Source of the DNA: the human T2T-CHM13v2.0 reference genome, Homo sapiens
DNA: 64,000 bases
Reading direction: 5' to 3' (one strand)
NCBI RefSeq assembly: GCF_009914755.1
Contig: NC_060936.1
The notes under the pieces were generated by a model that made no database searches, was not told where the DNA came from, and saw only the letters and a program-made list of their open reading frames with translations. A program made the position numbers and the translations under genes. Positions 1 through 64,000 of this stretch are shown here, piece after piece (the first letter of the stretch is position 1; each line of letters begins with the position of its first letter).

Positions 1-1039
1 CCAGCACGCTGTCACCTCTCAATAAGGTTATAGTGCAAAGCATTACTCACATGTTTGTGGTTATGCTGGTGTAAACAACCCTACAGCACTGCCAGCCCTA
101 TAAAAGCATTGTATACAACAATTATGTACAGTACTTAATACTCAAATATGATAATAAGTATGTTATAGGTTTGTGTATTTACTGCAGCATACTTTTTATT
201 GTTGTATTAGAGTATATTCCTACGTATAAAACATTAATGTATAACAGCTTCAGGTATATCCTCCAGGGGGTATTCCAGAAGAAGGCATTGTTACGATAGG
301 AGATGACGACTCCATGCTTGTTATTGCCCCTGAAAATCTTCCAGTAGAACAAGATGTGGAGGTGGAAGACAATGATATTGGTAATCCTGAACTTTTGTAG
401 GCTTAGGCTGATGGGCATATTTGTGTCTTTGTTTTTAACAAAAATTGCTTATAGAATAAGTATATAAAGAATAAATTACTTTTGTATGACTGAACAATGT
501 TGTGTTTTGAGCTATATGTTATTACATGAGTCAAAATATTCAAAAATTAAAATTTTGTAAAGTAAAATTTACAGTAAACTAATATCTACTTATTATTAAA
601 GGAGGAAACATTTAAAAAACAAATTTAGTATAGCCTAAGTGTACAGTGTTTATACAGTCTACAGTAGCGTATGGAAATGCCCTAAGCCTTCACATTAATC
701 TCTCACTCACTGACTCACTCAGAGCAACTTCCAGTCCTGCAATCTCCATTCATGTTAAGCGCCCTGTAACAGGAATACTGTTTTTTAAAAAATTTTTATA
801 CTATATTGTCATTGTATCTTTTCAATGTTTAGATATATTTAGATACACTTACTTATTATTATGTTATAATTGCCTACACTATTCAGTAGAGTAACATGCT
901 GTACAGGTTGTAGCCGTGGAACAATAGGTTATATCATCTAGGTTAGTGTAAATTTACTCTGTAAGGGTCACACAGTGATGAAATTGCCTAAGGATGCATT
1001 TCTGAGAATATATTCCCACTGTCAAGCAATGCATGACTG
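1..1039 (+). mobile_element. Tigger3-family (TcMar-Tigger) DNA transposon, left part outside the window
   Basis: Ends in the Tigger3 terminal sequence ...gcatttctgagaatatattcccactgtcaagcaatgcatgactg followed by TA (1040-1041). Internal motif ccagaagaaggcattgtta...cttccagtagaacaagatgtggaggtggaagac. Confidence 0.85.
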
Positions 1040-1482
1040 TAGCGCAAAAGGTACGTAAGACTAAGCAATCTCTACAACACCTTGCTATGTCCTCATCCTG
1101 AGTTCCAATTTTAGTGATTTTTGTACTTTCTTTTAGTTATCTCCATTTATCTTAATAATTGGCTTGTACTGCAGCACTTTTTAATTCTAAAAAATACCTA
1201 TTTGACTTTCTATTACAATGAGGAAAACTTATTATATTTGCATCTATTTCCCACCCATCTCATTTGATGTTCTGAAATTTGGCAATCATATGTTTGTACT
1301 TGGAATATGTGAGTGTTTGCATTTTCAGTAATTTTGTAAGAATCTCTCTTGGCCCCCAGTCTAGAGTATCTTGTTTCTTAGTTGGCAATAGTTTTTAAAA
1401 TATTATTATTTTATAATTTCCCCCTTCTTTTTCTCTTTTTTAAAAAATCTTAGAATTTGGATATTAAATCTTCTGGCCTGAT

Positions 1483-1494
1483 ACACGCACACAT

Positions 1495-1530
<36 letters not shown>

Positions 1531-1540
1531 AGACACACAC
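1483..1540. repeat. (CA)n microsatellite with a short (GA)n interruption
   Basis: Seen directly. Confidence 0.95.
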
Positions 1541-1971
1541 AAAGTTTTTATCTGCTCCATGAATTTTTCTTTTTTATTTTTACTTTTTATTTTTGGATTT
1601 TTGGTTTGGTTGCCATGTCCCAGTTTTGTGTGAGTAGCTTCCTTTGAATGTCTAATGATGATTTCCAGGCCCTTCACACTTAAGTGAAAATAACTAAAAA
1701 GCATTTAAGTAGATTCCTATCTGGTTATTTCCTGTGCCTGGTTGGCTTCCCTTTGCTAATGTATTTCAGCCACTTTTGTCTGTTCTTCTATTCTATTTTT
1801 CTTGTAAGTTTATCCTTTAAAGATTTATTTTAATGCCATTTAGTTTCAGGAGAAATAGAAATAATTTTACATGTTTAACTCACCACGTTTAACATGAAAG
1901 TCCCAAAGGATATTACAGCTTCATTTTACGCTATTTTTACACCTCTATTATTTTACAAAGAGTGTATATGA

Positions 1972-2064
1972 AGAAATACATATATATTTCTATATAAATA
2001 TAAATATATATTTCTACATAAATATAAATATATATTTCTATAGAAATATATATATATATATATA
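1972..2064. repeat. AT-rich degenerate tandem repeat ending in (TA)n
   Basis: Repeated atatatatttctatataaatataa-like units. Confidence 0.8.
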
Positions 2065-4272
2065 TCACTCTTTGCTCTGTTTATATTTTTACTATGGAGC
2101 CGATTATGCCATACTTTGCAATATACAAACAAGTATACTTGATTATATTTTGTCCTATTGAATCTCCTCTTTAGACAAAATTATATCTATTTCATTCTAG
2201 ACTCACTTAAAGAGATTAGTACAGATGTTAGCACACATAGGCATTCAAATGATAGATGAATTGATATGTGTTATAAAATACAGGAGAAGAAATGAATTAT
2301 ATGATTTCTTTTATAGAATAATTATCTCTAAATATATCACTTTGGAAAATCAGGTGTTAACGTTTTGGGGTTTTCCTAAAGAAGGTTATATTAACTGTGC
2401 TTTTATTATTTAACAACACAGTATAGGTTTCTTTTATAATTTCTTATTAGAATTTTTAAAAATATAAATACATTTTTGGGCACCTGAATGCCCCCTGATA
2501 TAAGCTAGGCTAAGCCGAGGCAGCTCATTTGGGACATCTTTGTTTTATATGTCTCTTATCATGTTCCTAGGATCATGGGTTAGCTAGTTCTGTTCTTAAT
2601 ACTGCATGTTTAGAAAGTTGTGGTACGTATTACTGTCTCATCCATAATTTATAAAATATATTTTCTTTATATAATTGGATTTTACATGTAAGTATTCTTA
2701 CATGTCTGTACATACAGTGGTATTAACGTGACCAAATAGAATGAAAAAAATTATTAGATGGTGAAAAAAACATATACATAAAAAATGATAAATAACATGA
2801 GGATTATTCTTCAAGACATTAATGTTTTCCACTTTTCAAATTCCTCATTATCATAGCATCTACAAAATATAAGATTCATGGACATTTTGAGTTTGGGCTA
2901 ATGGACTACCATTTATACTTGGCTGAAAATTTTTTTTATAAAAGTATTTTTTAAGTACCTTCACATTAGAATCATCAGCCAGGAAACGTGTTCTATAATT
3001 AGTATTCAGTTGAATTATAATCTACAAAAAAAATTACAAATGGAAGGGATCATCACCTAGGACAATCCACACATTTTTCAGTCAAAACAATTGGGATTCA
3101 GAAGCTGAGAGTTTAATCATTGTCAGGGCAAGAAGTAAACTTCTCCTCTTGAGTCACACAGAAGCATTTATTGCAGCCAGAACATATTCTATTAGAATTT
3201 TTTTTTAGTTTCAGTTTAAAATTGGGTTGACTTTTAATTATTAAAGCAATACATGTTTATTGTAGAAAATCTGAAAACTCTCAAAAATATTGAGGAGAAA
3301 AATTTAAGAGTTCATAATTAAAACATTTTGGTTTTTTCCAAATGCATCAAACCCTTATTTATATATAATTTGCAAAAAAAATTCCGTATAATGCACTGGG
3401 GAAACATTTCATACAAATAAATTCATTCATTAGTCAAAGTGCAGCGCAGGGAGATTCATTTACCAGAAAAACTAGAGGCTTAATATCTCTAAATTAGAAA
3501 ACATAAAAATTAAGTTTTGTTGTTCCAAAATATAGGCACAAGCTCCACTCAACTTATAGGGCCGGTGAAACTCATTAACAAAAATTTAAGGCCAACGGAT
3601 TATAAAGTAAGAGCAATTTTAAACTTCTTTTATTGTTTCTGATCCCCCATTCACTGAACATTGCATTTCATAAAAGACTTTAGTGCCTTTTATGGTAAGA
3701 ATGCTTTAACACAGATTTATTTGTAAGGCTTGTGGGGACTTATAAACATTATGTTTTAATTGTTGTTTTAAGACTGATGTATTATGGCTGCTGCTTTCCT
3801 CTGTTTTAGTTCAATAAATCTCCAAGTTCAAATTCCCCAGACTTGTGATTCACCATTTTAATACACAAACCACAATTTTTTCTCTCTGACTTTGTTTAGG
3901 AAGAAGGAACAAAGGCATGGCACATATTAAATAATTAAGGTTTTGAGGTGTTCAATGTATATTATAGATTTTTTAAAGCATTTTGAAATGTTAATACTGA
4001 TGAATCATGATTATGAAGACATATCATTTTAAACATTTAATTTTAGAAATCTTAACATTGTTTAGTATACTTTTCAATATTTTGTAGTGATTATTTTTAT
4101 ATGATTATTTCATACATATTAATATACTCATGAATATGCTAACAATTCATTTTTTAAAAATTTTAATGAATTAAAATGCTAACATGCTCAGTTGCTGGAT
4201 AACAACAAAGCTGAATTTATAATATCTTGATAAATTGAAGTTAGAGCATGGAATAAATTTCACATGCTGATG

Positions 4273-4306
4273 TTTATTGACATATAATTTTTATTGACAT
4301 ATAATT
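4273..4306. repeat. Perfect 17-bp tandem duplication tttattgacatataatt x2
   Basis: Copies at 4273-4289 and 4290-4306. Confidence 0.9.
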
Positions 4307-4658
4307 CTCCTCTGACTCTCTTAAACCCATACAATTTGTCCAACTATTTTCATTATTAGTATTGATTCCAATTCAATAAAAATAAATTGGAAGGCAGTTT
4401 GGTTTTAATGTAGCACTTTGAGTGTAACACTATTTTGAGATATATCATGAAACCGTAACAAGTTGTGTGCAATGCAACATTTCATCTTAATTCATCTGGC
4501 TTTATTAAAAGAGCATATATTTATTAATATCATGCTTTATGCCTAGTACATACTTATAGATGTGTGATCATGAAGCAATCATAGATTTTGGTATTGAAAA
4601 AATAAATCAGACATATAAGGGAAATATTTTAAAACCTAAAACTGACAACTAATTATTT

Positions 4659-4978
<320 letters not shown>

Positions 4979-6357
4979 GACAACTAATTATTTAGCTGAA
5001 TTAAAAAGCAATTATCTGGTTTATCGCATGGAAAGCTCGCTTTGTGCATGCAAAATCCTCTGAGTAGAACTATAGGGCTTGGTCAAATAAACATCTTTAG
5101 GTAAAAGGCATTGGTAACTATGAATTGACACTCCCGGTTCATGGAAACGATTCTTCAGCAAAGTCAATCACCACAGTAAAATGACTAATTGATCTAACTA
5201 CTTGAATCCATAAGATTATCAAGAGGGTGTGAATTTCCCACTAGTAAATTATGTAAAATATGACCTTTGGAAATTCAGAACTCTATCTAGATGGTTTCTT
5301 ACCTCCCTCTTAGCTTCAAAATGACGTTTTAAGTTTTTTAGTGAATGAGTTGTCTTTGCTTCCCAAAAGAATTGCTCATAATTTATATTGTAAGTATGGA
5401 AAAAAAGACTTTTCCATTTCAACGGAAAAGAAAATTAACTGATATTGTGGGAATGTTAATTTATTTTTAGGATGAAAATAATTTTTGAAATCATGCAACT
5501 CATTAAAGGCAGCCCCAAATAATGTGTTATTAAGCGAAGTTTCCTGGTCTTTTTCACACTTCTTTATTACTTTGACAGTCTTCGGAAGGTTAGATGCGTT
5601 CATGCCTGCAGCTTTACATGGAATTCCCTTCATTTATTTGAGCCTCCTGCAACTTCTTTTGTAAATCATAATTCAAGTCCAGTTAAAAAAACAAACTTAG
5701 ATGATCTAACACCATGTGGCTTAAAATAGTGAAAAACAATCCTCCAGTACATTGGTACATATGACATTCTGGTTTGGGCCACCACAAAGGCCTTCAAACA
5801 GAATGAAACATAAATCAGTGCAAGCTGTGGAAACAATAGCTTTCCAAATATTGTACTCTAGTGTCGACATCGTGCCACAACACAAAAACATAACAGAGTT
5901 TGAATTAGACCACACTCAGAATTTCAAAGGAAAATATACATTTCTGCACAGCACAGATGCCCTCTCTTTCTTTCTGGTATACACACATCTGTTGCAATTC
6001 TGAAACAGGTCTGTAGCATAATGATGGCATCACCATTAACTGATTTCAATCATGTTTCACTAAATGGAAATATTAGAAGAATTTCTGAAGCGCTTTTTTT
6101 CTGAGACTTGTTTCTTAGTGAAGTCTTACTATTCTAATATTTACAAAGGGCCAATTAAAAACATATTATGACTAAGGCTTTCTCTTGATAATCTACAGTG
6201 GCAATTATGCCCAAAATACATAAACAAAAATGATTTTTATACATGGCGTTCTATAGTAGTTAACATATTTATATTTCTAACCCAAGATAACTTAATAATA
6301 TTGTAGATGCGCTGCTCTAAAACCTGAACCATGGTAAGATAAGAAATCAACCTTGCT

Positions 6358-6628
6358 CTGTTGGTGTGCTGCACCCATCAACTCGTCATTTAACATGTAT
6401 ACATATGTAACTAACATGCACGTTGTGCACATGTACCCTAAAACCTAAAGTACAAAAAAAAAGAAACATAAAGAGAAAATTGCTTTTCAAAATTGTAATA
6501 AAAGAAAGAAAAGATGTGCACGGGCTGTTAACAGAGGATTCCTTGGTGCAGTGGGACGAGGATGGGGTAATTAACTTTCTCAACACATCTCCCAAATGTT
6601 CAAAAATGTATAATAAAGAAAATAAAAA
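6358..6628 (+). mobile_element. Very short L1PA (about PA3-4) 3' end with 5' inversion and ~160-bp 3' transduction
   Basis: 17-bp TSD aagaaatcaaccttgct at 6341-6357 and 6629-6645. Antisense L1 3'UTR at 6358-6396, sense L1 3' end at 6393-6452, A tract at 6454-6462, then non-L1 sequence, AATAAA at 6612 and a second A-rich tail. Confidence 0.9.
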
Positions 6629-6666
6629 AAGAAATCAACCTTGCTGTACTTAAGAGACCTCACATA

Positions 6667-6807
6667 TTTTAGTTATCATATTTTATGTTTTACCAACCAC
6701 TTAAGTAGACTTATGATAAAAATGTACACATACACATTTTAGTTATCATATTTTATGTTTTTACCAACCACTTAAGCAGCCTTATGATAAAAATGTACAC
6801 ACACATA
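6667..6807. repeat. ~70-bp tandem duplication (2 copies, few differences)
   Basis: ttttagttatcatattttatgtttt(t)accaaccacttaag...ttatgataaaaatgtacaca at 6667 and 6737. Confidence 0.92.
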
Positions 6808-6812
6808 TACAT

Positions 6813-6813
6813 A

Positions 6814-6845
<32 letters not shown>
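6813..6845. repeat. (TG)n(TA)n microsatellite
   Basis: Seen directly. Confidence 0.9.
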
Positions 6846-7250
6846 CAAAGAGAGAGTTAGAGACAGTCAGACAAGAGAGAGAGACATCCGGAGCTACAGT
6901 TAAACTGGATGATCAATTTATTCCCCAATATTTGGAGAAGCACGAAGTTTGGTGGAAAGACGGTAACTCCAAAATGGGGAACTAAAGAAGCATATGGACC
7001 TTTATATACATCGTTATCTTTTAACTTTTCATTTTCATTACATGTATGCCTCCAGCAGTTTTATTTAACTATGCCTCTTATAATTCCTATTTATTAAAGT
7101 TGACTTTAGATGCATACTACTGTGTGCTTGTTTTTACTGTGGGACAAGAAAGCCAGAAAAAATTGGGCTGTGACTCAGTGTTCCCCTAAAGATTGCCCCA
7201 GTGATGAGTGGTACAATGGGAAGAGACGTGAGAATTTTTCATCTGAACTT

Positions 7251-7254
<4 letters not shown>

Positions 7255-7324
<70 letters not shown>
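7255..7324. repeat. (TA)n(CA)n compound microsatellite
   Basis: Seen directly. Confidence 0.95.
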
Positions 7325-7354
7325 GTGTATATCTATATTTAGCAAATAGTAATC

Positions 7355-7520
7355 AAAATTTATTGCATGCTTATCATGCTCCAGGCACCAGGCTAAGAGC
7401 TTTATATATACATCTTAATTAATTTTTGAAGAAGCTCTGAAAAGTTAATAACATTAAAAACTCATTTTACAGATGAGTAAATCAAAGCACAAATAGTTTA
7501 CCCAAAATTATACATGCATA
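7355..7520 (-). mobile_element. MIR SINE (degenerate)
   Basis: atttattg...ccaggcacc..gctaagagcttta...cattttacagatgagtaaa MIR core motifs. Confidence 0.65.
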
Positions 7521-8029
7521 GAAATTATAATTAGTAATTAATGGACCCCGGTGTTTGCTTTTTAAACTACCATGTTTTAAACTGTGAGAAAGAATAATTT
7601 GCTTAAATAATTTTTAAGTTTGATGTAATCAACAGACACTACCTCCTAATAACGTATACTTCTGTATTATCAAGGCTATAAGTGACAAAAATCACTTGGA
7701 GCTACATAGAATGTTTATAACAGTGGCACAGGAGGTATCTCATGCAACTCAAGCCATAGAAATAGACTAGAAACAGAGTCTGAAGTGCAGAGCTTCGAAT
7801 AGAAAGAAAGACACAAATAATTAAAAGCACAGAGTAGAAAATTGTTGCTAACAAATTACATTTTATTACCACTCAGAGACGAGATATGAATTCTTTCTGA
7901 CCTACTTTTTGGAAACTCTGGCAAAAAGAGTCAAGGTGATATTGGCAGGGCTGGTATCTGTGAGATGAGATTTGTGATAGAAGATGCAGATATGTCAGGG
8001 AAGACCTCAGAGCAGAGAAAATTTTACAA

Positions 8030-8076
8030 CCATTTCCAAGATTTACTTTACATCCATTTCCAAGATTTACTTTACA
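8030..8076. repeat. 24-bp-period tandem duplication ccatttccaagatttactttaca x2
   Basis: Identical copies at 8030-8052 and 8054-8076. Confidence 0.9.
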
Positions 8077-8334
8077 AAGATTCTTGCCAGACCCTTATGG
8101 AAGTCCTGGCCCCGCAAGAACCTGCACATTTGCAGGGGAGAGTGTTGCCTCCCTAGGACATCATGGAAGCACATCAGAAATAGGTCAAGAGCAACTGAAA
8201 GGGCCAGAAGCACAGCTGAGGGCAAGTGTTATGGAACAGGATATAAACAGAACATAATATGACTGTGGACATAAACAGCAGATGAAGTGGGAACAAAATT
8301 GTCTCAAATCCTTTTAATTTTTTATGTCTTTCTT

Positions 8335-8800
8335 TTTATCAATTTGTTCAATGGGCATTTACTGAACATATACTATGTGCTGCACACTATTCTAGATGCT
8401 ATGGATACAGCAAAATATAGAATGAAATTCTTGGCCTTCATGGAAATTACATCTTTGGGGGGAGACTTACAATAAACAAAGAAGTAAATAGATAAATTGC
8501 CAGATATCATTAAGTACTTATTGGCAAAAATGGCTGAGGGAGGGAGCATTTGCTCCTGTATCCTATAGTCTGTCCAGGGAAGGACTCTCTAATACAATGC
8601 CAACTGAGAACAAACCTAAGGGTAGTGAGAGAGCACCTTACATTATATCTGGCATAGGAAGCATGAAAACAGCAAGTGCAAAGGCCCCATAGGAGAAGTA
8701 TGCCTGGGGTGTACTAACTTTAGCAATGAGGCCAATGTGGCTAGAGTCAAGGAGGGGAAGGGTGGTGGGAGGAGGATCCAATAGGATCACTGGAAGCCAG
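8335..8800 (-). mobile_element. L2 LINE 3' fragment
   Basis: ttcaa..catttactgaacatatactatgtgc...gatacagc...gccttcatgga...gtgcaaaggccc...gaggccaatgtggctagagt, typical antisense L2 3' end. Confidence 0.7.
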
Positions 8801-9088
8801 TGAGCAAAAATAAAACCGCACATATCCTATTTATTCTGGTATTATGTAGGCAACCCCTATGTTGAAATATCATTTGGAAAGAAGATAAAAAGGATGGAAT
8901 GGCAGGAAAATTTTGATTGAGCAGTTAACAATAAAGATTAAATTTCCAAAAAGATGTTGCTCTGAATAACATTGAATTGGCTAGATTATGACTATCTAGT
9001 AAATACGGCCTATAGCAGAGACCAAATTACTTAGGAAGAAATTCTATAAAGGTTTGCAGGATATATATATACACATATATATAAAAAC
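8636..9088. repeat. Direct repeat copy 1 (~450 bp); copy 2 at 9451-9894
   Basis: Colinear by eye. I counted 24 mismatches in the 180 bp from 8881 to 9060, and the first half is somewhat more diverged. Confidence 0.93.
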
Positions 9089-9443
9089 TGTATTACTCCA
9101 TTTTCATGCTGCTAATAAAGACATCCAAAGACTGGGTAATTTATACAGGAAAGAGATTTAATGGACTCACAGTTCCACATGGCTGGGGAGGCCTCACAAT
9201 AATGGCAGAGACAAGGAGGAGCAAGTCACGTCTTAAATGGATGGCAGCAGGCAAAAAGAGAGATCGTGCAAGGAAACTCCCCTTTATAAAACCATCAGAT
9301 CTTGTGAGACTTATTCACTATCAAGAGAACAGCACAGGAAAGACCCACCCCCATGATTCAATTACCTCCTACAACCCATGGGAATTAAGGGAGCTACAAT
9401 TCAAGATGAGATTTGGGTGGGGATACAGAGCCAAACCATATCA
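9089..9443 (-). mobile_element. THE1B (MaLR) LTR
   Basis: tgtattactccattttcatgctgct...caaggaggagcaagtcac...gagatttgggtggggatacagagccaaaccatatca, with TG...CA ends. Confidence 0.92.
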
Positions 9444-9450
9444 TTCTGCC

Positions 9451-9894
9451 ACTTACATGTATACCTGGCATAGGAAGTATGAAAAGAGCAAATCCAAAAG
9501 TCCCATAGGAGAAATATGCCTAGAGTGTACAAACATTAGCAATGAGTCCATTATGGCTAGAGTGAAGGAGGGGAAGAGTGGAAGGAGGAAAGGTCTAATA
9601 GGGTCATTGGAGGCCAGTGAGCAGAAATAAAACTGCACGTATTGTATATATCCTGGTATTATGTAGACCACCCTTATATCCAAATATCATTTGGAAAGAA
9701 GATAAAAAGGACGAAATGGCAGGAAAATATTGATTGAGCAGTTAGCAATGAAGATTAAGCTTCCAAAAAGATGTAGCTCTGAATAACATTGAATTGGCTA
9801 TATTATGATTATCTAGTAAATAGGGCCCATAGAATAGATTGAATTAATTAGGAAGGAATATTGAAAATGTTTGCAGGTTTTTAAATATGTAAAC
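9451..9894. repeat. Direct repeat copy 2 of 8636-9088
   Basis: cttacat.tata.ctggcataggaag through gtttgcagg...aaac. Confidence 0.93.
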
Positions 9895-10981
9895 TAAAAT
9901 GTTTACACTGAAAACCAATGTGAATCATCAAATAATGAAAAAGTAATATCAATTTGTAGAGCTTTATGAGAGAAAACATTATATTTCACAGGCAATGATT
10001 AGAATCTAATATATTCATTTATTTTTTGAACTGCCATCAATAGAGATTAAAGGCTAATCATCCTTAAGGCACTTTGGCAATCTAAAGAAAAAAATTACTT
10101 AAATAAGACAAACTTTAAGACAATGAAAACATTGAATAACCTAACTATGGACTGTTTAATGAGAGAGATTAGAAACAGGTTTTTTTAAAAAGTTACTAAA
10201 AAGCTTTGGCAAAAATACGTGTCATAGAAATATGACATAAAAGAATATCTAGGCAAAAATATTTAAATAGCAAAGGGTTTTATAGGAGCATTTTAAACAA
10301 ACAATTTTGTATAGTTAACCAGATAAATTTCTACAAGTGCTAATTTGCATCTTGTAAATAGTAAGGAGATTCTTTATTTAACTTTTACCATTATTTTATG
10401 TGTTGGTTTTATTTTCTAAAAATGTCTAAGCTTGATTTAGTTGGGTCTTTACTGAGTGACAGGGAGCAGAATTTTCATCTATGCCAAGGGATGCCTAATT
10501 CCTCACTATGTAAACAGAAGAATAACAGATAAGTAAATAGTTTTTCAGAAACAAACAAGTAGTATTTGCACTTGTCATTGTGACTTGAAATTTAGAATAC
10601 TCGTTTAGGACACTAATCCTTTTTCTAGCTTTTTATAGAATGCTACTAATAAAATAATATCCATTGGTTAATCTCATGTAAAATTTACTTTTTCTTGCAC
10701 ACTGTTCTGAGTCACATAATATAATGGGTTTTATTTGGTCATGAGGAGGCAGGGCTAATCCATTTTTATAATGGAATAATAAACAAGGAATTTATGTTTG
10801 GGTAGCAGCAGTATTTTTATATATGGATGATTGATGCAGTTAGTAGTTTGTGGTGGTAGTTGATTAGTAATTTCTCTCTCGTCTTTTTCCCCCAGAAATT
10901 AAAACAATCTCTTGTATGCTTAGGGAGTTAAAAAATTTGCAAAGGTATTTAGAGTGAATTTATTGATGGACAAAGATTATC

Positions 10982-11040
10982 TGGATGGATTCATACATGG
11001 ATAAATGGATGAGTGGATGGATGGATGGTAGATTGATAAA
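10982..11040. repeat. Degenerate (TGGA)n
   Basis: Seen directly. Confidence 0.8.
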
Positions 11041-12000
11041 TAGGTGAGAAATGCAATCTACTCCAAAAAGTTTATGCCCTTCCCCTGGAAAGGCTACATT
11101 TTCTTTCTTGTTCCTGGTAGACATTAGGATAATGAAAATCTGTGAGAAGTAAGAAAAAGATTACTGCACGTAGTGTCTGTGGCAGTGAAACAAAGTAGGT
11201 CATAAGGGTCACCAAAAAAAAAAAAGAGAGAGAGAGAGAAAAGAAAAGAAAGAAAGAAATTAGGTTGTCAGGCAGACTTTTCCAGTTTTGGCTTTGATGC
11301 AGGACTTCTCCAAACAGCAGTGGGAATAGAGCAATCAATCTCAGCAGGTGGAAGTGTCAAATGGAAACATTTTGATGAATGGAGTTGGCAGAAATATAGC
11401 AGAAGAATTCTCTGGGTCAGTCAAGCTATTTTGCACTTACATACATTAGACAAAGCTGGTTTCACCCTCATCAACCCAGAATAGAAGAGACAAATGGGGT
11501 TACCTATTTCCTGATAAATCCTTTTAGGTAAGTTTATAAAAGAAATATTGATAGTGCTGGATGAAATCAAAAGTCATCAAGGGAGATTGACCAGAAAAAA
11601 AAAAATATATATATATATATGATTGCATTTAATGGTTATTCTAGGCTCTCCCAGCTTGAGGGAAACGGTTATATTTTACACCTCTAATACTATACTAATT
11701 TTATGATTTATCAATTAAGCCATAATATAAAGGGAAATTTGAGTTGCAAATGGTGCATTTTTTATTTCACAGATTGAGAAAATTGGGTGATTCATAATCT
11801 ATGAAAAAGAGGGCTCCAAAAAAGTAAAGATATTTCAGATCAAATTAGGAAAAATATGTAAATAAATAAATAGCAAATGCTAGACATAAAATTTAGTTGA
11901 ATACTAGACACATGGAAATTCTTTTGTTTTATATTGTATGGGACAAAGACCATTTCAGTACTTAAAAATATATCAAATTGTAGTTGTGTTCAACTGTGAT

Positions 12001-12117
12001 AACTAGTACACACTCACAGCTACTCACATAACTCACAGTTATGTAAGTGTGTACTAGTTCAGCTGATGAATTGTCAGCTGAACTGCTGTTCTCAACCGTT
12101 CAGCTGATGAATTGTCA
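12001..12117. repeat. Cluster of short inverted and direct repeats (two hairpins plus a 20-bp direct repeat)
   Basis: aactagtacacact 12001-12014 pairs with agtgtgtactagtt 12046-12059. agttcagctga 12056-12066 pairs with tcagctgaact 12074-12084. gttcagctgatgaattgtca occurs at 12057 and 12098. Confidence 0.88.
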
Positions 12118-12142
12118 TCTGGGAGACAAAACTCATTATTTC

Positions 12143-12166
12143 TTTGTTGTTGTTGTTGTTGTTGTT
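12143..12166. repeat. (TTG)n microsatellite
   Basis: Seen directly. Confidence 0.9.
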
Positions 12167-15101
12167 CTTATCAAAATCTACTCACTGTGCATAAGTGCCT
12201 TACTTGCTAACATATGGATAGACACTACTATCCAAAACCAATTTTAATGTTGCACAACTCCATGGGTTGCAAAGGGATATTTTTCTTTTAAATAAAATCT
12301 ATTTAGAGAATGGGGCAACCATTTTATCTTAGAAAAAAGGTTGTAAATTATTTCTCTGTGCTATTATTTTGGAAAATCATAATGTTTTCTCTGTCTTTAG
12401 AATTCAGAACACATAGTGAGGGGTAAAAAGTTGGATGGAAAAAAAAAGAGTGTGCTAGAAAGTTTCCACTTTATCATTACCCCAACATGAATAGCAATCT
12501 GAATGGTGTAGTCAGAAGAGTGTATTTGATGACAAATCTGGTAGTTATTAGACAAAATATTCCCTTGTATTCAGACTCATGAAATGGCACTATATCCTGA
12601 GCCTGGAAATATTTTCCATTTGTGGGGAAAATGATGAATGGTATTTAATTGCCTATTCACATTTTTTTTATGCCACAGTGAGTAGAAGATTTGATGTGGA
12701 CAAATTTTCAACAAATAGACATCTGGTATCCTTGAATGTGTACAATCAAATATCTCTCTTCTTTTCTCTACCTCAACTTACCCCCAAGTTTTAAAATCAT
12801 TGCAAGAGAAGACTTTTTTAAATATATGGAAACTTTTAATAACATATTGTCCAAAAAGCTTTCTTTTTAAATTTTCTTTTGTCACAGAGGAAAAACTGAA
12901 TGGATATAAAGTAGATTTTTATGCAGACAAGTAATAACAGTTTTTTAGGAAGTAGTGTGACAATTAATATTTGATGTGAAATACTAACAGATATTGTGCA
13001 TACTGCTGTTTTCTAAGACCATAAAGTCATGAAGTAGTTACTATAAATGTGGCACTACAGTTTTATTTCATTTTCAAGTTTCATGTGTATTAACAAAGCA
13101 CATGATTTTCTAGCCATGAATTAGTGTTCTAGCAACATCTTTACCATTCATCAATCACAGTGATTTTCAACGATTTATTCTCTATCACCTGACTTTACTA
13201 AGTACAATCTCTCTTCCTGTCTCTCAATCCCTTTAAAATTTCTAATTCTCATTGAATATTTTCCCTTGCCTTTGAGCAACAGGAAGTTATCCACATATTA
13301 ATGAAGATCAAAATAAAGGCAATTCATAGGGCCAATAAATATTTTATATAATCTAAAGTTATTTTGTTATTTTATGTTATCTGTATTATAATTTGATTAT
13401 GTAGGATTACCATATTTATGCATATGCAAACACAACTTAACAGGCATTTTTTAAATTAACTTATGAACTTAGATTATATCTTTCTATGAATTCATACAAA
13501 ATTAACAATCTATTCATTTGGGCTCAATAATTGTGCTAATTCATAACATTCGGTAAATTCTTGGATTTACTCTATTATCAGATTCTAAGATGGACAAGAT
13601 GTTTTCATTATTACAAGTAATTTTAATCATATCTAGATTTAAATGTTGTAGTTAAATCTGTAACTTTCTTGCCTGTAATTCCCAGTCTAGGATGAGGAAT
13701 TCATCTGCACAGTTACATTCAGTTCTGTTTTACCTTTTCCAAGCAACTTTACTAAGATTATTGCTCTCAGCTTAATAATGACCCAACAAATCCTATGCCT
13801 CACAGAGGCACTTCAACAAAGAGGTGGATAAGGTAGGTAAGGAAGAAAATCAGTTTATATTCCAGGGTTTGAGATGTATATTCTCAAATGTAACCTCATA
13901 GCATTCTACTGGCGCATTACTCTAAAATTAATTTACCCTGTTTGGTATGTAAGTTTTCATGAAAAGCTTCTTGAGAACATAAGGTTTCTATTACTCCAGT
14001 TTTTTCCAAAAAATTCTCAGGTACTGCCTGTACATAGTAGCTACTAATTAATATTTGTTTCAATGAATCAAGGGACCACATGGTGTTGAATTAGGCATAA
14101 ACATAATAATAATTGCATTGTTTAGTGTTTATATTTCCATCACTGGGCTAAATATTGAATACATATCACATTTCATGTTTAAAATAAGTACATGATGCAA
14201 ATATTATCCCCATCACATTACATTCCCTAATCCAAATTCAATGCATACTAAGATTTTTGTAGTTATTTGATGATTTGATAGTATTGAGACTAAGGATTAT
14301 TGCTGCAATGGGTATTATCTAATACCAATTAGATTCTTCCTGGTATTAGCTAATACTATAAAGGTAATTTATTTGGAATGGGAAAAGGGAGTCATGTGAT
14401 AAATTAGGCTTACAGAAACAAAGAATTTGGTATATTTAATATACTTCTATCTGCCATTTGAATATAAAAAATTGATATACTATATAATATAGAAAGATTT
14501 TACTAGCTGAGACCAAAAATGGTTGAATATGTCATTTTATTCAATCTGCAGGTCTCAGCATTTCATGTTAAGTCATTTGGACATGAGTGAGACGGAGCAG
14601 ATTTGTGAGAATGTTCCACATTGGAAATTCAGAAGCTAGGATATAGCTCAGAATTTATTATCAGTAAATGTCATTCACCAGAAAGTAAGGACAACCTATT
14701 TGTTTAAGTATTCTATTAAGACAAAATTCAAACACATATAAATTATATAAAATGATATAATGCTATACAACATCTAGATTTAAGAAATATAAATGTATTT
14801 TATTTGCTTTATCTAAAGTTTTAAAGAATTATTTGAAAGTAAGTAAATATAAATATCTTAATGGCTCAGTATGCATCTCTCAGAAACTTAAAGACTATCA
14901 TAAATACTTCTCAAAATCACATTTTTGGGGGAAGTCCAATAATATCATTTGCAGCTGATTATTTCAAACCAGGATCTAGTCAAGAATCACATGGTACATT
15001 TATTTAGACCAGATTTAAAAAAAAATAGTATTGACCTGGGAAACTTGCTCCAGACATTTGTGGCAGATTAATAAGGATAGGAAAGGAAAATCTATATGCG
15101 G

Positions 15102-15593
15102 TGTATCAGTTATCTATTGCTCCCTTACAAACCAACTCAAACATGGTGGCTTAAAACAAGCACTATCAATTTAACTTACAATTTTGTGGTTTGGCAATTT
15201 GTGCTTCAGCAAATAATTTCTTTTGTTCCTGGCTCGATTCTCTAATGCATCTGTGGTCAGATGCCAGCTAGTTGCAGGATGGCTGAGAGAGGTGGGCTTA
15301 CAATGCCCCTATTTATATATGTGATGGTTGGCATTGTGTCAGCTAGAGTAGTAAGAACAACCAGCCATATGTCTCTCATCATCTATCAGGGTAGCCTGAG
15401 CTTGTTCAAATGCTGTCTCAGCCAGGTTCCCAAGAGAAATCCTACTGGAATAAGCGAGTTTCAATGTCTCTCAGATTCAATATATGGAGAAAGGTTTTAC
15501 CTTTAAATGGAAAGGACTGCAGAATTTCATTTGAAAGGGATTTGCATAAGATGGGTGAGAAGAATCATGACCCATTTTTTGTAATCTGCCACT
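15102..15593 (-). mobile_element. MLT1-type MaLR LTR (old)
   Basis: tgtatcagttatctattgct...ggcttaaaacaa...gcatctgtggtcag...tttgtaatctgccac. Confidence 0.7.
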
Positions 15594-17303
15594 CATACAT
15601 TGCTTTAAGATGTTCACCATGTGTAGAATACAGCAGAACTAACTCTGTTTTTCAGTCATTTTTAAAAATTATTGGTTCAAAGTGCTTGGGTAAAATTTTA
15701 CTCAAAACTTACAAAACTTTCTACATGGAAAAGTTTTGACAAGATTCTTACCATCCCATGGGTCTCAAGAAAAGGAAGAAGAGAGAAAGAAACTCCACAA
15801 CCCCCAACCCCTGACTTCAAGAACCTCAGGCAAAGGCCAGGCCAATATCCAAGATAGAAAGGGGAGAATGTGGAAGTTAAATTAAAAATCAAAATCTTAA
15901 ATTGCATTGTGCTGTGTTGGGCTTTTATAATAATTATGACTGGGGAGCAATGAGGTCTTCCAAGATTCTCATTGAGAGACTGAATATAGTTCAGTTGAAG
16001 CCAGTGATTGAAGATAAACTATTTTTTGTTTGTATTCTGCCAAGGTATTTCTAAAACCAGTTTGATTTTGTGTGTTTATTTTGTTTAAATTTTTATATAT
16101 ACCTGCACTTCATTCCAGAAAGAGTATAGAGACTCTATGTATTAAATAAGTAAATTTAAGTGGCAGAGTGGTGAAGAAGTAAAGCAATAGGGAAGACATT
16201 AAGAGACAAGGGAGAGAGTATACCAAAAAATATCCACAATTTTTTATTCTTTGCTGGAGTGGTTCATATAGCCAATTTCAAGTGTCCTAGTAGCCAATAC
16301 AAAAAAAAAAGCAATCAATATATTCAATTTCAGTATTTACAGTGATTGTGAATAAAAGCAAAGCAGTTGCTATGGAGAATATATCATCAGAGAACAGATA
16401 TTTATTAATCAGCTGCTGTATGCTAGACAATGAGAATTTTGTGATCAGATAAGTTCCTTGCCTTCATGGAGCTCCCCATCCAGTGTTAAAAAAATCATTA
16501 GACAAATATTTAGAAGTGTAAATGAGAAGTACAGCATATAGGAAATGACTGTTTCCTCTATTACACTTGCTTGGTATTTCTCTGGCATGTGAAAATTATC
16601 ACAATTTGCATCTATTTGGAACTGGGAGTGTATATGTATTTCCACGTGTATAATGCACCATTAACCAATATTTAACAGGACTTTAGCCTTTCTCAGAAAT
16701 TGTAAATTGTTTTAGGTGAGAATATATATTTTTCAACATTTTTATTCCTTGCAAAAGCCTCTACAATTCAGTTGTTGAATTACACTGTAATATATGAGTG
16801 ATTTTAGGTGTAGTCATTGGAACTCTATCTACAATAATTGTGGAATCTGAAACTTTACTTCTATCCTTAATGCAGTGGCTTTTTCATGCGTAACACATTG
16901 CTCATTTTCCAAGAAAAGTACAGGAATGGTTAACAGAAGTGGAAAATAGTTTTAGAAATAGGGTTATTTTAGCGGCAATCCAATATAAACAAATAGTAAT
17001 GCGGTTAATAGTGAGAACTTTATTCTTGTGCTGACTAGAAACTTCTGTTCTGTTTATATTGTCAGCCTAAAGAAATCCTCACGAGATTTTATAGCCCATT
17101 TCCAGCTAGTCGAACAGAATATTTTCAGGTAGAAATATTACAATGCAATGCTTCAGTTTTAAGTTTCAAATAAGCAAATAAAAGATATGTGGGGAGAATA
17201 TTCTGAATCTAATGGTGAGTGTATTCTGAAGCCAAATAATAATTAAGGATTAAAGTATTGTCACGTTAGCTTAAGCTGTCAGTAAATAGTTAATAAGTGA
17301 TAA

Positions 17304-18809
17304 TGTCACATGATCCTTGGGGTGTTGCTTCATCAGCCAGATACCTCTGTGGCCAGTGGCACCTTTGCCTGAGTATTGTTTGTGACTGCTGGGCTCATTC
17401 TGCCCCCTTGTCTGGGCATGCTGCACTCAGCTGAAGCTACTGGCCTGAATCTCACACCTGCCAAGGGCAAGCCAGGGCCAGAGCAGCAAGGCACATGTGA
17501 ACAAGTGAGTGCAGGGTCTAGCCACTGCACAGCCAGGCACACCGGCTGCTGTGGCAGGGCAGGTAGCTCCAGCTGCTGGCATAGGTGCCAGCTCCATGCA
17601 AGCTGTGGCTGGACCAGATGTATCACACACAGCTTCTGCTTCAGGCACTGCAACTGGATGAGGGGAATACAGTGACACCTGGAAGCTTGGAGATGCCAGA
17701 AACCACAGAGCCTCAAAGAGGGTGTCACAGCCCTGGCTCGGGGAAGCCCTAGGTCTGGGCTCTTCCAAGCTCTGCAGAATGTCTCTCCTCCTTGCCTGCA
17801 ATGTGGCAACTGGGCGGGGGTGGGGAGGTGCTGTTTCAGCTCTGATTATGTTATAACTCTTCCAATCCCACAAGTTGGCAGATCCCAAGTTTTTGTCATG
17901 TGTCCAGAAAGAATAAGTTATGTGGACAACTGGAGGGTGAGCAAGGTGGAGAGGAGCTTCTTTGAGTGACAGTAAAACTCTCAGGATACCTGAAATGGGT
18001 AGCTCCTTTCTGCAGGCAGGTCATTCCAACATCTGTTTGAGTCTGGCTGAGTCTGGGGTTTTTATGGCCTTAGAAGAGAGGAAATATGTGCTGTTTGGTC
18101 CATGGATAGCCACGAGTGGGCCCAGAAAAAGCACCATAATTTCTCAGTCTGGGCTGTGGACTCCACCCAGAACTGGCAGCCCGGGCCCCAGGCTTCAGGC
18201 CATCCCTGGCTTGAAGGTGGCGTTTCACTGGGACCTGCCCCTTTCTACCCAGGAATCTGTCTGCCTCCTACTGCTATCAACATGCCATCCACAACTCCTA
18301 GGTTGTTAATGCTGAGGGTCGCCTGTAGGCCCATTCCAAGCCACCCTCATGCTCCCTCAACCTCCCTCCCATGCTCCTCAGTGCCCAAAGTCTGGAGGGG
18401 GTGGAGGCAGAAGGGGGCTGGTGTGTCAGCATTGCCCGGGATGAGCACACACCTGGCCAGGTCACAACAGCTTTCCCAGCTTGGCCACAACTTTGTTCCA
18501 CCCCCATTTGAGTGCAGGGAGCGGGGAAAAGCCAGACAGCAGGAGCAGGCACTTTCAAGCCTGTGAGGGAGAGGGGCTTCCTGGGCCTGGCCGAGAGTGT
18601 AGGGATGTCCAGGTCTGGAGACATGGCTGGGTGGCTGCAGCTGTGCCTGGGAATGCGGGGCTCCAGCCCTGCTAACTTGGTAGAGAACGTTGCTCCAGGT
18701 TGTTCCTGGCCCCTGGTAGGTCCATGGAAGTTGCAGCCCCAGCCACGCCTCCCCTGCTGCATCTGGCATCCCTACAGCAGCTGCTCCAGATGGGCCACCA
18801 CTGCCATCA
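17304..18809 (-). mobile_element. MER52A-like ERV1 solo LTR (GC-rich)
   Basis: Ends tgtcacatgatccttggggtgttgc...tccagatgggccaccactgccatca, the reverse complement of MER52 termini. Perfect 4-bp TSD ATAA at 17300-17303 and 18810-18813. Confidence 0.88.
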
Positions 18810-18829
18810 ATAAGTTTTGACATATTTAT

Positions 18830-19260
18830 TAATTAGAGTATAAGATAAGCTTCTGTTAACCAGAAAAGAGAAAGGGACCATTAAATCAGTGCATAAAAAA
18901 TAAAAATTTACTTCCACTAATCCTAATGGATAGGACCCAGGTTCGATACGGTAGTACTGATGGCTTCAAAACTTGGCTTTCATCTTGGATTCAAAAGGTG
19001 TTGATCTAGGTTGTGCCATCATCCAGACAGAAGGAAGAGAGAGAGGGCCACAGGAATGCATTGCAAATCTTTTCAAGTTGAGTCCTGGAAGTGGTAATCA
19101 TCACTTAAACTCAACAACTATAGGAGTGAAAAAAACTTAATCTCATGGGTTTGTGGAGCTACAGAAGGCTGAAAATGTAATATTTTGAAGAGCAGATAAT
19201 ATTCCACGTGTTTGGAAGAAGGGAGAGCATGTACTGGGGACACCTAGTAGTCAGCCATAA
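18830..19260. mobile_element. Ancient LTR remnant (MLT1/LTR33-like)
   Basis: Motifs cctggaagtgg...catcactt...aacttaatctcatgg...aggctgaaaatgta. Family uncertain. Confidence 0.4.
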
Positions 19261-21249
19261 GATATTCTATCCTAACCAAAATTTCCTAAAAAATACTTTG
19301 GTTCTCAGATTTACAGATCTTACTTTCATATTTTATAATACACGTGCCTTAAATACAATTAAAAACAGTTAAGGAATAGGCTTACCCATAATTTCAACCT
19401 TTGAATTTACCAAGTATTTTCTATTCCATCATGTATTTTCATTTAAAAAAAATGTGTAACATTGTTATGAAAGGTTATTAACATTCTGGTTATACATGAA
19501 AATAGTTTATGGTCATTGTCCATTTTTATTGCATTTACTCATCATACTGATAGATAAATTATATTTCCTGTGTTTAACTGTATGTGTCAGCACACCTCTC
19601 AGAAAACTTCCTATATTCATTGAGAATTTTGGCACTTGACCTATATTCTTTACCCATAAGCTCCTGTAATGATTATAGATAAATACAGTGTCAATCCATC
19701 ATCTTATCCTTACTATTCATTGAAAAGAAAATCGAATTTTGGGATTAATATGGCCCTTAGTAAACTATAATGTTTATCCAGAAATGTAAGACTTGCTCCA
19801 GATATGCAGGACATTTTTTTCAAGTAATAAAAAAGAAAAAAAAGAAGAAATGTATGACTGCCTCAGAAAAGTGTGTGGGGGCTATCTCAAATAAGGGTGT
19901 TTACAGGATATCTTTAACTACATTGGTGTATCCCTTAAAATCTGGAGCCTAGCCCTTAGGTTTCCAGAAACAGAAATGAAGAAATCATCAATCTCTCAAG
20001 GAGAAGTCTCAGTAATCAAGTCAAGTGAGACAAGGCTGATATATATAAAATATAAAGGTATATTAGGTTAAAATAATTGCTGATCTGAAACAATTGCATA
20101 AAAACACTACTTTATTATTTATGAGGATGAATGTTCTGCATAACATAGCTTGCCATTGGGGTATAGATAGACAAATTCACCCTTTAAGAAATAATACTCA
20201 AATTAAATAAATAACTTATCTAAATGATGTAATATAGGACAATGAACAATGAGACAGAAGTAAAATATCACTGTCTTTAAACTTTCAGCCTTCTAACTTA
20301 AAAAACAAGTATTCCTCATATCTTCAAGGTGTTCAACAAATAATTTGCTTCCCCTCATCTGATATAAGGCCCAGTCTTCAAAATATAGTTAACATTGTTT
20401 GAAATAGTATATAGTAATACTGGGAATACTATTTTCCTAGCACATTTATTGATTAGACATGTGTTCCCCATTGATACATAATGTGACTGTTAAAATATAC
20501 GTATTTCTCATTTTTATTGTAGGTCTACTTTAAGGATCTATGTGATTTTGGTAATACATTAGCAAATTTACTAATTTCTAATTTAGCAATATGCTGTCTT
20601 CATTATGATGATCTTGTGATAGCCCTTCATTTCTTATAAGGTACGACACCTGTATTACACAGGATATAATTCAGTTGTGAGTAAGTGAAAAATAAAATTT
20701 CAAAATTTATGTGGATTAAACACAACATAAATTTTTCTCACACATAAATAGGTAATGGATAGATTCAGAATTAGTAAATCAGCTCCACAAGCATTAGGAC
20801 CTAGGGTATTACTACTTTGTTTTTGTAGCAAACTCAATACCTGGTTTCTTCTTCATGCTTCGGTCCCAGTAAATGAATTCAAATTCTAGACACAGAAGAG
20901 AAACTAGGAGGAGAGAAGCATTCTCTCTGCCATTAAGTGTGGATACTAGAGGTAACATATACCATTAACACTTCCATTAACACTTAAGTCCCACTTAACA
21001 GAACTTAATCGCCTATAATTATAAGAAAGCCCAGGAAATATTCACTTATATTCAGAGATATTTCTGCTAAATTGAAAAAAATATATGTTAAAATAGATAA
21101 TGGGTGTCCATTATTTTCTGGGTAGTCTCTCAATTTAATTATCTTCAAGAATATGAAGCTTCTTCTTGTATAATTCATTCAAATACACTCTAGATTGATT
21201 ATCTCAAAGGCTATTTAAAAAACCTGGAGAAATCCTAGTAGATTATTTT

Positions 21250-23750
21250 GGGGAGAATTTATAACTTAAACTTTCTATACCTAACACTGCATACTGAGAA
21301 ATCTTGAACAATATAGAAAGTTGATGAAAAGGGATAAAATTTCAGAAATTCCTTGCATTTTATATACCCATATAAAACAGAAAATATGACTTAGAAAGAC
21401 ATCATTTATATTAGCAACAAAATGTGTAAGACAATGAAGAACACATTGAGATATCTTAGTAAACAGTGATTTTCTCCCTGAACCTTTATTTACATATATA
21501 TATATAGTTTTCACTAGCAAACACTTGCAGAACATTAGGTAGAATCAGTGGCAATGATCATTCTCTCTAATTTTTTTGTTGTTTATTTTAAAGGGAAGTT
21601 TTAAAATTTTATCTCATATGTATCATATTTCAAACATTGTTTATAGAGTATTAAAAAAGGAAAGAAAGAAAATATATGAGCTAATCATCTATTTCAAGGT
21701 GTAAGACTAAGAACAAAAAAAGAACGAAAAAAAGAACAAAAAAAAAGACCAAAAAAGTAGAAGTAATTATAGCAATACAATAATAAATGTAGATCAAAGC
21801 CAGTGAATAAAATTCAACAAATAAACTTTTTTTTGAGATTTGTGTACTCACAGAAGAATATGTAAAATGTGGAACCCAAGTTTAGAAATGTAATTACAGA
21901 CTAATCTCAGTAATGAAAACAGATACAAAAATACTAAATAAAATTACAAGAAAACCCTCAATCTAAATAACAAAACAAATTTAGAAAAAAAAAATCTAGA
22001 AGACAACAAAGCCATGACCGTGATTTTTCCCAGATGTGATGAGAGGAAAAAATGGTTTCATATTGGTCTCTATAAACTATACATATAGGGTTATGGCAGT
22101 CACTTTAGCAACTTAACTGATTAACCTGCTGATTTGTAAAGTGTTTTTATCTTCAACAAATTTTGAAATTATCTAATTACTTTTTTTCTGAACATATGGA
22201 AATAACTACTTGGTCTCTTTCTTTTGCTCTGTTAATGGGTCCATTAATATCATTTAGTGTGAAAGCATTTTTTTTCTCTCATCACATCTGGAGAAAACCA
22301 CTATGGTGATGGCTTTGCTACTTTTTAGGGTTTTTTTTTTCCGAATTTGCTCTATTTTATATTTTTAGATTTAGGGTTTTTGTTGTGATTGTATTTAGTG
22401 TTTTAGTGGGTTTTTTTTTTCATCTGTTTTCATTACTGAGATTGGTCTATAATTACGTTTCTAAACTTAAGTTCTCTGTTTTACATTTTTTTGTGCGAGT
22501 AAACAAATCTCAAAAACAATTGTTTATTTGATGAGTTTTATTCACTGGCTTTGATCTACATTTATTATTGTTTTTATTTCTATAATTTCCTTTCTTCTAT
22601 TTTTTTGAGGGTATTTTCCTTTTCTTTGTCTTACACCTTGAAATAGATGAATAGCTCCTACACTTTCTTTCATTTTTAAAGAGTCAATAAGCAATGTTTA
22701 GACATTTTTTTCTGGTTATTGCTTTAGTTGTTTTCCACAATAACAGCTTTTCTAAGAATTCTTTTGTGTTTATTCAATTTTTATTTATAATATCAGTTTT
22801 TAAATATCTAAATTACATTTATTAATTTTTTTAGTCAGTTTATATGACACTGATTCTTTGAAAATTGATGAAAGTACTTTTTGAAATTAATACATAATTT
22901 TAAAGGTCAAATGTAATTCAGAAAATAATGCATATTCTTCAGCTTCTGTGACATGTTTTATATCTGTCCATTAGATCAAGTTTGTTAAGTATGTTTTCAA
23001 ATTGCATATTTTTATTAGTTTTATCAACTATTATTTAAAGATGATAAAATCTCCCACTATTATGGTATTTTTCACACACTTATTGTAATATCATTTTTAA
23101 TTAGTGCACATTAGTAGTTTGATAAATGTTTTGAAATATATATATTCACTTTCTCAATATGTAGTAACCTCTTTTTTCTTTGGATACATATATTTTATAA
23201 AATAAATTTAAGATAATTATTCTTTATATTTCACTCAGTAATTTTCAAGTATAAAGTTCCCCCTTTTCAGTATACCTTTCTGTGAACTTATATTTTTGTG
23301 AATATTTTATGTATGATTATGATATATGACAATTGAAATTCATATGAAATATTTTTACCACCTTAATTTATGCTATGTTTCCTTTTTTAACCTTTTGTCT
23401 TCTATTTTAGTTTTATAATTCAATTTTTCTTCTCATTCTTTTGAAAATTTATTGCAATTCTTCTGTTGATTACCTTTTCTTTTTTCTTTCCTCTTTGGCT
23501 GTTTTTAAGATGTTCTTGTTTTGCAGTTTTACTATGATGAATCTAGGGGTGGAAGTTTTGTTTTATTCTGCTTCATGTCCATCATCCCTCACTATTTTCT
23601 AGATTTTCAGAAACTACGTTGGACCCTTATTATATTATTTTTAACCCTCTTTTGTATTTCCTTTGTATGTCTTTGTGTCCTCTGTACAATCTGATACTTG
23701 ACACTTTGCACATTTAAATTCAATTTTTAAACTTCTAGATGTTCTATGAG
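21250..23750 (-). mobile_element. Old rearranged L1M fragments
   Basis: Degenerate ORF2-like motifs in both orientations, with T-rich antisense L1 composition. Confidence 0.55.
21632..22699. repeat. Long inverted repeat: arms 21632-22060 and 22260-22699, ~200-bp spacer
   Basis: For example caataataaatgtagatcaaagccagtgaataaaa versus ttttattcactggctttgatctacatttattattg, and tcatctatttcaaggtgtaagac versus gtcttacaccttgaaatagatga. Confidence 0.93.
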
Positions 23751-25973
23751 GGATCTGTCTGCCCATTTACCACTTGGAGTAGATCTAAGGCTTCCAACTC
23801 CATCTCCTATCCCTGAGCAATATTATAACTCAAGTCTCTAGGTTTCTGAAATCATCAAAAGTTCTCAGGCCTACCAGATTTTCTGCAAGGGCTTATCACA
23901 GTGGTTTCTAATTTTCTACTGTTTACATCCTCTGGAAAGTTTTCTTATTTCCTTACATATTCAGGTGTGCATTTTGTACTATGTTAACTTCATATTGTCA
24001 AGCATATCTTATGTCTTGGAACTGGGGCATTTTCAAAATAACTTTTCAAACATTGACAGAACTGAAGTCTGCACTTCTCATATGCGTCTATGTCATGGAC
24101 TAACAATATGAAATTTTTTAAGAGAGATATTCTATTACTTTTAAATACATTTAACTTTTAGTAAAAGAGTATTTTCTTCATACACAAATTTATTTTACTG
24201 TCAAAACTGATTATTCATGTTAGTAAATATTATGTTTAAAGAGTAAAAATGTTATCACATTACTGTTAAACCATAAGAACTCATGTGGCCACCTTTAGTT
24301 AGAGAGTTATGTCAGAACAAATTTAACTGGAGTAGATAGAAACGAAAATGTAATATTTTAAGTAAAAACTGAAGGTAAAGTAGAAATAAATGCTATTCTA
24401 TTAGATGCCAAAACCACAGAATAGCTTTACTACGTATCTGCAGCACTTTTTGTGTAAAGCCATATGTAGCTAACAAAATTCTTTACTTCTACTAGAAACA
24501 AATTTATTTGAAGTATGAAGGTGTCAGAGTAACCCTTCCTTCACATTGGATTTTATAAAGCTGTCACTGTGTAGTTGGATTTCAAAGCTTTACTTGCTGC
24601 CTTAATGTATAAAAGAAGGAATAATCAGGAGGCCCACAAATAAAAATTACTAGAGAAAGTGGTATCCTTAGGCATGTGATCTTCTAGTTATTCTTGAATC
24701 CTCTTTCTCCCTTGATTTTCTCTCAACCAACTTGCCCCACTCCTACAAATCCATACACTGTTGCGCATTCTTTAAATTCTATCTTGATAATGCCTTTCTT
24801 ATTTATTCTTGCGTTTATGTCTAATTTTGTTGGCAATTTTGGATTGCCATAGACAAATAATAATTTTCAAAGTTTTGCTTCTTTTCAATTACTCCCTTAC
24901 TCTCGTCTATTTGTATAGTTTCTACATTGATAACTTCCAGAACTGCATCTTATATCCTATCTGTCTTTATATTCAACTCATGGTATGAATTACTAACTAT
25001 AGATATTTGATGTACCTGAAACTTTTTCCTGGCAAGCTGAATGTATTATTTTTCCAGAAAATTTCTTTCTCTTGAATCCCCCTTTCCTGTTTATGACAGA
25101 ATTCTTGTCCTATTCTCCCAATCTTCTTTGACCTTGCTTGTCTGTTCTCCCTAACAACAAATCTAACAATTGTCAAGGTTAGGCTTGTATTATCTTTCTA
25201 CATTTATCAACCCTTTTCTTCTGTAATTACTATAAAATATTTTAAGCATACATTAGCTATTCGAAAAATATAACATATATATTTATTTTTGTATGGATGG
25301 TCAGATCTTAATCTCTGCTGTGTTTAATTCAGATTTATTTTTCTATTTTAAATAAATTATAGCTTTAAAAATTGAAGACTTCTCTCTATATATTTACTTA
25401 TATATATAGACTTCTCTCTATGTATATTTTTCTGATCACATGACCATCCTTTCATCTCTTGAGTACCTGCTTTTCTGAATTTGATGTTTATTATTTATAT
25501 TTATTACTTATTTTCATTATTTACAAATATATAACACTGGCTTATATATTTTAAAATTTTGTATAAAAGGTATGACATCGTATATACCTCCTGAATTTTT
25601 TCACGTTATGTTTTTGAAATTTGTTCCTGTTGATATCTGTATCTCTAGTTTATTAATTGTGATATGCCAGAGTATAAACAGAACATCATTTGTCCATTTG
25701 AATTTTACAGAATATTTAGATTAATTCTAATTTTTAAATGTTGAAAAATGCAGCAATATTCTTATAAATGTCACACTGTGCAGATGTATTAAAGCTATAT
25801 ATAGTATCTACTAGTAGTAAAATCACTAGGGTATAGAATATGTTAGTTTTCAGTTTTCCTAAGCTTTTGTTAAATAGCTTTAGAGAGTGGTTGAATCTAT
25901 TTTTATTTCCTGTAATTAATGAGATTTCCATTGCCCCTCAACCTTATTAACAACTATTATTAAGAATTGTTTT

Positions 25974-26250
25974 GCCAGCTTCATGCCTTTAATCTTAGCA
26001 CTTTGAGAGGCTGGGGCAGAAGAATTGCTTGAGGCCAGGAGTTCAAGACCAGCCTGGGCAACAGAGTGAGAACCCATCTCTAAAAAAAATAATAATAATA
26101 ATAATAAAAGCCAGGGGCAGTGGCGTGTACCTTTAGTCCCAGCTAATTGGGAGACTGAGGCAGAAGGATCACATGGAGTTCTAAGCTAAAGTGAGCTATG
26201 GTCACACACTTTAACTCCAGCCTAGGGGACAGAATGTGACCCTGTCTTGA
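25974..26250 (+). mobile_element. AluJ (old, diverged) inside an antisense L1M 3' region
   Basis: Two arms, ttgcttgaggccaggagttcaagaccagcctgggcaac, and an (AAT)n linker. aattgtttt flanks both sides. Confidence 0.85.
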
Positions 26251-27356
26251 TAAGATGCAATAAAATTGTTTTAATTTTTCCCAGTCTACTGGATAGAAAT
26301 GATATCTGTATTTCCCTGATTACTAATGAGATTGCAACATACTTATTAGCCATTTTATTTTTCTTTTTGCAAATTGCTATTCATATTCTTTGCTCACTTT
26401 TATATAAATATGATGCTTCTTAGATTATTGTATTATGACTTTAAGAAGCTCTTTATATATTCATAAAAGAATGATACTTATAACTAACATTTATGTGGTG
26501 CTTATTAGGTTTAATAGACTTAAAAATGTTTTCTATTTATTAGCACATTTCATGGACACTAATTCTATTTTGGTTATATATGATAAAATATGTTTTTTTT
26601 GACTGCTGCCTTATAATATACAGAATATATTCATTTTGGTATATTTAAATTCATTAGCCTATTTTTTTTCAATATCTCTAGGAGTTTTTTGTTGCTACAA
26701 GGGTATTGATATATTTCCGTATATATCCTTTTTAAGTAGTTAACATCTTTATTTTCACATTTAATTATCTAATACCCCTGGAGTTTACTTTCAGCAACAT
26801 TGAGATCTGCTTATTATTATTTTCACAAGAAGACTAGTTGTCTCATCACCATTTGTGTTTTCCTGCTGAATTCTTAAATCTTCTGTCACGTATAAACTTT
26901 CCACAATTGTGTGAATCTGTGTCTGAGCTCTCTATTATGACCAGTTGGTCCATTTATCTATTCCAATGTCAACATACTTTACTACAATTAGTATAACTAC
27001 ATAATATATCCTGGTAGGGATATATTTATTCATCCGCCTTGTTCTTTTAAAATTGTTTTGGTTATGCCCATTCTAATTATTCTTGACAAGTTCATTTTAA
27101 GACCATATCAACATTTTTGGAATTAGATTGGCTCTGTAGATTGTATTTTAGAGAAACTGTAATGTTCATGATATTAAGCCTCTTATATATGAACAGAATT
27201 CGATTTTCAGATTTTCATTTATGTTTATCATCTTTTATGTTTTTGAATAAAGTTTTGTCATTTCTGTCTTTTAAAGATCTATACATCTTTAAAAGATTGG
27301 TACTTCATTATTTTTTGATAATGTAAGTGACAGAATTTTCTACATCAGCTATTTTT

Positions 27357-27534
27357 AAAAAGCATTTGTTAACATTTAATAAACCTCCCCCCATGTGACT
27401 TTAAGTAACCAAGACTAGCCCCATACTCATAAACGCTTTTAATCTTCTCAGCTCTTCTGCTGAAGAATTTGGCTTTCATGATGATAGGCTGCTTTGGGAA
27501 CTTTTCCTTCCCCAGGCAGAACATTTTAGTAGGC
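27357..27534 (-). pseudogene. RPL27A: RPL27A last-exon pseudogene fragment (part of the snoRNA-host retrocopy)
   Basis: Translates to [28 protein letters not shown] versus RPL27[30 protein letters not shown]. Stop-position remnant at 27401-27403, 3'UTR-like agtcacatgg and ATTAAA at 27375-27380. The symbol names the parent gene. Confidence 0.92.
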
Positions 27535-27641
27535 CTAGAAAAACAGAGAAATGGCTTATAATACACCATAGCAGGTACCAACTCCCTGATGAGTATGAGG
27601 AAAGATGCCTCCCAACCCACACCTTCTGGGATCTAGGTAGG

Positions 27642-27765
27642 CCATGTTTCAGATACGCATACTAACACAGTCACTGCTCCTGCCAGTGAATCAAGACCAG
27701 TAGATTCATCGAGAACTCTAGCACACCAGACAAGAGCTGTGTCAGGATGTTACTCTAGTGTCAGC
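27642..27765 (-). ncRNA. SNORA3B: H/ACA snoRNA retrocopy, SNORA3B (SNORA45/ACA3-2) family, probably a pseudogene
   Basis: Minus strand gctgacactagagtaacatcctgacacagctcttgtctggtgtgctagagttctcgatgaatctactggtcttgattcactgg...gaaACAtgg matches SNORA3B as I recall it. The ACA box is 3 nt from the end and the H box is degenerate. It lies 107 nt upstream of the RPL27A last exon, and RPL27A is the known host. The symbol names the parent gene. Confidence 0.85.
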
Positions 27766-28114
27766 TCGAACTTAGCTTTTGAGTGTTTATTCTGGCATAT
27801 AATAGCACAAATTTAATTCCATAACATTCTTTATTTTCCTTTCTCCATATTCAGTTTCCAGATTCAGATTCTTAACCATCTCATTGTTATTTTTGCAGGA
27901 GACAGTAGTTTTCCCTCTTGCTTGGTACAGTCATTAGACATTCTTCATCTTTCATCAGTAATATTCTTAACGTACATTCCCAGCTAAGAGCCTTCTATTT
28001 TTATCTATTGCCAATATGGCAAATTCAAGACTTGTTAAGCTTAAATACATGACCTTCACATGCCTTGCATGTTTAGACTCATCTACTCTTTTTCCATTTT
28101 TTGATCTCTTCCCA

Positions 28115-28675
28115 AGCTCACATGGCTTGTGGTAACTTGTAGTTTATTGCAGGATACCAGCATGCCTGCCCCAGTTACTTGCTGACTGTGGCTAGATGGT
28201 GCCTTTAGTTTTTTGACATGTGGTCCTCTCCAAGGGGAAGTTCACTACACGGCAGCTTGATTATTTTGATTATTTAAAGCCAGTGAGGAAAACAGCCTCT
28301 TCACAAGGCTAAAAGCTAAAAATTTTTCAATAACATTTATTTAGTCAAACAGTGCTTGTTATTTATTCACTCTTTCAATAAATTGAGAACCTCCTACATG
28401 CACTGCAGTGTAGTATGCTTAGCTGCTATGCATACTACACTGTAGTATGCATACACAGTGTAGTATGCTTAGCTGCTATGCTTAGCTACTATGGATAAAT
28501 CAGACATGACCTTTTATATGCTATTATAAAGAGTAACACAGGCACATAATTACATATATCTCATCACTTTTATTATATTCTGTTGGTTGGAAACAAGCCG
28601 CAGGTTCCACTCACACTTAAGAGGAGGGCATTAGACAGAGTAAAGCTACCAAGAGGCAGAAATCATGCTATGTTC
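28115..28675 (-). mobile_element. MLT1-type MaLR LTR remnant, interrupted
   Basis: ctcacatggc...catgtggtcctctcca...ggcagcttg...catcacttttattatattctgttggttggaaacaag. Confidence 0.55.
28406..28493. repeat. Palindromic and direct micro-repeat mosaic
   Basis: cagtgtagtatgc 28406-28418 pairs with gcatactacactg 28430-28442. gcatactaca-c-tgtagtatgc at 28430-28450. 26-bp direct repeat at 28406 and 28456. Confidence 0.88.
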
Positions 28676-29089
28676 TATTCCAAACTTTCCATCAGCAAAC
28701 GGTGACAATACGTGCCTTTTAAAATCATCCTTTAAAATGTATTGAAAACCACATAGAAAAGCAGAAACACAAGCACAGATGCACATAAATGCTTATTATT
28801 TACAGAAATAAAATTTTACTATTTATACTGTTGAGCAATTAGTTCTTATTTCTTAACAGTCCACTGAGGACATTGTTCTATATTACCAGTAGTTACATAT
28901 CACAGTATATGTGCCTGCCTTCTTTTTAACTGGTATATATAGCAATTATTGATCATTATACTTGATAATTACAATGCTTAGGTCACGGTTATGAATTTGC
29001 CAGACATCAAATTAGGGATGATGTATACAAAATGTCAGAAGAGTAAGAAAAAGCAATGTGGAAGTAATGTTACAAAAATCCAGATATTT

Positions 29090-29285
29090 TCACAATAGAA
29101 CAATCCACAGGTGGCCACTGAAATTAAAATTAATTCAAATAAAAACAATTAAAATTTAGACCTTCAGTCATGTTAGTCACATTGCAAGTGTTCAATAGTC
29201 ATCACATGTGGCTAGTGACTACTGTACTGGACAGGGAAGATACAGAACACTCATGTTATCACAGAAACTTCTGTTGGGCATAGTT
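29090..29285. mobile_element. MER33/MER3-like hAT-Charlie DNA transposon fossil
   Basis: cttcagtca...cacattgcaagtgttcaatagtc..cacatgtggctagtgactactgtactggacag...atcacagaaacttctgttgg. Confidence 0.7.
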
Positions 29286-31764
29286 ATTACAGAAAACCAT
29301 GAAGAATAAAATATGGAGCTGGGTTTCAAGTTATTTTCTAGGATGTCATGTGGTTTTTCATTGGTGAGATAGTAGTAAGCATTTTCCCCTTAATCTATAA
29401 CACAAGAATGTAAAAAGCAAAATAATACTTACAGAAATACATAACACACAAATAAATGTAGAAACCTATTTAAATAAACTAAGGAAACAAACACAAAATT
29501 GTTTAACTTATTTAAAAATAAAAGAAGATGACATAATGGAAACTTTGTAATTTTAAAATATTTTTATTATTTATTTGATAAAATACCACTTTAAATTTAG
29601 GCTATTCTTCTATAAATCATTTCAGGTTCTATTCTCCTTTATTGATATATTTGTCTATTCTGGTCTTAGCGCCAAGTTATTAATTATTAAACTTGGCTTA
29701 AATTTAATTATTTACATTTAATTAATAATATCACTATGTTGATGTTTTATATTTAATGCAGTAAAAAATAATGGTTATATTTAAAATATGTGACAAATCA
29801 ACGGCAAATTCTATCTAAGGAAAAAATTGAAATAAATGTGAGTATGCACACATAAATATATATGTAAGAATAAATTACCACATACTTATAAATATTTAAG
29901 CTTTTTATTAAACAATATGATTTTAAAATATATAATCTTTGCTAACAACTGATATCGCAAATAAATTAATAGCTTCTATGAAAGACCTTAGCATATGTAA
30001 GGAAAAGAATAAGAAACAGAAACTATAAAAAAATAGAAAAAATATAAAGAGGAAACTAACTCAATTTATCTTGAGATTGTCCTAATATAATCAAAATGTA
30101 ATTTTTAATGACAGGAATTTTTAAAAGGAAATTTTAATAATTATTATTTGGGTGCACAAGTATTAAAATATTAATGTATGCCTCTTAGTAGTTACATGAG
30201 CGATGTACTAGTATCATTTCCATTTTAATGTTATAAGGGATTAATTATTCTCCCAATGCCGCACTTCCAGTAAGAATTAAAGCAGGATTAGATACAGGTA
30301 CCTAAAATATTAATATTTTCTTTATATTTTCCAAATGTTTTGTAATGAACTAATTTGTGAAGTATGTATATATTATATATGTTTTATATTTACATATGAT
30401 ATATAATACAGTATATATAATATGTATGTATACCACATATCTACACAAAACAATCAAGTCTAAATCTAACTTTTGATAGGTAGAGAAATATTTTTTCTAT
30501 TGCATTTCAGAATCCATTTCCTTGGCAATAATGGTTCTCCTTATTTACTTGATTTAAATGTACACATAAAAGTTATTTATACTAGCCATGGTCTCACAAT
30601 ACAAATTTTTCATACTGCTGAAGGTTTATGAAGTACAGAGAGGTCTTGACAAAATGTCATACAAAATTAAATAAGGTAAATTATTTGTCAATCAGTATGA
30701 ATAAAACATAAGTTGTATAAAAGAAAGAAAATTATTTTAATAATTAGGAAGCCATAAAATAGCATTAGAATATGAGACATACCTGTAGCAGAGGCTGACT
30801 AATCAACCTGTGAGCCAAACAATTAATCAAATACTGACCAGAATTTGCTGCGGAGGTAGACTTAGATGCTGGTACTAGTGCTTGGAAAAACACATTCCAA
30901 AGGTTTAAAGCAGGCTGTTAAATCTATCTTGTATCACAGACTGTCAGAGAGAGTATAGTAGGATAAAGATGATGGAGACCAGATCCATAACCACAAGATG
31001 TAGGAATCACTGCCAAGTTAGTAGTTATATTCTATTAATGTAGGCTATAATGTTCTACCTAATCTGTTAGTTGAAAAAACATGCATATGTAAATAAAATA
31101 TGTATGTATTACTACAAATAAAAGTGCATTAATTTTATGTATTAATATTTTTACTACTGGAGTAAGAATTATGGTTAAATAATGACTTTCTAAGTATGGT
31201 GTACCTTTATTCATTGACTTAGTGTTTTGCTAAATGATTTCTAGTATGCAAAAATGAGACCAACCCTGTTTTAATATTATTATGCCAGAAAACCAACAGA
31301 ATAACCAAACTGACCACAAGTTTCATAGTATAACTTAAGAAAAATAAAAATTGAAGTGGGTCAATAAAACAAACAGAAACCCACAATTAATTTCAACAAA
31401 ATTAATGTAGAAATCAGAGTCTGGCTAAAATAAAATATGCATTTTATAAAAGACAAATTATAAGAACAAGAATATTCAAATTAAAAATGACAAAGTTGGT
31501 ATAAATCACATATAAAAAGATATTAATTACAATATAAAATAAAATATTAGTGTAAACATACATTAAAATGTCAGAATTATAAAAAACTAAACTTTATGAA
31601 AATTAACAAAATAATAAAATCAAATTGACCACACACTAAAAAAAAATTACTAGTTTTCAAACATTATATTTAATCATTGGTTCAGGCTGAGATTTTATGT
31701 TAACATTTTCAGTTTTTCATGAAAAACAATTTTCAAGAACACATAGTTTGAGATAATGAAAAAT

Positions 31765-32222
31765 ATACTTGCACATGCATGTATATAGCAACACAATTTG
31801 CAATTGCAAAAATGTGGAACCAACTCAAATGCCCATCAATCAATGAGTAGATAAAGAAACTGTGATCTATCTACCTATCTATCTATTGATCTATCTATCT
31901 ATCTATCACCTATCTGTGGATGAGATTGGAGACTATTATTCTAAGTGAAGTAACTCAGGAATGGAAAATCAAACATCGTATGCTTTCACTCCTAAGTGGG
32001 AGCTAAGCTATGAGAATGAAAAGGCATAAGAATTACACAATGGAGTTTAGGGGCTTGAGGGAAAGGGAGAGAAGGGGGCGAGGGATAAAAGAGTACAAAT
32101 AGGGTGCAGCGTGTACTCCTCACATGATAGATGCACAAAAATCTCACAAATCACCACTAAAGAACTTACTTACATAATCAAATACCACCTGTTCCCCAAT
32201 AACTGATAGAAATAAAAAATTG
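31765..32222 (+). mobile_element. L1PB (L1PB1-like) 3' end, with a (TCTA)n tract at 31865-31916
   Basis: caattgcaaaaatgtggaaccaa...gtaactcaggaatggaaa...ctcacaaatcaccactaaagaacttact. Confidence 0.85.
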
Positions 32223-32889
32223 AAAAAGAAAAGACATGTTCACTGGGCAACATCAAAAGTAATAAGGATAATTACTTTTCATTAAGATAGGGTTTTTTCC
32301 CATCCAATAAATAAATAAATAATGAATAATATGGAAGTTTTCTCAGTAGGTTTTATAAACTCAGAAACAAAAAAATTCAAATCATTCTCTTACCATACGT
32401 TAATTCTTATTCAATGTTTTATTACCTCACTGATTCTAGCTCTCTCAGTATAAATATGAATGTGTATGTGTGTGTATATATGTATATATATATACTTCAT
32501 TTACACACACACACAGGTTTCATTCACAGCACCTTTTACAGGTTTCAGCACCATTCTTCCCAAAATTGATAAAGCTTCATAAGAATGTATGTTCTATCAA
32601 GCATTAATCCTAATTGTCCTATGTAATACTTAACCCTCACGACAACTGCAGAACACATAATCTTTCACACCACACATGGAACACTCATTAAGATGAGTAT
32701 ATAATGAACTATAAAACATGTCTCAAGAAATTAAAAATTATTTAAATCATACAATGTATGTGATCACAATGGGACAGTATCAGAAATCTATTTTTTCAAG
32801 TACCTGGAAAATCCCCAAATATTGCAAATTAAATATAACAGTTGTAGTCACCCATTGTGCAGAGAACAAAATTACAAGGTAACTCAGAA

Positions 32890-35110
32890 ACTGGAAGTGA
32901 ATACAGCCACATTCTCAGAAAAACACAATAAAAATAGAAATCAATAGCAAGAAGATATCTCAAAGCCATACAATTTACATTGAAATTAAAAATCTTGCTG
33001 AATGGCTTTTGAGTAAACAATAAAATTAAGGCAGAAATTAAGAAATCTTTGAAACTAATGAAAGCAAAGGCAAAACATACCAGACTCTCTGCGACACAAC
33101 TAAAGCACTTTTAAGAGGAAAGTTTATAGCACTAAATATCCACCTCAGAAAGTTAGTAAGGTCTCAAACTAACAACCTAACATCACACCCAGAAAAACTA
33201 GAAAACAACAGCAAACAAACCTCAAAGCTAGCAGAAAAAAATTACTAACGTCAGAGCTAAACTGGAAAAAAAAATAAGGCAGGAAAAAGCATATGAAAGA
33301 TCAACAGAATGAAAAGTGGTTATTTGAAAGGATAAAAAGGATTGATAGACTGCAAGCTAGAACAATAAAGAAACAAAGAAAGAAGATCAAAATGAACACA
33401 AACAGGATTGGCAAAGGAGATGTTAACATTTGCCTCATGGAAAAAAAAAACCAGAATATTATGAACATATCTATTCACACAAGTTAAAAAATATAGAAGA
33501 AATGGATAAATTCCTGCAAACATATAACTTCCAAGACTGAACCAGGAATAACTTGAAACCCTGAATAGACCAATAATAGGTTCCAAAATTGAATCAGTAA
33601 TAAAAAGCTTACCAACCAGAAAAAGCCCTAGATCAGATGGATTCACAGCCAAGTTCTAGCAGACAAATGAAAAAGAGCTGATACAATTCTACTGAAAATA
33701 TTACAAAAAACTGAGGAAACGGAACTCCTCTCTAACTTATTATATGAGGCCAGCATCATGCTGATATCAAAAGCTGGCAGACACAGTGAGAAAAGCAAAC
33801 TTCAGGCCAATATCCCTGATGAACATACATGTAAAAATCCTCAACAAAATACAAGCAAACTGAATCCAGTAGCACATTAGAAAGCCAATCCACCACAATC
33901 AAATAGACTTCATTCCTGGGATGCAAGGTTAGTCCAACATACACAAATCAATAAATGTGATTCATTACATAGAATTAAAACAAAAAAACACATGATCATC
34001 TCAATAGAAGAAGAAAAGGCATTCAATAAAATTTGATCCCTTCATGTTAAAATCCCTCAATAAACTAGGCATCAAAGAAACATGCCTCAAAATAAAAAGA
34101 GCCACCTACGACAAACCCTGCCCCCCACCCCACCACCAACATCACATTAAAAGGTAAAAGCTGGAAGCATTCCGCTTGAGAACTGGCACAGCATGAAGAT
34201 GCTCCTTCCCACCACTCCTATTGGAAATAGTACTGTAAGTCTTAGCCAGAGCAAGCAGGCAAGAGAACAAATAAAAGTCATCCAAATATGATGAGAGAAA
34301 GTCAAACTATCTTCACAGGTGATAAAATTCTATACCTAGAAAACCCCATAGTCTCTGCTCAAAGGCTCCTAGAACTGATACACAACTTCAGCTATGTTTC
34401 AGGGTACAAAAGATATGTACAAACATCAGCAATATTTCTATAAACCAATAATGTCTAAGTCCACAGCCAAATCAAGAATGCAATCCCATTTACAATTACC
34501 ACAAAGAGAATACAATAGGTAGGAATACAGCTAGCCAGGGAGGTGAAAGATCTCTACAACGAGAATTTCAAAACACTGCTGAAAGGAATCAGAGATGTCA
34601 CAAACAAATGGAAAAACATTGCATGTTCATAGACAGGAAGAGTCAATATCGTTAAAATTTCCTTACTGCCCAAAGCAATTTAAAGATTCAATGCTCTTCC
34701 TTATCAAAACACCTATATCATTCTTCGCAGAATTAGAAAAAAAATTCTGAAGTTCATGTGGAACAGAAAAGAAGCCTGATAACCAAAGCAATCGGAAGCA
34801 AAAAGAAAGAAGCTGGAAGTATCACATTACCTGAATTCAAATTATACTACAAGGCTACAGTAACCAAAACGACCTGGTAGTGGTACAGAAACAGACACAT
34901 AGAACAATATAACAGCTTAGAGAATCCAGAAATAAAGCCACACACTTAAAATAATCTCATCTTTGACAAAGTTAACAATAACAAACAATAGGGAAGAAAT
35001 CCCTATTCAATAAATGGTGCTAAGATACCTGGCTAGCTACATGCAGAAGCTGGAAACCGGACCCCTTTTTGTCACCGTATATGAAAATCAACTTAAGGTG
35101 GATTAAGCAC
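32890..35110 (+). mobile_element. L1PA16-like LINE, ORF2 region (5' part, interrupted)
   Basis: Degenerate ORF2 including RT motifs (aggccaatatccctgatgaacata, ttcattcctgggatgcaaggtt). Continues at 38185. Confidence 0.88.
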
Positions 35111-38100
35111 ATTTTTTGTTGTAATTTTATTTTTTATATTTGGGGGTACATAGTAGATGCATATATTTGTGGGATTCGTGAGATATTTTAATATAGGCAT
35201 GCAATGAGAAATAATCATATCAGAGTAAATGGGGCATCCATCACCTCAAATATTTATCCTTTGTGTTACAAACAATCCAATTATACTCAGTTATTTTCAC
35301 ATATACAATTATTCTTTTAATATAGTCACCTTGTTGTGCTAGGAAATACTAGGTGATATTCATTTTTTCAACATGTTTTTGTACCCATTAACCCTCCCCA
35401 TATCCCTTCCAACCCTTCACCATCCTCCGTGGTCTCTGTTAATCATTCAACTCACTATCTCCATGAGTTCAATTATTTTAATTTTTAGCTTCCACAAATA
35501 AGTGGGAACAAGATAGGTTTGTCTTTCTGTGCCTGGCTTATTTCACTTAACATAATGACTTCCAGTCCCATCCATGTTCTTGCAAGTAACAGGATCTAAT
35601 TTTTTTAATGGCTGAATAGTAGTCTATTGTGTATATGTACCTCATTTGCTTTATCCATTCACCTATTGATGGACAAATGAGTTGTTTCCAAATCGTGGCC
35701 ATTGTTATTAATGTTTGGGAAATCCTCTGTCATTATCCTTTTGAATAAGCTTCCTACCTGTGTATCTCTGCCTCCCCTTTAAGGCCAATAATGCTAGATT
35801 TGCCCTTTTGAGGCTATTTTCTAGCTCTTTCAAGTATGCTTCACTGTTTTCATTCTTTTTTCTTTTTTTCCCCTGGCTGTATTTTCAAATAGCCTGCTTC
35901 AAACTTGATAATTCTTTCTTCTGCTTCATCAATTGTGCTATTAAGAGACTCTGATGCATTCTTCACTATGTTAACTGCATTTTCCAACTCTAGAATTTCT
36001 GCTCAATTTTTTAGTTATTTCATTCTCTTTGTTAAATTTATCTAATAGAATTCTTAATTCAGTTTCCTCAAAACAGCTATTTTGAATTCTCTCTATGAAA
36101 GTTCACATATCTCTGTTTCTCCAGGATTGATCCCTGGTGCCTCATTTATGTCATTTGGTGAGGTTACATTTTCCTGGATGGTCTTGTGCTTATGGATGTT
36201 TGTCTGTGCCTGGGCATTGAACGGATAGGTATTTATTGTAGTCTTCACTCTCTGGGCTTGTTTGTACCTGTCCCTCTTGGGAAGTCTTTCCAGGAATTCA
36301 AAAAGACTTGGGTATTGTGGTCTAAATTGCATCTGCATTAGGAAGCACCCCCGAACCAGTAATCCTGTGGTTTTTGCAGACTCCTAAAGATACTACCTCA
36401 ATAGTCTTGAATAAGATCTGAAAGAATACTCTGTATTACCAGGCAATAAAAACTCTTCTTCAATTCCCTTAACTTTTCCCAACAAATGGAGTCTGTCTCT
36501 GTTCTGAGCCACCTGTAGATGATGGTAGGGGAACACAAGCTCCCCTGTGGCCACCAACACTGGGACTGTGCTGGGTCACACCTAAAGCCAGTACAGTACA
36601 GGGGCTCACCAAGGCCCACTGTAATCACTGCCTGGCTACTGTCTTATGTTTGCTCAAGGCCCAGAGGCTCTACAATCAGCAGGTAGTGAAGCCACCTAGG
36701 CTTGTGTCCTTCACTTCAGGACAGTGAGTTCCTCTGGGCCCCCAGCAGGTCCAGAAGTGCATTCTGGGAGCCAGGGACTGCAATAAAAAACCTTACAAGT
36801 CTACCTTGTGTTCTATTGTACAGTGGCTGAGCGAGCACCCAAACCATAAGACACAGTCCTTCCCTCTCTTCCCTCCCTTTCCACAGGAAGTGAAGCCCCA
36901 TAGTAAGTAATGCCAGGCTACTGCCAATATTCCCTTCAGGCCCAAGGGAACCTCATTTGGCTTGTGGTGAACACTGCCTGGCCTGGGACTCAACATTCAG
37001 GGCATTAGGTTCCCCTCTAGCCCAGAGATGGTCCAGAAATGCTATCCAAGAGCTAAGGCCTAGAGTGAGGGAGCCCAAGAATCTGCTTGGTGCTCTACCC
37101 TGCTGTGGTTGAGATGGTACCTAAGGTCCAAGACGAAGTCTCCTTTACTTTTCCCTCCACTTTTCTCAAGCAGAAAGAGTGTCTTCTTATAGCTAACACA
37201 GCTGGGATTATGCTGAGTCTCACCTGAGGCCAAAAAGTCTCAGTTTCTCACCCGAGGCCCTTGGCATACTACCTGGGTATTACTGCAGATTATTCAGGGA
37301 TTAAGGGCTCTCCGGTCAACAGGTGATGGCTCATGTCCTTCATGACAATGAGTTCCTTTCTGGCCCAGGATATGTCTAGAAATGTCATCTAGGAGTTAGA
37401 GCCTGGAAAGGGAGCCTCACAACTCTGCATGGTGCCCTCTTCTACTGTGGCTGAGCTGATGTCCAAATAAAAGACAAATTCCTCTTTAGTCTTACTTCTC
37501 TCCTCAAGCAGAAGGAAGGGGTTTGTTTTGGAGCCACAACCTGTGAAGCCTGAGTTTGGGGAAAGGGTGGTGCAACACTGTCTCAGCCACCCTGGCTGGT
37601 GTCTCAGTACCCCCTAAGGCTACTGGTTCTGAGCGTAGTCAGCACTGGGACTCACCTAGGATTTTCAGTCCTTGAGGCTTAGACTGCTTTTCAAGTTTTT
37701 GTAGAGCCCCAGAGTACTTTAGCCCAGGGTGGTAAGGCTTACTGGAATTCACATTCTGACCATTGGTTTGAGTGATTCCCCTATGGCTAGAGCCTGTTTA
37801 AACGATCCCTACGTGGGTGGGTATCAGCTCAGTTCAGCTCGATATTGCCTTTTGCTGTTGACAGGACAACACTGAGTTCAATGCAGCATCTCAGAGTTGT
37901 TTCACTCTCTCTACCCAAAGTGCACAGATTTTCTCCCAGTGACACATAGCTGCGGCCAGGGGATGGTGGAGGGATGGTGTCAGCAATTCAAGATTGTCTT
38001 TCCTACCTTCCTCAATGCCTCTTTCAGTGATATGTAGTTAAAACAAGATACTGTGAGTGCTTACCTGATTTTTGGTTCTAATGAATGTGTCTTTTTGTGT

Positions 38101-38184
38101 AGGTAGTTGCTAAATTTGTGACCTTACAGGGGGACGAATCAGTGGAGCCATCTATTTGGCCATCTTTTTCCAACCTCTGTCTCA
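35111..38184 (-). mobile_element. L1MA2/3-like LINE with both ends and a large internal deletion, nested in the L1PA16
   Basis: 3'UTR at 35111-~35712, then ORF1/5'UTR to the 5' motif aagatggccaaataga near 38160. TSD gattaagcac 35101-35110 and gattaaacac 38185-38194. Confidence 0.82.
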
Positions 38185-39356
38185 GATTAAACACTTAATC
38201 ATAAACCTAAAGCTACAAGTACCCTAGAAGAAAACCTAGGAAACACCATTCTGAACATAGGCCTGGGCAAAGATTCATGACAAAGATGCCAAAAGCAATT
38301 GCAACAAAACCAAAAATTCACAAATGGGACCTCATTAAAGTAAAGAGCTTCTACACAGGAAAAAAAAATCTGTCAACAATGTAAACAGACAACCTATGGA
38401 ATGAAAGAAAATATTTACAAACTATGCATTCAAAAAAGGATCCAGAATCTATAAGGAAATTAAATAATTTAACAGGTACAAAACAAATAACCCCATTAAA
38501 AAATGGGCAAAGGACATGACAAGTCACTTTTCAAAAGAAGACATACAAGGGCCAACAAACATGAAAATAATGTTCCACGTAACTAATCATCAGAGAAAAG
38601 CAAATCAAAACTCTAATGAGATAACATTTCACACCAGTCAAAATGGCTATTAATAAAAAGTGAAAAAGCAGCAGATGCTTACAAGGCTGTGGAGAAAAGA
38701 GAATGCTAATACACTATTGGTGGGAATGTAAACTAGCTCAGCCACTGTGGAAAACAGTTTGTACATTTCTCAAAGAACTCAAAATAGAACTACCATTTGA
38801 CCCAGCAATTCCATTACTGGAAACACATACAAAAGAAAATAAATTGCTCTACCAAAAAAACACATGCACTTATATGTTTATCATAGCACTATTGAGAATA
38901 GCAAAGACATGGAATTAACCTAGCTGCTCATCAGCAATGGATTGGGTAGATAAAATGTGATATATATATATATATACACCATAGAATACTATGCAACCAT
39001 AAAAAATTATTTCCTTTCCAGCAACATAGTTACAGCTGGAGGCCATTATCCTTAGCAAATTAACATAGGAAACGAAAACCACATACTTCATGTTCTCACT
39101 TATAAGTGGGAGCAAACAATGGGCACTCATGAACCTAAAGACAGGAACAATAGACAACTAGACTACTAGAGGTGAAGACAGGTAGGGGAAAGGTTTTGAA
39201 ACCTAACTATTTGGTACTACACTCACTACTTGGATTATGGGATCAATCATTCTCCAAATCTTAGCATCACACAATATATCAATGTAACAAACCTGCCTGT
39301 ATACTCCCTGGACCTAAAAGAAAAGTTGGAATTACTAAAAAATAAATAAATAAAAT
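38185..39356 (+). mobile_element. L1PA16-like LINE 3' part (ORF2 C-terminus, 3'UTR, A tail)
   Basis: ORF track 38703 (HYWWECKLAQPLWKTV...ELPFDPAIPLL) is the ORF2p C-terminus. Ends aaaagttggaatt followed by an A-rich tail. Confidence 0.88.
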
Positions 39357-39425
39357 ATCATATTTTCATATTTCTATGCTTAAGATAATTTTGATTTTTA
39401 TATAATAATCATTAAAAAGTATATC

Positions 39426-39912
39426 TGAAATAGGAGACTGGCAGGATGTGTTTTCTGGTCACAACCCTGTTGACCAAAACAAGATCTGATCTAGACACAA
39501 TATGGTAAAGAAACTAGTCAAAACCAGCAGATGGTGAGGAAAGTGATCTCAATCAGCCCTCGTTACTCATTAGCATAAGACACTCCCACAAGTGCCATGG
39601 CAGTTCACAAATTCCATGGCAATGACCAGGAAGTTACTGCCCTCTTCCATGACAACAACCCATAAGTTACCACAACTTTCGTAGATATTTCTGGATACCC
39701 TGCCCCTTTATTTGCATGTAACTGAAAGTGGGTCTAAGTAGATATAAATACTTTGCCCATAGCCTAGAAGTGCAGTTCAGGGCACACTGCCTATGAGTTA
39801 TCCTTGCTCCAAAAGGAGCAGTTGCAGTTCCATAAAAGATTGCCGTTCAACACCACCGGCCCAGTCTTGTATTCTTTCCTCAATCTGGGGGCTCGCCTAC
39901 CTGCCTGTATCA
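39426..39912 (+). mobile_element. MER66-like ERV1 solo LTR
   Basis: TG...CA ends, ctcattagcataagacactcccac, ccatggcaatgaccaggaagttac. TSD tatc/tctc. Confidence 0.72.
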
Positions 39913-40206
39913 TCTCTACACCCAAAATTTATCTCAGACAAATTGTTTTCACGCTAATTTTCTGTTTCCTTTACCTGTATATTGACTCCTTCAATTAAAC
40001 TTTCTGAGAAAGTTTATGAGAAATTTGCCTTATGTGTAAAAACAAGGAACAAATCTACCATTATTTTTCTTAAAATTCTTACATACAAAAGATGTGACCA
40101 TGACCATTACAAGTCACTATCCTCATTCTTGAACATTATTTGGACATTTTAATAGGCTGATCTGGTTCTAACAAAAGCTGCTCACTTAAAAAATGACAAA
40201 ATGAAA

Positions 40207-42686
<2,480 letters not shown>

Positions 42687-56449: not shown

Positions 56450-57960
56450 AAAAACATTACATCAGCCCTAACAAACAATAAAAGGAAATTTAAGAGGATC
56501 AAGAGGATCAAAAGGATCTGCCAGTAATTTAACTGCCTACCAAGCCTTATTCAAACCTCTGTCAACATTCATTAAATAAAAATTACATAATCCATACCCT
56601 ATGATATACATATACAATATCCCTCCTACAATAAATAAAGGACTAGCTATGCAAGGCAGCAAATAAAAGGTGAACCTTCATCAATAAATTGTGACCAATC
56701 CACAAATTCAGAGATGACTTAGGTATTGAAGTTAATAGACAAATACTTTCAGATACAATAAATATGTTGTAGGCCTAAAGGAAGAAATATGCGTAATGAA
56801 CAAAAAAAATGAAGAATCTCAGTAGAGAAATGAACACTGTTAAAAAAAAAAACTAAAGAACCCAAATAGAAATTTTAGAATTAAAAATATAATATATGAA
56901 GTAAAAAAAAAATTGGGCTTGGTTTAACAGCAAATGGAGACTACAAAATAAAATTTCAGTAAAACTAAAAATAAATGGAAACCATCCATTTTGAAGAACA
57001 GAGAAAAAAATGACTGAAAAACAACAAATGCATAGTCTTGCAGACATGACAGAAAATAGCAAACATTTTAGCATATGTGTCATATGAATTCCCAAGGAAA
57101 AGAAGAGAAAGAATATGATATAAAAATATATTTGAAAAAAGAATGACTAAAAATTTATTCAAATAAGTAAAAAACATCTACTGACAAATCAAACAAGATC
57201 TACAACCCCATATAGGAAGGAAAACTTCAAAGAAATGCAAAACTAGTAGTTAAACTGCTGTAAGCCAAAGGCAAGAAAAGAGAAAAAAAATCATAGAATC
57301 TGCAAGAGAAATACTATAACTTATAAGTGCGTAAAGATATACAGATATGACCCAAAAATGGGGGCCAGAAGATAATGGAATGACAACTTTAAAATGCTAA
57401 AGGGAAATAATCATCCCAATATATTCAAAGTGAGCATAAAATATATACATTTCTAAATTAATTAAATGTGAGAGAATTCATTGAGTACAGAACTGTACTC
57501 GAATTTTTTACATTGCTAAAGGGAATGATACCAGATAAAAACGTATCTACAGAAAAAAAAATACCAGAAATTTTAATGATGCACATAAATACAACTAGCA
57601 ACATTTTCTTCTTACTTTATTAGAAATACAATTGTTAAACACAAAAATTATAATACTGTATTGTGAGTTAAATAAGGCATGTATACTGTAAAAATATATA
57701 ACCCCAACAGCACAAGCAATGGGTTTAAATTACGTTTTGTTGTTGAAGGTGTTTTATGTTTATGTGAAATGTTAAAATAATGTTTCTACATAGACTGCAA
57801 TCAGTAAACATGTAAATTTGATTTCCTAATTCACTATTAAATTAAAAAGTACAACTGAAGACTCAGTGGAAGAATAAAATAAGTTGTTAAAAATTCCTGA
57901 TAAATGAAGAAGAAAAATCTGATGTGACAACTAATTACAAAAAGCAAGATGGTGATATAA
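56450..57960 (+). mobile_element. Old L1M ORF1-region remnant
   Basis: A-rich degenerate ORF1 motifs (aagaacccaaatagaaattttagaattaaaaa, gccagaagataatggaatgaca). Confidence 0.6.
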
Positions 57961-58444
57961 ACTAAAGATATTACTATAAATGTGAGTCTATTTCTGTCAT
58001 CTCATTGTATATTTCCTATTTGACTGCCTGTTGTGTTTTCTCTTTACTTATTTTCCTTCACTTAGAACAAATGAATATTTATTTAATGCTTTATTTTCTC
58101 TTTACAAATAGTAAAATATTTAAGACTAAAATTATGTATCTAGAAATATTATAAATACAGCAGTCATACCACATGTTATAATATTTTAATTTAATGTAGA
58201 TAAATGCAGGACATGGGTGAACCAATAAATATGCAAACTGAAGGATTATTTAAAAAATAAATGTAACTTGCTTTACATGATACTACTACTTACTATAACC
58301 ATTCTACAAAATATAGACAACAAATGAAGAATAAGATTGAGTATATATAATGAAGAAGTCCTTATATACCAAAATAGTTTAAACTGGATAAACAAAATTA
58401 GACAATTAACTTGTACTGCAAATATTTAAATTTTCCTGCATATT

Positions 58445-58938
58445 ATAAAGCGTTCAGAGACACTGCTTTTGCGCGGCTAACCAGTTATTAAGGGTAACAA
58501 AGGGCTCAGTTTGAGCATGTTTTTCGATATGCAAACTAACCACTCTAGAAACATAACCCCTCTATCTGGCCTGTATATCCCAGGAGACAATATTTCTCTG
58601 CCTTTATTATTCCAGGACTAGGTACCAGGCACTAGGAACCACCCCTATATTCTAAAGCTGACCAAAATTATTCAAACTACCCAATCCTAACTACTCACTC
58701 TGCCCTGCTTTGCCTTTCCCATGGAAACTCCAGTAAACACAGATGTCTAAACCTTCCCCTGGCTCCTATCATCTGGCGTTTGATTATCCTGGTGTCTTTC
58801 TCACATGACCTTGCTTGGCATGTTGTACCTCTTGTCTCTAGGTCCTGTGAGTATTAAGAACTTTGTTTTCCTGAGCCTCTTGTGTGGCTCCTTTTGTGGC
58901 CATACTTGGTTCACCATATCACAAAAGAATTATAAAAC
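58445..58938 (+). mobile_element. MER74-like ERVL LTR
   Basis: atatgcaaactaacca...ggtaccaggcactagg...attattcaaacta.ccaatccta...aaaagaattataaaaca. Confidence 0.7.
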
Positions 58939-60019
58939 ATAACACACAAAATGAGAAGTTCCAAATACATTAAAATGTAAAAAGAAAATAGTAGGAGAGT
59001 TGGGGTAGTCTGTACATCTTGGATAAAGTCAAAGGGAAGCAATAAACTGACAATATCAGCAACATATGTAAGAGATGAAACATTATACATAGTTTATTAA
59101 ATTCATATATCCATTTATAATGAAAGGATACAAATGCAATAGAAAAAATACCCATGATTTAATTAAGCTATCCAAATAATAAAACTGAAAATCTTACAGG
59201 CATTGGTAACGCAGTACTTAAACTGATATAGAACAATCAAAGAAACAACAACCTGAACCTTTTAAAAAATGTATTTGTGATAAATCAGAAAGAATTGTGA
59301 TACCCCAATGAAATAAAGAGTACTCTCACACATCGGTTGTAGTAATGTGTCTCTAAAATATTCTGGACATAAACATTGTAATATTCATATGCCCTTCTGG
59401 TTCAGTAATATCCTTTCTGGCTTTCTATCTTCAACAAAGATAAAATGCACCTACACATAAGGACAAATAAACAAGAAGAATTAGAGCAACAGAATTGACA
59501 AGGAAGAAATTCTGAAAAGAACTAGAATGTTCATCAAGAAAGGAAATATGAATATACTGTATTATAATCACACTATAGAATATTATGGAGCCATTAAAAA
59601 ATATCTGTGTCACTGTATAATACTCATGATGTATTCATAAATGAAAATTTAGGTGCAGAGAAATGTCAGGAATAGTATACCATTCCATAAAATTAGATTT
59701 GTAAAATTCTATGTGTTTATGTAAGAATATTTTATGTATGTATGTATATATTTTGGTAAGAACATTGGAAAAGATTAGTGCATGAAGGCAACAAGATGTT
59801 CATTTTAGTTATGTTAATTAGGATACTGGATAAAACAGGAATAGGAGATATATGAACAGAAAAATCTATAGATGAATGGGAAAATGCCTTGTTTTATATT
59901 ATTAAATAAAAATGTAGTGTAGTATAGTATAAGAAACATATCACAGCTATATGACTAATGATAGCCATGCCACTCACTCAAGCATATTTCAGGCCCAAAA
60001 CTATGTGTTTGCTATCAAT

Positions 60020-60822
60020 GTGGTGCAACATGGCCTAGGGCTTTCCAACACTGGTCTGTGGATTTCCAGGACACAAGACCACCTCAACACAGATGCAACA
60101 TAAATAAACCTTAAAACAAAGCTTACCCTTACAAGAATAACTTAAACTCCCTTTATAAAAGGAACACCTAGTAACTAACCCTGACTGAATACAAGTACAG
60201 ATGCTCCTTGAATTAAAATGAGGTTATGTCCTGATAAATCCACCATAAATTGAAAAATATCATAAGAAGAAAATTCATTTTGTACACCTATCCTACTGAA
60301 CATCATAGGTTAGCCTAGCCTGTCTTAAACCTGCTTGGAACACTTACAGTAGCCTACAGTTGGGCAAAATCACCTAGCACACAGCCTACCTTATAATAAA
60401 GTATGACTACATCATGTAATACATTGAATACTGTACTGAATGTGAAAAACAGAATTTATGGGTGCTTGAAGTATGTTTTCTACTGAATGTATAAGGCTTT
60501 CGTGCACTATTGTAAATTCAGAATCCCCAAATCAAATTGTCTTAAGCCTGGGACATCTGTATAAGAAAGGGCATAGAATCCCCCAAACTCAGAGAATGGC
60601 CTTCGTATGGAGACCCTCTGGATCAAGCCGTCATTTTGACCTCTTGACTGTATCTGACCCATGCAACTGGCTTGCTTCTGCTATCAGTCTTGTGAGTGTT
60701 GGAGAATAAATTGAGCATCAGAGGGTATCTAAGACAACTTAGATGCAAATCAGACTGAACAGGAGAAGTGGCCCTTGGGGAAGCCAGTTAACTAGGACTA
60801 CCAGAAACCTCCTGAACATGAC
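60020..60822 (+). mobile_element. Old ERV LTR (family uncertain, LTR47-like) interrupted by MER47A
   Basis: TG...CA bounded segment with AATAAA near 60705, continuous across the TA-flanked MER47A. Confidence 0.45.
60198..60559 (+). mobile_element. MER47A (Tigger) MITE, full length
   Basis: TA-cagatgctcc...ggacatctg-TA, with internal gcctacagttgggcaaaatca. Confidence 0.88.
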
Positions 60823-61154
60823 ATGTGAAATAAATTATCTCTGTAACACTTCTACAATATATAATACAAAATATGCAAATGAATAAAAACTAGAAGCTAC
60901 AGTGGAAAAATGAATAAGCTGGTTTTATTAATTTATGGAAGTGTGGGTAATTTACATTTTAGATCACTGTTCTTTCAATATTTGTTTTGCAGTAAAGATT
61001 TTATTTTAGCCCATAAGGGAAAGAAAGAATTAGTAAGTTTCCTAATATGCCCATAGGAGTCATTAAGGTGGTTAATACCATAGCATACCCCACCTACAAA
61101 TAAAAAGTTTACTTAATTAATTATTTTCAGTCCCTAACCAATGACCATCTGAGT

Positions 61155-61486
61155 TAGTGGTCCCCAATCTTTTTGGTACAAGGGACCGATTTCGTGGAGG
61201 ACAATTTTTCCATGAATGGGTTTGGGGGTTATGGTTTTGGGATGATACTTTTCCATCTCAGATCATCAGGCATTAGATTCTCATAAGAAGTGCACAGCCT
61301 AGAGCCCTTGCATGCACAGTTCACAATAGGGTTCGCTGTCTTCTAAGAATCTAATGCCACAGCTGATCTGACAGGAGGCAGAGCTCAGGCGGAAATGCTG
61401 GCTCACCTGTTACCTCCTGCGTGGGTCTGGTTCCTAACAGGCCCTTGAGCGATACCAGTCCGAGGTCTGGGAATTGGGTACCCCTG
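61155..61486 (+). mobile_element. MER1B hAT-Charlie MITE
   Basis: agtggtccccaatctttttgg...cagatcatcaggcattagattctcataag...cccctg. Degenerate 8-bp TSD atctgagt/agctaagt. Confidence 0.9.
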
Positions 61487-61681
61487 AGCTAAGTGATTCC
61501 TATAAACAAATAAAGCAAACAACAAATACACACATGCGTATTGTAAATATTAAAAGGAATATGGAATTAAAGTATACTTTATTCCTCAAATGTGCAATCT
61601 AGAGTATATGTTCTACCCTTCCGGAGTATTTTCTGTGTGTTTAAGTGTGTGTACTTGTGCGTGCACATTTGGGTGTGAATC

Positions 61682-62422
61682 TGCAATCACCCAGTGGGTT
61701 CCCCTTGCCTGCCGCCTAGACCGAGCCTATTTATTAAGACGGGAGAATTGCAATAGATAAAGAGTAATTCACATAGAGCCAACTGTGTGAGAGACCGGAG
61801 TTTTATTATTACTAAAATAAGTCTCTCCAAGCATTTAGGGATAGGAATTTTTAAAGATAATTTGGCTGGTAGGGGCTCAGGAAGTGGGGACTGAGTGCTG
61901 ATTGGTCAAGCTGAAGATGGAATTATAAGGGAAGTCGACGTGAGGTTTTCTTGCTGTCTTCTGTTCCTCAGTGGAATCACAGAACTGGTTGAGCCAAATT
62001 ACGAGTCTGAGTGGTGTTAGCTGATCCACTGGGTGCAGGGTTTACAAAATATCTCCAGCACCGATCTTAGGTTTTACAGTAGTGATGTTATTCCCAGGAG
62101 CAATTTGTAGAGGTTCAGACTCTTGCAGCCATAGGCTGCATGACCCCTAAATCATAATTTCTAATCTTCTGGCTAATTTGTTAGTCCTACAAAGACAGGC
62201 TTGTCCCCATGCAAGAACAGGTTCTTTTTGGGAAAGGTTATTATCAATTTTGTTTCAGAGTCAAACCATAAACTAAAGTCCTTCCCAAGGTTAGTTGGGG
62301 CTTCACCCAGGAATGAATAAGGACAGCTTAAAGGTTAGAAGCAAGATGGAGTCAGTTGATTAGGTCTGATCTCTTTCACTGCCATAATTTCCTCAGCTGT
62401 AATTTTTGCAAAGGCAGTTTCA
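61682..62422 (-). mobile_element. LTR8/LTR8A ERV1 solo LTR
   Basis: gggttccccttgcctgccgcctagac...gagaccggagttttattattact...tttgcaaaggcagtttca. Confidence 0.88.
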
Positions 62423-63626
62423 GATATAGAGATGAAAGTTATGAAAGACAAAATGAATTAGAGACAGAAAGAAAAACTGTGCTTTTATATTCATGTCTTC
62501 TTACTATGGATATTGTTCCAACAAAACTTTTGCTGCAAAGTTTAAGAATTATGCAACTAATCCCTACATATATAACAATTAATACTACTGTATAAAATTC
62601 TTAATTTATAGGAAAAGTTATTTTAATAAACTGTAGATGGAAGTGTCTATATATTAGAAAAATACTTTTAATAAAGAATACTTAATTTTTATGCAAGTAT
62701 GTAAAACTGTGGTTTGAATATAGACACAAGGACAAGGGCTGTGAAAAAAAAGAAGATAAATTATTCATCAAAAATATTTTTCTTAAAATGTATTTGAATT
62801 TGATTTCTTTAATTATTTATATTGCAGGGTCAATTGAGTGAGTTCCATTGCTATATAATGCAAAAAAACACTTTTGCCCTTACATAATATAAAGAATTTT
62901 TTTTCTTGGATCTTGGCTCACACGGTTCTATTTGCACATGCTTCTATGTTGTGTAATATAGCTTGCATTTGTTTCTCAATTGTTTTCTTAGAGTCTAAAT
63001 GAATTTTATGATATGTCTATAAATGAAACACATCATAAATATTTCAAATTTTTTTTATGTGGAAAACTGGAGAGTAAGTGCACTTATTCCTGAGTGAAAA
63101 TATAATTTTGAATAATTGGCATAAAGTATATTCATACTCACTTTGAATTTTATTTTACTTTTACTTAAACACACATACACACATGTTGAGTTTGTTTACA
63201 GGAGAAAGATATGATTTATGAATAATGATTTTAAAAAGTGCACAAGTCTCCTCGACTTCAAAAAACTTTCCCTAAACAACTTTTAAATTAGCCAACACTA
63301 AATGAATCTAAAAGGTAGATAAATTTAACTTTATAATAAAATACTCATGGGCCTAAAAGTTAATAAAAACTGTATTTGGCATCACACATTTTAAATTTAA
63401 TTGAACTTCAAGCATTAGGAATATAGGTGAAATGCCTATATGGTTCTAATTCTATAGTCATCAAAAAAAAAATTGCAGCAATTTGCATTTCATTTTGGAA
63501 GCTTTAAAGATTTATAATATTAGCATTTATTGCAACTTAGTCTATTTTCTTCTATAGAACTTTAGTTAAACTGTAGCAAGCAATTTTAGTTAACTCTCCT
63601 TTATCTTCATTTAATTACATAGTCTG

Positions 63627-63941
63627 CATATTAGTTCATTCTCATACTGCTATGAAGAAATACCCAAGACTGTGTAATTCATAAAGGACAAAGGTTTAAT
63701 TGACTTACAGTTCAGCATGGCTGGAGAGGCCTCAGGAAACTTACAATCATGGTGGAAGGCACCTCTTTACAAGGCAGCAAGAGAGAGAATGGGAGCAGAG
63801 CAAAGGGAAAAAAGCCCCTTATAAAAGCATCAACCCCATGATTCAATCAACTTTCACTGGGTCCCCTCCCACAACACATGGGGATTATGGGAACTACAAA
63901 TCAAGATGAGATTTGGGTGGGGACACAGCCAAACCATATCA
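63627..63941 (-). mobile_element. THE1C/D (MaLR) LTR with an internal deletion of about 50 bp
   Basis: tattagttcattctcatactgctatgaagaaataccc...gatttgggtggggacacagccaaaccatatca. The cagatctcgtgaga...aacagc block is missing. Confidence 0.88.
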
Positions 63942-64000
63942 TTCTGCTACTGAAAATTAATATTTTCCATTAAAGCTATGTTCTAATTCTATATAATCAA

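What the first reader, a model, noticed from the sequence alone, without database searches (positions are those of the whole stretch)
8636..9894. THE1B LTR with a PPT remnant and a ~450-bp target duplication instead of a 5-bp TSD
Seen: copy 1 (8636-9088) ends exactly at the LTR edge. The other edge is followed by ttctgcc (9444-9450) and then copy 2 (9451-9894). There is no 5-bp TSD (aaaac versus ttctg). Copy identity is about 87% in the part I counted. Established: ggcagaa is the end of the THE1 polypurine tract next to the LTR, and retroviral DNAs with one defective end can integrate with one clean junction plus a large host duplication. Inference: this is a fossil one-ended integration caused by incomplete PPT removal, later reduced to a solo LTR. 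The copy divergence is compatible with THE1 age.
Basis: partly seen in the sequence, partly recalled or inferred. Interest (0 to 1): 0.72.

Follow-up and report, generated by a model that had tools for sequence, protein, structure and literature searches.

The report
Old LTR with 455-base host duplication

Summary
A 355-base THE1-type MaLR LTR (9089-9443, minus strand) lies between two direct copies of host DNA: about 8633-9088 and about 9451-9915. The copies are 85% identical and occur nowhere else in the genome. The U5 edge is the family's normal end and abuts host DNA directly. The U3 edge carries 7 extra bases (9444-9450). These read exactly as the bases before the 3' LTR in 10 of 29 full-length relatives. 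That junction recurs 1761 times genome-wide, against 0 for the reversed control. There is no 5-base target duplication. Of 71 other LTRs, 45 keep at least 4 of 5 such bases and none has a long flanking repeat. Copy divergence (K2P 0.168) falls in the upper quartile of 24 THE1 LTR pairs. The best reading is a one-ended integration: integrase joined U5 and host repair joined the unprocessed U3 end, duplicating about 455 bases. This matches published experiments and published HML-2 loci, so it is a new, much older member of a known kind. Three things are not shown: that faulty primer removal was the cause (only 4-5 stub bases are unambiguous), that a provirus later became a solo LTR, and the THE1B subfamily. 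The decisive outgroup comparison could not be run.

The parts
8633..9088 (.). Host copy 1 of the duplicated segment. The start is uncertain, 8633-8636. The last 28 bases (9061-9088) are an AT-rich simple tail.
   Evidence: unique in the genome apart from copy 2; no masked repeat of 100 bases or more inside it except the tail from 9055
9089..9443 (-). Solo LTR of a THE1-type ERVL-MaLR element, 355 bases, with both canonical ends. The U5 end at 9089 abuts host copy 1 directly.
   Evidence: 8715 first-look candidates genome-wide
9444..9450 (-). 7-base stub of element sequence upstream of U3 (the end of the internal region next to a 3' LTR). 9448-9450 may instead be, or overlap with, host copy 2 (short homology at the joint).
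   Evidence: 10 of 29 identical; last four bases identical in 15 of 29; 1761 genomic matches to stub plus LTR start at up to 1 mismatch; reversed control 0
9451..9915 (.). Host copy 2 of the duplicated segment. The start is uncertain, 9448-9451, and the end is uncertain, 9908-9915.

Best explanation
This is a fossil of a one-ended (aberrant) retroviral-type integration of a THE1 MaLR DNA in the simian germline. Shown: the U5 end stops at the family's normal terminal CA and is flush with host DNA, the mark of an integrase-made joint. The U3 end kept 4-7 bases that lie upstream of the LTR inside the element, so it was not processed and joined by integrase. About 455 bases of unique host DNA stand on both sides instead of 5. 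Inferred: following the published model, the free viral 3' end annealed through a 2-3 base match to host DNA about 455 bases away. It was extended by a host polymerase and resolved by recombination on the side that yields a duplication. Inferred, less firmly: the U3 end was a poor integrase substrate because the plus-strand primer tract was cut or removed a few bases off. Not decidable: whether a full element was inserted and later collapsed to a solo LTR by LTR-LTR recombination, or whether only an LTR-length DNA went in.
For: Anatomy. Host segment unique in the genome: (4 matches: itself, copy 2, and two short ones of 79 and 35 bases). Stub is the element's own sequence next to the 3' LTR: 3 of 29 close LTR relatives carry internal sequence ending this way; 10 of 29 junctions are identical over 7 bases and 15 of 29 over the last 4; 1761 genomic matches to the 21-base junction against 0 for the reversed control. 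Normal copies differ: of 71 other LTRs, 33 have a 5/5 and 12 a 4/5 target duplication, and 0 have a long flank-to-flank repeat (2 have chance 18-21 base hits). No other local repeat of 100 bases or more exists in 64 kb. No internal THE1 sequence lies anywhere in the window, so there is no displaced remainder. Age: copy K2P is 0.168 (transversions 0.056) with differences spread evenly (chi-square p 0.54). 24 THE1 LTR pairs span 0.086-0.220 with median 0.145. Half the copy distance (0.084) compares with LTR star-branch estimates of 0.049-0.092. Print: with one bad viral end, integrase inserts the good end and host enzymes insert the other. Host DNA is most commonly duplicated over hundreds to thousands of bases, and there is usually a short homology at the aberrant joint (PMC5041404, passages and Discussion read). 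Primer-tract letters are found at viral DNA ends when RNase H errs (PMC5618025, passages).
Against: No outgroup genome could be examined, so the single-copy empty site is inferred. Only 4 stub bases (9444-9447) are certainly neither LTR nor host. A random 4-mer would match 1 time in 256, and the next 3 bases may be host. The copies are on the old side: only 5 of 24 LTR pairs reach K2P 0.168 and only 2 of 24 reach its transversion level. Two close sibling elements have LTR pairs at 0.106 and 0.113. The window LTR's star branch (0.071-0.074) is shorter than most panel members (longer than 6 of 44). So the duplication could be somewhat older than the LTR. The exact right end of the duplication is blurred by an AT-rich tail.
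Confidence: 0.66

Rival explanations
1. Integrase-independent capture. A THE1 DNA fragment (stub plus LTR) was caught by end joining or template switching at the junction of a tandem duplication formed by host repair, with neither end joined by integrase.
For: The U3 side is clearly a host-made joint with possible 2-3 base homology. Print notes that host polymerases can append viral or foreign pieces at such joints.
Against: The other side stops exactly at the canonical terminal CA with no extra base, as in the 45 of 71 copies with a recognisable target duplication. A random fragment end would fall there about 1 time in several hundred. The fragment would also have to begin within 7 bases of the LTR start.
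Confidence: 0.12
2. Ordinary integration with a 5-base duplication into single-copy DNA, followed by a later rearrangement. An example is a non-homologous exchange between an allele with the element and an empty allele. This replaced the internal part and the 5' LTR with a second copy of the host segment.
For: Both host copies end in the same five bases (9084-9088 and 9911-9915), as a former 5-base duplication would.
Against: It needs a break exactly 7 bases from the LTR in an element of about 2.3 kb, a partner break in an allele lacking the element, and a polymorphic state at the time. The shared five bases are equally expected under a large target duplication. No remnant of internal sequence is present in 64 kb.
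Confidence: 0.08
3. A tandem duplication of the host segment existed first. The element then landed exactly on its junction and lost its 5-base duplication, internal part and 5' LTR by deletion.
For: The copies are at the old end of the THE1 LTR-pair range and slightly more diverged than the LTR-based estimates.
Against: It needs an insertion exactly at the junction of the only such repeat in 64 kb, plus a deletion that ends exactly where copy 2 begins. The age difference is within error (0.084 +/- 0.010 vs 0.071-0.074 +/- about 0.014).
Confidence: 0.07

Closest known systems
Experimental aberrant (one-ended) integrations of avian and HIV-1 vectors (PMC5041404 and the work it cites; passages and Discussion read)
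   Same: One normal viral-host junction. The other end is irregular, sometimes with extra or missing viral bases. A short homology is usual at the irregular joint. Host DNA is duplicated over hundreds to thousands of bases instead of 4-6.
   Different: Those are fresh events in cultured cells with engineered or drug-inhibited systems. This is a fixed germline event tens of millions of years old, in a non-autonomous MaLR, and is seen today as a single LTR.
[quoted passage not shown]
   Same: Endogenous retroviral LTRs or proviruses with long flanking host duplications in place of the short one, with the same explanation offered.
   Different: A different class and age: young betaretrovirus-like loci versus an old ERVL-MaLR. 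A retained stub of primer-tract sequence is not mentioned in the passages I read.
Ordinary THE1 solo LTRs
   Same: Same LTR family, same termini and similar length: 355 bases against a median of 367-368.
   Different: Ordinary copies have a 5-base duplication (45 of 71 still at 4/5 or better) and no long flanking repeat (0 of 71).
Primer-tract or tRNA letters at the ends of unintegrated retroviral DNA (circle-junction studies; PMC5618025, passages read)
   Same: Extra bases from the plus-strand primer tract on the U3 end of viral DNA.
   Different: Those are seen in unintegrated circles. Here the end is joined to the chromosome, and only 2-5 bases beyond the expected terminal dinucleotide are involved.

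Membership tests
THE1-group ERVL-MaLR LTR | Dispersed high-copy LTR of about 350-370 bases with TG...CA ends | tested here: met
8715 first-look candidates and 40 scored. The ends are shared with 29 fetched copies. Relatives have a median length of 367-368 and the window LTR is 355.
THE1-group ERVL-MaLR LTR | 5-base target duplication at ordinary insertions | tested here: met
   Met for the family: 33 of 71 perfect and 12 of 71 at 4/5. Not met at this locus (0/5), which is the anomaly under study.
THE1-group ERVL-MaLR LTR | Full-length relatives carry an internal region of about 1.6 kb that ends in a purine-rich tract next to the 3' LTR | tested here: met
   24 clean LTR pairs are spaced 1493-1800 bases apart. 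The purine-rich end is seen in 29 junctions.
THE1-group ERVL-MaLR LTR | Likeness to a copy that print names THE1B (the LTR upstream of CRH) | tested here: met
   It is the only LTR match in 10 kb upstream of and across CRH (L108): 79.6% over 373 columns, E 1.7e-88; K2P 0.198.
THE1B subfamily specifically | Closer to THE1B than to THE1A, C, D or MSTA | tested here: inconclusive
   No named LTR library is on hand. The CRH copy is no closer to the window's nearest relatives (mean K2P 0.188-0.209) than they are to each other (0.155-0.166). The window LTR shows no deletion of 8 bases or more shared with relatives. Its only large gap is private: 0 of 44 and 1 of 29 share it. So the large deletions that print gives as separating THE1A from THE1B (PMC10735291) are not seen. 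B versus C or D is unresolved.
One-ended (aberrant) retroviral integration | One junction canonical: processed CA end flush with host DNA | tested here: met
One-ended (aberrant) retroviral integration | The other junction is irregular, with extra or missing viral bases and often a short homology | tested here: met
   A 4-7 base stub of element sequence, with a 2-3 base possible overlap with host copy 2.
One-ended (aberrant) retroviral integration | A large duplication (or deletion) of host DNA in place of the short target duplication | tested here: met
   A duplication of about 455 bases of unique DNA.
One-ended (aberrant) retroviral integration | The empty site holds one copy of the segment, and the duplication and insert arose together | not testable with these tools
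   No primate genomes are on hand. Dating is compatible but loose.

The most novel reading that the evidence does not exclude
This would be among the oldest recognisable fossils of a one-ended integrase event, at roughly 40-55 million years. It would show that non-autonomous MaLR DNAs suffered the same plus-strand-primer and end-processing errors seen in laboratory retroviruses. It would also show that such errors left fixed tandem duplications of host DNA in the primate germline. A small genome-wide class of LTRs with a primer-tract stub and long flanking duplications may then exist unnoticed, because repeat annotation records only the LTR.
Probability: 0.5. Interest if true: 0.55.

Novelty: new member of a known kind. 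Interest (0 to 1): 0.42.

Why it matters
The locus links a mechanism worked out in cell culture to a fixed event in primate evolution. That mechanism is integrase inserting one viral end while host repair inserts the other and duplicates nearby DNA. The locus extends the few published endogenous examples (young HML-2 loci) to an old MaLR. It shows that LTR insertion could create host tandem duplications of several hundred bases. It also gives a simple sequence signature (exact U5 end, stub at U3, long direct repeat) for counting such events in genomes. No function for the host is implied. The locus lies in an intron of an uncharacterised lncRNA.

Tried and rejected
Dispersed-repeat origin of the flanking copies: rejected, because the segment occurs only here.

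L1-type insertion: rejected on reading the sequence. There is no poly(A) at either edge, and the LTR is complete to its terminal CA.

Unequal exchange between two neighbouring elements: rejected. No LTR stands outside the two copies, and the only other LTR-like match in the window is at 63629-63941.

Plus-strand strong-stop DNA as the insert: rejected, because no primer-binding-site bases follow U5.

Star-branch dating without a consensus gave estimates that depend on the panel: 0.049 with a panel chosen by likeness to the window LTR (biased low), then 0.071-0.074, then 0.092. It also overstates age for siblings whose LTR-pair halves are 0.053-0.056 but whose branches are 0.103-0.116. I therefore rely on the LTR-pair distribution. 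Of 39 candidate full-length places, 15 gave no clean pair and were dropped (0, 1 or 3 LTR hits of 300 bases or more).

Subfamily naming with the CRH-upstream copy was inconclusive. I did not fetch further named copies (CSF1R, IL2RB), because their positions within those genes were not known to me.

Searches for a MaLR or THE1 case in print found only the HML-2 paper and unrelated papers. The terms were 'endogenous retrovirus' + 'target site duplication' + 'aberrant integration' (5 papers) and 'solo LTR' + 'aberrant integration' (3 papers). This is a narrow search of an open-access library, not proof of absence.

The primary avian-vector paper (PMC1317513) is not held. Supplementary tables were not seen and may bear on typical stub and duplication sizes. 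These include the list of aberrant proviruses in PMC5041404 and the insertion lists of PMC10735291.

A recount gives 31 of 39.

Full report
WHAT IS THERE.

Reading 8300-10300 and searching for repeats confirms the layout. Two direct copies of one segment flank a 355-base LTR that lies on the minus strand at 9089-9443.

- The repeat finder gives 8644-8773 vs 9460-9589 (85%) and 8777-9060 vs 9594-9877 (86%).
- MAFFT extends the homology leftwards to 8633-8636 and 9448-9451.
- It extends rightwards through an AT-rich tail. The five bases that close copy 1 (9084-9088) recur at 9911-9915.
- The duplicated unit is about 455 bases.
- In the core, 429 aligned sites carry 40 transitions and 24 transversions (p 0.149, K2P 0.168), with 3 one-base gaps and only 3 CpG-type differences.
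- The differences are spread evenly along the copies (chi-square p 0.54).

THE FLANKING SEGMENT IS HOST DNA, NOT A REPEAT FAMILY.

- A whole-genome search with copy 1 returns four matches: itself, copy 2 (85%, E 5.8e-131) and two short ones of 79 and 35 bases.
- The public mask lists nothing of 100 bases or more inside the copies except the simple tail from 9055.
- This is the only local direct repeat of 100 bases or more within 3 kb in the whole 64-kb window.

THE LTR AND ITS ENDS.

- The LTR plus the 7 bases beyond it gave 8715 first-look candidates, of which 40 were scored.
- Of the 39 other scored matches, 31 begin exactly at the base after the stub.
- Three begin at the first stub base, one at the sixth and one at the seventh. 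Three begin 1 to 5 bases inside the LTR.
- In 29 fetched copies the same first and last bases recur.
- I projected the window's LTR ends onto 71 other copies. These came from 73 loci, after dropping two duplicates of the same place; 72 of the 73, the window among them, held a near-full LTR.
- Of those 71, 33 have a perfect 5/5 target duplication, 12 have 4/5, 13 have 3/5 and 13 have fewer. Several of the lower scorers are LTRs of full-length elements.
- The window has 0/5.
- None of the 71 has a long flank-to-flank repeat. Two have chance hits of 18-21 bases. The window has a 426-column alignment at 85%.
- So both LTR edges here are the family's true termini, and the flanks are abnormal.

THE 7-BASE STUB.

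On the element's sense strand, 9444-9450 lies just upstream of U3.

- Three of the 29 close relatives (L004, L013, L022) carry internal sequence there. It ends in a purine-rich run matching the stub at 6, 7 and 5 of 7 bases.
- I searched with the last 201 internal bases plus the first 60 LTR bases of L013. This gave 2907 first-look candidates, 40 scored matches and 30 saved loci.
- In 29 of those 30 loci the LTR match began within 3 bases of the LTR start. One locus was dropped, and the set includes L013 itself.
- The 7 bases before the LTR are identical to the window's stub in 10 of the 29. No other 7-mer occurs more than 6 times. The last four bases are identical in 15 of 29.
- The 21-base junction as it stands in the window (stub plus first 14 LTR bases) occurs 1761 times in the genome at up to one mismatch. 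The reversed control gives 0. Only the first 100 places are listed, and all of them are exact.

Two cautions apply.

- First, 9448-9449 also match copy 1 (8633-8634). Only 9444-9447 is certainly neither LTR nor host. The overlap may be the short homology that host-made joints usually show.
- Second, by analogy with other retroviruses, unprocessed DNA ends carry a terminal dinucleotide outside the integrated TG...CA. The two bases next to the LTR would then be the normal unprocessed end. Only 2-5 bases would come from the primer tract proper. This step is an inference.

NOTHING ELSE OF THE ELEMENT IS NEARBY.

- A sibling's internal region finds nothing in the 64 kb.
- The only other LTR-like match is a remote one at 63629-63941, 68% identical.

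AGE.

Print places THE1A-D, MSTA and MSTB in simians only. They are absent from tarsier, mouse lemur and bushbaby, and MaLR replication ran until about 45 million years ago (PMC10735291, passages).

- The copies differ by K2P 0.168, that is 0.084 +/- about 0.010 per copy.
- With recalled neutral rates of 1.5-2.2 x 10^-9 per site per year, this is roughly 38-56 million years. The rates come from no call.
- For a like-for-like yardstick I measured 5'/3' LTR pairs of full-length THE1 relatives, which were also identical when formed.
- Two close siblings give 0.106 and 0.113.
- Of 39 further candidates, 24 gave clean pairs. K2P ranges 0.086-0.220 with median 0.145, and transversions have median 0.041.
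- The host copies are equalled or exceeded by 5 of 24 pairs in K2P and by 2 of 24 in transversions. Their divergence is within THE1 range, on the old side.
- I built no consensus. A least-squares star branch from pairwise distances puts the window LTR at 0.049 with a panel biased towards it. It gives 0.071-0.074 with a panel chosen by likeness to two other copies (45 LTRs from 46 loci), and 0.092 with a third panel.
- Transversion branches are 0.022-0.035, against 0.028 for half the copy distance.
- These figures are compatible with one event. They are too loose to exclude a duplication somewhat older than the LTR.
- The star branch clearly overstates age for siblings with known LTR pairs.

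NAME.

- The tools carry no repeat names.
- I anchored the name through print. A THE1B element upstream of CRH is described in PMC10204343 (passages).
- The 10 kb that I fetched, covering most of the annotated CRH gene and about 640 bases beyond its upstream end, holds one LTR match, 79.6% identical to the window LTR.
- That supports the THE1 group. The subfamily is not resolved.
- The window LTR is 355 bases against a median of 367-368 in relatives. The difference is due to one private larger gap and two single-base gaps.
- The larger deletions that print gives as separating THE1A from THE1B are not seen.

HOW IT MOST LIKELY AROSE.

Published work on viral DNAs with one end that integrase cannot use reports the following (PMC5041404).

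- The good end is inserted normally.
- The free 3' end of the other is extended by a host polymerase on nearby host template after a short match.
- Recombination then closes the joint.
- Depending on the side, the flank is deleted or, most commonly, duplicated over hundreds to thousands of bases.

The locus has each element of that picture.

- The U5 joint is exact.
- The U3 end is unprocessed and carries extra element bases.
- A 2-3 base match is possible at the joint.
- A direct duplication of about 455 bases flanks the insert.

Extra primer-tract bases at U3 ends are a known product of imprecise RNase H cuts (PMC5618025). This gives a reason why this end was a poor substrate. The present sequence does not prove that this was the cause. 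It also cannot show whether a full element went in and later became a solo LTR.

RIVALS.

- Capture of an element fragment at a host-made tandem duplication, without integrase. This fails to explain the exact U5 terminus.
- A normal insertion later rearranged against an empty allele. This needs a break 7 bases from the LTR and a polymorphic state.
- A pre-existing tandem duplication hit exactly at its junction and then trimmed exactly. This needs two coincidences, though the slightly older look of the copies is in its favour.

KNOWN OR NEW.

- Long direct repeats (250, 61 and 450 bases) around human-specific HML-2 loci have been ascribed in print to inefficient integration, with the same laboratory parallel (PMC4422153, passages).
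- The kind is therefore known. This is an older example from another class, with a retained stub.
- My two searches for a MaLR case found none, but they cover only an open-access library.

WHAT COULD NOT BE DONE.

- No primate genome is available here, so the decisive empty-site test was not run.
- No named repeat library is available.
- Supplementary tables were closed.

Noticed in passing
window 27642-27765 (-): The annotated pseudogene LOC124900326 matches the H/ACA snoRNA family SNORA3/SNORA45 over the whole model (58 bits, gathering score 51, E 1.5e-8). It was the only Rfam match in the window.
   Followed up: partly
window 63629-63941 (-): A second, remote LTR-like stretch, 68% identical to the THE1-type LTR over 360 columns (E 1e-24). 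It is probably an older MaLR LTR.
   Followed up: no
window 8023-8070: Two head-to-tail copies of a 24-base unit, 96% identical, about 570 bases upstream of host copy 1.
   Followed up: no
window 7799-7827 and 8311-8339: An inverted repeat of 29 bases, 90% complementary, with arms 483 bases apart. It could be the ends of a small old DNA transposon or chance in AT-rich DNA.
   Followed up: no
window 9055-9374 vs 9089-9443: The public mask lists only 9055-9374 here (simple tail plus most of the LTR). The remaining 69 LTR bases up to 9443 are not listed, because pieces under 100 bases are omitted. The flanking duplication is invisible in that annotation.
   Followed up: yes
loci L013/L062 (C23) and L022/L029 (C4); L109-L147: LTR pairs of full-length THE1 relatives range widely (K2P 0.086-0.220, n=24, plus 0.106 and 0.113). 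They are much less diverged than star-branch estimates for the same LTRs would suggest. This hints at LTR homogenisation or at source heterogeneity within the family.
   Followed up: partly

What the first reader, a model, noticed from the sequence alone, without database searches (positions are those of the whole stretch)
27339..27780. Fossil of a snoRNA-capped, intron-retaining, polyadenylated RPL27A transcript (SNORA3B + intron + last exon)
Seen, minus strand 5' to 3': a snoRNA-like 124 nt (27765-27642) with ACA 3 nt from its end; 107 nt of intron-like sequence ending in a pyrimidine tract and AG (tttctctgtttttctag, AG at 27536-27535); an exon encoding the RPL27A C-terminus; the 3'UTR with ATTAAA; a short A run. 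A degenerate TSD (27766-27780 versus 27339-27354) abuts the first snoRNA base. Established: RPL27A hosts SNORA3A and SNORA3B in its introns, snoRNA retroposons that carry host sequence are a known class, and 5' snoRNA-ended polyadenylated lncRNAs (SPAs) exist. Inference: this is not an ordinary processed pseudogene, because the intron is kept and upstream exons are absent. The L1 template was probably an RNA trimmed 5' to 3' to the H/ACA snoRNP, with the last intron unspliced and cleavage at the host poly(A) site. That implies an H/ACA-type SPA-like RNA existed in the ancestral germline and may still be made. The H box is damaged, so this copy is probably not a working guide.
Basis: partly seen in the sequence, partly recalled or inferred. 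Interest (0 to 1): 0.9.

Follow-up and report, generated by a model that had tools for sequence, protein, structure and literature searches.

The report
Old SNORA3B–RPL27A snoRNA retrocopy fossil
This is a decayed retrocopy of an RPL27A transcript that began at the intronic snoRNA SNORA3B and ran through the rest of the last intron and the last exon, a kind of snoRNA retroposon described in 2006, so it is real but ordinary.

Summary
Window 27765-27357 (minus strand) is one colinear copy of RPL27A (chr11), running from nt 1 of SNORA3B through the 3' part of the last intron and exon 5 to the host poly(A) site. There is no homology beyond either end. The snoRNA part passes Rfam SNORA3 (58 bits, cut-off 51) but has no H box.

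Two other loci (chr4, chr16 = SNORA3C) have the same architecture, each with its own flanks and target-site duplication. A chr8 copy starts at the same nucleotide but ends in the intron. Of 17 RPL27A retrocopies holding exon 5, 3 are of this type. None of the 17 holds intron 4 upstream of the snoRNA.

It is not new. This is Weber's "Type-3 snoRNA retroposon" (PMC1687206), with the same model. The locus itself appears as retrogene ACA3-2c in Luo & Li's Table 1 (PMC1802619). The window's TSD and A-tail are weak.

What remains of interest: such fossils imply natural H/ACA-capped, polyadenylated RNAs, which a 2024 review still lists as undiscovered. Whether RPL27A makes one today was not tested.

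The parts
27766..27780 (-). Candidate 5' target-site duplication. It begins with AAAA preceded by TC, a one-mismatch L1 endonuclease site.
   Evidence: 11 matches in 16 aligned columns to 27339-27354. Position-constrained P is 0.029 against random positions and 0.137 against A-rich-matched positions, so it is not significant alone.
27642..27765 (-). SNORA3B-derived H/ACA snoRNA pseudogene (RefSeq LOC124900326; 'ACA3-2c' of Luo & Li). The ACA box is kept, the H box is lost, and the 3' hairpin is damaged.
   Evidence: RF00334, 58 bits, model 1-131. (84.2% identity to SNORA3B over 120 sites). (no ANANNA in the hinge; the fold is no longer hairpin-hinge-hairpin).
27535..27641 (-). Copy of the 3' part of RPL27A intron 4 (the last intron), from the base after SNORA3B to the 3' splice site AG.
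   Evidence: 74.5% identity over 106 sites to chr11:8767324-8767430. (the intron part downstream of the snoRNA is present; the upstream part is absent).
27401..27534 (-). Remnant of the coding part of RPL27A exon 5 (C-terminal 42 codons of uL15 plus the stop position). It is disabled by a stop at codon 3 and by frameshifts.
   Evidence: Processed pseudogenes begin to match exactly here.
27357..27400 (-). RPL27A 3'UTR remnant, with the ATTAAA poly(A) signal at 27375-27380 and a cleavage region about 18 nt after it.
   Evidence: The 3'-end motif after the signal is the one carried by the older processed pseudogenes (RPL27AP4, AP2, AP7, AP8, chr20b) and by the chr4 sister copy.
27350..27356 (-). 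Residual A-rich tail (five A, one T, one A). It overlaps the start of the candidate 3' TSD.
   Evidence: Luo & Li list this retrogene without their poly(A) mark (with footnote f).
27339..27354 (-). Candidate 3' target-site duplication.
   Evidence: as for the 5' copy.

Best explanation
The element is a Type-3 snoRNA retroposon in Weber's sense. It is an L1-mediated retrocopy of a roughly 410-nt polyadenylated RPL27A-derived RNA.

The 5' end of that RNA was the mature 5' end of the intronic H/ACA snoRNA SNORA3B. Its body was the remaining 107-108 nt of the last intron plus exon 5. Its 3' end was the normal RPL27A poly(A) site.

Shown by sequence: the boundaries, the colinearity with the parent, the lack of upstream exons and upstream intron, and recurrence at three loci.

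Inferred:
- The H/ACA snoRNP assembled on the unspliced pre-mRNA, or on a lariat-exon or retained-intron intermediate.
- A 5'-to-3' exonuclease removed everything upstream until the snoRNP blocked it. Access could follow an endonucleolytic cut, debranching, or decapping.
- The intron remainder could no longer be spliced, because its 5' splice site was gone.
- L1 ORF2p then copied the poly(A) RNA by target-primed reverse transcription at an AAAA-initiated site.

The copy landed, in the sense direction, in what is now intron 1 of a predicted lncRNA. It has since decayed: K2P 0.25 to the parent, H box lost, reading frame broken. It has no evident function today.
For: Boundaries:
- The single colinear hit runs from SNORA3B nt 1 (chr11:8767193) to the poly(A) region, with no flank homology.
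- The exon-intron map of RPL27A places SNORA3B in the last intron, about 108 nt before exon 5.

Recurrence:
- The chr4 and chr16 copies have the same span but unrelated flanks.
- Each has its own TSD of 14-17 nt beginning with AAAA.
- Copy-to-copy distances (0.28-0.35) exceed copy-to-parent distances (0.11-0.25), as expected for independent insertions from the parent lineage.
- A chr8 copy with a perfect 14-nt TSD starts at the same nucleotide, but its A-tail begins 20 nt before the 3' splice site.

Control:
- Among 17 retrocopies holding exon 5, 3 are snoRNA + downstream intron + exon 5, 12 are spliced exon 4-exon 5, and 2 hold exon 5 only.
- 0 of 17 hold intron 4 upstream of the snoRNA. Intron retention therefore occurs only together with the snoRNA 5' end.

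3' end: the same cleavage region as in old processed pseudogenes.

Literature:
- Weber's definition and model of Type-3 snoRTs match point by point.
- Luo & Li describe retrogenes from 'partially processed, exon-containing hnRNAs' and list this locus.
Against: - The window copy's own hallmarks of L1 insertion are weak. The A-tail is only 7 nt, and the TSD is not significant by itself.
- The empty site in other species could not be examined.
- The RNA intermediate is inferred from DNA only. Neither the exonuclease, nor the way the upstream part was removed, nor the cell compartment is shown.
- A cryptic transcription start at the snoRNA's first base would give the same DNA.
- Genome counts are lower bounds. 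Only 42 of 177,537 first-look candidates were scored, and matches in closed regions are hidden.
Confidence: 0.9

Rival explanations
1. It is a DNA-level (segmental) duplication of part of the RPL27A locus.
For: None found. It is considered only because an intron is present.
Against: Homology stops at snoRNA nt 1 and at the poly(A) site. An A-run and a candidate TSD sit at the ends. Three sister copies with the same ends lie in unrelated flanks.
Confidence: 0.01
2. It is an ordinary retrocopy of an intron-4-retaining RPL27A mRNA that L1 reverse transcriptase happened to truncate at the snoRNA's 5' end.
For: 5' truncation is common. One SNORA3B copy (chr5) and one SNORA3A copy (chr21:38.37M) are truncated inside the snoRNA.
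Against: 4 of 5 SNORA3B-derived copies end within 2 nt of the same base. 0 of 17 exon-5 retrocopies hold any intron 4 sequence upstream of the snoRNA. A snoRNP that blocked the reverse transcriptase would stop it at the snoRNA's 3' side, not its 5' side.
Confidence: 0.03
3. It is a template-switch chimera. L1 RT copied the 3' end of an RPL27A RNA and then jumped onto a free mature SNORA3B, as happens for U6-mRNA chimeric retrogenes.
For: Such chimeras exist for U6, U3, 5S and 7SL. This is discussed in Weber and in Luo & Li.
Against: The sequence after the snoRNA is the contiguous parental intron, with no junction, so a single RNA explains it. A switch would have to occur exactly at the genomic neighbour base in three independent events.
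Confidence: 0.01
4. The template was a capped transcript started by a cryptic promoter at or just before SNORA3B inside intron 4, not an exonuclease-trimmed RNA.
For: DNA alone cannot tell a transcription start from a trimmed end.
Against: The 5' end coincides with the mature snoRNA end. It is shared by the chr8 copy, whose 3' end suggests an excised-intron origin. Weber reports the same coincidence for all three retroposon types and for many snoRNAs.
Confidence: 0.05

Closest known systems
Type-3 snoRNA retroposons (snoRTs), e.g. U70/RPL10 (Weber 2006, PLoS Genet, PMC1687206)
   Same: They start at the mature snoRNA 5' end, then hold the entire downstream intron, then the processed 3' exon(s), then a poly(A) tail and a TSD. 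The host is a ribosomal-protein gene. Such copies are often annotated only as a pseudogene or only as a snoRNA. The proposed origin is the same: a cut followed by 5'-to-3' trimming to the snoRNA, with normal 3' end formation.
   Different: Here only one exon lies downstream, so no splicing is recorded in the copy. The share of retrocopies is lower (3 of 17 here, against 30 of 42 reported for RPL10). RPL27A and ACA3 are not named in Weber's main text. The supplements were not readable.
H/ACA retrogenes from 'partially processed, exon-containing hnRNAs' (Luo & Li, NAR 2007, PMC1802619), including the entries ACA3-2c (chr12) and ACA3-2b (chr16)
   Same: It is the same locus. Their Table 1 gives ACA3-2c on chr12 at 83101233 (build 36.1), 80.0% identity, 'Retrogene', without the poly(A) mark. 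The only SNORA3-family hit on chr12 is this one.
   Different: The table gives only the snoRNA part. The main text does not say that ACA3-2c carries the intron and exon 5. The chr4 and chr8 copies are not in their table.
SPA lncRNAs (5' snoRNA-capped, 3' polyadenylated; SPA1/SPA2 of the Prader-Willi region) and the cytoplasmic SPA from NOP56/SNORD86
   Same: The inferred template has the same end structure: a snoRNP-protected 5' end created by a 5'-to-3' exonuclease, and a canonical poly(A) 3' end (as described in the reviews PMC11028025 and PMC10557570; passages read).
   Different: All natural SPAs named in those passages are capped by box C/D snoRNAs. An H/ACA cap was shown only by swapping SNORA5C into SPA1. 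SPAs are known as RNAs, whereas here only a DNA fossil exists. PWS SPAs arise from read-through after an upstream poly(A) site, not from an unspliced last intron.
Dyskerin-bound cytoplasmic H/ACA snoRNA-retaining transcripts and their 3' fragments (Genome Biol 2022, PMC9394076)
   Same: They are polyadenylated host transcripts that keep an H/ACA-snoRNA intron. They are 5'-shortened, bound by dyskerin and present in the cytoplasm, which is where L1 RNPs could meet them.
   Different: The EIF4A1 fragment mapped by 5'-RACE starts at the end of the preceding exon, not at the snoRNA. RPL27A and SNORA3 are not mentioned in the main text.

Membership tests
Type-3 snoRNA retroposon (Weber 2006) | [quoted passage not shown] | tested here: met
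   Window 27765 aligns to chr11:8767193, the annotated SNORA3B nt 1 and Rfam model position 1. There is no homology upstream.
Type-3 snoRNA retroposon (Weber 2006) | Contains the entire intron sequence downstream of the snoRNA in the parental host gene. | tested here: met
   27641-27535 aligns to chr11:8767324-8767430 up to the AG.
Type-3 snoRNA retroposon (Weber 2006) | Followed by the processed 3' exon(s) of the host gene, up to its poly(A) site. | tested here: met
   Exon 5, the only downstream exon, is present to the cleavage region used by old processed pseudogenes.
Type-3 snoRNA retroposon (Weber 2006) | A-rich tail. | tested here: inconclusive
   Only 7 nt remain (27356-27350). The sister copies have clear tails.
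Type-3 snoRNA retroposon (Weber 2006) | Target-site duplication of about 8-19 bp at an L1-type site. | tested here: inconclusive
   11 matches in 16 columns. P is 0.029 (position-constrained), 0.137 (A-rich matched) and 0.25-0.67 (unconstrained). It starts with AAAA, like the three sister copies.
Type-3 snoRNA retroposon (Weber 2006) | The insertion site is shown by an empty orthologous site in another species. | not testable with these tools
Functional H/ACA snoRNA of the SNORA3 family (Rfam RF00334) | Covariance-model score at or above the gathering threshold. | tested here: met
   58.0 bits against 51. The parent scores 146.4 bits.
Functional H/ACA snoRNA of the SNORA3 family (Rfam RF00334) | H box (ANANNA) in the hinge. 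| tested here: not met
   No ANANNA at nt 50-75. There is a 2-nt gap at the H-box position in the model alignment.
Functional H/ACA snoRNA of the SNORA3 family (Rfam RF00334) | ACA box 3 nt from the 3' end. | tested here: met
   ACA at 27647-27645, with the end at 27642.
Functional H/ACA snoRNA of the SNORA3 family (Rfam RF00334) | Hairpin-hinge-hairpin-tail fold. | tested here: not met
   A 4-nt gap and several non-standard pairs lie in the 3' hairpin. The MFE fold is not two hairpins, and its energy is -35.3 against -52.2 kcal/mol for the parent.
SPA / cSPA lncRNA (as the template RNA) | An RNA 5' end formed by a snoRNA and protected by its snoRNP. | not testable with these tools
   Inferred only from the DNA boundary shared by 4 of 5 copies.
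SPA / cSPA lncRNA (as the template RNA) | A 3' end that is cleaved and polyadenylated at a poly(A) signal. | tested here: met
   At the DNA level, ATTAAA is followed by a cleavage region shared with processed pseudogenes.
SPA / cSPA lncRNA (as the template RNA) | The RNA accumulates in cells. | not testable with these tools
Classical processed pseudogene | A copy of a fully spliced mRNA with no intron sequence. | tested here: not met
   The intron 4 remainder and the snoRNA are present, and exons 1-4 are absent.

The most novel reading that the evidence does not exclude
Type-3 snoRNA retroposons such as this one may be a genomic fossil record of natural H/ACA-snoRNA-capped, polyadenylated (SPA- or cSPA-like) RNAs. 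A 2024 review still lists that RNA class as expected but not yet found.

RPL27A gave rise to at least three such insertions of clearly different ages: K2P 0.25, 0.23 and 0.11 to the parent. On this reading the gene has produced a SNORA3B-capped, last-intron-plus-last-exon poly(A) RNA in the germline over a long span of mammalian evolution, and still does.

Of the papers I could search, only two cite both the retroposon paper and the SPA paper. In the passages shown for my search terms, neither of them links the two.
Probability: 0.4. Interest if true: 0.5.

Novelty: already known. Interest (0 to 1): 0.2.

Why it matters
As a locus it matters little. It is a dead, old retrocopy of a catalogued kind, and RefSeq annotates only its snoRNA part as a pseudogene.

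Its modest value is twofold.

First, together with its chr4, chr16 and chr8 sisters, it gives a clean, internally controlled example. Intron retention is seen only in copies that start at the snoRNA (0 of 17 otherwise). This shows that an H/ACA snoRNP can define the 5' end of a polyadenylated host-gene RNA in the germline.

Second, it suggests a cheap way to nominate present-day H/ACA-capped SPA-like RNAs for direct RNA tests. Host genes with Type-3 retroposons (RPL10/U70, the ACA40 host, RPL27A/SNORA3B) are the obvious candidates.

Tried and rejected
- Segmental duplication was rejected. There is no flank homology in the genome search with a 701-nt query or in BLAST with a 900-nt query against all fetched loci.
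- I first suspected that the motif shared by the window and chr4 copies after the poly(A) signal, which is absent from today's parent, meant that one copy derived from the other. That was rejected. Five older processed pseudogenes carry the same motif, so it belonged to the parental 3'UTR at the time.
- The TSD tests gave no independent support for the window's TSD. Three local-alignment scorings gave P 0.25-0.67. The constrained test is borderline.
- I looked for SNORA3A-capped copies carrying spliced exons 4-5 and found none. The two SNORA3A-derived loci on chr21 hold only intron 3 sequence.
- Literature: 'SNORA3C' gave 0 papers. A search for RPL27A / SNORA3B / SNORA45 with intron-retention terms gave nothing relevant; all 8 listed papers showed 0 occurrences of SNORA3B and SNORA45. 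RPL27A, ACA3 and ACA45 have 0 occurrences in Weber's main text. RPL27A and SNORA3 have 0 occurrences in PMC9394076 and PMC8176728.
- Supplements of Weber 2006 (Figure S3, full Table 3) and of Luo & Li could not be opened. They may already show this element's full structure.
- Dating by orthologous empty sites was not possible, because no other vertebrate genome is available here.
- The age range in the report rests on substitution rates that I recalled, not on any call.
Full report
**What is there**

On the minus strand of the window, the stretch 27765-27642 matches the Rfam SNORA3 model end to end: 58.0 bits, gathering score 51, E 4.6e-10. RefSeq calls it pseudogene LOC124900326.

A genome-wide DNA search with 27200-27900, and a BLAST of 27100-28000 against the fetched loci, give one colinear match to the RPL27A locus. 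Window 27765-27368 equals chr11:8767193-8767593 at 76.7% identity, E 1e-78. The first matched parental base is the annotated first base of SNORA3B. Nothing upstream of 27765 matches chr11. Downstream, the BLAST match stops at 27368, comparison with old pseudogenes (see "The 3' end") carries the templated sequence to about 27357, and nothing beyond that matches chr11.

**Structure of the parent**

Aligning four processed pseudogenes to the locus gives the RPL27A exon map.
- There are five exons.
- SNORA3A sits in intron 3.
- SNORA3B sits in the last intron, intron 4, about 545 nt from its 5' end and about 108 nt before exon 5.

Exon 5 translates to the last 42 residues of RPL27A/uL15, which match residues 107-148 of the human ribosome chains in the PDB.

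The window element is therefore snoRNA (27765-27642), then the rest of the last intron up to the AG (27641-27535), then exon 5 (27534 to about 27357). The coding remnant has a stop at its third codon and frameshifts.

**The 3' end**

After ATTAAA (27380-27375), the window carries a short motif that today's parent lacks. I first took this as a sign that the window and chr4 copies were related to each other.

The older processed pseudogenes carry the same motif directly before their A-tails (RPL27AP4, AP2, AP7, AP8 and a chr20 copy). Younger ones (AP6, RPL27AP, AP5) carry the modern version. So the motif was the parental 3'UTR end at the time, and the element ends at the host's normal cleavage region.

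What follows is only five A, one T and one A (27356-27350).

**TSD**

The proposed repeat (27766-27780 versus 27339-27354) has 11 matches in 16 columns.
- Unconstrained local alignment is no better than chance: P 0.25-0.67.
- When the repeat is forced to abut both ends, P is 0.029 against random window positions and 0.137 against A-rich-matched positions.

It is compatible with an old 15-nt TSD that begins with AAAA, but it proves nothing alone.

**Sister copies**

This is the strongest evidence.

| Locus | Annotation | Span | Rfam SNORA3 bits | TSD and tail |
|---|---|---|---|---|
| chr16:2816691-2817106 | RefSeq SNORA3C | snoRNA nt 1 to poly(A) site | 98.9 | Own AAAA-initiated TSD, clear A-rich tail |
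| chr4:76607608-76608001 | LOC124900180 | snoRNA nt 1 to poly(A) site | 84.9 | Own AAAA-initiated TSD, clear A-rich tail |
| chr8:56498131-56498327 | LOC124900263 (pseudogene) | snoRNA nt 1 into the intron | 66.5 | Perfect 14-nt TSD; A-tail begins 20 nt before the 3' splice site |
| chr5:158250154-158250221 | none | snoRNA 3' hairpin plus 8 intron bases | not listed | Long A-tail |

- The chr16 and chr4 copies lose homology to the parent and to each other outside the shared span.
- The chr8 copy is Weber's Type 2, near the branch point.
- The chr5 fragment is a 5'-truncated Type 1.

In total, 4 of 5 SNORA3B-derived copies start within 2 nt of snoRNA nt 1. One is truncated inside the snoRNA. 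None extends upstream.

K2P distances to the parent are 0.246 (window), 0.234 (chr4) and 0.111 (chr16). Copy-to-copy distances are larger, at 0.28-0.35. That fits independent insertions at different times.

The parent and chr16 share a 4-nt repeat at the snoRNA's 3' end that the window, chr4 and chr8 copies lack. This again makes chr16 the younger copy.

**Census and control**

A search with the parental intron remainder plus exon 5 finds 17 retrocopies. Mapping their parts onto the gene gives:
- 3 with snoRNA + downstream intron + exon 5 and nothing else (chr12, chr4, chr16);
- 12 with exon 4 spliced to exon 5;
- 2 with exon 5 only;
- 0 of 17 with intron 4 sequence upstream of the snoRNA.

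Intron retention is thus seen only in copies whose 5' end is the snoRNA. This argues against chance truncation of an intron-retaining mRNA.

These counts are lower bounds. The Rfam genome scan scored only 42 of 177,537 candidates, and closed regions are hidden.

**State of the copy**

- The hinge has no ANANNA motif. There is a 2-nt gap at the H box in the model alignment.
- The 3' hairpin has a 4-nt gap and several broken pairs.
- The predicted fold is no longer two hairpins.
- The chr4 copy also lacks an H box, although RefSeq labels it a snoRNA. chr16 and chr8 keep theirs.
- The window element is not soft-masked as a repeat. It lies in the sense direction in intron 1 of the Gnomon lncRNA LOC107984536.

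**Mechanism**

The DNA shows a single contiguous RNA template. Its 5' end was the mature snoRNA end and its 3' end was the host poly(A) site.

The rest is inference from established snoRNP biology and from the literature I read.
- The H/ACA snoRNP assembles on the nascent intron.
- The upstream part is removed by a 5'-to-3' exonuclease that the snoRNP stops.
- The intron remainder cannot be spliced once its 5' splice site is gone.
- L1 copies the poly(A) RNA.

How the exonuclease gains access is open. The options are an endonucleolytic cut (Weber's proposal), debranching of a lariat-exon intermediate, or decapping or NMD in the cytoplasm, as for the NOP56 cSPA.

**Age**

This rests on substitution rates I recalled (about 1-2.2e-9 per site per year), not on a call. 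With those rates, a K2P of 0.25-0.33 puts the insertion very roughly at 60-150 million years.

**Comparison with what is known**

Weber 2006 (PMC1687206; abstract and sections 6, 7, 8 and 13 part 1 read) defines three snoRT types. [quoted passage not shown] For U70/RPL10, 30 of 42 pseudogenes are of this type.

Luo & Li (PMC1802619; abstract, Table 1 rows shown and section 10 part 2, and section 11 read) list three relevant rows:
- 'ACA3-2c, intergenic, chr12, 83101233, 80.0%, Retrogene, AC090679';
- ACA3-2b on chr16 (2786410);
- ACA3b on chr21.

The only SNORA3-family hit on chr12 is the window's, so I take ACA3-2c to be this locus. No lift-over was run. The entry lacks their poly(A) mark, in line with the short tail seen here. 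The chr4 and chr8 copies are not in their table.

Neither main text states that ACA3-2c carries intron and exon. The supplements were closed.

**The SPA angle**

Reviews describe SPAs as snoRNA-capped, polyadenylated lncRNAs (PMC11028025 and PMC10557570; passages read).
- All natural examples named there are box C/D (SNORD107, SNORD109A, SNORD86).
- An H/ACA cap was shown only by substituting SNORA5C.
- The 2024 review expects natural H/ACA-capped ones to be found.

The dyskerin study (PMC9394076; passages read) reports cytoplasmic, 5'-shortened H/ACA-intron-retaining transcripts. The mapped EIF4A1 end lies in the preceding exon, not at the snoRNA.

Only two searchable papers cite both Weber 2006 and the SPA paper. 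In the passages shown for my search terms, neither connects them. It relabels Weber's model rather than adding a discovery, and nothing here shows that the RNA exists today.

**Verdict**

- Novelty is low: a known class and a catalogued locus.
- Interest is 0.2.

Noticed in passing
window 28395-28489: A long near-perfect hairpin or palindrome. It gives sub-threshold matches on both strands to several miRNA-precursor models (best is mir-2319, 31.9 bits against a gathering score of 89). It is probably an inverted repeat of a simple motif rather than a miRNA gene.
   Followed up: no
L015 (chr8:56498131-56498327, minus): A SNORA3B retrocopy with a perfect 14-nt TSD. It starts at the snoRNA 5' end, and its A-tail begins 20 nt before the parental 3' splice site, near the expected branch point. 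This is Weber's Type-2 pattern and suggests polyadenylation of a trimmed excised intron.
   Followed up: partly
L031 (chr21:38375607-38375979): A 5'-truncated SNORA3A-derived copy (the last 13 nt of the snoRNA). It runs through 360 nt of RPL27A intron 3 to within one base of the intron's 3' end, then an A-rich tail, and is flanked by a perfect 15-nt TSD. In effect it is a retrocopy of an excised, polyadenylated intron, 90.9% identical to the parent.
   Followed up: partly
L032 (chr21:40272520-40272884): A SNORA3A-derived copy (Rfam 42.9 bits, below threshold) with 263 nt of intron 3. An Alu lies about 30 nt after the match ends. It is probably 'ACA3b' of Luo & Li.
   Followed up: partly
L029 (chr5:158250154-158250221, minus): A 68-nt fragment consisting of the SNORA3B 3' hairpin, 8 intron bases and a long A-tail. 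This is a 5'-truncated Type-1 snoRNA retroposon and is not annotated.
   Followed up: partly
L003 (chr4:76607607-76607731): RefSeq annotates this sister copy as a snoRNA (LOC124900180, in the sense direction within ANKRD17-DT). Its hinge has no ANANNA H box and its fold is poor, so it may be a pseudogene like the window's copy.
   Followed up: partly
L002 (chr11 RPL27A: SNORA3B 3' end, intron 4 and 3'UTR): The parental gene has changed since the old copies were made. There is a 4-nt tandem repeat at the snoRNA 3' end, shared with chr16 only. There is a 3-nt loss in the intron remainder, not shared by any copy. The 3'UTR end after ATTAAA is also altered.
   Followed up: partly
L005 (chr20 RPL27AP): This processed pseudogene is interrupted by an insertion of about 250 nt. 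The insertion matches the repeats inside RPL27A introns and is presumably an Alu.
   Followed up: no
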